A stretch of 64,000 nucleotides of DNA, taken from assembly GCA_937625935.1 (NCBI GenBank), contig OW569390.1, positions 310,001-374,000 on the forward strand. Direction: 5' to 3'. A program made the position numbers and the translations under genes. Numbering within the stretch: the first letter of the stretch is position 1; each line of letters opens with the position of its first letter. The notes beneath the pieces are model-generated. The model did not search any database. It worked only from the letters and a program-made list of their open reading frames with translations, and was not told the origin of the DNA. The stretch is from Tetramitus jugosus. Lineage: Eukaryota > Protista > Heterolobosea. Shown piece by piece: positions 1 through 64,000 of this stretch.

Positions 1-229
1 CTGTTTCTTTGCGCGCATTGAATTTTTTGCCTCGACCAATGTATTCTCCACATACAGTGCACCGAATACTCATTGGTAACATCATACGTGTCTTGATTTG
101 ATCATGTGATTTGGATTGTTGTTGTTGTTGTGATTTGTTTTTTTTGTTGTGGAGACGGTTGAGTTTGGCAGATTCAGCTGGATCGAAATCTGGTGGGTAG
201 TATTTACTAATGACTTTTCTCTCTGCCAT
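1..229 (-). CDS. YJU2: Splicing factor YJU2/CCDC94 (Cwc16 family), 5' part; runs off the window edge
   Basis: Absent from the ORF track. Manual translation from ATG 229 gives [17 protein letters not shown]...[30 protein letters not shown], matching the YJU2/CWC16 N-terminus and its Zn-binding CxxC. Confidence 0.93.
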
Positions 230-304
230 GATGATTATTGGTTGTTGTTTGATTGTTCAAGTTGTTGTTGTGTTTTTTGTGCTTTTGTGCGATTTCTCGT
301 TGCA

Positions 305-312
305 GCGGGGAA
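305..312 (-). promoter_or_regulatory. Candidate promoter element TTCCCCGC upstream of YJU2 (recurrent motif)
   Basis: The same oriented TCCC(C)GC motif lies shortly upstream of several other start codons in the window. Confidence 0.4.
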
Positions 313-475
313 TTTATGTTCGATCAAAATAAAGTAAAAACTGGGCGCGCAAAGTTGATTGTATTTTATAGAGGAATTGGTGGATTGGTGAGGCATAGTA
401 GTATAGCTTTTAGATGATAGTACACAACAGTTTTTAAGGATTCATTAGAGAGAGTGTGTACTGACAGCAGTTGTC

Positions 476-1234
476 TTACTCTGAATTGATTCCAAAGAGT
501 CTAAACTTGTGGAAATAAGGGAACTTTGGTATAAGAGCAATCATTCCAAATGTAATATTCAGCAACAGTAAATCATAGGCAACATAGGCCGTAATAAATA
601 AGCTACACAACAAGAAAACAAAAAACACCGTGTCAATCAATTTGATCATGAGAGCTATTAGACAAGAAAAACAAACAGAAGAAATGCAGGCTACAGCTGT
701 AGTTGTTGCATCAAGATACACATATCACAATCACACATACATCAACAATGGAATCAAAGTAAAAAACTTCTTTGTTGGAGTCAGTTGTCTCTGATCATCA
801 ATTTGCTCCCAGAAGGTCAATTTGTCGTATTTGCCCTGTGGATGATAAGAGCTTTCCAATGGTGATCCCTTCACCCAATGAACCATCACAAATGTAATCT
901 ACAAGGTAGAGAGAATTAACAAACACACAATTTTTCATTTTGCAAAAAAAAAAAGCATGTTAGCTCTCAATGTTCGTCTACGCTTGTTCAGAAGCATGCT
1001 TACAAAAAAAAATGTGATTGTTGTTTGAATCACACGTGTGTGGTAGGATATATGAGAGAGAGAGATGATACTTACGGATGCATGCAATATGTTAACAATA
1101 GTCCATGTGATACGAGGACTCACTCCAATGAAATGGAAAAATAGAACAAAACCAGTGATGAGTGAGACATAGAACATCCAAAATCGCTTCTTTTGAACGG
1201 GTGATACGTTGGGGTTGGTTGTCACTCTTTCCAT
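476..1234 (-). CDS. ORMDL: ORMDL/Orm1 family sphingolipid synthesis regulator, 3 exons (1234-1076, 898-741, 602-476), 147 aa
   Basis: GT-AG introns 1075-899 and 740-603 keep the frame. Product has WTIVNILH, HWVKGSP, GKYDKLTFWEQID, IPKFP..HKFRLFGIN. Confidence 0.93.
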
Positions 1235-1516
1235 TGTTTTTAATATAAAATAATAGAATCGATGCTTTCGTTTGTTTGCTTTCGATAATTTCAGTATTTT
1301 TTTGGAAGCTTTTTTTTCTCTCAATGCATCAAGACCGCAGCAAGGAGAATTCATCACAGCTGACGTGTCGGGACAAGATCGTCATTCCCCGCCATCTATT
1401 TTCCTAACCCGAATTCGAAAACGTAACCTTGGACGCACAACATCAAAAAAACACTGCTTGAAGCTTGGACAAACACAGACAACAATAACAACAGCTTGGG
1501 ACACCACGTTCAGAAT

Positions 1517-3522
1517 ATGCTTGAGCATCAGAAAGACCTCTTATTTCACATTTTTCAATACTGTGATTTGAGTACTCATTTGACACTGTCACTCGTTTCA
1601 CGTGAATGTCACGAAATTGCCTCCAGTAATCGACTATGGTCCGTCAACCTCAACTACTTTTGTTCTCATTTGGCCAATCACTTGAATCGAACAGAACAAG
1701 TATCTATGAATCGTTATGTCGCTGTCTATACTTCACTGGTAATAACAATAACAATAATGCGAATAATGCGAATAATAATGGAGTAGTGAATCCGACAATG
1801 CAATATCGGTCGTCCAATAGCAACCGATTCAATTTTTCTCATTTGAGTCACTTGAATTTGTCGCACTTGTTGTACATTGATGACAAGTTTCAAAATTTTT
1901 TACCTGCTGTACAGAATTCGGCATTTGGTATCAGTGCGAGTGATCGGTGGATACCAATCACCAATCATCCAAACTCTATTCATGCTCTTGACAATCATCC
2001 TATGAATATGCATTATAGAAATTATCATAACGGTGGTAGTAGTAATAGTGGTCATCCTCATCATCAGTTGATGATTCATATGGCATCCGATGATGAAAAT
2101 GATGAAGAAGACGATGTTGATGGTGAAGATGACAAGGTGAACAATGAGAATGCTGATGATGAAAATGTAAGTGAACACAGTGATGATACATTCATCAACA
2201 ACGACAGCAATAATAGTATAAGAAGGCGAAAAACTACGACTCGGGGGAAACAAAGAAGAGCGCACTCAAATGAAGACAGTTGGCACAATTATGCAATGAG
2301 TGTTTCGGATGAAGATGAATCGAACGGTATTCGTTACAAGGATCAATTGATTGACTTTTTAAGACGAGTCAAGAATTATGAGACGAGGCAGTTCCGTGAG
2401 AGAGAAATGGTCAAAGTCGACACCTTTTTCCATCATGCAAAGTATTATCTCAGTGCGTTTGCACTATCTCTTTTGATGTTGTTTGGAGTGGTGAATATGA
2501 TATTATGGGGATTGGCTGTGGACAATGTAGTGCCCTACGCGTATAGCATGGTGGCTGCCTTCTTTTGTAGTTGTTTCATTATTTTGATTCCCATTGTGTA
2601 TAGCATGTTTATGGGTGTGATACCGATATCGAGCTTGTTTAGTCGATTCTTTAGATGTCGGATGCCGCAGATTGAGATGGATTCAACCAATTATTTCACA
2701 TCTGTGCTCATGTTTCATTTCACTTGGGTTCCCTGTGCGCTGTTGGTGGTCAGTCTCAAGATATTGCTCTTTGAGCAATCTGTATGGAATTATATATTGA
2801 CGCCAGTGTATTTGTTGATTGCGGCCTTGTTGACGGTTCAAGTGGTGTGTGCAGCACGTGTTACTCGCGAGAATAATGTGATGATTGCACAGTTGGACAA
2901 GGGACAAGTCAAAGTTCAAACTGGGTTCAGCAAATGGAAATACAAGGATTACCTGCGCAGTGTGACTACAACTGTATGGCTCATTACTTCATCTCTAATT
3001 GTTTGCGATTTGGCACTCGTGTTGAGTGCTGTCCTGTGCAGTGCCAACACTGACCTAGACATGAAGTGGTCATACTCGACGCTGATGCTTCCTATTTACT
3101 TTGCTGCTGTTGTGCAATTGATACTGGTATTGTCTTCGATACGTTCGGTTGGAACTCTGGGTATTTCGTTCAGGTTGGTACTCTCATTGTCATAGTTCAT
3201 TGTCAATCTTTGGTTCATTTTTGTAGCTAACTCTATTTATCTACTCCACTTTAGAGCTATTCGCGGTATGAAACTCAAGTCTATCTTTGTTTATGTTAGA
3301 GGAGTGACATTTACGTACCCATTGTTCTGCTTGACATGTGCTGTGTTTCCCTTTTGCTTGTTGCTGGGTCTGATTGCTGATGGCGAAGTCAAAACAATGT
3401 ATACGGCTGCTTTCAGTCTTTTATACATTCCCCTATGCTGTTGTAGCTGCTTATGGTTTGCTGCAGGTAGTTTACTCTTGTATGCTAATCCTGGTTGCTG
3501 CTACACTAGCGAAGGAGTATAG
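1517..3522 (+). CDS. F-box protein with acidic/low-complexity linker and C-terminal multi-pass TM domain (TMEM185-like)
   Basis: F-box LLFHIFQYCDLSTHLTLSLVSRECHEIASSNRLW starts at ATG 1517. A frame switch to ORF 1636-3195 is needed (candidate intron 1700-1914 or an indel). Intron 3174-3254 joins in frame to 3255-3522. About 8 hydrophobic helices with W..(I/L)..P.Y motifs. Confidence 0.65.
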
Positions 3523-3677
3523 CCTACGGAGAGTAAAATTCCGCTTTATTTGTTCGTTATTAATGGCGGTTTCATCCCGTACGAAAAACTTGCGTTTTTT
3601 TGTCTTGCTTGTTGCTGAGAACTAGTAATTCTCAATCGAACTGTGGTTCATTTATCTGAGAGAGAGAAACGAATAAT

Positions 3678-5309
3678 ATGAGCTCACCTCGCTTAGAAGA
3701 TCATCAGGATGTAGCTGCTGGAGTCGACGAACTCTATCAACGATGGAGAATGCTTGAAACAGAGAGAAAAACAAGCTTCGAAACCAGAAACAAGGCAGTC
3801 AAGCAGAATCAAGATACCTTGGACAGTGTAAAGAAGGTGAACAAGGAATTGAAAGCACAACTTGCCAAGTTACACAGAGAACAAACAGGCTCCAATAAGT
3901 CGTTCCAGGAAAGAACTTATGAAAAGCTAGAAACTCAAGTACACATGCTGAGAAAACAGTATGATGAAGCATGCAATGAGTTTAAAACTCTCATGAAGAA
4001 AGCTGCATCAAAGAGAGATAAACTAGCTGATTTAGATTCAGAAAGAGCCCCCATTCTTACTGATGAATCACCCTTGACTAGACAGATCCGTATCCTGGAG
4101 AATCGATTGGATAAGGCGATGATTAAGTACAACGAAGCACAATCTATTAAGAAAACTTATGAACATATTTTGCGCCGTTTGAAGGAAGAGAGAATAGGTT
4201 TTGACAATCAATTGCAAGCGATCGAGCGAACACTGAAAGCAAAGGAGCACGATTATCAAGACTTGTTGAACATGTCTCATGATGCTAATTATTTACGAGA
4301 AATGGCCAAGGGAGAATTATTACAAACAAAGACTGAGTTTGAAGAGCGTGAGAGAGACCAGGAGAAAAATCTAAAGGAGAAGAGATCTTATGTTGGTACT
4401 CGAATTGAAATGACGAGCAAGTTATCAAAGAGAGAAGCATTGAAGAGAGAACAAGAGTTAAATAGTTCCAACAACAGACTGAATAATTCAATGACTTTCA
4501 ACAGCATTCAGAATGATACGAGATTGGAGATGGAACATGAAAAATTGACAAATCTAGAGAATCAATGGAGGAAGATTAAGGAGGTGACTGGAGTCAATGA
4601 TACCAATGATGTTATCCAGAAGTTTCTATCCTCACATGACACACATAAAAATTTAGTACTCATGACAAAAGAAGCCCAAAGAAAGATTGACGAACTCGCT
4701 CAGAAGAGACAAAACCTAAAGTCAAAGTTGGATGATTCGAAGTATAGTCAGAACTCGGCGCTTGGATCGAAGAGAATTATAGATGATTACATGCAGCAGT
4801 TGAGCGACCTGCAGAGTGTTGCAGAGAGAAATAGAAAGAAGTATGAGAGAGTCAAGCGAGTGCTCATCAATGTGAAGGCGGGCGTTGAGCATTTGAGTGA
4901 AAAACTCAAGGCAAAGAAGGTGGATGAAAATGCAGTGATGGACGAGAAGCAGTACATTGTTCAGTCTCTTGAGTCATGCAAGGGTCGACTGAGGATAGTA
5001 ATTAGTGACTTGGGAGATAACATTAATGATATTGAAAAGCAAGCATCTGCCATCTCAGTAGCAGCGACAACACCAACCCTTTCAACATCTGCTGATCTCA
5101 ACTCCTCCGAGATACGGTTGAGTCACAACAATATGCGGATTTCTTTGGAACACGAAACAGATGAAGAAGAAGATGATGAAATGCAAGGAGAAGAGGAATC
5201 TGATGAGGAAGGTGAAGGCGATGTAATGAACAGAGAACGAGTGAAAAAGTATGCCAAGTTCGCAGCAGAAAAAGGAAGAAAGAGAGGAAAGAAAAAGAAG
5301 GGCATTTAG
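3678..5309 (+). CDS. Outer dynein arm docking complex coiled-coil subunit (CCDC151/ODAD3, DC1/ODA10-like)
   Basis: 543-aa coiled coil containing IRILENRLDKAMIKYNEAQSIKKTYEHILRRLKEERIGFDNQL, with an acidic then basic tail. Confidence 0.85.
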   Translation: MSSPRLEDHQDVAAGVDELYQRWRMLETERKTSFETRNKAVKQNQDTLDSVKKVNKELKAQLAKLHREQTGSNKSFQERTYEKLETQVHMLRKQYDEACNEFKTLMKKAASKRDKLADLDSERAPILTDESPLTRQIRILENRLDKAMIKYNEAQSIKKTYEHILRRLKEERIGFDNQLQAIERTLKAKEHDYQDLLNMSHDANYLREMAKGELLQTKTEFEERERDQEKNLKEKRSYVGTRIEMTSKLSKREALKREQELNSSNNRLNNSMTFNSIQNDTRLEMEHEKLTNLENQWRKIKEVTGVNDTNDVIQKFLSSHDTHKNLVLMTKEAQRKIDELAQKRQNLKSKLDDSKYSQNSALGSKRIIDDYMQQLSDLQSVAERNRKKYERVKRVLINVKAGVEHLSEKLKAKKVDENAVMDEKQYIVQSLESCKGRLRIVISDLGDNINDIEKQASAISVAATTPTLSTSADLNSSEIRLSHNNMRISLEHETDEEEDDEMQGEEESDEEGEGDVMNRERVKKYAKFAAEKGRKRGKKKKGI

Positions 5310-5387
5310 ATGTATCTCTTGAGCTTTTGAATTGCTTCGCACATTGCCTCTCGAACATACCTGTTGTAAAACTATGATTTCTTATTT

Positions 5388-5960
5388 TTACTTGAAAATA
5401 TTGTGTCTATAGTACTTTAGCTCTTCAATCGATTCAATGATATCGTCCAATGCTCTGTGAACGTTCTTCTTTGGTGGTTGACTTGCAAACTGTGTGGGGT
5501 ACCATCTTCGACACAATTCCTTAATACCACTGACATCCACAATCCTATAGTGAAACAATTGATTCAATGTTGGCATCTGCTTCGATATGAACTGTCTATC
5601 TACATAGACACTATTTCCTGCAATCAATGGTCTTGCACTAATATTGTCATTGTTTGCCAAGTCAACCACAGCATTCTCTACGAGAAAATCAATCACCATC
5701 TGCTCTGCTTGTGCCAGTGAAATCTTGGAGTTGCGAACTCGTTCAGTAAGCCCAGATTCCCCATGATGTGTCCTATTCCAATCATCCATTGCATTCAACA
5801 AATCATCAGAGCAATGAATGACAATAGAGTCGTTCATTTGAGCTAGAATATTGAGATTGGAGTCTGTTACGATGGCAGCAATCTCAATAATTTGTTCCTT
5901 TTCAATGTTGAGACCAGTCATCTCCAAATCAATCCACACGAGTGGTGATTGTTGTTGCAT
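5388..5960 (-). CDS. REXO2: Oligoribonuclease (DEDDh; Orn/REXO2)
   Basis: LVWIDLEMTGL, HGESGL, AGNSVYVDR, HYRIVDVS, HRALDDI.ESIEEL; first ATG at 5960. Confidence 0.95.
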   Translation of the reverse strand: MQQQSPLVWIDLEMTGLNIEKEQIIEIAAIVTDSNLNILAQMNDSIVIHCSDDLLNAMDDWNRTHHGESGLTERVRNSKISLAQAEQMVIDFLVENAVVDLANNDNISARPLIAGNSVYVDRQFISKQMPTLNQLFHYRIVDVSGIKELCRRWYPTQFASQPPKKNVHRALDDIIESIEELKYYRHNIFK

Positions 5961-6335
5961 TTTCGATCGTTTTTTGTTGTTTTCTTGTTTTGATGATCCT
6001 TGTGTCTCGAGCAAGAGAGGGACGAATTTGAAGAGAAAATTAATTCAGAACTACAATCAACTCCCAGAACTCCAGGAATACAACCTGATACGAGTGTTAC
6101 AAGGCGAGACAACAATTCTGTAAACAGTTTGTTGATATCTCAAATTTCTCCGGTTCCAATGCACGTGTTGGCCGATTTCACATGCTTGTTGCGTGTGCAA
6201 ACTCCGAAAAAACAAAAAGAGTGAGTGTCTCATATTTATTGTGTGATTGATTTTAATTCATAAGATATCATACCGTGAAAGGGAAGAAGCACACCATACG
6301 CACGCGCACATACACAGGAGAGATTAAAGAATCAC

Positions 6336-8236
6336 ATGTCTCTGTCATCATCCATGCACACACCACAGCGTGGTGGCTCTAATAACAACAACAACAACAA
6401 TAGCATAGTGGTTGGTACTCCTTCCTACTATCACAGCCTAGAGGAAGATGATAGCTTTGATTCTCCGCCAGTCAGAGCTACACCCATCAAAGCTACAGCA
6501 ACAACACCAAATAACAACAATAGCTACAGTAGCAATAGACAACCACACAGAGAGAGTGATGGACTATTGAATCATAGCTACCATAATGCAGCTGTGAACT
6601 CATCGTTCTCATCTGCTGAAGATGATGAATTGAACGAGTTTTATGACAATGAGAACAATAATAACAATCACAATGATAGTGGTTTATTCAAGTTTTTGCG
6701 TTTGCACATGGTTGTGATTGGAGTGTTGTCTGCATTGATTATCATTTCAGTGCTGACATCAAGCTTAGTCTTGAGTAATAAGCGATTGACACGTATGTTA
6801 CTGTAATACTTGCCTTTTTTTTTGTGGTTCGTTTTATGTGTATTTTTCGCCAAGAGAGAGCTCTCTGCGCGCTTTTTGTATTTACAGCAAAGTTGACCAA
6901 GAGCTAACACTATGGATTTTTTTCGGTCGATTTAGATGTTGCGACTGAACAACACTGTTCCTCTCACTGCAAGTACCAATTGGTGGAATCGATACCTGAT
7001 CAAGTAGACCTCGAATTGTTGCCAGGAACCAATTACACTGTGAATGCATGGTTAGACATTATCAACAATGCTCAAAAGACACTCAAGATTGCTGCATTTT
7101 ACTCCAATTTGAGAAATGATTACAAGGAGCCTCACAACATTGGTGGTTGGATGGGAAATCAGATTATGGAAGCTATTGTGAAGGCTCATGAAAGAGGTGT
7201 AGCTGTCACTCTTGTTCAAAACTCTCCTGTTCCTGGTTTGACTCACTCTGACACGGATTGGCTCAGAGACAACAAGATTGCGACCGTGGTTTATGTCGAT
7301 TGGGGTGCTGCGTTCGGTGGTGTGCTTCACACAAAGATGCTCATCTCTGACGATGTTCGATTCTATGTGGGAAGTGCCAATCTCGATTGGACAAGTCTTG
7401 CTCAAGTGAAGGAGTTGGGTATTTATGTGTCTGATTGTTCTTGCTTGGCCGGTGATATTGAAAAGATTTGGGGCGCGTACAAGTATGTTGGATCCAACTT
7501 GAAGAGCAATCTCAAGAATATGGCTCACGGATTCCCATCTGCTCTTGAAACAAAGATCAATATTCATCATCCATTGAGCATTTCATTCGCCAATGATCCA
7601 TCTCAATCAGGAAAGATGTTTTTCTCAAGCGGTCCACAGGCAGTGAATCCTTTGGAGAGAACCAATGATATTGCAGCTCTATTGAGTGTAATCAATGGTG
7701 CCACTCGCACTCTGTCCATTTCTGTGATGGATTACTTGCCTTTGGATACCTATGGATCACCAAGGTCCTTCTGGGGTGAGATTGAAGATGCACTCAAGAA
7801 CGCAATTACGAGAAACGTCACTGTTCAAATGCTAATTTCCAAGTGGTCTCACTCTTCTGACCTGCAAGTTCCAGTGATTAGCAGTCTGAACAAGTTTGGC
7901 TCTTTCTGCAAGTTCTCTAACACCAAGAACCATACTTCCAATCCATGGTGCACTGGCTCCATTACTGTGAAACTGTTTGAGATTCCTGATGCAAAAGGAT
8001 ACGAACCAATTCCATTCACACGTGTGAATCATGCCAAATTTATGGTGTCTGACAACACGCTCTATCTTTCGACCTCCAACTGGAGCTACGACTACTTCTA
8101 TCGGACTGCTGGTGTCAGTCTTGTGACCACTCATCCAAACATACGGCAAACTGTACAGGACATATTTACAAGAGATTGGAACAGTGCTTATGTCGCTCAG
8201 CCAGACAACGATGAGATGGAAATTTTATCTTACTAA
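6336..8236 (+). CDS. PLD3: PLD3/PLD4-like type II membrane phospholipase D family 5'-3' exonuclease, 2 exons (6336-6792, 6936-8236)
   Basis: Intron 6793-6935 (GTATGT..GCTAAC..TTTAG) joins the N-terminal TM exon in frame. HKD-type motifs VLHTKMLISD..FYVGSAN.DW and RVNHAKFMVSD..TSNWS.DYF. Confidence 0.9.
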
Positions 8237-8261
8237 ATCGAAGTAATTTTTATAATTTCTG

Positions 8262-10562
8262 TCAATTTGGTGCTCTCCATCGAGTTTTATACATGTCCAG
8301 TTTCTTCTTCTTGCGTTGTCTTCGCTCGCCATTAACAGTGATGTAAAAGACCATGCCTATCATGGTTGTTCCCAATGCTAGCAAGTGTCGAATCGACCAC
8401 AAAAATCTGAGCAAACCAAATGACTGTAAAAACTTCGTAAGGCCAGGCACCGGCCAAAGCAATGCATGGAGTACGAATGATGTTAGATCACAGAAGGACT
8501 GAACAAATGACACAGCTAAGAACAGTTCCCATGCCCTAATCTCATCATGAGGCATCAAAGTCACCAAAATAAATACGATACTGTCCCACGTGCCATAGTG
8601 GAACATGTAGTTCACTTGTAGAACCTGTAAGTAGGCTATTGTTCTATTAATGAAGTATGATCCGCCTTGAACAAGATAAAACAGACCAGATGTTTGTAGA
8701 ATGGCATAAATATACCATGGACAGTACTGTTGTGCGATAGAGATATCCATGAGCCATCCAATGACCGGTAGTGGAATTGCGTAATACAGTTTCCTCATGC
8801 CAATGTGAGCAGACATGTAATTAGATCGATCCAAGTACAACAGTAACACTGGATAGCTGTACAATAAACTCTGTGTCAATAACATAAAGGTCATACTCAC
8901 ATCAGAGTACATCCTCATTCCAAACACTGCCAATACACAATAGGGAACAATGGTCGTACTCCATTGTTCTATGCTATGTTTCATTCGATTCTCGCAATTA
9001 AGCAAGTGCCACCGCACTTTGAACGACATTCTTCCCCATCTTGATAAATCATCTCGACACAAATCAATGCCTCTAATAAACATATTTTCGTACTTTGCAT
9101 AGTAGGATACGGCTCTTTCTGGTACTCTCATACCAGATATTAACACTAGCGTCATCATCATCCAAAGAATCAAAAATATTATCGAAGCAGTTTGAAACAC
9201 ATGACTCGCGAGTATACACAGTGTCATCAACGGTAAAGCAGCCATACTAAACAACCGTAGTGAGCCAAACAATGGGTCCACTCTCACCATTTGTTCCCAA
9301 GATGTCATTCGTTGATCATCTTCATCATCCATACCATCTAGATGAAACCGACGATGATGGGCGTGGTGATTTTGATTGTTTAATCTCTCATAAATATAAT
9401 GCGAATTTTTCCTGTAGGTCACAAGTGCACTCCGCACATTACACTCGCAATCAGTGCCATTCGCTGCACTCGAACCACTCATACGACTAGAGCTGTATGA
9501 TAATCGACTCGCACATACATTGTTCGCACGCGAATGAGAATGTGGCTCTCTTTTACACATCGTATCATAATAGTACTGTAACACAAGCAACGTATTCGGT
9601 TGTTTCAATTTCCATTGTCGATTAAAGATTCGTTTCTGCCACAGATTAGAATCATAGCAAATGGATTTCAATGACCGACTCGTCTTTCCTAATTTTAGTA
9701 CTGTCTCAAAATCCACATATTGTACCACGTGCATCCAAATATCACTACAATTCAATTGAGTGGATATCACTCCAACAAAATATTTCAAATCAGCACTTTT
9801 CTGATCAACAGTAGCAGCAGCAGAGGCAAAATTCATCTCACTATTATAATGTTCATCATCCATATTCATTTCTTGATCATTAAACTCTTGACTATACAGT
9901 ATCACAGGTTGATGGTCAACAACACGATGAAAATGATGACTCAAATCATCACCACCAACCAAATGCTCAGCAGGCAGAGAGGGCAATAGCAATGATGATG
10001 ATGATGACGATGAGTCAATCATTCCTGGTACCGACGAGGATTCAAGCTTCATTATCAGTGGTGACGAGGGTGGTGATAGGAGATGAGGAGATCGTATCCG
10101 ACCAATGAATCGATGGTTCCCCTCACCAAAGCTATTACTACTACTATCACCACCACCATGATGATGATCACCATTATGGGCACTACTGCTTGTTAGAGTA
10201 GTAGTCGTTGTAAGAGTGGTTATGATGCTTGTCATCATGGTGGTTGTTGAAGCTTGCTGTTCTTTGGTCGCATCAGCATCACCAATGCTTTGGTTGCTCA
10301 GCTTTTGTGGTTCATTTGTGTTGTTGTTCTGAATGTCATCGTTGTCGTCGCACAACGGAGCAAGCATGGTGGAGACTGTAGATGCAGCGAGCTTACCCGC
10401 CAATTTTGGAATCTTTTTGGCGGGAGATTCATCCGAAAGCAAAAGATGAGAGAGTGGTCGTTTCTTGATAATGTTGATATCGCTCATGATTGTTGTGTGG
10501 TCATATCTGTTCTCCTCTGGATCGTGATGACGGTTGTTCTTCTCGGGAGACACAGGGTACAT
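8262..10562 (-). CDS. F-box protein with long disordered N-terminus and C-terminal multi-pass TM region
   Basis: F-box LNCSDIWMHVVQYVDFETVLKLGKTSRSLKSICYDSNLWQ, about 8 hydrophobic segments in the last ~330 aa, and a basic tail. Confidence 0.7.
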   Translation of the reverse strand: MYPVSPEKNNRHHDPEENRYDHTTIMSDINIIKKRPLSHLLLSDESPAKKIPKLAGKLAASTVSTMLAPLCDDNDDIQNNNTNEPQKLSNQSIGDADATKEQQASTTTMMTSIITTLTTTTTLTSSSAHNGDHHHGGGDSSSNSFGEGNHRFIGRIRSPHLLSPPSSPLIMKLESSSVPGMIDSSSSSSSLLLPSLPAEHLVGGDDLSHHFHRVVDHQPVILYSQEFNDQEMNMDDEHYNSEMNFASAAATVDQKSADLKYFVGVISTQLNCSDIWMHVVQYVDFETVLKLGKTSRSLKSICYDSNLWQKRIFNRQWKLKQPNTLLVLQYYYDTMCKREPHSHSRANNVCASRLSYSSSRMSGSSAANGTDCECNVRSALVTYRKNSHYIYERLNNQNHHAHHRRFHLDGMDDEDDQRMTSWEQMVRVDPLFGSLRLFSMAALPLMTLCILASHVFQTASIIFLILWMMMTLVLISGMRVPERAVSYYAKYENMFIRGIDLCRDDLSRWGRMSFKVRWHLLNCENRMKHSIEQWSTTIVPYCVLAVFGMRMYSDVSMTFMLLTQSLLYSYPVLLLYLDRSNYMSAHIGMRKLYYAIPLPVIGWLMDISIAQQYCPWYIYAILQTSGLFYLVQGGSYFINRTIAYLQVLQVNYMFHYGTWDSIVFILVTLMPHDEIRAWELFLAVSFVQSFCDLTSFVLHALLWPVPGLTKFLQSFGLLRFLWSIRHLLALGTTMIGMVFYITVNGERRQRKKKKLDMYKTRWRAPN

Positions 10563-10919
10563 TTCGATCAACTATGATTGGGTATACTCTGAGTGTTCCC
10601 GCTTTTTTTTGTGCAGAAATCGGAACGTTAGCTCTTTGTTCCAATGAAAACTTTGAACCGTGTTATTGCGATGGCACCAGAACCCCTTCCGCGTCGGTGT
10701 TTGAAGTTGCAAGAATGCATTGGACAAAATGTGGATCATCAAAGTATTCAAACTCTCAGCCCAGGCACAGATTTCGTCTACAGCCAGAACGAACTTTCTC
10801 CGCCATGAACTGATTGAACCTTCCACGAATTCACACACCAAAACGCACTTTGCTCCAAACACACAAACAAACAATTAGACCAATTGAACGAGTACGTTTA
10901 TCACCACCAAGCAGCAGCA

Positions 10920-13900
10920 ATGCCAAAACAACAACTCGTAAAGAAAAACAAAGATTTTCTGTCTCCTCGTTTCGTCCAATTGGTCAACGAATTTTGTCAA
11001 TCATACAAGACACAACAGCAGACTCACAATGAACCCATCTCTGTCATTGTCCATCTCATGGAACAAGTCATTCTCCATAACAACAATGACCTTCAAATTA
11101 CCAATATGAGAAAATGTTTGGAACCATTTGTTAGTCTACTGCAACAACAACAGACAACATCATTATCAACAATTGATGATGATGGTTCATTGAAGAGCTT
11201 TACAAGAGATTATTTAAAATTATTAGTTCGATTGATATTTTGTCATGAGACAAAAACGATTCACAAGCACATTTTGTTCTTGTTTCAAAAGTTTTCTGCT
11301 GCTTCTGTTGCTTCTGTTGAGAATAGTGAAGATGTTCGGAGTATGATTTTGAACGAGTTTTTGAGTGAATTATTGGTTTATTCTAATCAGATGCTTCAAA
11401 CGAGTGCGTCCATTGAGAAATTGGAGGATGATTTGAGACAGTTTGAGTGGCTATACGAATTGGATGGTTTCTTCCATTGTGAATTGGTCAAATTAGTGCC
11501 ACAATTTCTCTCAAAATCCTATCAATGTCTCTCGCACCACTCGAAACTGTTCTTTACGAGCTCAAACAATCAACAATCACTATTTGTTATTGGAAACATC
11601 TTGAAAACAACAGTGTTGATCATTACGGAACATTTGGATGCAATTACTAATGAAATCACTCAGAATATGCAACCAAATAGCAAGAATAATAATAGTAATG
11701 GTGATGACCATTCAACTCCAAGTATATTTATGAGCTTGCAACAAATCATGGATCATTTGGTTGTTCCATTGTTGTCCAATGTGAATGCTTCGAGAGATGT
11801 CTCTCGTGTTTGTTGCTTATTCCTGTACAAGTTGTTACAAATTACTTTTTCATTGAAGGATGAAAATCAATTAGTACCATTCTTTGCAGTGACAATGTTT
11901 GATAGTTCTGTGCAAGAGGAGGACAATACCAATAATGATTATTTTACGAGAATTGTGATGAACCATGAAGAGAAACAAATGCGCAAGTTGGTGAGTCAAT
12001 TGAGTGCAATGAGTCGTATTGCTGCTCTTGGTGCCTTCTTCAATATTTTTAATGCGAAATTAACCATGCAGACCATACAATCAAGCAATTTCTCTCTGGA
12101 TTTGGTAGTTCCAGATCTCATTCAATATGCAGAGGGCAAAACAAAGAACTCTAGAGAACAATTGTTCTCCATTCAAATGTTGCAAAATGCCCTTGTCGAT
12201 ATGAAACACTATCTATCGAAGAACAAGACAAGCATTAACGAGACTGATCGAAACAAATTTACCAGTACTCTTACTCATTTGATGAATGTCGTTTGGAACA
12301 ATTGGGAGAATCCAACAAACAATATTTATGACAAGGTTCGTGATTTGTTTGAATCAGCATTGGAGGTGCATGACGCTCTTGTCTCTCTTGATAAATCAGC
12401 AGGTATCAATTTGGACCTGATGACGAAACATCTTCTCGACTTGGACTTTAACAGAAAGGGAAAGTATTTCCCTCTGTTGAAAATATTACCCAGAATTGGT
12501 AGCACCAAGTTTTATGAATTGTGTCCAAACGTGTTAGAGATGATTCTTTCAGCGATTGGTAATGGTATGGTCAATACACAGGCCAGCTTGCTATATGAGA
12601 ACTTTGTGAAGGATCAATTTGCAATTCATGGCATAACAAAGAAGAATATAGACAAGATTGAAAGCGTACAAAAGCTGACGCTTCTTCCAGTCTGTAAATA
12701 TCTATCTGGTGAAGCTATCTCTGTGCACGAGACTAATCATGCTAGCATTTTAATTTATATCGTTCCTAAGGTGATCAAGCTACATCCATCGAATTTTGCA
12801 TTCTTGATTCAGAATGTAAGATCGAACGAGTCTAGAAACTATTCTGATGCATTCTTGCGAGCTGTTATTCAATTACTAATTATTGGGAAATCTGAGTCTA
12901 TTCCAAACATAGATGACCATGTGCAACAGAGACTGAGTATTATTGATGTTTGCTTCAAACACTTTGATCCAAAACTCAGATTGGATGCTCTAAACCTAAC
13001 AACAAGCTCCAATAGACTTTCTGATCCCTGTACTCCACAGCAATTGAAAACAGTTCTAGATTTCGTTCGATTGAACTTGAAGCCTCCTAGTTCTTCATTC
13101 AGACATGAATTAACAGCAATTCTAAAAAGATTCCTGGCTCGGGTGAGCAGTTCCTGCCAAAACATATGGACCAAGTTTGAGAGGGATCAATCCTCTGACA
13201 AACTAAAGAATGCTGTGGATAATATGAAGAAGGACAAGTCAACTCAAGTAACTCAGGATGTCGAATGTTTCGCACATATGATCCACTTTATTCATGACTT
13301 TTTCTTCTTCTTGCAACGAGCATTCTATGGTGGATGTCCTCACGAGAAACTATTGACAGCATTGACTTTGTATCAAACTTCATATTCCATGCTTCACAAT
13401 CAGCCATTCATCGCACATTTCCCTGCCTATTTCTCGTCTTTGCATTCACAAGGACTCACTACTCAACTATTGAATCTGTTCGTCGATTGCTGGGACAAAG
13501 TTCGATCTCTAATATTTGATCTATTGTTATTACTTGATGATGGTGATTATCTCAAAGGAAGAGAATTTATCACTCACTTGGTTACCCGAAGTATTGAGCT
13601 CTGCTCTAGCGGAAGACTTCGAGAAAGTGATGCCGGGGCTCTACTACTCAACGTGGTGTTTGCCAAATTTGTCGTCCGAAATCATATGAAGATTGAGTGG
13701 AGTTACGATTCTGACAACAAGATTCAAGTCCACATTGAAAATTCAAATGACGACGCCGTATTAGTATTCCTTCATAATCTTCTATCAGAATTTGAAAGGA
13801 GAATCACAAATATTCAAACAGATATTTTCAGGATATGCACAGACTCTTCTGTTACCGGTACATTGCTCTCTCTACGCTATACATTCTCCAACTTCAAACT

Positions 13901-16685
13901 TGCCTCTGCGATAACCGAGAGTAATAGAGCTCAATGGCAAGATTTCGGAGCCAAGTTGTTCCGCTTGTGTGATGGATTGCTATGCGAATCTCTCCAGATG
14001 GTGGGTAGCAAGAAAGATGTGGACTGTAGAGGTCATATCCATATGCCAAATAATCCTTTGAACCATAGTTTAACTGTTAATTCATGGCTATCTGTCAAGG
14101 AAGTTACAGCTACACTTGGTACGTTCACTGAGCACGTACCACTGACAAATATCGATCCAATATTTTCGGAGGAGCAATTCTCGAAACTAGGAGAACTGTT
14201 CCTAAAGGTTCTATTGCATTGTAAGCATAATGGTGCCATTGAGAAGTCACAAGTAGGCTTCGCTTTGACTTGCAAGAGATTGTTGTCATGTGATTTACCA
14301 AATCTTGCTAAACTACCATCAAACTGGTTGCAGTATTTGATTGATAGAATTGCCACTAGCGACGATAAGAATAGTATTTTGCGTAGATCCGCTGGTGTTC
14401 CATTCTGCTTCATGGGTATCCTCAGATCTGAACCTCAAGGTGTTCCTCGAGTACTACTGCCTCACGCAATGAACAGCTTGATGGCAATTACCGAAACATA
14501 CTACTCAAATGGATGTGGAGAACATACAATGGTTCATGCTCTCAATGTGATGCGTTTTATTTTCCAAGACTCCACTCTGGCTGGTGATGTTACTCAATAC
14601 ATTGAGAAAGGATTCATCACGGTCTTGAAGGGATTTACTGATCCATCATGGGCTGTTAGAAACAGTTCACTTATGTGCTACACTGCCTTGATTACGAGAT
14701 CAATTGGAAACAGAAGAACAAAGGACGACTATGCAACCCAAAATACCGTTACTAGTCGCGAGTTCTTTTCGCGGTACCCACTGTTGAAGCAGTATCTCCT
14801 CGATCAGCTTCGTATTGGAACATCACAATCATCTGAACTTCATCCAACATTGTATCCAAGTTTACTGCTGTTGAGTCGTTTGCGCGCTGCATCATCAATT
14901 AGTGATGATGCTAGCGATAATGCTGGTGATGTGTCGTCATTTGTTCCATATGTGATGGAATGTTCGGCTCAGAACCATTATCTGATTCGATCGATGGCTG
15001 CTCGTGCTCTGGTACCTCTCATTCCATCAACTCTTGTTCCAAGTTTTGTTCCATCTTTGATCTCCAATATTGTTGATGTCGCTGCGAATAAGACCCAGAA
15101 TGCCTTGCATGGACTTTTGCTTCAAATTCTGCAATTTGGCTCTATGGCCGATTCATCATCGGAACAAGAGATGATCAGTCTTTGGTTAGTTAAATTCTAT
15201 GAAGCAGTAACCCAATCTGGATTGCTGAAGTCAGGACCCAGAAACTACTTCGTAGCGAGAACCGTCACTTTCGATATTTTCTGCACTCTGCTCTCCAAGG
15301 TTGATATCAATACTTCTCTGCCTCTTGATTACATTGTTGAGATTGTTAACCTAGCAGACATGTACATTTCAAGAGGTGTCGAATGCGGAGACTTTGAAGG
15401 TATTGGCTTCGTGGAATGTCAAGCTGAAGCAACAAGATTTGCATTGCTTGGATTCGCTCGTTGTGCTTCTTCAGAAGACGTGTCGGATGACTTTTATTTG
15501 TTTGTTGAGAAATGTTTGGCCCATAGTAACCAGAAGGTACGAACAAGTGCTTTCAAATTTATCACAAATCTCGCAACCAAGCAACCAAACAACACTCTAT
15601 TCCAGACAGTGGGTCCTAAGCTGCTTCTAACCTTAATTAGTCATGTTCTGTACAAGGAAACGCCTCATGACGCAAACTGCGTTCGATTTGGCTTGCAAGC
15701 ACTGCAAAATGTTGTTCTATGTATCAACCCCACAGTTGATGCGCTTAGCTCTGTGGATCACGATCAGACATGGTCCAGACTATTAGAGATACATAGTAGC
15801 ACTCAAAACTGTTATATCAAGGAACAAATCATCATTCTCTTGGGTGCCCTAGCTCCAATACTTGCAATCAGCTCAGCGGATATGCTTCATGAGTGGTCGA
15901 AACTAGTGGAAGAGGATTCATATCCATTCCAAGCAGACAACCTACGACTCGCAGCACAATCATCCATTCTCCACTCTAACGTGCTAATTAACGCTGGAGC
16001 GCTCAACAATAAGGATCTGTTTAGAATCATGAATGCGTGTGTCAGGCTGTTGCAAGATGAAGAAGAAAACATTCGACAAGCAACAACTGCCATGCTGTCT
16101 CCCTCAAAGAAACAACAAGTCGACACAGTTCTTCAAGATACATTCCTGTCCATGACTGCCAAGTTTGCCAATTCTGATTTCTATGCACACTTTTTGTTCA
16201 ATCTGATCGCTCTGGAACAAGATGAAAATGGTCGACCAGTCGTGCCATTTGAAGAAGAACTGACCGATGACATGCCAGCTCTATTTGACAAGGAAGAAGA
16301 CAACTTGTTCCAAGAAGAGTTATTTGCTGTGCAATTGGCTGCGTTCCACCTCAAGAAGACTGACATTAGCAACGAAAGAAGGCTTCAAATGCTAGATCAG
16401 CTCAGCAAGCAACTAGACCATGTGTGCTCTCTGTTGAGCAATGCACAAGTCTTGTTCTGGATTGGTGATGTTTCTTATCACTCTAGTGCCTTCCTAACAA
16501 TGTATCGTCTGGTTCTGGGCATCTACACCTTGAGCTCCGAGAACGACAGCATCCGCGACAAGGCAAGATCTATCATTCAAGGAAAATACCACAACGTTCT
16601 CTTGAATGACGTTATGACGAGCCAAGGTTCCAGCGATTACCTATTCACCCTTGGCTATCTTCCAAACCAACAACAACAGCAATAA
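10920..16685 (+). CDS. THADA: THADA/Trm732 HEAT-repeat tRNA 2'-O-methylation cofactor
   Basis: About 1920 aa. DUF2428 motifs SWLSVKE, KHNGAIEK, RRSAGVPF, VHALNVMR, WAVRNS, LYPSLLLLSRL. Confidence 0.92.
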   Translation: MPKQQLVKKNKDFLSPRFVQLVNEFCQSYKTQQQTHNEPISVIVHLMEQVILHNNNDLQITNMRKCLEPFVSLLQQQQTTSLSTIDDDGSLKSFTRDYLKLLVRLIFCHETKTIHKHILFLFQKFSAASVASVENSEDVRSMILNEFLSELLVYSNQMLQTSASIEKLEDDLRQFEWLYELDGFFHCELVKLVPQFLSKSYQCLSHHSKLFFTSSNNQQSLFVIGNILKTTVLIITEHLDAITNEITQNMQPNSKNNNSNGDDHSTPSIFMSLQQIMDHLVVPLLSNVNASRDVSRVCCLFLYKLLQITFSLKDENQLVPFFAVTMFDSSVQEEDNTNNDYFTRIVMNHEEKQMRKLVSQLSAMSRIAALGAFFNIFNAKLTMQTIQSSNFSLDLVVPDLIQYAEGKTKNSREQLFSIQMLQNALVDMKHYLSKNKTSINETDRNKFTSTLTHLMNVVWNNWENPTNNIYDKVRDLFESALEVHDALVSLDKSAGINLDLMTKHLLDLDFNRKGKYFPLLKILPRIGSTKFYELCPNVLEMILSAIGNGMVNTQASLLYENFVKDQFAIHGITKKNIDKIESVQKLTLLPVCKYLSGEAISVHETNHASILIYIVPKVIKLHPSNFAFLIQNVRSNESRNYSDAFLRAVIQLLIIGKSESIPNIDDHVQQRLSIIDVCFKHFDPKLRLDALNLTTSSNRLSDPCTPQQLKTVLDFVRLNLKPPSSSFRHELTAILKRFLARVSSSCQNIWTKFERDQSSDKLKNAVDNMKKDKSTQVTQDVECFAHMIHFIHDFFFFLQRAFYGGCPHEKLLTALTLYQTSYSMLHNQPFIAHFPAYFSSLHSQGLTTQLLNLFVDCWDKVRSLIFDLLLLLDDGDYLKGREFITHLVTRSIELCSSGRLRESDAGALLLNVVFAKFVVRNHMKIEWSYDSDNKIQVHIENSNDDAVLVFLHNLLSEFERRITNIQTDIFRICTDSSVTGTLLSLRYTFSNFKLASAITESNRAQWQDFGAKLFRLCDGLLCESLQMVGSKKDVDCRGHIHMPNNPLNHSLTVNSWLSVKEVTATLGTFTEHVPLTNIDPIFSEEQFSKLGELFLKVLLHCKHNGAIEKSQVGFALTCKRLLSCDLPNLAKLPSNWLQYLIDRIATSDDKNSILRRSAGVPFCFMGILRSEPQGVPRVLLPHAMNSLMAITETYYSNGCGEHTMVHALNVMRFIFQDSTLAGDVTQYIEKGFITVLKGFTDPSWAVRNSSLMCYTALITRSIGNRRTKDDYATQNTVTSREFFSRYPLLKQYLLDQLRIGTSQSSELHPTLYPSLLLLSRLRAASSISDDASDNAGDVSSFVPYVMECSAQNHYLIRSMAARALVPLIPSTLVPSFVPSLISNIVDVAANKTQNALHGLLLQILQFGSMADSSSEQEMISLWLVKFYEAVTQSGLLKSGPRNYFVARTVTFDIFCTLLSKVDINTSLPLDYIVEIVNLADMYISRGVECGDFEGIGFVECQAEATRFALLGFARCASSEDVSDDFYLFVEKCLAHSNQKVRTSAFKFITNLATKQPNNTLFQTVGPKLLLTLISHVLYKETPHDANCVRFGLQALQNVVLCINPTVDALSSVDHDQTWSRLLEIHSSTQNCYIKEQIIILLGALAPILAISSADMLHEWSKLVEEDSYPFQADNLRLAAQSSILHSNVLINAGALNNKDLFRIMNACVRLLQDEEENIRQATTAMLSPSKKQQVDTVLQDTFLSMTAKFANSDFYAHFLFNLIALEQDENGRPVVPFEEELTDDMPALFDKEEDNLFQEELFAVQLAAFHLKKTDISNERRLQMLDQLSKQLDHVCSLLSNAQVLFWIGDVSYHSSAFLTMYRLVLGIYTLSSENDSIRDKARSIIQGKYHNVLLNDVMTSQGSSDYLFTLGYLPNQQQQQ

Positions 16686-16913
16686 ATGAAACGAAACGAA
16701 CGAACACCCTCTCCAACGTAACATCCAATTCCTCATCCGCCACTGTCGGAACTTTCCATTTGCGCAAAAAGAAGAGAAACATGACCGTTTACCGATTGAA
16801 CTTTGACATTTGACACTTTGCCTCCCAATGCCAAGTTGAAAAACAAACGAACCATAACAAAACGAAACATCCATTGTCGTAGTAGTAATCACGCACATCA
16901 TAAAAAACACACA

Positions 16914-19214
16914 ATGGCTTGTTCATGTTTCAAAAGATCAAGTGACCATGATGATGAAGATCACTATGACTCGGACCAGGACAGAAACGAAGAAAATTCG
17001 ACATTTGCGCCCAATTTGAAAGATTCATGCACGGACGATAACCATTGTCGTATCAAGAAAAAGGGTAGAAGACCTACTGACATTCCCTGTACCATACTCT
17101 TTGCACTGTTTCTCGTAGGAATGGTTGCAGTGGCTGTGCTTGCATTCGTGTTTGGACGACCCAAATTGCTGTACACACCAACGGATTACATGGGTCGATT
17201 GTGTGGTTCGGACAATAGAAATGTGTCGACCAATGTGATCAAGTTACCGTTGGATCCGGACTGTATCATTAGTGATGATTCGAATGGGAAGAACAAGACT
17301 GCACTCAACTTGTGTGAGAGCAAGATTGAAGCGTATAGAGAAGATTTGTCCAGTAGAAAATATTTGTGGTTCATGGATGTGAGTCAACCGGTGACCTATG
17401 GTGGTGTTTGTGTGTCGTACTGTCCTGGAGCGTCCTCTGGAAGTGCTCAGTGTCCTCCAGAGTTGTTGACAGAGTCTGTAGAGCCCATTTCGACAGCCAT
17501 TGGATCACTAGAGTTGGATTATTGTGCGTATGAACGAACGGATTACAATACGACCATGTTTCCTCCATCGAGTCAGATGAAATTGTTGACGAGTCAATTT
17601 TCGTACACGAGTGTGATGCATCGGTGCTTTCCAACGTTTACCTTTATGAATTCGACAGTGGTGAACGGTAAGGCATCAATCAATAGTGCTGTGAATGAGG
17701 CCGCTGGAGCCATGACGAGATTGTGGAACGATGTGTACAAGAGTTGGAAGGTGATTGTCGTTTCTGCTGCGTTGGCTCTCATCATCTCATTCTTGTTCCT
17801 TGTGTTGATCCGATGGTTCACATCTATAATCGTGTGGTTCTGCGTCTGTTTCTGCTTCTTGGCCGGAGCTGGACTATCAGCCTTCTTGTTGTGGCAGGGT
17901 TATACCGAGTGGCAGACCATGAAGACACTGGGACTGTCGACTACATTTGCCAAGATCATGTTTGGATTCGGTTGTGGAGTAGGAGGATTAAGCGTCGTGT
18001 ATCTCTTGGTCGTATTCTTCCTATTCTTGAGAATTAGACGTGCGATAGGTATCATTGAAGAAGCAACCAAAGCAGTGAGTGCAATGCCACAGATTATGGT
18101 GTTGCCAATCGGTTTGGCATTCTGTCTCATATTGTTTGCTGCCTATTGGGTCGTCGTTGCAGTGTTCCTCTGGTCATATGCAACTCCCTCCATTGATGGT
18201 TATGCTGTGAGGTATACGATGAGCAGATGGACTCGTGGTCTGTTCGGCTACCACGTATTTGGAGGTTTGTGGATCACTCAATTCTTCCTTGCAATTGAGT
18301 ACATGTGTATTGCTGGTGCAGTTGGTTCATGGTACTGGAGAAGAAAGAAGAAGTATGTTGTTGGACTGCCTATTGCCAAATCAGTGCTCAGAACTCTAGT
18401 GTTCCACGTTGGTACTGCTGCGTTCGGCTCATTGCTCGTTGCAATTATCCAATTCATTAGATTGTTGTTCGAGAAGGCTCAGAGAGAACTCAAGAAGGCA
18501 ACTGCTGATAACAAGGTTGTTGCTGTTCTGGCATGGTTCGTGCGAATTATGCTGTGGATATTCGAAATGATTGTCAAGTACATCAATAAGCAGGCCTATA
18601 TCCAGTGTGCATTGTATGGAACATCATTCCTTACATCTGCCATGCACGGCTTCCAAATCATTAGCAGAAACGGTGTTCAGATGGGTGTTTTGGATATCAT
18701 GTCCGAGATTGTGTTCATTATCTCAAAGTTGAGCATTGCCTCGATTACATGTTTGGCATGTTATGCTATTTCTGCCAAGACTACATTCCTCAATGTGGGT
18801 GAAGAAGCAGTCTTCTCCCCACTCTTTGTTGCAGCGGTATGTTGTTAACTTTTATTTTTTAGAAGCTTTGTGTTTTAATGGAGTTGAACTAAACTAACAT
18901 TGTTTTATCATTTTGTACCTATTTAGATTGCATTTATTTTGGCTTATTTGATTGCTGCCATCTTTACAACTGTTCTTGAAACAGCAGTCGATACCATCCT
19001 GCAGTGCTTCCTTGTCGATGACGAGATTTGCAGAAACAACAGCAATGCAGAGCCATACTGCACCAAGTCTCTTCGAAAGTTTATTGACGAAGAACGAAAG
19101 TACAGAGTTATGTGCCATTTGTGCTCTTGCATCACCTGTGACTGCTGCAGAGGAGGTGCGGACGGCGTCGTGGCCGATGTCGCCAAGGACAACTATGAAC
19201 TAGACGACAAGTAA
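16914..19214 (+). CDS. Choline transporter-like protein (CTL/SLC44), 2 exons (16914-18836, 18927-19214)
   Basis: RRPTDIPC, PTDYMGRLCG, HVGTAAFGSL, YINKQAYIQCA.YG..F, DTILQCFLVD. Intron 18837-18926 (GTATGT..TTTAG) is in frame. Confidence 0.92.
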
Positions 19215-19342
19215 ACCAAAGCGAAATTTTTTGTATTCCTTTCCTGATGGTTCAATCAATTTGTGCATCCTTCTCTTTTCACACAGAAGCTTCAATCAAA
19301 ACAAGGAAGAAAACAACAAAAATCGCACAGACGAAAAACAAA

Positions 19343-21919
19343 ATGTCATCTTCAGCAACTACCACTACAAGTGCTCAATTGGCAGACTATGTTGAGCAAT
19401 TGTTCTCTTCCTTGTCTCCTCATGTGAGTGATGACTTTGATCCATCCAAAGAGTTCATCTCATTCGACGATGAAAGTGAAAAAAATGGAAAGAAGCAAGA
19501 AACGAAGCCATCATCGAGATTTAAGTTGAATATTAATGGAATGACGTTGCAACAATTGGATTTGGAACGGTTGCGCCTCTTGCAATACGGCATGCAAATT
19601 TTACAAACACGCCCATCGGACTTTTATTTTGATGCGGAGAAAAAGAGCACAAAATTGCCCGATGGATGGCGCGTTGTATCGACACTACAGCATTTCTGTG
19701 AGTCGAATTTGAAGAAGGCTCAACAACAGGACTCATCAAACAGCAACAGCTTAACGCTGTCATTGGCTGGTGTTTCATGTCAAATTCTCTCCAAGATTCT
19801 CATTGCTAATTTTGCTGTTCAGAACTCAAAGGAATTTACGAGTCTTTGTCGTAAGTGTGTTCGTCTCTGTGGCAACTTTGTTCGTTTCTTCAATCAACAA
19901 AAATCTCCATCCAATGCTGCTGTTTTCAACGTAGCTCTCTTGGAGATTTTGGCTCCAATGGGTCAACAAGGCATCAACTTGGTACAGGAAGATGTTCAAT
20001 TGATTGAGAATGGTGCTCTCTATGGTTTGGTCTCCCTCAAGAATAATAGTGAAGCAAATATGATGCTCAGTGGTTCCATCTATGCTCTCATGAGCATGTT
20101 TGATAGAGATCCTGTCATCAAGTACAAACACACTGTGAAAACTTTGATCGCCACGTTGAACGACATGGTTGACGAGTGCTTCAAGTTTGTTCGACCAGAG
20201 AACGATCCAAGGCAATCCATTCTTGAGCATTTTGCGACTGGCACCGCTGTTTTGTCAAGCAAGAAGGAGAATGCTGAGGCTGTAGCTGCAGCATCTGCCA
20301 TCAATGGTGCTTCTCTCATACAATCCCTCCACAAGAGAAAGAATCCAATTTCTGGTGTGCAGTTCATGAGATTGTTCAAGTCTATTAGCACTTGTTTGCA
20401 AAGATGCCTCACCATTCCTTATCCATTCATGATTGAGCTCAATGTGAAGAGATTGATGACCATGTTGAAGAATTCATTTGTCTTGGACAGTTCACTCAAA
20501 GTGGATCACTCGATGGCTGTGAAGAAGATTATTACACTGCAGAGCTACTATGAAGTGATTCCATGTATGCACAGAGAGTCACTAAAGATTTTGTCTGCAT
20601 TGATCTTGAGCGCCAAGGGTGCTCTGTTACCTTATGTCAACAATATTGCTGTCATTTTGTTCCAAGAGTTCAATTTGTGGTCATCTGTCGAAGAAAGACC
20701 ATTGGAGAGTTTGGAAGTGTACAGAGAGGTGATTAGATGCATTTGCTTTGCAGTCGATGCTTATGGACCATGTATTTCTGATAGTCTCACTCAAAAGCTA
20801 TTGACTCCAATTCAGAAGATGATGATGCAATTTTATAGCGAAAAAATGAGAGTTGAAATGGACAGAGATATCAATAAGGATACTGCTCTTCAACAATTGA
20901 AGCAACACTATAATGTTACAAACAAGAAGAACAAGAAGAGAAGGAGAAACGAGAGTGAAGATTCATCAGATGATGCCTCTCTCTCAATTACCTTGAAGCA
21001 TCAATATCTGACTCTCAAGCTCTTGAGATCAATCTTGTCGAGCTGTCAAGTTCATGCCTCATTGGAAACGATGTCAACAATGGTTGATGTGATCTCTACT
21101 CTCACTACAAGTATCTCTCTGTTCCACAGCCACAGATTTGTCATCTTCCAGAATGTAAGCAGTCAAACATTGAACAAACTGTTTACCTGTGTTGTGAATG
21201 AACAGTATAGAGCTCTGCATCAGTCTTTGGTCTCATGCTCTGCCATCAACACACAATCTCCATTCTTGCCTCTGGCTGTGACACTGTTTAGAAAGGGTGT
21301 GTCAAGCGGTATTCCTGAAATTTCAAAGGTGTGCAACGATTCACTTCAAGTAATGGAAAGTTTCTTGCATCCAAGAAGTGCTCCACTTCATGTTCCAAGC
21401 GCTGAGTCAGTTAGTGTTCACATGAGTAGACTGATTGAAAGAGAGAAGTCTGTTGCAGCTATGTTAACCACGCACAATACTCACTTTGAATCATCAAACA
21501 ACGACAGCGACAGTGAGGAGGAAGCTCCAATCGTACGAAAGCAGACAAAGAAGCAGCAAATGAAACCAATCGTTGCTGCTGTTGTTGAGAAGAAGGAGGC
21601 AACGAAAGCTCCAATCATTCAAACAAAGGAGAAGGTGAAATCTGTTGTCAGTGTTACTTCCGCAATCGTCTCTCACAAGGAGACTGAGGAAGATGACAGT
21701 GAGGAAGAGGAAGAAGAAGTTACACAAACAACCACAATCGTGGACTTCAGCAAGGCCAACCACAAGGACATCGAGAAGGCTTTTGAGAAGACTGTTGACA
21801 GTGACGAAGAAGATGAAAATATGAACGATGTTGATCTGAATGAGAGTGATGATGACGATGACGATCTTTCAGGCAACATTGATCTTGGAGATTTGCAGCT
21901 CGACTTTTCTGGTCTCTAA
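19343..21919 (+). CDS. RIX1/PELP1-like pre-60S biogenesis factor
   Basis: Helical-repeat-like body ending in FLHPRSAPL, followed by a long acidic disordered tail, as in Rix1/PELP1. Confidence 0.7.
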   Translation: MSSSATTTTSAQLADYVEQLFSSLSPHVSDDFDPSKEFISFDDESEKNGKKQETKPSSRFKLNINGMTLQQLDLERLRLLQYGMQILQTRPSDFYFDAEKKSTKLPDGWRVVSTLQHFCESNLKKAQQQDSSNSNSLTLSLAGVSCQILSKILIANFAVQNSKEFTSLCRKCVRLCGNFVRFFNQQKSPSNAAVFNVALLEILAPMGQQGINLVQEDVQLIENGALYGLVSLKNNSEANMMLSGSIYALMSMFDRDPVIKYKHTVKTLIATLNDMVDECFKFVRPENDPRQSILEHFATGTAVLSSKKENAEAVAAASAINGASLIQSLHKRKNPISGVQFMRLFKSISTCLQRCLTIPYPFMIELNVKRLMTMLKNSFVLDSSLKVDHSMAVKKIITLQSYYEVIPCMHRESLKILSALILSAKGALLPYVNNIAVILFQEFNLWSSVEERPLESLEVYREVIRCICFAVDAYGPCISDSLTQKLLTPIQKMMMQFYSEKMRVEMDRDINKDTALQQLKQHYNVTNKKNKKRRRNESEDSSDDASLSITLKHQYLTLKLLRSILSSCQVHASLETMSTMVDVISTLTTSISLFHSHRFVIFQNVSSQTLNKLFTCVVNEQYRALHQSLVSCSAINTQSPFLPLAVTLFRKGVSSGIPEISKVCNDSLQVMESFLHPRSAPLHVPSAESVSVHMSRLIEREKSVAAMLTTHNTHFESSNNDSDSEEEAPIVRKQTKKQQMKPIVAAVVEKKEATKAPIIQTKEKVKSVVSVTSAIVSHKETEEDDSEEEEEEVTQTTTIVDFSKANHKDIEKAFEKTVDSDEEDENMNDVDLNESDDDDDDLSGNIDLGDLQLDFSGL

Positions 21920-22221
21920 ATAAATCATAAACGTTTATGCTGGAACATTAACTCGGTATCCCTTTGGAGTTGACCGACAGTAGTGATTGAAAGCCTGTTA
22001 CTTTCGAACATGTGACATTCGTTACTTGCTTCCCACTTGAAACCTATCAAGCGTTCCCTTTGACATCGGTCAAAAGGTTGGTGATCCCAGTCTTCTATTT
22101 ATCAAATAGTCTCAAAGCTCAAGAACGAGAGAAATCAAAGACAGTTCTCCAGCAAATCTGATTCTGACTCTTCTTTCGGTAGTTCTTAATGCCTCAGCCT
22201 TTATTAAATATAATTGTTTAT

Positions 22222-23886
22222 TTACTTCTTTTTCTCGACAATTTGCTCCATTCCGTGCATAAACGGTCTGAGAGCTTCTGGAATTGTAACTCCTATCCTG
22301 CCATCTTCGGTCTCAAACTGATATGTCTCGACAAGAGCGACTATTGCTCTTGGAATAGCTATGCAGGTTGCGTTAAGTGTGTGGGCGTACACATTGATTT
22401 GTTGTTTGAGTTGTGGATCAACAGTTCTCAGTTTGATGCCAAGACGTCTGGCCTGATAATCTGTACAGTTAGAAGCACTCGATACTTCACCATATGCATC
22501 TCTTCCTGGCATGTACGCTTCAATATCAATCTTGTTATAAGCAGGAGCGCCGAGATCTGTGCTTGGCATGTTCAATACCTTGAAATGTAAGCCCAAGTCT
22601 GAGAATATTTCTTTTTGAATGGAGACTAGATGATTGAGCATCTCTTCGCTCTGTTCTTCTGTTGTGACAGCAAACATTTCAACCTTTGTAAATTGGTGAA
22701 CACGATAGAGTCCCTTATCTCTCTTTCCACCAGCTCCGGCCTCTGTTCTAAAGCAATGACTCACTGCAGACAGCTTTTGAGGCATTGGCTCCCAATTCTC
22801 AATAATTTTATCAGCCAAGTATCCAGCCAAAGAAATTTCAGATGTTCCCGCCAAAACCAAATCACTGTCCTGTATGTTGTAAATTTGACTGTTTTCACCT
22901 CTGGGTTGGAAACCACATGCTTCCACAACATCTCTTCTCACGAGTTCAGGTGTAGTGGTCAGAGTGAATCCATACTTGATCAATTTGCTCAACGCAAACT
23001 GAATCAGCGCAAATTCCAACAAAACACCCTCATTCTTCAAAAAGTAAAACTTTGAACCAGAAATCAAGCTTGCTCGATCAAAATCAGCAATGTCCAACCT
23101 CAATAAAATATCATAATTGTCATAAATCTTGTTCTTGCCAGCAATGACTTGTTCCTTGGATCCCACTTCGTCAATGAGCACTGCCTCATCTCCAATAGGA
23201 GTGTCCTTGTGAGTCAAATTAGGCAATTTGACTGCCAGAGCCATCAACGCACTGTGTTCAACATCCAATTCAATCTCCTTCTTTGCACATGTTTCCTTTA
23301 GCTCTTTACCTGTTTTTTGCCAAATGTCCTTTTCTTCCTTGCACATGACACCATTGGGATTCTTTTGTGCATTGGTCACTGTGCGCTTTGACTTGAACAG
23401 CTCCCATTCCTCATTGAGAGCTTCTCCCTGTTTTCCAAGCGCCAACTCCAACAGTCCCTCCGGTAGATCATTCGGAGAAATTTTTCCCGCCATATAATCC
23501 GCAATGATTCTACGATAGTTTCGAATTTGATTGGTTTCCAATAGAATGGCGGTGTATTTATGAAATTGATTCTTGATCTCAAAAGCATCGACACCAGCGA
23601 TACTTCGATTCACAATATTGTCCTGATGCATCTGAGTGTTATGAACAAGATGTTGAAAGTTAATGTGAGGTTTCACAGTAAATGTTTTTTCATTCGATTG
23701 TTGTTGTTGTTGTGATTGTGAATGACCATTGTTGTGATGATGAATCGAGTAGCAGCGACATGGAGTGTTGTTTTTGTTGTTGTTCTGTGAGAGCAAATGA
23801 GAGAGGACTCGATGTTGTTTGGCAATGGTTGGTTGTTGGGAAAGAAGGTTTCTTGAGAGTAGTGCTCTCGTTCTGTTTTGGATCAT
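22222..23886 (-). CDS. SARS2: Seryl-tRNA synthetase, probably mitochondrial
   Basis: Class II motifs LAGTSE, FRTEAG..GLYRVHQFTKVE, EVSSASNCTDYQARRL, HTLNAT..AIPR, with an Arg/Ser-rich presequence. Confidence 0.93.
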   Translation of the reverse strand: MIQNRTRALLSRNLLSQQPTIAKQHRVLSHLLSQNNNKNNTPCRCYSIHHHNNGHSQSQQQQQSNEKTFTVKPHINFQHLVHNTQMHQDNIVNRSIAGVDAFEIKNQFHKYTAILLETNQIRNYRRIIADYMAGKISPNDLPEGLLELALGKQGEALNEEWELFKSKRTVTNAQKNPNGVMCKEEKDIWQKTGKELKETCAKKEIELDVEHSALMALAVKLPNLTHKDTPIGDEAVLIDEVGSKEQVIAGKNKIYDNYDILLRLDIADFDRASLISGSKFYFLKNEGVLLEFALIQFALSKLIKYGFTLTTTPELVRRDVVEACGFQPRGENSQIYNIQDSDLVLAGTSEISLAGYLADKIIENWEPMPQKLSAVSHCFRTEAGAGGKRDKGLYRVHQFTKVEMFAVTTEEQSEEMLNHLVSIQKEIFSDLGLHFKVLNMPSTDLGAPAYNKIDIEAYMPGRDAYGEVSSASNCTDYQARRLGIKLRTVDPQLKQQINVYAHTLNATCIAIPRAIVALVETYQFETEDGRIGVTIPEALRPFMHGMEQIVEKKK

Positions 23887-24009
23887 TGTTGTTGTCACCC
23901 CTCCTTTTGGTTTTAGAAATGTAGTGTTTTGTTGGTTCCTCTTCTACGCCAAAAACAAAAGAGCGACTTTTTCACATGGACGGAAAAACAAAAAGTTTTG
24001 TGCGCGCAT

Positions 24010-24435
24010 TTACGACGTTTGGTCAGATGTCGATGAAACAGGATGGTTGTGGAGTTGAGTCTCCAACACGACCATGGCCACAGCATAGTCCTGGTCATGA
24101 CTCAATGAAACATGTGTGCTGTACTCGTAAATATTTCTCTTGTGAAGCTGTTCGAGAGCTTCTCCTGTTAAAATGAGTTTTGGTACATTGGTCACCTGAT
24201 CCTTTGAAATATACATTTGTTTGCTTCCTATACCGCTCTTGCCAAGTGCTTTCACAGTAGCTTCTTTGACGGCCCACCTAGAGGCAAAGTATTGTGCATG
24301 TTGTTCCGGGAGCTTGGGCCGATTGGTGAGCTCATGTTCATTGAAGAGTCGCTGCAGGAAGCGTTCTCCGTTTTTTGTAATGAGTTTTTGCATTCGAGGA
24401 ATGTTCACTAAATCTACTCCGATTCCAATGATCAT
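24010..24435 (-). CDS. acpS: Holo-[acyl-carrier-protein] synthase (AcpS-type PPTase)
   Basis: MIIGIGVDLV, FASRWAVKEATVKALG, HVSLSHDQDYAVAMV. Confidence 0.93.
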   Translation of the reverse strand: MIIGIGVDLVNIPRMQKLITKNGERFLQRLFNEHELTNRPKLPEQHAQYFASRWAVKEATVKALGKSGIGSKQMYISKDQVTNVPKLILTGEALEQLHKRNIYEYSTHVSLSHDQDYAVAMVVLETQLHNHPVSSTSDQTS

Positions 24436-24560
24436 GCTTTGCTGTGTTGTTCAAGTGTTGCTATCCCTGGTGATTTTCTTTTGCATGGTTTTAAAAAAGC
24501 TTTTTCTTTCTGGGAAGAACGCCAAGTTCGTTTCAGATTTACAGAAAACGACCTGGTTGC

Positions 24561-26480
24561 TCATGTTTCTTCCTCGTCGCTAAATTGAGATTCAGAAGTT
24601 GTTTGAATACTTGACTGTGATTCGTAGCTCTTGAGGCGATTATTGTGGGGAGAGTTGTTTGCTCCTTGTTGATAGTAACAATTATCTCCATAATTGTATG
24701 CAACACTGATTTGATGTTTGGTGGGAGAGTATCGGAGCATGGATGGATAGCATGGAGTATGACTACTGTACGAACGTCTCGATTTGTTTGCCGTGTTAAT
24801 AGAAGACGGTACACTCAACCGTTGGTTGTGAAGCACTCGATTCGATACGACATCGGAGTGTGATCCCTTGTGTGAGAGATCGGTTGTCGATGATTCGTTC
24901 GAAGAGGAGCCAGTGATGAAAACTGGGTCACTAAACGTTTTCTTGACGTGCTCTTTTGTTTGTTGATTGAGGCGAGTGACCATGGTGCTCTGTTGTTTGG
25001 TTGCAGTGTTGAGCAGATACACCAACAAACTCAAGGGTATAATCTCACCAAGGATATAGTAACTAACGATTGTGAACCATCGTGTCTCAAGAGTCACTAC
25101 AAACATTTGAACTGTTAGAACTGCTGCTCTGCTCAACAGACAGAGTGTGGAAATAGTGGTTACGATGACGGTGGTACGCACGGTTCTGCGAACCAACTCT
25201 GACTGTGCCATACGGTTGTATCTCACAATCAATGCACTGCCATAGATGGCAATGCTGAGTGCAGTCAACATGAACAAGGCAGACAAATAAACAACACTAA
25301 CGATTTCATATGTCGAGTAGTGGCGAAGTGATGGTTGATCATCATCAGACTCTCTTTTCTTTTGTTGCTCCTTTTGATCCACTGTCACAAACTATTGAAC
25401 AATTATTAAACGATATGCGAGTTAGTACCACAACATGTTCCCTCACTGCTATTCGCAACAATACTTCAAAACAAAATATTTCTTTCATAGCACACAACAT
25501 ACCTGATAAATCAACAAGCAATCACAAACGCACAATAGCAAGTACATGAGCAGATTGATGATTTTGAACAATAACTTCAATTCTTCGTCATTCTTTCTCC
25601 TGTGAACAGTTTCTGCCCAGAAAAACACCAGCAGTAGCTCTATACTCATAAACACTGCGACTGGAAAAGTACTCACAACAATCTCCATGCTCCTAAACTC
25701 TTGAAAATGCTGAACAAACGTTTGAAGCACAAACTGCACAAATCGGACGACACTGGCAAGCAAAATGAGCACCATAATCAACTTCATATCAGTGAAGGAA
25801 CTCGAAGCTTCATAGCTCACATTTGCTGCTACGATTGGTTTCATCAAAACATGGTTATGAGAGCCATTATAATACGTTGTTCCATTGTTGTTGTTGTTAT
25901 CCTTGTTAGAGCTACCATTGATCGATGCATGATCAATGTTTGGATAATTCTTCTTCTTCTTCTTACTTACAATATAGTGATTATAGTTGTTATTGTTATT
26001 GGATAGATTTGTTATGATTGGTCTGCTTTCATTCATGTCATCATTCTCATCATTCTCTTCGAAAACACTTCCGGTATCATTGCTCGTCTCCGTTTGTATC
26101 AAGCTCGTGCTCGAAGCTGTAGATGCCAGCGTCGTCCCTGTTCCATAAACGACTGGAGTTGCTGCGACAGCTGTAGTCGGCAAATTATGAAAATCGCTCG
26201 CTGCGGAATTGGCTCCATAAAAATAGGAAGAATCGTGGGAGTGGTTGTTGTTGTTGGGTGCACTTTGTCTAATCTCGTTCTGAGTAGTTTCACCATCATC
26301 TAGAGAAGATGATGCAGAGTAATACAAGGACAGTGGCGAGCTCAGGCCCATCGAAGAAAAACGCTTAAAAATAGTCCTTCCATACAAGTAGGCACGAACG
26401 AGCACAATTGTCGAGCATAAGCTCAACAACCCATATGTGATCATACAGGCCAGATACGCGAAAAACTTTTCTTGTATCAT
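24561..26480 (-). CDS. 7-TM protein of the GPR137/TOM1 (DUF1084)-like type, 2 exons (26480-25503, 25391-24561)
   Basis: Phase-0 intron 25502-25392 (GTATGT..AATAG). Seven hydrophobic segments, LLLVFFWAE and YYILGEIIP motifs, Ser-rich tail. Confidence 0.7.
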
Positions 26481-26755
26481 ATGGAAAAAACGTTCGAATA
26501 AGATGTTCACTTGTGTTGTGTGATCTGCACAGTGTGACTTTGAATTTCTCGCCCAGAAAACTTGCTGTCTGTTTTTGAGTCGTCGCGATTTTTCGAAGCC
26601 AAGTCCAGAAATAGCTGCTGGAATTCCTGCTCTGTGAACTTGACATCACAACATTGAAACGCTTTGATGACGACCGTAAAGGTACAAGATTCCGAGCCCA
26701 GTGTAAAGTCAGTTTTGGATGCTGAAGTCATCGAATTTTATTACACCAGCAAATC

Positions 26756-29700
26756 TTAGTTTCTTCTGGAAATTTCATTCAATTGCACGGTAATATCTTC
26801 AAATGATGGTCTGTTCGTTTGATCTGAATCCCAGCACCGTGTGACAACAGAGTAAAACTGCTGAACGACTCGAGGGATGTCAGTTGCTGTAATATTCGAT
26901 GTTGAGTTGCTCTTAGCAAAGTGGTCAATCAGTGTTTGTGGGTCATTCGTTAAACTCTCGTTGTTGGTGCATGTATCAAATGGGACTGAAGGTCTCAATC
27001 CTCTCACAATGTCCATTCCAAGAGTAAATATTGATTCGTTTGCGTGTTGTGAGTATGGATTAGCCAATATAAACATTTCATGCATGATGATGCCAAAGCT
27101 GTAAACATCACACTTTTCATCATATTCCTGATGCGTCAACAGTTCTGGGGCACAATATTCTAAATAAATCAATTGTGTGAGTCATTGTTATGGTTGGCAA
27201 CAATCTTGAAACATTTCAACTTACCAATTGTTCCATACGATCGTCCCAATGTGAAAGAAGAGTTGGTGATCTTGCTCAAACCAAAATCACAAATGCTAAT
27301 ATGATAATTGTCACCTAACAAGATATTTTGCGGTTTCAAATCTCTGTGAACAATTCGAGGACTTCTGTCATGGAGATATGCCATTGTATCTGCAATCTGA
27401 ATTAAGATGCTCATCTTTTGATCAAAGTCTCTCAGTGATTTCTTTCCATTGTATAGCAATTTGTCCAAACTTCCATTCTTTGCGTATTCAGTAATCAAAA
27501 ATTTGTCTCCACTGTCATTTGAAGAGTACCCGTACAAGTAGAGAATATTAGGATGGCGCAGACTTTGAAGAATTGAAACTTCCTTGATGAAAGAGTCATC
27601 ATCTGCGACTTTCATCTTTTTCACAGCCACCAAGTTGCTCCTCCATTCTCCTTTGAATACAACTCCAAAAGCTCCTTCAGAAATACGACTGAGCAACTTG
27701 ATTTCCTTCATATCAATATAAAAATCTCCTCCGTCAATGTTGTTATCAACTTCAAGTTCGTTCATTTCCTCTAATAGACATGCTTTGAGTTCTGATTTCA
27801 TTCTACTTTCTCTCCTTTTTCTTACAATAAGTAATCCTGTGACTATGATTGTTGGAGTGAGAGTAATACACAGTATCAATCCTATAATACCGAACACAAA
27901 GATCAAGTTTATGGAGCATGTATCACCTCGATATCCAAAATTACAAACACATGTGTTTGGTTTAGTACATTCTCCATGTGATGAACAAACCTTGTTATTG
28001 ATGCTTGCTACTCCGTTGCAAACCGGATAAGAGCAACTACGTCCACTGTAACCTTCAATACATTCGCACTGATCAACGTCCGCACATCTGCCATTACCTG
28101 AACAAACAGTACTTTCATTGTATGTCGCGTTAAAACAATTGAAACGTTCGCAGTCTTGACCATAGTACCCTGTCTCGCAGGTTACTTCAAGAAAACCGAT
28201 TGAATTCGCACCAATAAACAAACTTGTTATACTGTGCATGTAGTCGATGTTGTTCATATTGACCCATGTCGAATAGTTCTGTATATGATTCCAATACGCT
28301 AACTTTGTATCATCTGTCAGAGCAAGTATCGAATCATCATTGCTTTCGAATTGAGACACCTTCTTTCCATTCAAAAAACCATTCATCGTCAAAAGAACTG
28401 GTCCATTCAAAGGTCTTGGAGCGCCAAAATCAGTTAAACCCCATGAGTATAACTGACCATCATTTGCTAATACAGTTGTGTGTTTTTTGCCTGCTGTAAT
28501 ATGAACTATCGTCTTGTCTTTCAACAAATCACTGTTGTTTTCGACAACAACTGGAACTGTGGTAGTTGTTAGTTCGTTGCCTTCAAGTAAACCACATCGA
28601 TTAGCACCCCAAGTGTATAGTTGTCCATCACTCGTCAATGCAACTGTGTGTCCATTTCCGACGGCAACTTGAACAATGTTCTTTCCTTTCAAAGCTCCAC
28701 TCATATCAATAGCAACTGCCATTGTTCTATATTGATATGTCCCATCACCTAATTGGCCATAAAAGTTGGTGCCCCAAGAGTACAATGTGTTATCGTTTGC
28801 AATGGCAACAACGTGGGACGACGACCTTGCTGCCACCCTCGTAATGGTCTTACCCTTCAAAACACCATTCATAACAACAGGGACAGGCGATTTTTGATCC
28901 TGAGTACTGCCAATACCTAGTTGGCCAAAAGTGTTGTAGCCCCATGAATACAACATTCCGTCATTAGTTTGTGCAATGGTAAACCTGTCACCCAAAGTGC
29001 ATTGCGAAATGAATCCCTTGAATGCTCCACTATCAACCATCACGGGAAATAACTTGTCAATCGTGGTTCCATCACCAACATCCCCATTCCCATTTGCACC
29101 CCAAGCAGCAACAGTACCATCCTTTGTAGTAGCAACAAAAGTTTTCAATTCTGATCTTGCTGAGATGTGAGTGATCACCTTGCCGTCCAACCCACCATTG
29201 ATACCAACACCAACAGGAGTTACGTTGTTTTCGGTTGACCCAATTCCCAACTGACCGAAAGCGTTATTACCCCACGCATAGCTCTTCCCTTTGTTTGTCA
29301 ATATCATTGAGTGAGCTTTACCTGCTGCTATTTGAGTAATATATGAATCATTGGAGAGTGTGTGACTGATATTGATTGCACTTGGACGATACTGATTCTG
29401 CAATGTACCACTACCTAATTGACCTTCATCATTCCTACCCCAACCATATAGCATTCCATCACTTGTCAAAGCTAACGTGTGAAAATCTCCACATGCGATT
29501 TGAGTCACCTTTTTGCCAGACAAGCCTCCATTCACAGCAACAGGTGCATTACGATAATCACGAGTCCCGTCACCAACTTGACCATGATTATTCCTACCCC
29601 ATGCATACACCTTGAAATCATTCGCAAGTACCACCAAGTGGCTCTCCCCGATGGAGATATGTGTAATAATCTTGTCGTGCCCCACACCACTCATGTCAAC

Positions 29701-30468
29701 AGGCACTGGAAGTGTTGGTTGGAAATCACTCATGAGGTTCCATTGATACAATGTACCAGAACTTGTTAGGGCCACTGAAAGAGCAGAACCAACGCCAATA
29801 CGGGTGACTAATGAACCGCTGAATACATTCATATCTAACGCGATCGGTATTGTATTATACTCCTCATTGCCTCTAAACCCCCATTGAAACAATTGTCCAT
29901 CATCAGTTAAAATGAGAGAATGAGAGCGACCTGCTGCTATTTGAATCACACTGCTGTTGGCGTTTAACATTCTTAAGTCAACTGTTACAGGAGACAATCG
30001 ATCGGTTGTTGTTCCATCTCCCAATTGACCATTCAGATTTTCTCCCCAAGAGTATAATTTACTATTGTTTCTCAACAAGAGAACATGATTTTCACCACAA
30101 GCCAATTGTGAAAGAGAAGAGCCATAATATCCTTGGACAGATGGGGCGAATCTATTGATGAGTGTACCATCGCCTAGATGACCATGCCCATTGAGTCCCC
30201 AAGAGTAGAGAGTGCCTTCTGAATCGATGGCCATCGAGGAATCCCTTCTGGCAAATATTCGAGTCAAATTCGTCCTATCAAAGAATGAACTTCGCAAGAG
30301 ATTGTTCATGGGCATGACACTTGTTGCCTCTGAAGAATCCGCTCGCATTGATTGAGACATATAAATCATAGAGGATGCGATTCCTCGTCCTTGAGCACTA
30401 ATTGTTGCATATGCGAAAAGTACCAAAATGAGTAGACCAATGACTAACCGGACTGGAGGACGCATCAT
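26756..30468 (-). CDS. Receptor kinase: signal peptide, RCC1/BLIP-II repeats, EGF-like repeats, TM, TKL kinase; 2 exons (30468-27225, 27159-26756)
   Basis: About 13 WG.N..GQLG.G repeats, Cys-rich EGF modules, a TM helix, then EGAFG, VAVKK, HRDLKPQN, DFG. Intron 27224-27160 restores GTIEYCAPE. Confidence 0.92.
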
Positions 30469-30739
30469 TTGGTGGTTTTGTGGAATAAAAAAGTTTCGAT
30501 TATGGAAGGTTTCGGGAACAAGAAAAAGGGGACAAGGTAAATTAGCGGTGCAATTACAAGGATCTTCTGAACTGGCAAACTCATCTTGGGTCTTTGTCAT
30601 GGAGTTTTAAATTGGATGAAATCATGTTCGACTAAAAACAAGTTGAAGAATGTTCTTGACCAAAAGAATTTATGATTCTTGTTATTGAATTGCAGCCAAT
30701 GCATTTTCTCATCTGACCCTCGATAGGAGTCGTTGTGGG

Positions 30740-31016
30740 CAGATCAAACATTTCTCATTGGATTGGCGTACACTTGAATCCTGCAAACTGGAAGCACCCT
30801 TACACATTCGATCCAGATCGATTCAATGATAGATACGATCCACTATCGTACCTTCCGTGCCTTGGTCTCCAATTTTCTCTTGTTGAAACACTGGCCATTG
30901 CTGTCAGACTGCTGCAAAATTATCGATTGGAACTCGAACAAGTAAAAGATGCCAAGACACAATATATCCCAAAGAACAACCAATGGTCACTGTCAAGATT
31001 GTCAAGGAGAATCTAG
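30740..31016 (+). pseudogene. Cytochrome P450 C-terminal relic lacking the heme-signature core
   Basis: VHLNPANWKHPYTFDPDRF...SYLP|CLGLQFSLVE. The FxxGxRx residues are missing, and no upstream P450 sequence or ATG was found. Confidence 0.75.
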
Positions 31017-31240
31017 TCTTGAAGAAGAGACAAGAAAGAACCAACATGAAAATCTAACAACAATCTAATACAAATCTTCGATCCACCACCCTGGAAACCA
31101 GAACAAGAATGGTTTCCAGTCCACTACATGACAACTTGTTGTATTTTGGCAAGAACAGAAGTAGAAAAATATTCTCCGCCTGATTATTGTTGCAACAATC
31201 CACAAACAAAAAAACATCATCGGAACAATATAAGAACATT

Positions 31241-33280
31241 ATGAAAAAGAAACAATTTATCGCAGCGTTCGGTTCCTCTGTCATTTACACTGATGAAAAA
31301 AATGCACCTGATTTCATGATGCTCCTCGCTTCTCAAGACGCTCTCTTTTACGAGTTTGACACGTGGTGCAGGCACGTCTGCAGTGAATTCAATTCAAAGC
31401 AATTGGTCATGCATCGCATTGGTAACCTTTCCTATATTGTCATCATCTCAAATGGTCCTAGCAAGATGAGAATTGATCAACAGCAGGAACAACATCATGG
31501 TGAGGATGGTTTTTTTGATGAGGAAGTGGATCATAACAATAAGCACAACCATCATGATGGCCAGTGTGATAGCACACAGAACAATGAAGGTGAAGCAGAA
31601 GATGAACTCTCCGACGACGGAGCGGAGAATTTATTGGCGGGAAATGATGAAGAATCGGAGAATCTTCATGGGTGTATGGAACCGGTGGAGAGTATTGAAA
31701 CGGAGGCAGCTCTATTTCGTCAATTGTGTCTGTTGCATGATTTGGTGTGTTTCCGTATTCCGATCCAACCCAATCAAACAACCTATCAAATGAACTTTAG
31801 CACAGTAGAAGCCAATCGATTGTTGCATCCATTGGTGGACACAATGAGGCGCATGAGCTACACGCATCAAAGTATTTTGGTGCAAGGTATAGAGTATGTT
31901 GAGTTGGGATCGTTTTTGAGAGATGAGGTCACGGAATCTGTCCAAAAAATTATTCGACCTCATGGCAGAGTGCTGCACGCAGTTCTCTTTGTGGGAACAA
32001 AGTTAGCCTCAGTGTGTTCAAGATCGCGCTCCTGGGTTCTTTCGCCTAGAGATTTGCTGTGCTTGTTGATCTATACGGAGAGCTTGTATCATGTGAGTAA
32101 AGCAGAGGAAGCTCAGAATCAACAACAGGATCAGCAACAACGGCAACAGCAACAAGCAGAAGAGCAAGAACAACAACAACAACAAGAAACTGGACATCAC
32201 GAACAAGAACAGCAAGAAAAGACACCAGAGGAGCATCAAAACCATGATGGAAACAATCACTTTGATCCATTGTTTGGTTCCTCTGCTGACTTGTCATCTC
32301 CTGGTACTTCTCCCACGGAATCACTTGCTGACTCCTTCCACAGCATGAGAAGCAATCAACAATCGAATCCTATGGCAGATCCAGATGAAAAAGGCAAGGA
32401 ATATGAAGAAGCTGAGTATGCAGGAGAACCTCATGCATCAAAGCAATCTGGTACTAGACCAGACTCTGTATTCGATAACATTTTCCTTCGATTGCCAAAG
32501 GTTGGATTGGTGAGGTGTGGTGTGTACTCCAAGCATGACAAGAAGAACAACATAACGTTGTTGTTGATCTATGATCCTAAGATCGAGAAGAGTACTGCAC
32601 CTGAACCAGCTTCCAACAACAATGAGCAACAGCAACAACAACAACCACCCGTTGTGGAAGCATACAAGCAAGATTTGACGCACTTGCAACAACTCATATT
32701 TTGCGAGCTGGTCAATTTTTCTTCCTTCTTGCGTGTGAAGGCTCACGCTCACATCACCATGATGCACTATCTGCATTATTGCCCTGGTATTGTACATTTT
32801 GTATTTGTGGATCGTATACGGAACAGAGTGATTGCTCCTCGTATTGTACCCCTGTTTAACAATAATAGTGAGAGACGGAACAATACGAATACAGACACGG
32901 ATATTGGCGATTCGAAGCGACTTCTCGAGCACGTATCCGTTCACTTCTTAAGACGAAAGGTTTGGGAGATGTGTCAGTTGGCACAGCAGCATCGTGACCT
33001 CGGCTACACAGAAATTGGTATCGGTGGGCCCGGAATTCAATATTGGTTCAAGGAATGGATCGAAGACGAACATGGAAACGAACTTAAATTTACGGAGAAA
33101 AGTATTATGAGTGAAGTGGATGGCTTTGCTCATGCACGAGCCCACTATGAATTGTACACAATGTATTTGCCATTTGTCTCAACGCAGGCAATTGCGCACT
33201 ACAACCGGATTCTCACTCATGTACTCCTTGATAGATCCCTCGACAAGTTGTCAGGTAAGTCTGGCTCATTCTCTGCATAG
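31241..33280 (+). CDS. HPS1: HPS1 (BLOC-3 subunit; Mon1/Fuzzy/HPS1 tri-longin family)
   Basis: HAVLFVGTKLAS..SR...LSPRDL, PGIVHFVFVDR..NRVIAP, YELYTMYL. Confidence 0.8.
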   Translation: MKKKQFIAAFGSSVIYTDEKNAPDFMMLLASQDALFYEFDTWCRHVCSEFNSKQLVMHRIGNLSYIVIISNGPSKMRIDQQQEQHHGEDGFFDEEVDHNNKHNHHDGQCDSTQNNEGEAEDELSDDGAENLLAGNDEESENLHGCMEPVESIETEAALFRQLCLLHDLVCFRIPIQPNQTTYQMNFSTVEANRLLHPLVDTMRRMSYTHQSILVQGIEYVELGSFLRDEVTESVQKIIRPHGRVLHAVLFVGTKLASVCSRSRSWVLSPRDLLCLLIYTESLYHVSKAEEAQNQQQDQQQRQQQQAEEQEQQQQQETGHHEQEQQEKTPEEHQNHDGNNHFDPLFGSSADLSSPGTSPTESLADSFHSMRSNQQSNPMADPDEKGKEYEEAEYAGEPHASKQSGTRPDSVFDNIFLRLPKVGLVRCGVYSKHDKKNNITLLLIYDPKIEKSTAPEPASNNNEQQQQQQPPVVEAYKQDLTHLQQLIFCELVNFSSFLRVKAHAHITMMHYLHYCPGIVHFVFVDRIRNRVIAPRIVPLFNNNSERRNNTNTDTDIGDSKRLLEHVSVHFLRRKVWEMCQLAQQHRDLGYTEIGIGGPGIQYWFKEWIEDEHGNELKFTEKSIMSEVDGFAHARAHYELYTMYLPFVSTQAIAHYNRILTHVLLDRSLDKLSGKSGSFSA

Positions 33281-33339
33281 TAGAACAAAAGGATACAAAC
33301 ATGTCAGCAATAAGTATAAGCAAAAAGAGAGAATATTTA

Positions 33340-34712
33340 TTATTCGTTAATACTGTTCCAAGAACTTCGGCCTACGTACAAATTTTTAGTTTGATCATGC
33401 TCATCATGTTCAATGTACAATTCATCATTCTGGTCTTCTGTCTTTCCTTCAGTCTTCAAAATTAACTTGAAGAACAAGAATTGCATCAAGATGGAAAAAT
33501 CCATGACTAACACTCCAGCAGAACCAATAATCCATGGCAACTATGTTCATCATAAAAATATGAGGCTATTATAAATTGAATCATATACAAATACAACACA
33601 AAACACACTTACCTTGCCTAGAATAAAGTTCTTTCTAGTGGAGAACAAAAAGATGGACAGAGAATAGGTAAGGTTACCCAAAAAAGCACACAAGAAGAGC
33701 ATCAAGCTCAAACCTTCAGTGGATCTTCTCTGGAAGTTCTTAATAATTTGAGGCACTCGAGAACCAAGGTACATGGTCGTACTGAAGCAACCAATGATAT
33801 AACCAATTTTATCCATTGGTCCCTTCAATGGCCAACCATCATCATAACCTGGGTCATTGTCATCACCACGGAAGATGATATGATGGTCATCCTCTGATGA
33901 TAAAACATCAAATTGACTATCAGCTGTCGTAGACAACAGCTTTCTGCCAGTTCCTATCGATCGGTGCAACACTGGAGATGATGACACTGAGGTCGAAGAA
34001 GAAGCATACGAGCTACATACAAGAGCAAACATGATCAAAATGACCACTGTCCACAGTGCACTTCTCAACAATGATTTCCCTTCATGATCTTCCTGTTGTT
34101 CTTGGACTTGTTGTTGCTTTCTTGCTCTCATTCGATCACGAGTCGTGTAAAAGATCCATTGAGTCACCAGAATGGTATCCATGCAAATATAGTAAACAGC
34201 AGTTACAATTTGACTGAGAAAGCGCACCCAAAAAATTCATGTTAGCTTTTCGTAGTTTCTCACCAGGCGCGCAACACTGGTCAACCGCCGGACAAATTTA
34301 CAACTATCACACAATGTCAAATGAAGAAATTACATACGTTGTCAATTGGCCTGTCAGCACAGCGCCCACCAAATTAAAAGAGTCACCCAGGACCCACTGA
34401 ACTAAAAATGCCAAATGCAATGATTTTGCACTGCCTTGTCGGAAATTGGCATATATTTGAGGAAAGTTCTATATTCACACACATGTGAAGATATCATCAT
34501 CCCATGCTGTTAGCTTTGATGCAACCTGCTGAGACAACAAAAAGCAACAAGTGATGAAAAAAACATACAGCAAATAACCAAAAAACAATGCTGCTAATAC
34601 CAATCCAAAAACTAGCTTGTTCCATTGGTGAGTGAACACACTCGCCAAACACATGGTCCATCCAATCAATACGGCGGTAACCGTGATTGTCATACAGTGT
34701 ACAATTCGTCAT
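33340..34712 (-). CDS. PQLC2: PQ-loop lysosomal cationic amino-acid transporter (PQLC2/Ypq), 4 exons (34712-34569, 34468-34338, 34213-33613, 33540-33340)
   Basis: All three introns keep the frame. Two PQ motifs (NFPQIYANFRQGS, SRVPQIIKNFQRRSTEGLS), WVLGDSFNLVG, LPWIIGSAGVLVMD. Confidence 0.9.
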
Positions 34713-35236
34713 ATCTTATTTTACTATTTCTATCTCTAGAGAAAAATTGTTATTCTTGCGTTGTTGTTTTTGATTTGTTGAGATATTAAAAGCTCAAATG
34801 CACAGGAGAAAAAAATGGATTTTTATGGCGTGTTCAAATGGCACCTTGTTTTTTCACACAGAGAGAGCTTCCAAGACAACACGTGAAATTTTCGATGGTT
34901 TTGTGCCAGATTGGAAACTATTCATCTGATAGTTTGCATTCCATGCACAATGTCTGGGAGGCTTATACCCTGAAGGCCGCAGCAACCGTGCGGGATCCCA
35001 TCGTGTTCACTATTCACTTTTCACGTTTGACCACAACAGCTCAAATAGCGGGCACTTATCACCAATGCCTTCAGATTTTCCGGCAGTCTGCAGTTCCGAC
35101 TGAAAAAGTATCTTCTGATCTCCATCTGTGGCCACTACTTGACTAAATGTGTTTTTCAACTTGAAAAACATTAGGTAGATAACTCTGGAGTGTGGAACAA
35201 TACATGAAAACAGTTGAGCCAATTCATTGATAATAT

Positions 35237-38200
35237 CTAGAAGGTGTATTTTAGATTGGGTTCTAAGAAATCTCTAATAATCTCCTTTGCCTTCTCTGCG
35301 ATAATCTTGTTTCTGTGGTGCTGTAGCTTCTTGATAGCACTGACTCCCTTTGCCTCCATTAAATGATCAATATATATATTTCTCTTCACTGGAACGTTGG
35401 AACTTGCACTGTCCAAGTTCAGCACTAAGCTGTTATTTGACTCATCCCCGGAAATGCTTGTGTCTGTTGATTGAGATGATGATGACAATGGTGACATGTT
35501 TGTGTCGCTGCTCTCCAAACTGTTGTTGCTACTGTTGTCCAATGAACATTGATGGAGGTGATCATGTTCGTTCAAATTTCGCACTGTTCTACACGATCTA
35601 CCTTCTTCACCAGCATGAAGAATGTTGCTGATTCCCTCAAGTGCAACACTCACGATGCTATTGTCCTTCTTCTTCAATAGAGAGCAGAAGGACTTGAGGC
35701 ATCCCTTCTCTACGAGGCACTGAATTTGTTCAGCATTTCCACCACTTGTGACATTACTAATGGCCCATGCAGCTTCCTTCTTCACATCAGCATCCTTTGA
35801 GCTTCGTAAAATGTTGTTCAGACGGGGGATCAATTTGGTCTCAATAACTGCAGTAATTTGCGTCTCAGAACCTGCAGTAATGTTTGAAATTGTGAAGCAA
35901 GCTTCTCTTCTGATAGACTTATTCTTATGCTTCAACAACTTGCTGAGTGATACCAGTGCTCCACTGTCAACAACTGTTTGTGTCTGATCCTCATTGCCAG
36001 TCACAATGTTGCCGATAGCTCTCAAGGCAGGTGTTTGCACAGATAATTTATTGTGCCTGATAAAGAGATCGATCATGAGTATTTTGATACAACAACACAA
36101 AAAATGATTCACAAACACACCACAACATACATTAACAAGTCAGTCAGGCGCTTCACCAGTCCAGGGCGTGCATTGACTACTGCTCCAATCCTCTCATCTG
36201 GACCATCACACAAATATGATATGGCCCAACAAACATGCGCCAAAATCTCCTCATCTCCAATATAGATGAATAATGCGAGTGTTGGGAGTGCTGGCTTAAT
36301 TAAATTGAAATCAGGAGTGGGCTTTCCTCCACAAAGATTGCTCAAGGTCCAAATTGCCTTTTCTAGCACACCTCGCTATCATAAGAACATCAAACAGTAC
36401 ATTAGTAAATATATGTTTTCTCTTTTCCGTGTCTACTCGTTGTTCGCACACACAAAAAAATTACATTGAAAATTGCTTGGGCGCTTTTGTTGTAATCAAA
36501 TAATCATACCTTTGAATTATAGGTGATCGTATTAATCAAATAAGTCAAAGCACCACTCTGCAATACTAGATCCCTATGTCTCGTATTATCACCCGCAATG
36601 TTACCCAGTGCATGAATGCTCTGCTCCAACACATCATCACTCTTTGTAGACTTTAGCAAATCAATGAATATTGGTATAGCACCATGCTTCACCACTTCTT
36701 CCGTGTGTGAACTGGTTCCACTTGCAATATTCGTCAAGGCCCATGCGGCTTCAAACTGATGAGTCGGTACATCGTGTCTCTGCAGGAAATTGATGAGCGC
36801 AGGCACCACTCCTACCAGGATCACTTGATCAATGGTTTCACTTTGATTCTTGTCCTGTGAAAGCAATTTTCTGAATGCGATCAGTGCCTTTAACTGATAT
36901 TTACTGTTCGAAGAGCTCAACTGCTTCATAAATTGCTTCAACTCCTTTTCAATATCTTTAAAACTTCTTGCTGCTTGATTCGTGTTGGATATTGACATTA
37001 GCGAAGGCGAATTGTTCATAATTGCCTGAGTTTTTGCAGGATTAGACAGCATACCTGATGAAATGAATACTGACGAGCCAGAATAGGCACCGTTATAATT
37101 GCCATTGTTGTTGTGACTACTACTACTAGTGTTATGGTGGTTGATTTGAATACTGTGATGAGTAGAAGTGGTGTTCAATGGCTTTGCAACAGTAACTGTA
37201 ATGTTGCTTCCATTGTTCATACTATTGGCAATATTGCTATTGACCAACTCTTGAATAAACTCATCTTCCTCCTTCTCCTTCTTTGCATGATCCAATGATG
37301 ATTTTTTTGATTTTTCCTTTTTTGATTTTTGCTTCTTCTTATTCTTGGACGATTGTTTGGGTTGCGATTGTTGTTGTTGCACACTCTTCAACAGCGCAAT
37401 TTGCTTCTTGGTCGCAATGGTATGAAGAATGGCACCACCATTGTTTCTCAATGCTGTCAGCCCAACACTTTTCAGAGCAGTAGGGTGTTTTGAAAGAACT
37501 CTTGTTTTGCCTTGGCTGCTGCTATTATTATTATTATTATTACTATTGCTATTATTATTATTCGTATGATTGCCACTATTGTTGTTGTTACTATTATTAT
37601 TGTTATTGTTGGTGTTATTACTATTGACTTGATTCGTAGACAACAATGGTTGTTGCATATTCTTGTGCTGCTGTTGTTGTTTTTTCGTTTGATGAACAAC
37701 AATAATGTCCTGTTGACCTTCTTCATCATATTCATCAGAGTCTTCATCTTCATCTTCGTCAGAGTCTTCATCATCATCATCATCTTCTTCTTCATAACTA
37801 CTATTGTCGTCTGATGATGCATCTTCATCATCATCTTCTTCCTCTTCATCATCTTCCTCTTCTTCATCATAGTGGTCACCATCATCATCATCATCATTAT
37901 TTTCTTCAATTTCATATCTCACACTCTTATCTGTGCCATTGCTCTCATCACTGCGTGGCTGATAATGATCGCTCATTGTTTCTTGCACTGATAATGTAGT
38001 GTCATGTTCTTGAACAACAATATGCTCAGTTTGTTGTTGTTGATGTTGTTGTGATGAATCATAGTGATAATAGGGATCACTATGATGATGGTGATGGACA
38101 CGATGATGATGATGAATATGATGATGATTCACCATTGATTGATAAGAGTGATCAATCAACGGCGCAAATGATGATAAGGGATATGATGATCCATGTACAA

Positions 38201-38591
38201 TCACACCATCTCGATTGCTATTGTTGTTGTTGTCTTCATCAACAAAATCAATGTTTCCATTCAGAGGAGGATGTGTCAAGAAGGACATTGGTTGTTGATG
38301 GTGATTTTGGTTGTGATGATGATGGTGATGATGGTGAGCATGTACATCATAAAAATAATTTTCTTCATCATCGTCGTCATCATCACGATTGACGCTAATC
38401 AATGAGCGATTGCGCTTTGTAAACTCTGTAGGAGCATTTTGTGGTTGAATGATTGCAAATTTGTTTTGTGAATGAATTCTGCGTTGTTGATGAATTTGAT
38501 GCTCTTGATGAAAGAGACTGTTGAGTTCATCGAGCTTTGATTGTTGTTGCTGTAGCTGTTGTTGTTGAGTTGTTGTCGTCGATTCACTCAT
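35237..38591 (-). CDS. Importin-alpha-like ARM protein with ~550-aa low-complexity N-terminal extension, 3 exons (38591-36510, 36375-36131, 36056-35237)
   Basis: QFEAAWALTNIASGTS, ALGNIAGD, WTLSNLCGGKP, WAISYLCDG, PALRAIGNIVTG, KEAAWAISN. Introns 36509-36376 and 36130-36057 are in frame. Confidence 0.9.
37520..37910. repeat. Imperfect trinucleotide repeats (AAT/AAC, GAT/GAA on the minus strand) encoding poly-Asn and Asp/Glu tracts
   Basis: Visible tta/ttg and tca/tct runs on the + strand inside the importin-alpha ORF. Confidence 0.85.
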
Positions 38592-39232
38592 TCCACACAG
38601 CTGCACCACGAAAAAAACAATGTAATTTTTTTTCTATTCGATGGTGAATGAAGAAGATTGGTCGATGATTTGTCTACTTGGTGGTGATTTGATTGACCAA
38701 AATTTGAATCTTTTTGGACGAAAGTTTTGCTTGTTTCACGCAATTTTGGCTTCTCTCCGCCAGTGGATGCGCAATGAGAAAAAAGTTCCTTGAATGAAGA
38801 TGTAAGTTTTTTTCAAAGTTTTCTATGTTTCCCTTCTCACATCATTGTGGGTGTACTGAATACCAGCGAAAGCAAAGGAGATGTATGAGATTGAAGCAAA
38901 AGCATTTACACATTGTAAAGGCATGTCACCGAACTCCGAAAACACGGAGAAAATATTGGCGGATTTTTCATTTCGGCTCGGACGAAGAAGAGTTTTCGTG
39001 CGATAATCGCCAAAAACAGCCCAATGCCTATCCGAAGGCAAGTCCTCGCTGAATTCCCTTGGAATCCCGCCGTCTCTTCGAACAAAGGACGCTCTTTTCA
39101 ATCGTTGGTGATGCTGTGATTGGATTGTCTTCTTCCCATTGTCCTGCTCTATTCCTTTCCAACAAAACACCAAAACACAATAATACCTGTACACCAACAT
39201 CACCAACACGCCCATCATACTGTTTCTCGAAC

Positions 39233-40993
39233 ATGTTCCGAAGTCACCCAATAGAAAGCAGGCGTGGTTCACAGAGCAGTGAAACTACGAATAGCCACAA
39301 TAGCAAACCACCCAAGCTGAGGCGGAATTCCGAGGACATTGATTTTTCATACTTGAATGATACGAGTAGCTATCACAGATGCTTGTTCTCTTCTGTCATT
39401 CTACTCATTGTTCTGTGCATTGGTTTCATGGTGCTGGTCTCCAGTTTTGTCGCCAGTGCAGTCTCCTCTGATTATCGAGACCTGGACAGTGATTTGGGAA
39501 CTACCATTTCAGAAATTTTACATGCTGGCAATAACAATAACAAGTATGACGAACAACTACAACAACCACCACAACCACAACAACTACAACAACTACAACA
39601 ACTACAACTCCCACAGAACCAATCACTACAACAACAACAAGCACCCCAGCAACCAAATCGCCATCCGCTGCCACCTCCACGGCAAAGAGTTCCCCCTAAG
39701 CGCGTTCGTTTCATCCCGCGACCAGATCCTTACCACCAACAATCGATCGCAAAATTTTTGAGCGAAACAAGCGAGGATGAGCGCCAAAATTGGATTACGG
39801 CCGAGTTCAAGCGGATTAAGCAAGCTACAGTAGCGACGAATGACGACGACACAAAAAAGGTGACCATTGAGCTCTATACGATTACAAACAATAATGAAAA
39901 TCGAACCGTTTCCACTTCTTTTGAGACACTCGACGAGAACAGTAGTGCGTTTCTCTATTACAAGTATGTGCTCAATGAGACGTTGGATGATAAGCTCAAG
40001 AGAGTGTCTTCTCCGTTGGTGGTTGACAAAGAATCGATAGATTATGATCCAAAGAATCGAGAGGTCATTGTTACGACTGCAACCTATTCCTTTAGAAATT
40101 TTTTGTACAATTGGATGTGCAGCATTCAAAATATGGAGAAGGAAAACAACATGTCATTGACGAGTAACAGCGGAGAGGAGAAACCAAGGAGCTTATTGGA
40201 TCGATTGATCATTTATACGACTGATCACACGCTTGCCTGGGAACTCGTTTCGAAACGAAAGTTTTTCAATGTTCATATCGACTGGAAAGCTTCTCGCGAC
40301 ACGAATGCAAACTCTCCTTCTTCTCTATCGTTCAACACACTGGCCTATCAGAGATTGATCATGTACCGGACGTTGTTCATTAATCAAGTGCTCAATACGT
40401 ATAATTACACGCTCTTGTTGGCTGATAATGATGCAGTTTGGCTGAGAGATCCTTTCCCTGTGCTCAAGAGTAAGGAATATGAAAATTATGATCTGGTTGC
40501 TCAGAATGATGCGCTACCAAAAGGAGCAAACTTGACCTGTGGTGGATTCCTCTATTTGAAGAACACTGAGGGCATGAGATATGTTTGGGCGAATATTACA
40601 TCCCAGTTTACAACTCTGATATCGAATACGGTTCGTCCAGCATCCTTGAACGAGCAAGAAATGTTGCCAAAGTTTGATGGAAAGCAGTATAAGATTGCTT
40701 ACCTGCCCAAGAGTTGGTTTCCAACTGGAAAGGACTACTTTGAACTGTCACGCGAGCCTCGACTTGACTACCCAGCAGTTCACGTCGTTCATAACAACTT
40801 TGTGATTGGTTCAGTGAAAAAGTTGGTTCGATTCCAAAAGTATAACAAGTATTTGTGGCAAGTCGATGCATACAAGGATTACAAGTGCGAGGAAAGAGTG
40901 ATGCCTGATTTGTCAAAGATTACGATGCCACCCCCACCTCCACCCACACCTCCTCGAAAGAGAGTTAACAATGTCTTCTCTCGACGGACATAA
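39233..40993 (+). CDS. Nucleotide-diphospho-sugar transferase (GT77-like), type II membrane protein
   Basis: N-terminal TM, Q/P-rich stem, LLLADNDAVWLRDPF (DxD), CGGFLYLKNT, NEQ, VVHNNF...KK..RF. Confidence 0.85.
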   Translation: MFRSHPIESRRGSQSSETTNSHNSKPPKLRRNSEDIDFSYLNDTSSYHRCLFSSVILLIVLCIGFMVLVSSFVASAVSSDYRDLDSDLGTTISEILHAGNNNNKYDEQLQQPPQPQQLQQLQQLQLPQNQSLQQQQAPQQPNRHPLPPPRQRVPPKRVRFIPRPDPYHQQSIAKFLSETSEDERQNWITAEFKRIKQATVATNDDDTKKVTIELYTITNNNENRTVSTSFETLDENSSAFLYYKYVLNETLDDKLKRVSSPLVVDKESIDYDPKNREVIVTTATYSFRNFLYNWMCSIQNMEKENNMSLTSNSGEEKPRSLLDRLIIYTTDHTLAWELVSKRKFFNVHIDWKASRDTNANSPSSLSFNTLAYQRLIMYRTLFINQVLNTYNYTLLLADNDAVWLRDPFPVLKSKEYENYDLVAQNDALPKGANLTCGGFLYLKNTEGMRYVWANITSQFTTLISNTVRPASLNEQEMLPKFDGKQYKIAYLPKSWFPTGKDYFELSREPRLDYPAVHVVHNNFVIGSVKKLVRFQKYNKYLWQVDAYKDYKCEERVMPDLSKITMPPPPPPTPPRKRVNNVFSRRT

Positions 40994-41010
40994 ACTAACT
41001 TTATTTCAAG

Positions 41011-42441
41011 TTATTCTCTCTTTTCATTCAGATTATTCAGTGATTGAACACGGGCCAATCGTTCCAACTTTTGTTCGTAGGCTGACTTTGTCCAATCATG
41101 CGGTTTCAATCCCTCGTCCAACATTCGGTGCCACACTCTTTTCACCTCGTCAACACTCTTACTTTCGTTGATTTCGTGAATGTATTCGAGTGATGGATCT
41201 TCTGGGTGCATCTTACACTTGGTTCGACTATCGAAACACAAGGATGCAAGCTCGAGCAACCGATCACTGCTGGTGACATCTAAAGCTTCTGGTCGCAATC
41301 TGGCCTTTTCAAAAAATCGAAATCCTGCTCGCTTCTCCAACTCCCCAATCGGCACTTCATAAGTGGATAGATCCACCTCTGGTTTAATGTATTCGTTGGG
41401 CAACAAAAAGGCACTCATCACAAGAGACTTTTTCTCTGTTTCGTTGCCTTGTGGCGAGTTCTTTTCTGCTAGTACAACCTTGTACAGATGAGTTGGTACA
41501 TGGACTTGTCCATCTCCAATCACTTCATGGGTCAATACTCTCTTCACAGGTGTCTCTTCACCCAGATCATTGCGACCACGCTCCAAATACTGATCGTGAT
41601 CCTTTGGCAAAAACAATGGACCAGTGATCACATGCACTTGACCGTACTCTCGAGGTAAATTACGCACAAAAGTCTCAAATCTTCTCCAATAACCTCTATT
41701 GTTTCTTGCGTTCTGTGGCACAATATTCTGATTCAAATAGAATGTCTGGTTCAGTGCATGTTGTGACGATCTCATATCACCTGCTGGGATCATGTGACCA
41801 CGATCATAACCAGAGTGCCAATAATCACCATTGGAAGCTCTGAATATATCATCCATGTGATCGTTTGGATCAGGACCAAACACAGATCTCTCTCTCGTCA
41901 CTTCATCTGCATTTTGTGTAGTTGTAGCTGCATTTGTAGAGGCATTCGAAGATCTTCTTCGTCTCAAAGTTTCCGTGCTCAGTGTGTTGGCTACCCACAG
42001 AGGAATCTTTCTTGCTTGATCAACCTTTGAAATGTACTGATCATAGAAGAACAAGTGAGAGGAAACAGATGCATTTTCTTGCACTTCTTCACTACTAATA
42101 CTACTATGACTCGCAGCATTTGCAACATTGACATCAGGCAGACCATGGTGCAAAATGGGATACTTTTGAAGCAATTTTTGCTCATGTTCCTCCTTGACTT
42201 GTTCCTCGTGTTGATACTTGGCAACAACCTTGTGCAATTCGTCCTTTCTTTGCTTCATTTCATTAATCTTTGTACGTTGTTCTTCAATGGTATGCCTCAG
42301 TTCTTGCATTTGCTTTTGGTGACGCTTGACTAGACGTTTTGGCTCAATAATGTCCATTTCATAGGTGAATGCAGCAGTACTGGCACCGATCACGAGGAAT
42401 GCACCAGCGATACCTACAAGTTTTCTTGATGAAGATGCCAT
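41011..42441 (-). CDS. Mitochondrial DNA/RNA non-specific endonuclease (EndoG/EXOG/Nuc1 family) with C-terminal wing-like extension
   Basis: SGYDRGHMIPA, NQTFYL..NIVPQ...NNRGYW..FE, VITGPLF, VHVPTHLYKV; N-terminal hydrophobic anchor and coiled coil. Confidence 0.92.
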   Translation of the reverse strand: MASSSRKLVGIAGAFLVIGASTAAFTYEMDIIEPKRLVKRHQKQMQELRHTIEEQRTKINEMKQRKDELHKVVAKYQHEEQVKEEHEQKLLQKYPILHHGLPDVNVANAASHSSISSEEVQENASVSSHLFFYDQYISKVDQARKIPLWVANTLSTETLRRRRSSNASTNAATTTQNADEVTRERSVFGPDPNDHMDDIFRASNGDYWHSGYDRGHMIPAGDMRSSQHALNQTFYLNQNIVPQNARNNRGYWRRFETFVRNLPREYGQVHVITGPLFLPKDHDQYLERGRNDLGEETPVKRVLTHEVIGDGQVHVPTHLYKVVLAEKNSPQGNETEKKSLVMSAFLLPNEYIKPEVDLSTYEVPIGELEKRAGFRFFEKARLRPEALDVTSSDRLLELASLCFDSRTKCKMHPEDPSLEYIHEINESKSVDEVKRVWHRMLDEGLKPHDWTKSAYEQKLERLARVQSLNNLNEKRE

Positions 42442-42599
42442 TTCAATATGGTGGTTTTTGTGGTTGGGCTTGCTTTTGTTTTTGTTTTTTGGGCGATCTG
42501 AAAGATTCGATTTTTGATGTTGGTTTTTGGGAATTGAAATGATTCAGGAAGAGAACTGGTTTGAAGGAAGTTCTCCTCCTGTCAAATTCATTCATTTTT

Positions 42600-44639
42600 C
42601 TAGAGTGTGAGATGAGGTTGCTTACTAATCGGAGTGGGTGCCTTTCTAGTCAGAGATTTGCTCTGTTTGTTACGTTTCTTGAGAAAATCCTTGTGTTGCT
42701 GAGTGAGGGCATACTTCCAATCTCTGCATTGTATGGCATCTGCAGATCGATCCGATCTGTCATACAGTGCTCGTGAACGGTCCAGAAGAGACAACTTTTC
42801 CAGAACGGGGACAGACTCAGAGTTTACAATATCTCGAATCATGAGTAGTGAAATCTCATGGTTCATATTGTTCTGAAGATAGGTAGTCACCAAACGAATC
42901 TTGTACCAATCACCTGGCAGAACCATGAAATCCTTGAAAAATGTCACTGTTTGCTCAGCTCGAGCTAGATCGTTCTGAGACAGATAATAGGACAGCATGA
43001 GATACACTGTTTGATCATTCACTACAGCATGATGCTTCTTGATCATGTCAAAAGCCTCTTCTAGCAATGAAAATTGCAACAGGGATTTCAACAATTGATT
43101 TAAGATGTAGGAAGAAAATTGACCGAGAGTTAAAATGTTTCGCTCTGTTTGCAGCAATGCATCTCGATGATCATCTCTGAGCACAACATCCTTCAAATTC
43201 CGAATCGTATTATTAATAAAATAGTTGGCAAACAGTTCTACCGTTTCCAAGTCTTGTTGAATACCAAAGCTCGTTCTCAAGTAATTAAATAGCTCAATCG
43301 ATGTCTCTATATTGTTCTTTGGCAACAATTGTTTCAACAGAGCATTCAACGACTTCACATTGATATCAAATCCAGATTCGTTCAACCGTTTCAAAAACAA
43401 ATCGACATAAACTCGCTCGTTTGTTTTTGCAACACGAGACAACATGAGCAACGCATTATCGTTTTGAATGCGCACATGAGAAATGTACTTGATTGTAATC
43501 TCTTCAATTCTCGGATCCTTCCATCTCCCAGCAATCAACAACACTGCAGAAACAACATCATCATGATACTTGAACTGTTCTGGAATCAACTGTAAAAACT
43601 CTATAAACGATTGAATATTCTCCTCTACTCCATAATAATGAGACAATGACCGAACGACAACAACGTACGGTATGACTGATCCATGCGTGTGCGTCAACAA
43701 TCTCTTTCTCACATAATCATTCACTTTCTCCATGTCAAAAACAATTGGATCCGGTGCATTCTTCCTCGTACAATACACTTGTTTCTTACACTCGGCCTGA
43801 ATCATCATATCATAACAAAACGAGTTTGGATTCACAATTTTTTGAAACAAGTACTCACATTCATCATACTTTCGACTCACCAACAAGTGAAACAAGAAAT
43901 CACCCATGACATATGCATTAAAATCTCCACTCTTCAAATATTCTTCACCCCAAGAAACGATCAATTCTGGTCTGTTGTGCAACGATGTGAAAATTGGCTC
44001 TCTTTGTTCCTTGTTGACACGCGAATGAGTGATACTTGATGTGAGTGACTTTAATATGGGTTTTAACTGATCGGCAATCGTGTCTTTTGATATGAATTTG
44101 TTGTTGATGAGTGATCGAGTCAATTGAAGTGCCATCATCCATTCATCGAATTGACTCTTGATCAAATACTCACTCTTTTCATCACTTTGACTCATGATAT
44201 GATTTTTACTATTGTTATTCTTGTTATTCTTGTTATTGTGCTGGTGATGATGATGATGAACAAAATTTTGTTGTTGTACGTGTTGAACAGCAAAAAACAG
44301 AGAAATGGCTTGATAAATTGATTCAATTTGTTGTTGTTGTTGATCGTTACTGACGTGACACAATCGTTTCATTTCAAATTGTATGGTCGATTGAGTGAAA
44401 TCTTGACCCTTGTTCAACTCCATTTGAACAATCTTTTCCATCCATTGACGCTCTAACTGAGGTCGGTGATGATGATGATGATGATGAGGAATCAAAGTTG
44501 AGTCATCATTCGTGTAATGACGACATAGTGAGTTTTGAGTAGGAGAATTGTTTAGGCAGAGGGGAAGGTTGAGGCGAAGGAGCTCGCGAGATGATTTTTG
44601 GAGCCTGGAGAGGCGTAGTGATGCGTAACGAAGCATCAT
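42600..44639 (-). CDS. Mitochondrion-targeted helical-repeat (PPR-like) protein
   Basis: Arg/Leu/Ser presequence MMLRYASLRLSRL. Degenerate ~35-aa repeats (PNSFCYDMMIQA, NVKSLNALLKQL, NDQTVYLMLSYY). Confidence 0.6.
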   Translation of the reverse strand: MMLRYASLRLSRLQKSSRELLRLNLPLCLNNSPTQNSLCRHYTNDDSTLIPHHHHHHHRPQLERQWMEKIVQMELNKGQDFTQSTIQFEMKRLCHVSNDQQQQQIESIYQAISLFFAVQHVQQQNFVHHHHHQHNNKNNKNNNSKNHIMSQSDEKSEYLIKSQFDEWMMALQLTRSLINNKFISKDTIADQLKPILKSLTSSITHSRVNKEQREPIFTSLHNRPELIVSWGEEYLKSGDFNAYVMGDFLFHLLVSRKYDECEYLFQKIVNPNSFCYDMMIQAECKKQVYCTRKNAPDPIVFDMEKVNDYVRKRLLTHTHGSVIPYVVVVRSLSHYYGVEENIQSFIEFLQLIPEQFKYHDDVVSAVLLIAGRWKDPRIEEITIKYISHVRIQNDNALLMLSRVAKTNERVYVDLFLKRLNESGFDINVKSLNALLKQLLPKNNIETSIELFNYLRTSFGIQQDLETVELFANYFINNTIRNLKDVVLRDDHRDALLQTERNILTLGQFSSYILNQLLKSLLQFSLLEEAFDMIKKHHAVVNDQTVYLMLSYYLSQNDLARAEQTVTFFKDFMVLPGDWYKIRLVTTYLQNNMNHEISLLMIRDIVNSESVPVLEKLSLLDRSRALYDRSDRSADAIQCRDWKYALTQQHKDFLKKRNKQSKSLTRKAPTPISKQPHLTL

Positions 44640-44959
44640 CAAAGATATGTTGTGTTTTGTTTGTTGTGAAAATGCAAAATGCACTGAAACAGAAAAGCTA
44701 TTTCATCCGATGAGAGCACTTTCTGCGGAAAGGACAGGAAAAACTTTGGTAAAATGCATCAGTAGATCCAATTTGTTTCTCTACATATATGCGTTTGGAC
44801 ATATGCTTGTCTATTAAATTGTGTAACATCACTTGCGATAGGGTAGGCTTTACGTAATCGTTGCATAGGAAAAGGTGGTTGTCGAATGTACAAATTAATT
44901 TTGGGTCGAGATAAGTCTCGGCGGAGAAAATTGAGACAGAAGAGAAATGAAAGTGCCAA

Positions 44960-45480
44960 CCGAATAAAAGTACCACACAAGAAAAAGCTGGAGACATTTT
45001 GTCTGATGTTACTTCGAAACTTTGTTTGGACTGGCACAACTTCGAAGGATACATGAATGAAAATTCTGTTAAGCCTCTTAAGAATGGTGAGAATATTATT
45101 GGGTGTTGGGACAAGGGAGAAAAGAATGAAATGAAGGTAACAATCTCGCTTCCTGCATGAACCAGATAATCAAATTCCGAACACAGAATGATATATTCTT
45201 GGTGAAAAATGACTCATTGGAGATTGATGGTTTAGTTCTTTCGGTCTTTCAAGGCTGCTTCTGTCCAGAACAGAAGCTTCATATCACCACGTTGTTGTGA
45301 GGGTTTCAATCTGATCAATGCTACACGCTACTTGAAGGAGAATCAATGGGAAGAATTGTTGATAATGCTTCCGTGAACACTCAATTCGTTTTATTCACAG
45401 CTACACTGATAGTCATCGAGAATGGATGCACCCACATTCTGAGACAGGAGGGTAGCAAGTTCATTGTAGATGAAGAATGA
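44960..45480 (+). pseudogene. Decayed coding-like fragments of unknown family
   Basis: Protein-like open frames (STTQEKAGDILSDVTSKLCLDW...; 45157-45480 broken by one TGA) in an unusually long intergenic gap. Confidence 0.35.
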
Positions 45481-45608
45481 GTTTAATGAGGAGAAACAGG
45501 ACGTCCTGTTTACAAGAACAACAAACTTGTGGTAAAATCTGCAAGGATCCGATGGTTGTATAAACACATCAATTTATTCACAATTGTTATTGGTCAGTTC
45601 AGCGATCC

Positions 45609-46895
45609 TTAGGAGTTTCGAAGATACTGTACTAATTTGTTCCTATTGGTATTTGTCTTCAAATATGCAGCTATACCGCCCCACAAAACCATGTAGTCGG
45701 CAATAGTTGCGAAAGCATCCTTTGATCCTAAACTCAGTGAATAAGAACGGAACATTTTACCCCTGTATTGATATGAGGCTCTCTTCCCAGCTGCCAATTG
45801 TATTATGTTTTGGGCTGCTTTCTGAGCTTGCACAGCAGCTGCTCCGGCAAGTTTTTCACAAGGACTGTTGTTGAGATCACCGATTGCAAACACATTCTCA
45901 TAACCTTCACATTGCAGATAGGTGTTGACCTTTACGAAACCGGATGAATCCACTTCTATAAGTACTCTATTTTCATTGTCTTGAGTGATGAAATCTGTGT
46001 TTGGTCTCAGAGATCCACACCAGAATACCATGGATGCATCATTGATTTCCGTAACAGTGGACGGTGATACATCCTCCAGTTTGGGATTAGGATCGATTCT
46101 TAACTTTTTTTTGACAGCAGGATCGACATCTTGGTCAAAATGAGGTGAGTCAGAGCTTACACGATGACCGAGAATGACTTCCACTTGGTTTCTTTGCATG
46201 AAATCCATGATATAGTTATGAATGGACTGAGAGTTGGATCGATCCTTGAGCAGCATTCTGCTATGGATCAACGTGATCTTGAATGGATTGGTTGATCGAT
46301 TCAAATCGGCCAATTCACCTACGAGCTCCAATCCCAGAGCTCCTCCACCCACAACAACAATATGATTGTTATCTGGTGAGTGAATTTGCTGCTGGAATGT
46401 TTGCAATTCGATTCTTCGCATCACAGAATTCACTTGTTTGTTTGGATCAGGTTTCACATAAGGTGTCGAATACAATGAACCAGTGGCCAATACCAAGTAA
46501 TCATACTCAAGAACACGTTCCTCTGTTCCATTGTCATTCTCGACTGCAATAGTTACCGTTCTTCGTCTCTCTCTGGACTGACTATCTTCGTGCACATTTC
46601 CATTGTTGGTGTCCAGTGTAACAGGTTCATCATTCAGAGAGGTTGCCCTTGCACCAGTTATAAACTCGAGGCAATGTCCATTCCTTCTGTAAGTCTGTTC
46701 CAGCTCCTGGAGCATAATATGTGCAGGTTCGAATTCATCTGGCTGCACCATCATTCGAAGAGAGTACAATCCAGACTCTACAAAATCTTTCTTCTCAACC
46801 AGAGTGATATCGAACAACAGAGACGATTGATTGGTCAGTGTACTTGCACACTGCAATCCAGCCACGCCACCACCCAGGATTATAACTTTCTTCAT
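45609..46895 (-). CDS. FSP1/AIFM2 (AMID)-like FAD-dependent NAD(P)H oxidoreductase
   Basis: VIILGGGVAG, YDYLVLATGS, VVVGGGALGLELVGE, VNTYLQ...NVFAIGD. Confidence 0.85.
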   Translation of the reverse strand: MKKVIILGGGVAGLQCASTLTNQSSLLFDITLVEKKDFVESGLYSLRMMVQPDEFEPAHIMLQELEQTYRRNGHCLEFITGARATSLNDEPVTLDTNNGNVHEDSQSRERRRTVTIAVENDNGTEERVLEYDYLVLATGSLYSTPYVKPDPNKQVNSVMRRIELQTFQQQIHSPDNNHIVVVGGGALGLELVGELADLNRSTNPFKITLIHSRMLLKDRSNSQSIHNYIMDFMQRNQVEVILGHRVSSDSPHFDQDVDPAVKKKLRIDPNPKLEDVSPSTVTEINDASMVFWCGSLRPNTDFITQDNENRVLIEVDSSGFVKVNTYLQCEGYENVFAIGDLNNSPCEKLAGAAAVQAQKAAQNIIQLAAGKRASYQYRGKMFRSYSLSLGSKDAFATIADYMVLWGGIAAYLKTNTNRNKLVQYLRNS

Positions 46896-47240
46896 CTATA
46901 TCTCTATGGTGTTTCCTTTTTGATGTGAACCAGAGTCATGATGGCATGAACAACTCGGATTGGAATGGATCTGGGACATTGAACATACAGAAGGAATTGA
47001 AAGTCAATTGGACAGAATGTTTAACCTACAATTCGCCCACGGCCTATAAAAGGCTCAAACATGGGAGTTACAATCTGACAGGAAACGAATATTTGTTTAT
47101 CCAGGGCTGGATGGAGCCAGTTGTTGTTCTGTTGGTTGGAGGTTTGCCATCTCTTCCGGCTATCGGACGGTGTATTCTATCTTTTTGGAGGGAGATTAAT
47201 TTCCCCGAAGAAAGCCAACACAGAAAAACGAACAAGAACA

Positions 47241-47957
47241 ATGGATCAAGTAAATGAATGGCAGGCAGATGTGGACGAACTGAGATCATTTCTCAGTCTA
47301 GCAAAGCGCAAAAAGGTTAAAACACTGCTCAACAATGAGATCGCTATGCTTGAAAACAAGATTCTAAATGCCACACCGACGGAGTATTCTCAGCCCGCCA
47401 AAATATCAGCTACGACATTGGCATCTGTCAACAAAACATCCCAAGCAAATTTCCGTCCCATTACATCGTATGGGTTCGAACAGACTGAAAATGATGTTAT
47501 TCATGTGTATATCTCACTAAAGGGTGTTTCTGAATCGACTCGCACAGAATTGAGCTGCACAGAACAGTCTTTTGAGCTCAAGATTTATGGTGTGGTGGAT
47601 CCATCGGACAAGAGCAGCAACAAGGAAGAGAAAAATTATCGATTACAGATTGCGAGAACGGATGGAACCATAGACAAGGATAAGAGCTTTGTTAAGGTGA
47701 AGCCAGATCGTGTCATTGTCAACTTGATCAAGACGAGTGAGAGGCATTGGTTGCAATTGTCGTACAAGAAGCAAGTAGGTGAGGATTTTGATGCTGAGAG
47801 AGATGATCCAGCAAAGGGATTAATGGGTATGATGAAACAGTTGTACGAGGAGGGAGATGAAGACATGAAGAAGACGATCGCACAGACTTGGGCAAACAAT
47901 GAGAAACAAAAGAACAAGTATGCATTTCCAAGTCGAAAGGAAATGATGAGAAATTAA
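47241..47957 (+). CDS. CACYBP: Calcyclin-binding protein/SIP (helical hairpin, CS domain, SGS domain)
   Basis: D..EL..FL..AKR.KVK.LL, ITSYGFEQ, DPAKGLMGMMKQLYEEGDEDMKKTIA..W. Confidence 0.9.
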   Translation: MDQVNEWQADVDELRSFLSLAKRKKVKTLLNNEIAMLENKILNATPTEYSQPAKISATTLASVNKTSQANFRPITSYGFEQTENDVIHVYISLKGVSESTRTELSCTEQSFELKIYGVVDPSDKSSNKEEKNYRLQIARTDGTIDKDKSFVKVKPDRVIVNLIKTSERHWLQLSYKKQVGEDFDAERDDPAKGLMGMMKQLYEEGDEDMKKTIAQTWANNEKQKNKYAFPSRKEMMRN

Positions 47958-48007
47958 ATGAACAAAACAGATGAGATTCAAAGGATTGTGTTGCACCTAA
48001 TAACTAT

Positions 48008-49729
48008 TTAACTACTTGTAAATATCGTCACATCTTGAAATACTTCAAGTTTCATCACGTCAAGCAACCGAGGAAACGCTCTCGTGAACACGTACTTGTC
48101 CTCCAATAAAACTAACAGCGGTGCTTCACCTGCAATCATTCTTATCGTTTGCTTCTTTGGATCATGCTTCATAAACTTTGTGCTAATAGAGTACAGTTGA
48201 GGATGATCGGCATGAGGCGTCGAGTGATTACCACAACAAAAGTGTTTCACACCCATGCCCCACGCTTTTTCAGCACCCTCTGTGCAAAATATGGTCGCCT
48301 GATAGGCACAAGCCAAACTAGTGATCCGACTTCCGTTCAGATCCGGTATCAGTGGATTAATGTGTTGCACACGTGAAAATAAACTTTCGTTCGATGTGAA
48401 ATTGGTCTGTGACTCTGTATTATCACCACAAATGAACAAGTCGTACGTATCGGTCAAGAAGGCTGAGTGCCCTCTGCCTGCATCAATCGCCAAGAACTCA
48501 TTCTTGAAATAGGGTTTGAATTGCGATGTGTCCAACAATTCTGGTCTCAAGACATGATTCAAATGCCCTGTTGCTAAATTACCGGTATTGTTCTTACCAC
48601 ATACATAAACATACTGATGACGACTATTGTCACCGCTACCTCTACTACTAGCGCTGCTGCTACTGCTATCGTCACCACTACACACATCTCTATCCACACA
48701 TATAAAAAAGGAATGAGCCGTTCCACATACAATCTTCTCTATGCGTACGTGATCCGGTACTTTGACTTCACCCACCAATCGATCATAATCCTCTCTTCCC
48801 AATTGACAAAAGCTCTTGCCACCAAACGAATAAGCCACACCTCTCGCACCATCCAACAAGAACCCGTGACCATACCCACACTGCGCATCCGTAATAAACA
48901 CACAATTCTCTCCACTCTCATCATTCGAATCCGGTACCATAATTTGTTTGGGCGTCTTGCTCTCACCATGATATCCACAATTTTGCCAATCATTTGAACC
49001 ACATGCAAAAGCCCTTCCATCTCTCGTCACAAACACTGAATATTCACCCTTGGCTCTCACTTTGATCACATCCAATCCCTCCAATCCCAAAATCTTTCTC
49101 AAACGTTTCTCCGTCGATCTAGTGACGGACATTTGATATCGGAGATTTTCACCAAAGCCCCAAACACTTCCATCGTCCAAACATAACATGCTATAGTTCA
49201 TTCCGCAGCACATGTCAACAATGCGTCTTCCACGAAGTGCCTTGTGAGTAAATGGTACAATGACATCATCATCACCATCATTGTTATGATTGATATGATG
49301 ATTGTTATGATGATTGATGGTAGTCGGATTATTGGAGCTATTGTTGTTGTTGTTGTTGGTAGTAGTGATAGATTGTCGAGTAGTAGATGTAGTGGAAGAA
49401 GTAGAGGTGGCAGTTAAGAGAGGGTAGAGCTGAGGTTCACCAATCACTTTGCACATCAATAAATTTTGATGAAAAATGTTGGTTGATGGATAGGATTGAA
49501 TAATGAGACGCTTCAGTCTTCGTCTCTGTTTGGCATCCATTTTTTTATTGTTAATTAGGGTGTGATGATGGTGATTTAGGTGGTTGTGAGTGTTGTTGTT
49601 GTTGTTGGTTGTGTTTATTGTAGTGAGTTGTTGAGCTACGAGGTGCTCAATGAATGGTGGACGACGATGACCATGGTGATGGTCATTAATCGTCAATGGA
49701 TGATCAATCATGCTCTTTTGGCTGCTCAT
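48008..49729 (-). CDS. RCC1-like beta-propeller protein
   Basis: Repeats CCGMNYS..DDGSVWGFGEN, CGYGH, CGTAHS, AGRGHS; low-complexity N-terminus; ends FQDVTIF. Confidence 0.8.
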   Translation of the reverse strand: MSSQKSMIDHPLTINDHHHGHRRPPFIEHLVAQQLTTINTTNNNNNTHNHLNHHHHTLINNKKMDAKQRRRLKRLIIQSYPSTNIFHQNLLMCKVIGEPQLYPLLTATSTSSTTSTTRQSITTTNNNNNNSSNNPTTINHHNNHHINHNNDGDDDVIVPFTHKALRGRRIVDMCCGMNYSMLCLDDGSVWGFGENLRYQMSVTRSTEKRLRKILGLEGLDVIKVRAKGEYSVFVTRDGRAFACGSNDWQNCGYHGESKTPKQIMVPDSNDESGENCVFITDAQCGYGHGFLLDGARGVAYSFGGKSFCQLGREDYDRLVGEVKVPDHVRIEKIVCGTAHSFFICVDRDVCSGDDSSSSSASSRGSGDNSRHQYVYVCGKNNTGNLATGHLNHVLRPELLDTSQFKPYFKNEFLAIDAGRGHSAFLTDTYDLFICGDNTESQTNFTSNESLFSRVQHINPLIPDLNGSRITSLACAYQATIFCTEGAEKAWGMGVKHFCCGNHSTPHADHPQLYSISTKFMKHDPKKQTIRMIAGEAPLLVLLEDKYVFTRAFPRLLDVMKLEVFQDVTIFTSS

Positions 49730-50281
49730 ATTCCTATTTTTTTTTGGTTGTGTAGGTAAGGCCAGTGTGTTTTGGCATATGCTTTCGACCTAATATACTT
49801 TGGAAGATTCGAGGGTGTTACGGACATTTGAGTTACACAACATCCGACGGATGAAGCATTTTATCCGAAAGGTTGTTTTTATTTCATGGGTAACAGCAAG
49901 GTTCAACTAATGGTTCTTTCTTGCTTTCAGGTTTTTCTGAGAGAACAGTAGAGAAGGGCGAGAGCTATGAATCAAAGGTGTTTGGCAATGGAGGAGTTCT
50001 TTCCTTCTTGTGCCAAACGATCTGATTTTTGATTGTTGGGCCATGATGGATGAAAAAGAGAGAGAGCAGTTAGGCGACGAACTCCAGAAAAGAATCGAAC
50101 TGATTGAAAAATGGCAGAAAATGCTCGAACACGCCGTATGTCCATAAATCACCCAAAAAGTTCGAAGAAATATTCTCTACCCTCAACAATAACACCCAAC
50201 CACACAAGCAAGCTCCTTGACATCAGAGTAACATACTCTTGCATTACAACTTTTTAAACACATTCATCACACAAACAAAAC

Positions 50282-51748
50282 ATGGCCATTACAACCAAAC
50301 CCATCATTACCTTTTCACCAACCACCACCACCACCTCTACTATATCAACAACCAACCTCCTTACTCCAAAAACTCCTACAATCCTAAGAAAACGAACCAG
50401 AGATGAGCTATTGAACTCTGTTCCTGACTCTTCTCCCCCTTCCAAAACAAAAGCTAAAGCTTCGACTGCTCAAACAGCCAGAAAATGTCTCATTTTCACT
50501 GACAATCAAGAAGATAACAGTGACACTCAAGCTCAAGCTCAAAAACAACAAGATCTGCCAAGTGTAAATAATGAAAAGAGCTTTACGTGTCAAATGTACA
50601 TTACTAGGGATCACTCTTGTCAAATTACATTGACTGACCAAAGTTCTAAGCTATCTACAAGTAGTGTGACCATTAGCTCTATTTTAGGATCACTCTCAGA
50701 ATTGAGAGTCGCTGATTTTGCACCCAAGGGTTGCCTCAGTCTCTACCAGAGAAACAATCGTTTCCATAGTCATATTGTTCGACTCAAGATTGATGGCAAG
50801 GATGAGTCATCTAGGATCATGCTCGCTTACTTGAAGGGTCTACTCAGTAGAAAGGAAGAATTGGCTGTTGTGCCCATACCTGACTCAAAGAAACAATTGT
50901 TGATTTTTGATTGGGAACTTGAGCAACAGCAACAAATGAACAATAGCGGTGATAATAGTGCTGCTGAATTGTTGAATCTTTCGTCGTTTAGTGTGACGTT
51001 GCATGCCGTACTCGTAGATCGATATAATCTCGTATTGGATTTGGATGAGACACTGATTCGAACGAGAAGACCTAAATCTGCAGAGGAACAACCTAGGAAG
51101 GCATCTGCAGAGGACTCTTCGGAGGAACACGAGTTCTATGTCGAAGGTCTGAGGTACATTTGCTGTGTTAGACCTGGAACAAATCTTTTGTTGGCATGGG
51201 GAGCTCAAGTATTCAATGTGATGATTGTGACCAATTCGATCTGGGAGTATGCCAAGCAAATTTTACAAATTCTGGACCCTAACAGAGAACACTTGCTCAA
51301 GGGCATCAACATTGACAATGTCCATGAGTTGGAAGCGATTTTAAAGTCAAGAAAGGATATGGTTCCTCATCCAAACATTCCTGCTCCATTGGGACAAAAG
51401 GATTTGACAAAGTACAACCTCTCACCATTCGAGAGCATTGTTCTGGATGACGATGAAACTATCTGGAAAGTTAGGGAACCATTGCTTCCGTTTGACAAAA
51501 TTGTGGAGAACAAGGACTCAAAATCCTTCTTCTGTGCTGTTAGAATGGAGTCATGGAAAAAGTTGCTTCATTTAACCACACTCAAGAACAGATTGAGAGA
51601 CAATATAGAGAAGGAAAGAGCACTGGCAGCAAAGCAGCGCGAAGCTGGAGAGAGGCCAACAAAGCGTCTAAAGTTGGAAACACCACCTACCCCAATTACT
51701 TTCTCACAAAATCACTGTCTGACTGTGATACAACCTGTCGAAAAATAA
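50282..51748 (+). CDS. FCP1/SCP (NIF) HAD phosphatase with putative N-terminal SPOC-like domain
   Basis: LVLDLDETLI (DxDxT), VRPG, VTNSIWEYA..IL..LDP, KDL, SIVLDDD..IW. Confidence 0.8.
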   Translation: MAITTKPIITFSPTTTTTSTISTTNLLTPKTPTILRKRTRDELLNSVPDSSPPSKTKAKASTAQTARKCLIFTDNQEDNSDTQAQAQKQQDLPSVNNEKSFTCQMYITRDHSCQITLTDQSSKLSTSSVTISSILGSLSELRVADFAPKGCLSLYQRNNRFHSHIVRLKIDGKDESSRIMLAYLKGLLSRKEELAVVPIPDSKKQLLIFDWELEQQQQMNNSGDNSAAELLNLSSFSVTLHAVLVDRYNLVLDLDETLIRTRRPKSAEEQPRKASAEDSSEEHEFYVEGLRYICCVRPGTNLLLAWGAQVFNVMIVTNSIWEYAKQILQILDPNREHLLKGINIDNVHELEAILKSRKDMVPHPNIPAPLGQKDLTKYNLSPFESIVLDDDETIWKVREPLLPFDKIVENKDSKSFFCAVRMESWKKLLHLTTLKNRLRDNIEKERALAAKQREAGERPTKRLKLETPPTPITFSQNHCLTVIQPVEK

Positions 51749-51777
51749 ATGACTCAATGGTTGACCGGAATTTGTGT

Positions 51778-54171
51778 TTATTCAAGTTTTTGCAAGATTT
51801 GAGCAGCTGCATCAGGTATCTTAGTACCAGGTCCAAAGACAAAGGCAACACCAGCTTCGTACAACTCATCATAATCTTGACGAGGAATGACACCACCAGC
51901 AACAACCAAAATGTTGTGCAAATCGTACTTCTTTAACTCATTGATGAGTTGAGGAAGCAAAGTACGATGACCTGCAGCTTGAGAGCTCACACCAATAATG
52001 TGAACATCATTGTCAACAGCTTGACGTGCGACTTCAGCAGGAGTTTGGAACAATGGACCAACATCAACATCGAATCCCATGTCAGCAAAGCCAGAAGCAA
52101 TCACCTTGGCTCCTCTATCGTGACCGTCTTGACCCATCTTGGCTACCAAGATTCTTGGTCTTCGACCAGTCTTTTCTTCGAACTTTTGAACCAAATTGGC
52201 GACATTGGTAATGGATGCTTGTTGGTCATCAGCCTTGCTAAAGGATTGAGTGTAAGCTCCAGAAACAACAGCATTGTTTGGAACGTGACGTCCATAAACC
52301 TTCTCCAAAGCATCAGAGATTTCTCCAACAGTAGCTCTTTCTCTAGCAGCACTGATTGCAAGACCCAACAGGTTAGTTTCGTTGGATGACGCTTGCTTTG
52401 CGGCTTCAGTGAGCGCATTGAGTGCTTGCTGAACCTTCTGCTCGTTTCTCTTTGCTTTAGTCTCGTGCAATCTCTTGATTTGTTGTACTCTGACCTTGCT
52501 GTTATCAATCTTCAAGATTTCAATATCATCTTCCTTATCAAGTCTGTACTTGTTCACACCAACGATGGTCTCGAGGCCAGAGTCGATTCTAGCTTGCTTT
52601 CTGGTTGCGCTTTCTTCGATTCTCAACTTTGGCATACCACTGTTAATAGCTTTAGTCATACCACCTAACTCTTCAACTTCTTCAATAATCTTCTTGGCTT
52701 CATTGTACAAATCATCAGTCAACTTTTCCATCATATAACTTCCTCCCCATGGATCGACAACTTGAGTGATACCAGTTTCTTCTTGGATAATCAATTGAGT
52801 ATTTCTGGCAAGTCTTGAAGAGAATTGAGTTGGCAAACCAATTGCCTCATCAAAAGAGTTTGTGTGCAAACTCTGAGTTCCACCCATGACTGATGCCATA
52901 GCCTCAATCGTTGTTCTAATAATATTGTTGTATGGATCTTGTTCAGTGAGAGAGTAACCACTGGTTTGACAATGAGTTCTCAACAACAAACTCTTGGTAC
53001 TCTTTGGATTGAACTTCTCCTTGACCAACTCGGCCCACAACTTACGTGCGGCACGAAGCTTTGCAACTTCCAAATAAAAGTTCATACCGATTGCAAAGAA
53101 GAAGGAGAATCTTGGAGCAACCTCATCAACAGTACTTCCAACCTTCTCACCACATCGGATATACTCCAAACCATCAGCAATAGTGAATCCCAATTCCAAT
53201 GCAGCATTGGCACCAGCCTCCTGCATATGATAACCAGAAATGGAAATACTGTTGTACTTTGGCATGTGTTGACTCGTATAAGAGAAAATATCACCAATAA
53301 TTCTCATGGACGGCTCTGGTGGATAAATAAAGGTGTTTCTGACCATAAACTCCTTCAAAATATCATTTTGAATGGTACCAGTGAGCTTTTCAGGCTTCAC
53401 TCCCTGTTCTTCAGCAGCAACAACGTACATGGCCAAAATGGGCAACACTGCACCGTTCATTGTCATGGAAACAGACATCTTGTCCAACGGAATACTGTCA
53501 AACAAGATTTTCATATCTTCCACAGAGTCAATTGCAACACCAGCCATACCGACATCACCCAACACTCTTTCATTATCAGAATCATAACCTCTGTGAGTAG
53601 CCAAATCGAAAGCTACACTCAAACCCATTTGACCACTCTTGAGAGCTTGCTTATAGAAGGCATTGGACTCTTCAGCAGTTGAAAAACCAGCATATTGACG
53701 AATGGTCCATGGTCTGTTGGTGTACATGGTGGCATGAGGACCTCTGAGGTATGGGAATTGACCAGCAGACAACTCTTCGACTTTTTCCACATCAGGAGAC
53801 TTTTTGTCAGCACTTGTATAAATTGGTTTAATGATAATGCCCTAATGAGTTTGTGTGTTATTGAAAAAACGTTGATTGTTAGCTAAAAGCTTTTTCTCTC
53901 ATCATACAAGTAAAAAAACAATTTTTTGATCTTTGTGATAATTGCATACCTCTGGAGTAGTTCTGAAAAGCTTTTCAACTGGATCTTGACCCAACTCCTT
54001 TTGGGCAATCTTCTTCCAACTTTCAGGTGCACTTGCAACATGTTGAGCTTTTTGTTGATCAACAAACTGTTGTGATAAGTTCTTGGAAGTGGTATGAATT
54101 GCTCTGCTGTTCTTGGTGATGCTATTGCGAACAACACTTGTTCTCTTGATGGTGGAAGCTCCCTTCAACAT
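51778..54171 (-). CDS. MMUT: Methylmalonyl-CoA mutase (AdoCbl-dependent), mitochondrial, 2 exons (54171-53950, 53841-51778)
   Basis: [30 protein letters not shown]12 motif GQDGHDRG. Intron 53949-53842 gives TPE|GIIIKPIY. Confidence 0.97.
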
Positions 54172-54341
54172 GGTTGTGGATAAGTTGTCACTCGCACACA
54201 AGAAAAAACAAAAAATCACAAACCCGCACTTTAATCACCAAATAACTCCGTTCAATCAATTTTCCACCGATGATTGTTTTCCCGCTCTTGCACACAAAAA
54301 CAAACTGGAACAAAAACAACAACCACAGAACAACATAGACA

Positions 54342-54917
54342 ATGAGTGACGAACAAAAACAACAAGATCGTTCAACAACAGTAGAACAAGAAACTGTTCG
54401 GACGTTATTTAACCCTGAAGATTACAATGAAAAGGTATGATTCAACTGAACAAACGCATAGAAAAGCAGATCCTTCTTATGCTTTCCAATCCGAATCCGG
54501 ATCCAACCAACACAGAAGTTCTATTGACACGTATCCTAGGGAGAGAAAATATGGAAGAGAAAGAAGCCTGCCGATCGAACCAATGCAGGCACGAGACCTC
54601 ATCGTTGCGCCATTCGTTACACTGATTTTCTTGCTTCCTTTTCAACAATGTCGCTCGGTAAGATATCGGGTCGTTGGAGTCTTTTTTATCAATGTATGAG
54701 ATCGAAGCCTGGACAAGAGCCGCGTGATCCTGTAGAATTCTTGGATGAAGATACATATGAGTTTTATCAGGAAATGCAAGTCAAGAAGAGAATTAGAGAC
54801 AAGTTTGTGGATGAGTCGAGTCCGTATTCATCGTTTGATCATTCTGTATATTTGCCGCCAAGACGACAAGATTTGGAAAAGAAGGCAGCAGAGGAAAGAC
54901 AGGCACGAGAACAATAG
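54342..54917 (+). CDS. Small unknown protein (~156 aa), 2 exons (54342-54434, 54540-54917); weak Emi1/DUF3128-like resemblance
   Basis: Phase-0 intron 54435-54539 (GTATGA..CCTAG) gives ...DYNEK|GEKIW...HRCAIRYTDF...RWSLFYQCMRSK... Confidence 0.65.
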
Positions 54918-54962
54918 ATAAAAACACATATGTTGTTTAGAAAAGTGATATTGTACATCGTT

Positions 54963-57900
54963 TTACTCATCTGACATGGCAGCATCATCTTCACCGTCGT
55001 TGAGAGGCACTTCATCTATTAGACTGTCCAACTCGCGATTCATTGTTGTTAATCGACGGCCACTTGGACTAGCAGGCATTTCTTCATCTTCTTCCTCATC
55101 CGATGAGATATCATCCAAGTCCAGTGCTTCGACATCTGAATCAGAGTCATCGAGCATCCGTTGTTGTGTGGCAGCGCATGACAGTCGACGTGCAATAGAT
55201 GCCGACCGAGGTGAATATTGCATCTCTTCGCAATCATCGAGTATCAGGTCATCATCGTTGTACTTTGCGGGGGTCTTAATTGGAGTACTAATTGGTGTTT
55301 TGACTGGCGTGGCAAAAGCAGGAGAAGAGCTTTGACTTGAGCCATTAGGTCCACAATCTTCTAGGGATAGAGTAATGTTGCTGCTGGTTGGAGGTGCTTT
55401 GGTGGGTGTGATTGTTTCGACGTCCATTGTGGTTTGTGGTACAACTTCTGGCACAACCTCTGGCTCAACAGGAATGCCAGCAATCTCAAAGAACCTGGCT
55501 GTGAGAGAGTCCTCATTTGACAGAGATTCCATGAAACTATCTCTGAATTGGGAGTGTTCTTCTTTTTCCAGCTCTATTAATTGTTCGAGCTCTTCATTTT
55601 CGGTGCTGTCCTGCTCCATATCTGCATCTTCAGTGCCCCGAGTACTCTTGGTCTTTTCTAACTGAGATCCAAGTATCTCCAAATATTTTTCTACTGCTTT
55701 AGCAGAAATTCTATTGGCTATGGTTTCTTCAGCCATCTTTAAGATAGTGTGAAGCTGCTTAATGGTTTGTTTGTCCTCAAACTCGTTGAAATTTGCAAAC
55801 AGCTTACAGAAAGTGTTAGATTCTTTCCCGTTGCTGAGAAGCACTTCATATGCTAGTTGAATTGCGATAGATGCATGAGGTTGAGGGAAGTTCAGGTCCT
55901 TAGGGGCCTTCTTTAGGTGAGTTCGGTCTGTCAGGTAAATTAAAAATTGACCAGCTTGTTGCAGATTGATGGAGCTCATTTGAGAAATTCTGAATAGGGT
56001 TGGAAGCACTACCTTAGCCACCCTGTTCATATTCTTGAGAGAGGAGAACGCAAAAGCAGGCAAGAACATGGAGAGGCACTGTTTTACCTGAACCAGGTTT
56101 TCAGTTCGTGGATCAAACAGTACAATTATCATATTTGAAACGACTTCAAGGACATGATGCTCTTGAAGTTTGTTGAATATGATTAATTTACAACATCCCT
56201 CAATTGCTGTAACAGCAATATCAGAGTGATCACCTTCGAACATTAACTGTTTAAAGGTTGCAATCAGCTCGCTAACACAAACTTCTTTTTCTTCCATTTC
56301 ACATCGCTCATAAATCTTTCCCAGAGAGTGAATTTGAACCATGTCGAATGATGCTGCCAGAGCAGCACGATGAATGGCTGGGTCCTCCTTTCGGTCATAC
56401 AATGAATTTGTAAATAGATTGACATACTTCTGAGCAAATGGTAGATGCATTCCACAATATTGACCCAACACTGTCATGGCGAAGCTACGAACATGTACGC
56501 TAGCCTTAGTTAGGCAAGGTACAACGATAGTTTTCAGAATATTGGACTCCTCCAACAATTTTTGAACGCATTGTGGAGAAACAACTCTATTGACCTCCCT
56601 CAGTACACACAAAGCACGAATCCAAACCATTGCATCTTTTTTCAACGTATCAGCACTTGTCAGATCCTCTTCCAACTCCAAAATTGCCTCATTTACCACT
56701 TCTATTCGACCCGTAACTTTTTGCAAGTCCTCCCTAATTTCATCAATCATTTCAGAATCATCTTCCTCGGCTTCATCTAGCTCTGACTCCAAGCGTGCTC
56801 TATCTTTCTCGAGGCGCTTAAGCTTTGTTTTGCATTTCTTAATATTCGAATTAATTTCATTCTTGTGTAATTTCCTCTCTTCCTCTTCGGAATTTGCTTT
56901 GTTCTCTAGCTCGGATGCAAGACATTGAAGAGGTTCGACACACTCACGAATCGTCGTCCGGAACTCAGATTCAGAAGGTATTACAATCTTAAGGGCTTCT
57001 ATAATTTCAGTTATATGATTCTCTGGAGATTGGAAAACCATAACCATGTGTTTAAGAATAGTGTGAATGTTCTTTCTTCCGACCTCATCGCAAAAGTCTA
57101 AATGCCTTGCGATAATCAAGCACTGCTTGGTTGTGAATTCTTGACATTCCTTGTAGTGCCTTGCAGTAATAGCACAGAATTCTGTTGCATTTGGAAGAAC
57201 TTCTTCCAAATCATCTTCTTTTTCGTCTTTGAGCAGATATTGTATTTTCATCCGCAGATACAATGCCTCTTCTGGAGACAAATTATGAATGTCGATTGTT
57301 CTACCCATGATATGCTTTTTCATGTCAGCATCATTCACAGAAAATAAAGATGTAAGCACTAGCTCGGCTGTTTCTGTATCGTTTTCAACATCTAGTGCCT
57401 TAAGGAGAGCAATAATGTCATTTTCGACTTGTATTCCTAACCACTGCTTGGCCAATAATGATACACAAGCTTGTTGTACTGATGTACTTCTATCTCTCAA
57501 TCCATTCTTCAATATAGATACTCTCTCTGAAATAGAAAGTCGCTTGAAAGGACAGTCAGTAAAGAGTTTCTCATATGCCATTCGTCTAACATCATCCTTC
57601 ACATCTCTAGTTCTTTCCACAATGGCAGACAGTGTATACTTGCTCGGAAGAATGCATTTTACAACCTCTTTCCGTACATCCTTGTTTGTATCAGTGGCCA
57701 TCAACCGTTTGTATTCATTCGTGATTTCATCTTCAGGATTGAGAGGGTCATGAATTCTGGCCAAAATACACACTGCTTGCTGTCTCACGGCTGGTACCTT
57801 GTCTTTTAGTCGGCACACAAAAGTAACTAACAATTGTTCACATAATTCATCTTCAATCTCAACTTCATCAGGCATCAGATCCATCAATCCAGCAACAATC

Positions 57901-58373
57901 TGGCAAACTCTGAATCTGATTGATTTATCTTTTGCATGGGCATAATTTATCAGACATTTAATCATATCAAAACAGAATTTTTGTGTCACATCATCCATTG
58001 TATCAACAGTAAGACCACTGTTTCTTCTCTGTGTTCGGTTTCCTACTTCTTCCTCAGAGCTAATGCGTTCAGCATTGGATGTATATTGAATAATGAATTG
58101 GATTAAGCGCTCCACATTTGGTTCTCTCTTAAAAACCAGTAAAATGGGTCGTATCATCACGAAAAACTGCTGGAAAAAGAGTTCAGTATCTTGGCAGTGC
58201 AACTTCCTTAGAGCTAATGCACACTTTCTGTGGGCAGCAATCGTTTTCTGAGCACGGTTAAGTTGGAGAGCAATCTTCTGGGAATACTTTTTTTCAATTC
58301 CAGCTCTCTGGTTGGAAGGTGAAGCTTTTTCACTGACGAGTGTGTCATTTCCTGGTTTGTTAGTTTTGACCAT
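54963..58373 (-). CDS. NCAPG: Condensin I subunit CAP-G (Ycg1/Cnd3)
   Basis: AKDKSIRFRVCQI, RLKDKVPAVR..AV, ERTRDV..DVRR, AIEGCCKL, QCLSMFLPAF, acidic tail. Confidence 0.93.
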   Translation of the reverse strand: MVKTNKPGNDTLVSEKASPSNQRAGIEKKYSQKIALQLNRAQKTIAAHRKCALALRKLHCQDTELFFQQFFVMIRPILLVFKREPNVERLIQFIIQYTSNAERISSEEEVGNRTQRRNSGLTVDTMDDVTQKFCFDMIKCLINYAHAKDKSIRFRVCQIVAGLMDLMPDEVEIEDELCEQLLVTFVCRLKDKVPAVRQQAVCILARIHDPLNPEDEITNEYKRLMATDTNKDVRKEVVKCILPSKYTLSAIVERTRDVKDDVRRMAYEKLFTDCPFKRLSISERVSILKNGLRDRSTSVQQACVSLLAKQWLGIQVENDIIALLKALDVENDTETAELVLTSLFSVNDADMKKHIMGRTIDIHNLSPEEALYLRMKIQYLLKDEKEDDLEEVLPNATEFCAITARHYKECQEFTTKQCLIIARHLDFCDEVGRKNIHTILKHMVMVFQSPENHITEIIEALKIVIPSESEFRTTIRECVEPLQCLASELENKANSEEEERKLHKNEINSNIKKCKTKLKRLEKDRARLESELDEAEEDDSEMIDEIREDLQKVTGRIEVVNEAILELEEDLTSADTLKKDAMVWIRALCVLREVNRVVSPQCVQKLLEESNILKTIVVPCLTKASVHVRSFAMTVLGQYCGMHLPFAQKYVNLFTNSLYDRKEDPAIHRAALAASFDMVQIHSLGKIYERCEMEEKEVCVSELIATFKQLMFEGDHSDIAVTAIEGCCKLIIFNKLQEHHVLEVVSNMIIVLFDPRTENLVQVKQCLSMFLPAFAFSSLKNMNRVAKVVLPTLFRISQMSSINLQQAGQFLIYLTDRTHLKKAPKDLNFPQPHASIAIQLAYEVLLSNGKESNTFCKLFANFNEFEDKQTIKQLHTILKMAEETIANRISAKAVEKYLEILGSQLEKTKSTRGTEDADMEQDSTENEELEQLIELEKEEHSQFRDSFMESLSNEDSLTARFFEIAGIPVEPEVVPEVVPQTTMDVETITPTKAPPTSSNITLSLEDCGPNGSSQSSSPAFATPVKTPISTPIKTPAKYNDDDLILDDCEEMQYSPRSASIARRLSCAATQQRMLDDSDSDVEALDLDDISSDEEEDEEMPASPSGRRLTTMNRELDSLIDEVPLNDGEDDAAMSDE

Positions 58374-58469
58374 GGTTGTGAAATGTGCAACTTGTTTTTT
58401 TGCTATTTTTCTCTGTTCGAGTCTGTTGTCCTTGAGAATGGCGGGCTGAAAAGTTGTTTAACGATATTT

Positions 58470-58477
58470 TTTGGCGG
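58470..58477 (+). promoter_or_regulatory. E2F-like site TTTGGCGG in the CAP-G/HIT bidirectional promoter
   Basis: Matches TTTSSCGS, about 100 bp upstream of the condensin start. Confidence 0.3.
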
Positions 58478-58571
58478 TCAAAAAACCCGCGTAGTCACGA
58501 CTGGGTTTATGTCACAAAATCCTATCATCCCCGCAAACCACAACTCCACTCGTCCAATACTTAACTTAACC

Positions 58572-59454
58572 ATGCCAGTTAGATTCAACAAAAATTCATG
58601 GCGAGAGTTCTCTGGGGAAGAAATTCAAATCATTCAAAAGGAACGTGAACAAAAGTCAACAAAACTTCGAGAGCTGTTGGCGCAATTTCCAATCGAAAAG
58701 TTTGAGGTTTGTTTCTTCTTCTGTTGGCCTTCTTTTTTAGTCAGACTTAGTGTTTACTTATGGTGTTCTCTATTTATTTCCATTCAATTGTTCCGTTGGC
58801 GCTCGATTTTTACAGTACGGCAGAATTTGTCCTGCCTGCGACAAGCCAAACAACAAGGATACACCATTCTGCACAGGATGTGGCTTCGAGCTGGTTTTTG
58901 AAGATTTGGAGAGGATTCCTGACAATGTATTCATGGATATTATCACTGGTGTAAACAAGGAGACTAAAATTGTGTACGAAGACGAAGAAATCTTGGTTCT
59001 TAATGATCGATTCGGTGTAAGTGTCCATGGTGAGCATATTGACGTCATCCCAAGACAGGTCATCACTGATGTAACCGAGTTGACGAGAGAACATTTACCA
59101 TTGGTTCGAAAGCTGTACAGTATTGGTTTGGAACACTTGAAGACACGAGGATTCTGTGAAAGAAATGGTATCGAACCAGATGAACTGGAGAATTGGATCA
59201 CAGCAGGATACAATTATCCTGTATCTGTGAAGCATTTGCACTTGCACATGGTCTTGCCTCCATTCAAGCAAGAAAAGGTGTGCGTGTACCCTCGTTTCCA
59301 TGGACATCAGAAAATAGTTTCCGATTTGGAGACACATGGTAGAGTGATTGTGTATCAGGAAGTTCCAAATGAGACTGAAGGAGCAAAATTCTATGAGAAC
59401 GCAATTCATAGGCACAGATCAATTAGCTCACGAGCACCAAAACAACAAGAATAA
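58572..59454 (+). CDS. Zinc-ribbon + HIT-family (HINT3/aprataxin/DcpS-C-like) hydrolase, 2 exons (58572-58706, 58816-59454)
   Basis: Intron 58707-58815 is in frame. CPAC..N....FCTGCG, IVYEDE, HIDVIP, GYNYPVSVKHLHLH. Confidence 0.82.
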
Positions 59455-59496
59455 ATACGGACAATGTTAAGGGAACCAAATTTTAAATTGTTTTAT

Positions 59497-61116
59497 CTAC
59501 AGGCAGGTGGTAATCCAGGTGTTGAAATCAAAGTTTGAGTTGGGTAGAAGATTAACTACAACATCCACAAACTCTGTCAACTTTGCTCGAAGTTGTCTCG
59601 AATCTTGTTGGATCAGTGTACGAATCTGATGGGAAGAGAACTCGCTTGTGATAAGACGCGACATATCATGCCAAAATTGTTCTGTTATCGTCGTGCCAGT
59701 CTTGGTAGCAGGAACTACAGAGATGAGCAAGGTTCCCGTGTGAGAACATCGTTTCTTTCGAAGAACAGTCTCTAGAGTATGAATCTCCTTGATCATATTC
59801 CTGTATTCGCTGAATAGATCTGGCAGTGCCAGATTTGACACGTTGACTCGCTGGCTGATGGCACGATTGATCGCTGTTAATATCTGCTGAACTATGACTC
59901 TGTCCTTTTTCATGCTTGCAATGTTCTTTGAAATAATTTGCTCATTGATCACAGAGTACAATGTGTTCATATTGAAGAACACTTGAGAACTTGAGGCAAT
60001 CTGCGATTGATTAAATTGACGACATCCGTTCAACAATACAGCCAACGAAAACTCCAAAACAGTTTTCCGAATCGAACGCAAGCTGTTCAACTCTTGATCA
60101 ATGACATGAACTCCAGTTGCTAGATATCTGCTCTTGTCCTTGTCATACTCTAATAAATTATTGTTCTCCAATTCATACAAATATAGGGCTATGTAGGCCA
60201 TGCCCGATGGAACATCGGAAACCTTCGAGTCCAAATCCCTATTCACCCACAATGAAAATAACTCGTGATCCAACTTGTTTGACTCTGGTTGTACCGTTGT
60301 TTGATGATGATCTTGACTGGTCGTACTTGCTGCAGAAGCAGAACATAGCTGCACAATTGTTTTTTGAACTTTGATCATCGTTGTCAAGATTTTGTCCACA
60401 AATCGCATCATATCTACCGCCTGAATCATATTTCTCAATTGAATAATTCGACTCTGAATCATTCCACTGTAGGACTGTTGACCAATCATGTATCGAGTCT
60501 GCAATCGATTGACCGATGATTGCAATTCATTTACATGCTCTCTAATCGCTTTTAATTCATTCTCAAGCTCTGTACTGTGTAGAGCTACAGTTTGATTCAC
60601 TAGTCCCTGTTCATGCTTGACCACCAATTGATGAATTTGTCGATCAATGTGAGAAATACCATGTTGTAGTCTCTCTAGGTTTGTTCTGTCCTTTCGATCA
60701 TCATCTTCATTATCATCATCACCACCACCACCACCACCAATACCATTCTCATCATCACCATCACTCATCATTCCTTCAATGTCGTTATCATCATGGTCAT
60801 CACGAGTCACATTTTGATCATGTGTGTTTTCATCATCATCATCATTGGCAATCGATTGTTTTTTACGCTTATTCTTCTTTGTTTTCTTGTGCTTCTTCTT
60901 GTTGTTGTGTTCATGTTGATGTTGTGATTGTTTTTGATTATTGTTATTCGTGTGATATTGGAGCAAGTGAGTTGATAGGAAGGATTGACAGGAGAATTCA
61001 GAGTCTAGAAATTGAGCCAACAGTGGATCTCTTCTCAAAACAGAGAATTGATCTTGATTGTTGATCGTGGTGGACACAGTTGGAGTAGCTGTGTGATTGA
61101 TGTTGTTGTTTTCCAT
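59497..61116 (-). CDS. COG5: COG5-like Golgi tethering subunit (short form)
   Basis: FLDSEFS..SF, LERLQHGISHIDRQIHQLV..H...LV.Q, NQSQIASSSQVFFNM; 539 aa. Confidence 0.72.
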   Translation of the reverse strand: MENNNINHTATPTVSTTINNQDQFSVLRRDPLLAQFLDSEFSCQSFLSTHLLQYHTNNNNQKQSQHQHEHNNKKKHKKTKKNKRKKQSIANDDDDENTHDQNVTRDDHDDNDIEGMMSDGDDENGIGGGGGGDDDNEDDDRKDRTNLERLQHGISHIDRQIHQLVVKHEQGLVNQTVALHSTELENELKAIREHVNELQSSVNRLQTRYMIGQQSYSGMIQSRIIQLRNMIQAVDMMRFVDKILTTMIKVQKTIVQLCSASAASTTSQDHHQTTVQPESNKLDHELFSLWVNRDLDSKVSDVPSGMAYIALYLYELENNNLLEYDKDKSRYLATGVHVIDQELNSLRSIRKTVLEFSLAVLLNGCRQFNQSQIASSSQVFFNMNTLYSVINEQIISKNIASMKKDRVIVQQILTAINRAISQRVNVSNLALPDLFSEYRNMIKEIHTLETVLRKKRCSHTGTLLISVVPATKTGTTITEQFWHDMSRLITSEFSSHQIRTLIQQDSRQLRAKLTEFVDVVVNLLPNSNFDFNTWITTCL

Positions 61117-61392
61117 TTTTTTTTGTTCGGTGATTTGCTTTTTGTGATGTTCAAAGATTAAAGCTTTGCCATGACAAAGATAACAGGGAGAATGATTCCA
61201 TGAAGCGGGAGAGATATAATTCGAAAATAAATGGTTTTATGTACACATAAGCTGCTTATGCTCTTTTGTCGCTTGCGTAACTCTTTTAAAAACAAGTGAT
61301 CGTTTCTTCTTCGGAAGCTTTCAACCTAAAACCTGCAGCACAGTTTGTTTTACTTGAAGATTGATCGATACAGAGAGATCAATAAGTGCTCA

Positions 61393-62127
61393 TTATGTAC
61401 CTATAGAGTGGAGAGACATAAAGATATACAACATAGATAGATATATAGAGAGGCACATGTTTTAATCCTGACATGTTCAAAACATTGGTTGGATGGCGAT
61501 AGAGCAATAGATAGCTAATCATCCATCTTTTGATCACACACAAGGAGACAAAGGAAACACAAACAAAAACAACAACAGTGCAAGCAACAAGTGCGTGTAA
61601 ATATCATGTGAGTGAGAAAATCACAGAAAACAAGTGATTGTTGTTGAGTGGTTCACTGTGCTTTTGATGCGAAGTTGTTTGAGTAGAAAATGAGTGTGTG
61701 TGAAGTGAGTGTTTGCTTTGTGCACTACTAACCAGTACTAACCATCATCATCTGAATAGGATATTGTCACTAACGAGTTGATTCCACTTGAAGCTGAACC
61801 TCTGGCGACGCTTGCTGTCACTCTGTTTGCTCTGCGCGTTGTGAAACAAAAAAAATTGCCCTGTTAGCAAATGTGCATTTGAATTTTACAAGAATAAAAA
61901 AAGGGCATGTGAGATTGAGAGATTGAGAGGTTTGCGTACCTGTTGATTGAATTAATGGACTCAAATGCGCCCATTGGGCTGGATGATGATGTCGACGCAA
62001 AATTGTTCATGTTGGAAGCACTTGCAAAGTTTCTTGTGCTGTTTGCACTCAATCCTCTGGATGCTTTGTTGCTGTTTTGTGCAATAAATCTTGATGCGCC
62101 TCTGATAACGTTGCCTCCCCTGAACAT
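61393..62127 (-). CDS. ~90-aa mitochondrion-targeted microprotein, NFD6/NOXY2-like, with alternative last exons (exon 1 62127-61940; exon 2 61822-61743; e.g. exon 3 61400-61393)
   Basis: Presequence-like MFRGGNVIRGASRFIAQ... Intron 61939-61823 (GTACGC..GCTAAC..CAG) gives PMGAFESINSINRVTASVARGSASSGINSLVTISYSDDDG. Donor GTTAGT at 61742 joined to acceptor ...CTCTATAG gives G-T-stop. Confidence 0.7.
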
Positions 62128-62252
62128 TTTGTTGTTTGATAAACTTGGATTATTCAATGTAGTACTTCGTGTTTTTTGGTTTGCGAGATTTGGTGGAGTA
62201 ACTTTGCATTTGTGAAAAAAACTTTGTAACGATGGCTGTCGGCGATTAAAAA

Positions 62253-62260
62253 TTCCCCGC
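62253..62260 (+). promoter_or_regulatory. Candidate promoter element TTCCCCGC upstream of RIT1
   Basis: Identical octamer to those at 305-312 (-) and 1385-1392 (+), 20 bp before the ATG. Confidence 0.4.
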
Positions 62261-62280
62261 TCAAAGTTAACAAAAACAAC

Positions 62281-63903
62281 ATGTCCAACAAATGGCTAAA
62301 GAAGAAGTTTGCTGCGGAGGAAGATGATTCTTCTTCAGAGGAGCACTCTAGTAGTGAAAGCGGGAGCGAGTCGGATGAAGTCACAGACGAGAAAGTGGAG
62401 TTTGAAGGTTCATCAGATGACGAGGAAGAAGACAAGAACAACTGCACAACCAAAGATGATGTTCTCAATTTGTTATCAATGATCAATGAGCATGGCTCTC
62501 TGAAATTTCACAAATTGGCGCGAAAAATTCAAACCGAGACGGACAATATACAATCGCGGCTTCAATCCGTGCGTTATGACTCTGAGTTTGTGAGTGATGT
62601 GAAGAAAATGTATCCGTCGTTTGGATTATTTGCGAATTTGAGATGTGGTCAATGGTATTGTCCAAGTTACGACGATACTTGTTATTTTAAGAGCACTGAT
62701 GGTCATTTTGGACAGTGGGAGTTTTCGACAATGAGATTGAATATCAATGTATTGATTGCCGCCTATCGATTAAATGGTTTGATTATTGTGGATTCAACGA
62801 GAAGGGGAAAGAGCTTTCCTGATGCTCTCTCAAAAACTGTTCCTATTTGGGTGTCTGTGATGAATCGTTTAATCTACCGATATTGCGAAGGAGAGAATAT
62901 GACTGTTGAGCCGGGTCTTGAATTGCCGTATTGGCTTTCAAGGAGTGAAGTTTCGCAAATTGAAACTCGCATGGAGCGATTCGTAGCAACTGCTGTGGAT
63001 AAAACGATTGATTGGAACGACTTTTTCAATAATAGACACAAGGAGCTTTTCACGTATATGTTGAAAGATTCTAAGCGCATAAAGTACATGAGATGTCTCT
63101 GGCTGCACAAAGGAAAAGATATCGAGTTCTCAAATTTGTTAAACAATGACAATTTAGACTTCATCCCTATTCTTTGTGTGAGTGCTAGTGATCCTAATTT
63201 CCCTGAGAAATCGTTCAGTTGGCGGTATATTCCAGGTGCAGGTGATGATCATGAGTCCTGGTCTGAAGGATTGACGTCACAGATGTTTTATACGAATGCA
63301 GACAATATTTTAGAGGATAGAATATCAGTAGAAGAAACTGAGAGAAGAGTTCATGCAATTGTACTGGAGAATGCCAAACAGTTTTCAAAGGATCATTCTG
63401 AAGCGACAATGGTTGCTATAGGTCGATCTCCGCAACGCCTGTTTCTGGGGCGGAATGCTCCCCGGTATCAGTTTTCTTCGACAGAGGTATTTGCGATTAT
63501 CATGTGCCAAGATCCCGATGATATCAAGAATCAGAGCATTGAGTATTCAGGTGCATTGCTGCGTTTACCCATCAAGGATCACAAGAAGTACAAGAACTGT
63601 TTAGGACAAAACTTGTCTGCTGCCATCCAATTTGCGACACTTCATTTGGCCAAGGGTCATAATCTATTGATCACAGACGATACTGGCAACAATGAGAGTG
63701 TCGCCTTGCTCGTGGGAATCATGTGTGCAACATTTGGAGATGAAGGTGCCAACAAGGATGTATTCTTGGGATCTGAATTGGTCGATCCCTCGCACTTGAC
63801 TAAAGTTCACATTCGACAACGCTTGTCCTACATTCAATCCTACCACAACAATTCCAATCCAAGTCGAAACCTGATGAAACAACTTAACAGATCCTATCTT
63901 TAG
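62281..63903 (+). CDS. RIT1: Initiator tRNA A64 2'-O-phosphoribosyltransferase
   Basis: ANLRCGQWY, YFKSTDGH.GQW.FS..RLN, VDSTRRGK.FPDALSKTVPIW, YIPGAGDDHESW, C-terminal NPSR.LMKQLN. Confidence 0.94.
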   Translation: MSNKWLKKKFAAEEDDSSSEEHSSSESGSESDEVTDEKVEFEGSSDDEEEDKNNCTTKDDVLNLLSMINEHGSLKFHKLARKIQTETDNIQSRLQSVRYDSEFVSDVKKMYPSFGLFANLRCGQWYCPSYDDTCYFKSTDGHFGQWEFSTMRLNINVLIAAYRLNGLIIVDSTRRGKSFPDALSKTVPIWVSVMNRLIYRYCEGENMTVEPGLELPYWLSRSEVSQIETRMERFVATAVDKTIDWNDFFNNRHKELFTYMLKDSKRIKYMRCLWLHKGKDIEFSNLLNNDNLDFIPILCVSASDPNFPEKSFSWRYIPGAGDDHESWSEGLTSQMFYTNADNILEDRISVEETERRVHAIVLENAKQFSKDHSEATMVAIGRSPQRLFLGRNAPRYQFSSTEVFAIIMCQDPDDIKNQSIEYSGALLRLPIKDHKKYKNCLGQNLSAAIQFATLHLAKGHNLLITDDTGNNESVALLVGIMCATFGDEGANKDVFLGSELVDPSHLTKVHIRQRLSYIQSYHNNSNPSRNLMKQLNRSYL

Positions 63904-64000
63904 GTAGTGCACTTATTGTGCAGATAGAACAGATTTCCCTTTTTATGATTTCTCACTTGAGTTGTGGACAGTTATTATCATAAGCATTTCGCAATGATAT

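Follow-up and report, generated by a model that had tools for sequence, protein, structure and literature searches.

A 93-residue orphan protein of Tetramitus jugosus, encoded by a gene with its stop codon inside a splice donor

A spliced gene for a small protein was found on the minus strand of Tetramitus jugosus DNA, close to one end of the window (the whole stretch of 64,000 nucleotides analysed here; assembly GCA_937625935.1, contig OW569390.1, positions 310,001 to 374,000). The microprotein gene is real, conserved and protein-coding, and its product of 93 amino acids (62 + 31, with the C-terminus SYSDDDG) is an orphan by the sequence searches described below. The gene sits in an intron-poor genome yet has two introns, and the stop codon of its reading frame lies within the first of two identical donors of the second intron. 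Taken together, the evidence makes it reasonably probable that this is a real orphan gene for a probable mitochondrial protein, with a layout that buffers the product against the choice of splice sites.

All coordinates below are those of the window, and the features of the gene are on the minus strand. In the window sequence, the ATG at 62127 opens a frame of 62 codons. The 5'UTR covers at least 62128 to 62168, the furthest position reached by an RNA contig (X1, record 7), and there was no RNA depth beyond 62175. The coding part of exon 1 (61940 to 62127) comprises the 62 codons and the AG of a split Arg codon, is translated as MFRGGNVIRGASRF...SPMGAFESINSIN, and has E56 as the earliest acidic residue of its product. 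It ends in AG/GTACGC, its last base being 61940. Intron 1 (61832 to 61939; 108 nt, GT..AG) reads GTACGC...TGCTAAC...CAG, with the TGCTAAC 30 nt ahead of the CAG. As the codon is split AG/A, intron 1 is in phase 2 and not in phase 1; the sequence-only reading, made without database searches, gave phase 1 for the first donor of the terminal intron. Exon 2 up to that donor (61743 to 61831) encodes (R)ANRVTASVARGSASSGINSLVTISYSDDD and the first base of a Gly codon; read on in frame from 61831, it gives (R)ANRVTASVARGSASSGINSLVTISYSDDDG and then TAG.

The stop codon TAG (61738 to 61740) makes up positions +3 to +5 of donor A (GTTAGT, 61737 to 61742; phase 1), as in G/GT TAG T, so that the use of donor A removes the stop. 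Donor B (GTTAGT, 61727 to 61732) is a 10-nt tandem copy of donor A with the same G/GTTAGT heptamer, and had been missed when the donor at 61742 was proposed. Because donor B lies downstream of the TAG, an intron that starts there is confined to the 3'UTR, and the encoded protein has DDDG as its end. Two acceptors follow, acceptor 1 (AG at 61528-61527) and acceptor 2 (AG at 61402-61401). In its core form, from donor B to acceptor 1, intron 2 covers 61527 to 61732, and the donor-A form starts at 61742. The segment 61401 to 61526 is the 5' part of exon 3 with acceptor 1 and is intronic with acceptor 2. Joined to acceptor 1, donor A reads G/AT GGA TGA (D, G, stop), and joined to acceptor 2 it reads G/GT ACA TAA (G, T, stop). 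The common 3' exon (61235 to 61400) was covered by X7 record 19 and X1 records 1-2, and the RNA contigs end at about 61235-61250. On the sequence, all the coordinates and in-silico tails of the earlier reading were correct.

Part of the stretch was contained in 24 public runs (one search). Seven of these are recorded as RNA; at least six studies contributed them, and most are metatranscriptomes of soil. Four runs were mapped on 61000-62400: X1 and X2 (soil metatranscriptomes), X7 (an oligo-dT metatranscriptome) and X23 (the source organism), which, from its full coverage and its loose ends at GATC sites, looks like DNA. The joint 61831/61940, from which intron 1 has been removed, was present in X1, X2 and X7, three independent metatranscriptome studies. 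Intron 1 had no depth in these three runs and was covered in the DNA run X23, and every RNA contig that crosses intron 1 has it spliced. In X1, X2 and X7 there was likewise no depth in the promoter or in the adjoining RIT1-type gene (see below), and the neighbouring genes were essentially uncovered. In all seven RNA runs the share of the stretch that they contain was of the size of an mRNA, and the gene appears to be well expressed. The spliced contigs and the conserved orthologues thus bear out the proposal that the minus strand hides a spliced gene for a microprotein resembling a presequence, whose size had been put at about 90 residues.

Four types of joint were found at the terminal intron, all with GT..AG ends, and each of the two donors was paired with both acceptors. 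Donor A was joined to acceptor 1 in X1 (61526/61743, giving DDDDG and a stop) and to acceptor 2 in X1 (61400/61743, DDDGT and a stop); donor B was joined to acceptor 1 in X7 (61526/61733, with 99 nt on the shorter side) and to acceptor 2 in X1 (61400/61733), in both cases giving DDDG and a stop. The three joints in X1 have only 22-30 letters on the shorter side, and all are exact, local and bounded by GT..AG. In X2, a contig covering 61506-61702 falls within intron 2 and spans acceptor 61527, which fits intron retention or pre-mRNA; retention is probable, and a retained intron 2 would give DDDG. Contigs of X1 and X2 stop exactly at 61743 and 61733, as is expected where assemblies break at the branches between isoforms. 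Contig depth is unfit for ranking the isoforms. The claim that several 3' isoforms vary the C-terminus thus stands, the RNA contigs differing in the last one or two residues. Of the acceptors put forward, 61527, 61401 and 61832 were in use; no RNA contig of X1, X2 or X7 used 61823, 61333 or 61326, and since contigs lose rare forms, rare use of these sites is possible.

Variation between strains also points to a coding sequence. Among the runs, strain differences in exon 1 were seen at 61971, 61996, 62014, 62017 and 62065; worked out by hand, four of the five differences are synonymous third positions and the fifth is G53S. The X7 strain has indels in the 3'UTR (24 gap letters) and none in the CDS. 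Between two of the relatives described below (L005 and L006) pN/pS was 0.46, and the open reading frame is kept in the relatives at the syntenic place, with in-frame gaps and the same start and stop positions. As a separate observation, X23 also contains sequence of another haplotype or strain, which differs by five substitutions and one 1-nt deletion in the promoter shared by the RIT1-type and microprotein genes (62235-62280).

Relatives were reached via a neighbouring gene, since direct searches with the exons gave none. The divergent neighbour at 62281-63903 encodes a RIT1-type tRNA ribosylphosphate transferase. The two database proteins nearest to it, at 53% identity, are encoded on the environmental contigs L004 (from JGI, 8.2 kb) and L005 (from Logan, 2.1 kb). 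On both, an orthologue of the microprotein gene, reading MLRGGNFLRGTTRF...IVFESPNAIKRWNRITNNRTRISDDSLMNVAYSDDD(G), is found upstream of RIT1, head to head; a PHD-WD40 neighbour downstream is common to L004 and the window. A third contig, L006, agrees with L004 at 100% identity over 629 nt, belongs to the same organism and supplies the full end of the orthologue, ...YSDDDG and TAG. The relative matched exon 1 with 40% identity (E = 6e-7) and exon 2 with 45% identity (E = 6e-6), YSDDDG being identical, so that the DDDG tail is conserved. L005 is 87.6% identical to L004.

The synteny is only local. The gene for a Siah-interacting protein is 2.4 kb from RIT1 in L004 (4389-5132) and 14 kb away in the window (47247-47954), and the folylpolyglutamate-synthase-like and PHO4 neighbours of L004 are on other contigs here (C16 and C7). 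The RIT1-microprotein promoter of the relatives (L004:263-397, L005:304-434, L006:233-367) holds TTTTGGCGCGGG, an E2F-like site, of which there is no exact copy in the promoter of the window (62128-62280).

The introns of the relatives were compared with those of the window. Intron 1 of L005 interrupts exactly the same split Arg codon (AAGAG/GTACCT...TACAG/ATGG), and L004 and L006 are without an intron at this position. At the position of the terminal intron, L006 is again without an intron, with the arrangement of TAG inside GTTAGT the same as in the window. Intron 1 is thus conserved in L005; at the terminal intron, the motif of donor A, the end of the exon ahead of donor B (CTG) and the beginning of exon 3 are identical in L006, whose intronless sequence may derive from RNA or from DNA. 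Intron 1 also has a tandem AG 9 nt downstream of its acceptor (61823), which falls in the conserved codons AAC AGA (Asn-Arg), and L005 has a tandem AG at the corresponding site (around 20-10 on its minus strand; TACAG/ATGGAACAG/). Because it lies within these conserved codons and recurs in the relative, the tandem acceptor of intron 1 is read as a by-product of coding.

The nature of L004 and L006 bears on the history of the introns. That they span several genes, both strands and promoter regions suggests that they derive from DNA. That both introns are absent while L005 keeps intron 1, and that L004 breaks at the donor, suggests that they derive from RNA: the final base of L004 is the base directly before GTTAGT, and a break at the first donor would be expected if the contig were RNA-derived with isoforms branching there. 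The window genome's orthologues of the other genes of L004 and L006 are all intronless, which fits either origin. If the two contigs are DNA, the lineage would have lost both introns via a processed copy of the second-donor isoform, leaving DDDG alone.

Around the stop codon the conservation is at the nucleotide level. About 34 nt are identical between the lineages (window vs L006), from the final six codons through the stop and the donor region into the beginning of exon 3. The first part (61733 to 61758; TATTCAGATGATGATGGTTAGTA..CTG) is identical save for a 2-nt insertion in the relative, and the second (61519 to 61526; ATGGATGA) is the first 8 nt of exon 3, found in L006 directly after ...CTG. 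The identical pieces are thus TAT TCA GAT GAT GAT GGT, then TAG TA..CTG with the insertion, and then ATGGATGA, read as D-G-stop when joined to the first donor. Elsewhere, window and L006 are saturated at synonymous sites (pS 0.73 for exon 1, 0.62 for exon 2), and outside the tail the same codon is used at 13 of the 33 conserved residues; the 3'UTRs past ATGGATGA are barely alignable. The pieces that are contiguous in L006 correspond to the window product of splicing from donor 61732 to acceptor 61527. By this comparison, three elements are held constant at the nucleotide level: the first donor together with the stop that it contains, the end of the exon ahead of the second donor, and the first 8 nt of exon 3. 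Should the relative have an intron between ...GTTAGTATACTG and ATGGATGA, together with GATGATGATG-ATGGATGA joints, alternative splicing would be conserved.

The same data could be read with splicing in a minor role, the block of 34 nt being a cis-element of the mRNA around the stop, such as one for protein binding or translation termination, into which an intron was inserted, perhaps by tandem duplication of GTTAGTA, so that the splice variation would be noise. The block is contiguous and intronless in L006, splicing from donor B to acceptor 1 rebuilds the L006 sequence exactly, the donors form a 10-nt tandem repeat, and conservation reaches 18 nt upstream of the donor, beyond the need of a splice site. 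Against this, no structure or Rfam family was found and the block is unique in the genome; moreover, L005 keeps intron 1, and loss of introns in L004/L006, or an RNA origin of these contigs, is at least as likely as gain here. We therefore regard a cis-element as improbable.

Several other explanations of the block and of intron 2 were tried and rejected. The minimum-energy fold of intron 2 pairs its CACACAC and GUGUGUG ends, and it did not differ from dinucleotide shuffles (z = 0.08); with no Rfam match in intron 2, its reading as a structured RNA, a mirtron or a snoRNA host was dropped. GAUGAUGA...CUGA was considered as a box C/D-like or K-turn element and dismissed by hand, as the flanks are without pairing. 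Nor is the block a repeated genomic motif, the exact copy being unique in the genome and near matches (100) at about the level of a reversed control pattern (82). A further sequence in the 3'UTR may be recorded here: a TA-rich patch with a Pumilio/Puf3-like core, UGUAUA(U/C), aligns between the window (~61425-61440) and L006 (~705-725); in the window it is within the segment removed by acceptor 61401, and it could be a chance product of AT-richness.

We infer that this layout has been retained because it buffers the protein against the choice of splice site, and not in order to diversify the product. The two donors, 10 nt apart and both GUUAGU, are equally imperfect, each mismatching U1 at +3, and would compete; if a donor is to contain an in-frame stop at +3 to +5 and still have the G at +5, hardly any sequence could be better than GUUAGU. 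With the TAG inside the G/GTTAGT donor, an identical donor 10 nt on and two acceptors in use, a near-identical protein would be made whatever site is chosen. Retention or donor B would give DDDG, and donor A would give DDDDG or DDDGT, since a stop is met two codons past either acceptor. Every route would end the reading frame within two codons, and the variable part would be the 3'UTR, whose length would range from roughly 160 to 500 nt. A relative with DDDG only, as a genomic origin of L004 and L006 would imply, fits buffering, and not any need for the cassette.

The sequence-only reading had instead proposed a switch, in which splicing sets the last residues, or uses the position of the stop and NMD as a sensor; a deliberate change of the end (G-end, DG-end or T-end) could alter the stability, import or partners of the peptide. 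Several isoforms do coexist in one soil sample (X1), and ATGGATGA, with its D-G-stop after donor A, is kept in the relative; the end of L004 at the base before GTTAGT is as an RNA assembly would end at an isoform branch, and the X1 and X2 contigs end likewise at 61743 and 61733. The tails, on the other hand, differ by one extra Asp or Thr, and acceptor 2 is without an AG at the matching place in L006. The second donor is within a few bases of the stop, and classical junction-based NMD rules would ignore it. In the 3' region, 17 AG sites lead to a stop, and with five of them the tail would be of two residues or fewer, so that short tails alone are weak evidence; and the relative, if L006 is genomic, has fixed a single form. 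A deliberate switch is thus unlikely, and its extension to a conserved switch in heterolobosean amoebae, in which the cassette of ~34 nt, through its two donors and two acceptors, sets the C-terminus (Gly-end or Thr-end, three or four Asp) and the 3'UTR according to the mitochondrial or splicing state, is slightly less likely again. The isoform data fit buffering at least as well as tail swapping.

The arrangement resembles tandem alternative 5' splice sites and NAGNAG acceptors in having two near-identical, closely spaced sites in use with minimally differing products. It differs in that the pair here brackets the stop, one choice being coding and the other affecting the 3'UTR only, and in that the cassette is conserved at the nucleotide level between diverged species. 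With 3'UTR introns and with the early-stop introns of intron-poor eukaryotes that tolerate retention it shares a stop at the start of the intron, so that the unspliced message ends the reading frame at once; retention of early-stop introns usually gives a truncated protein or an NMD target, whereas here the full protein, to within one residue, would result from the retained, donor-A and donor-B forms alike.

As to the protein itself, the N-terminal ~55 residues are basic and rich in Ser, Ala and Asn. In both lineages the first 54-55 residues have six Lys/Arg and no Asp or Glu. Motifs of the form R-x-(F/Y/L)-(S/A/T) fall at residues 24-35, with RGLS at 24 and RNFA at 32 in the window and RSYT at 26 in the relative. 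An acid-free basic N-terminus and R-2/R-3 sites for MPP and Icp55 are classical marks of a cleavable mitochondrial presequence. The presequence call was made with a simple rule-based check and not with a trained predictor; from the MPP-type motifs and the acid-free basic N-terminus, mitochondrial import is put forward, and we consider it somewhat likely that the N-terminal region directs it. The mature remainder would begin at about residue 34-35 and be of ~58 residues, with one basic helix (FESxNxIxRxNRxT) and the acidic end YSDDDG. An AlphaFold model of the relative was mostly disordered (mean pLDDT 52), with one helix over PNAIKRWNRITNNRTRISD (pLDDT ~71). The conserved parts are an N-terminal MxRGGNxxRGxxRF, FESxNxIxRxNRxT and SLxxxxYSDDDG.

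The protein could instead be real and not mitochondrial, acting as a cytosolic or nuclear basic-helix peptide; MxRGGNxxRGxxRF resembles a piece of an RGG-type RNA-binding sequence. The first 14 residues, of which ten are conserved, are more conserved than is usual for a plain presequence, and the model has one predicted helix and no domain, both in keeping with such a peptide. The stretch of 54 residues without an acid and the R-3-type motifs, present in both lineages, are nevertheless typical of presequences, and a location outside mitochondria is the less probable reading. A mitochondrial protein of this kind would have, like nuclear-encoded small mitochondrial proteins with R-2/R-3 sites for MPP/Icp55, a basic, acid-free, Ser/Ala-rich N-terminus with motifs at 24-35; it differs from them in that it matches no named subunit or assembly factor and has a mostly disordered mature part with an Asp3-Gly tail.

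No family was found for the protein in database searches. The exons were searched apart, and the uninterrupted open reading frame of the relative (L004:2-262, P0121:45-132) was used as a full-length proxy. Pfam gave no match for either exon, for the read-through frame or for the whole frame of the relative. With exon 1, phmmer gave no match against 1.84 billion representatives (a library from public genomes, in which plant proteomes are expected). In a word search of 5.8 billion clusters, exon 1 had no candidate and the frame of the relative retrieved itself only. There was no usable match for either exon in the ESM Atlas, and among PDB sequences the two exons and the relative gave just one chance match (0.6). 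A metagenome scan with exon 1 peptides produced 600 pattern matches, none of them confirmed, and a degenerate DNA pattern for VTASVARG...DDDG matched nothing. No paralogues were found in the genome (26.35 Mb, 56 contigs), in which the protein of the relative had three weak matches (E = 0.02-0.3), namely the locus itself and two places at chance level.

The protein had been linked to the plant NFD6/NOXY2-like family, as a diverged member of a family ancient in eukaryotes. A passage in one paper gives NFD6/NOXY2-like as the name of an InterPro family (PMC12903786). The literature searched on this family offered little beyond the name, and no statement on alternatively spliced C-termini ending in DG or DGT. 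The likeness is of a general kind, in the small size, the presequence-like N-terminus (presumed mitochondrial in the plant proteins) and a proposed 'ES ... TAS' spacing; no sequence similarity was detected with the exons or the frame of the relative, Pfam, word search, HMMER (exon 1), Atlas and PDB being empty. The core proposed as P...ES....TAS is not kept in the orthologue, which is without the Pro and has TNN for TAS: SPMGAFES...RVTAS of the window stands against SGSIVFES...RITNN, with FES only in common. Membership was not supported by these searches, and we hold it to be very improbable; the plant NFD6/NOXY2 family is not extended to protists. Nor was an ancient swapping system supported, the protein family having been found only in this amoeba group.

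The genome searches also located the rDNA, which is on separate contigs. SSU copies were found on contig C53 of the genome (G000) at 2363, 21614, 44510, 65553 and 87458, on alternating strands, and also on C55. The SSU genes, of 2117 nt, are ~19-23 kb apart in alternating orientation, which suggests a palindromic or extrachromosomal element. C54 and C56 have an identical, weaker SSU match of ~1650 nt, which is probably mitochondrial.

With this gene, a protist provides a concrete example of a small gene that had stayed hidden: it was absent from word and profile searches of public protein collections, and in the relative a gene caller had mis-started its open reading frame. The layout with a stop within the donor would be a natural example of an open reading frame that is robust to the choice of splice site. 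Its conservation at the nucleotide level may make it a tractable model of why intron-poor eukaryotes keep particular introns.
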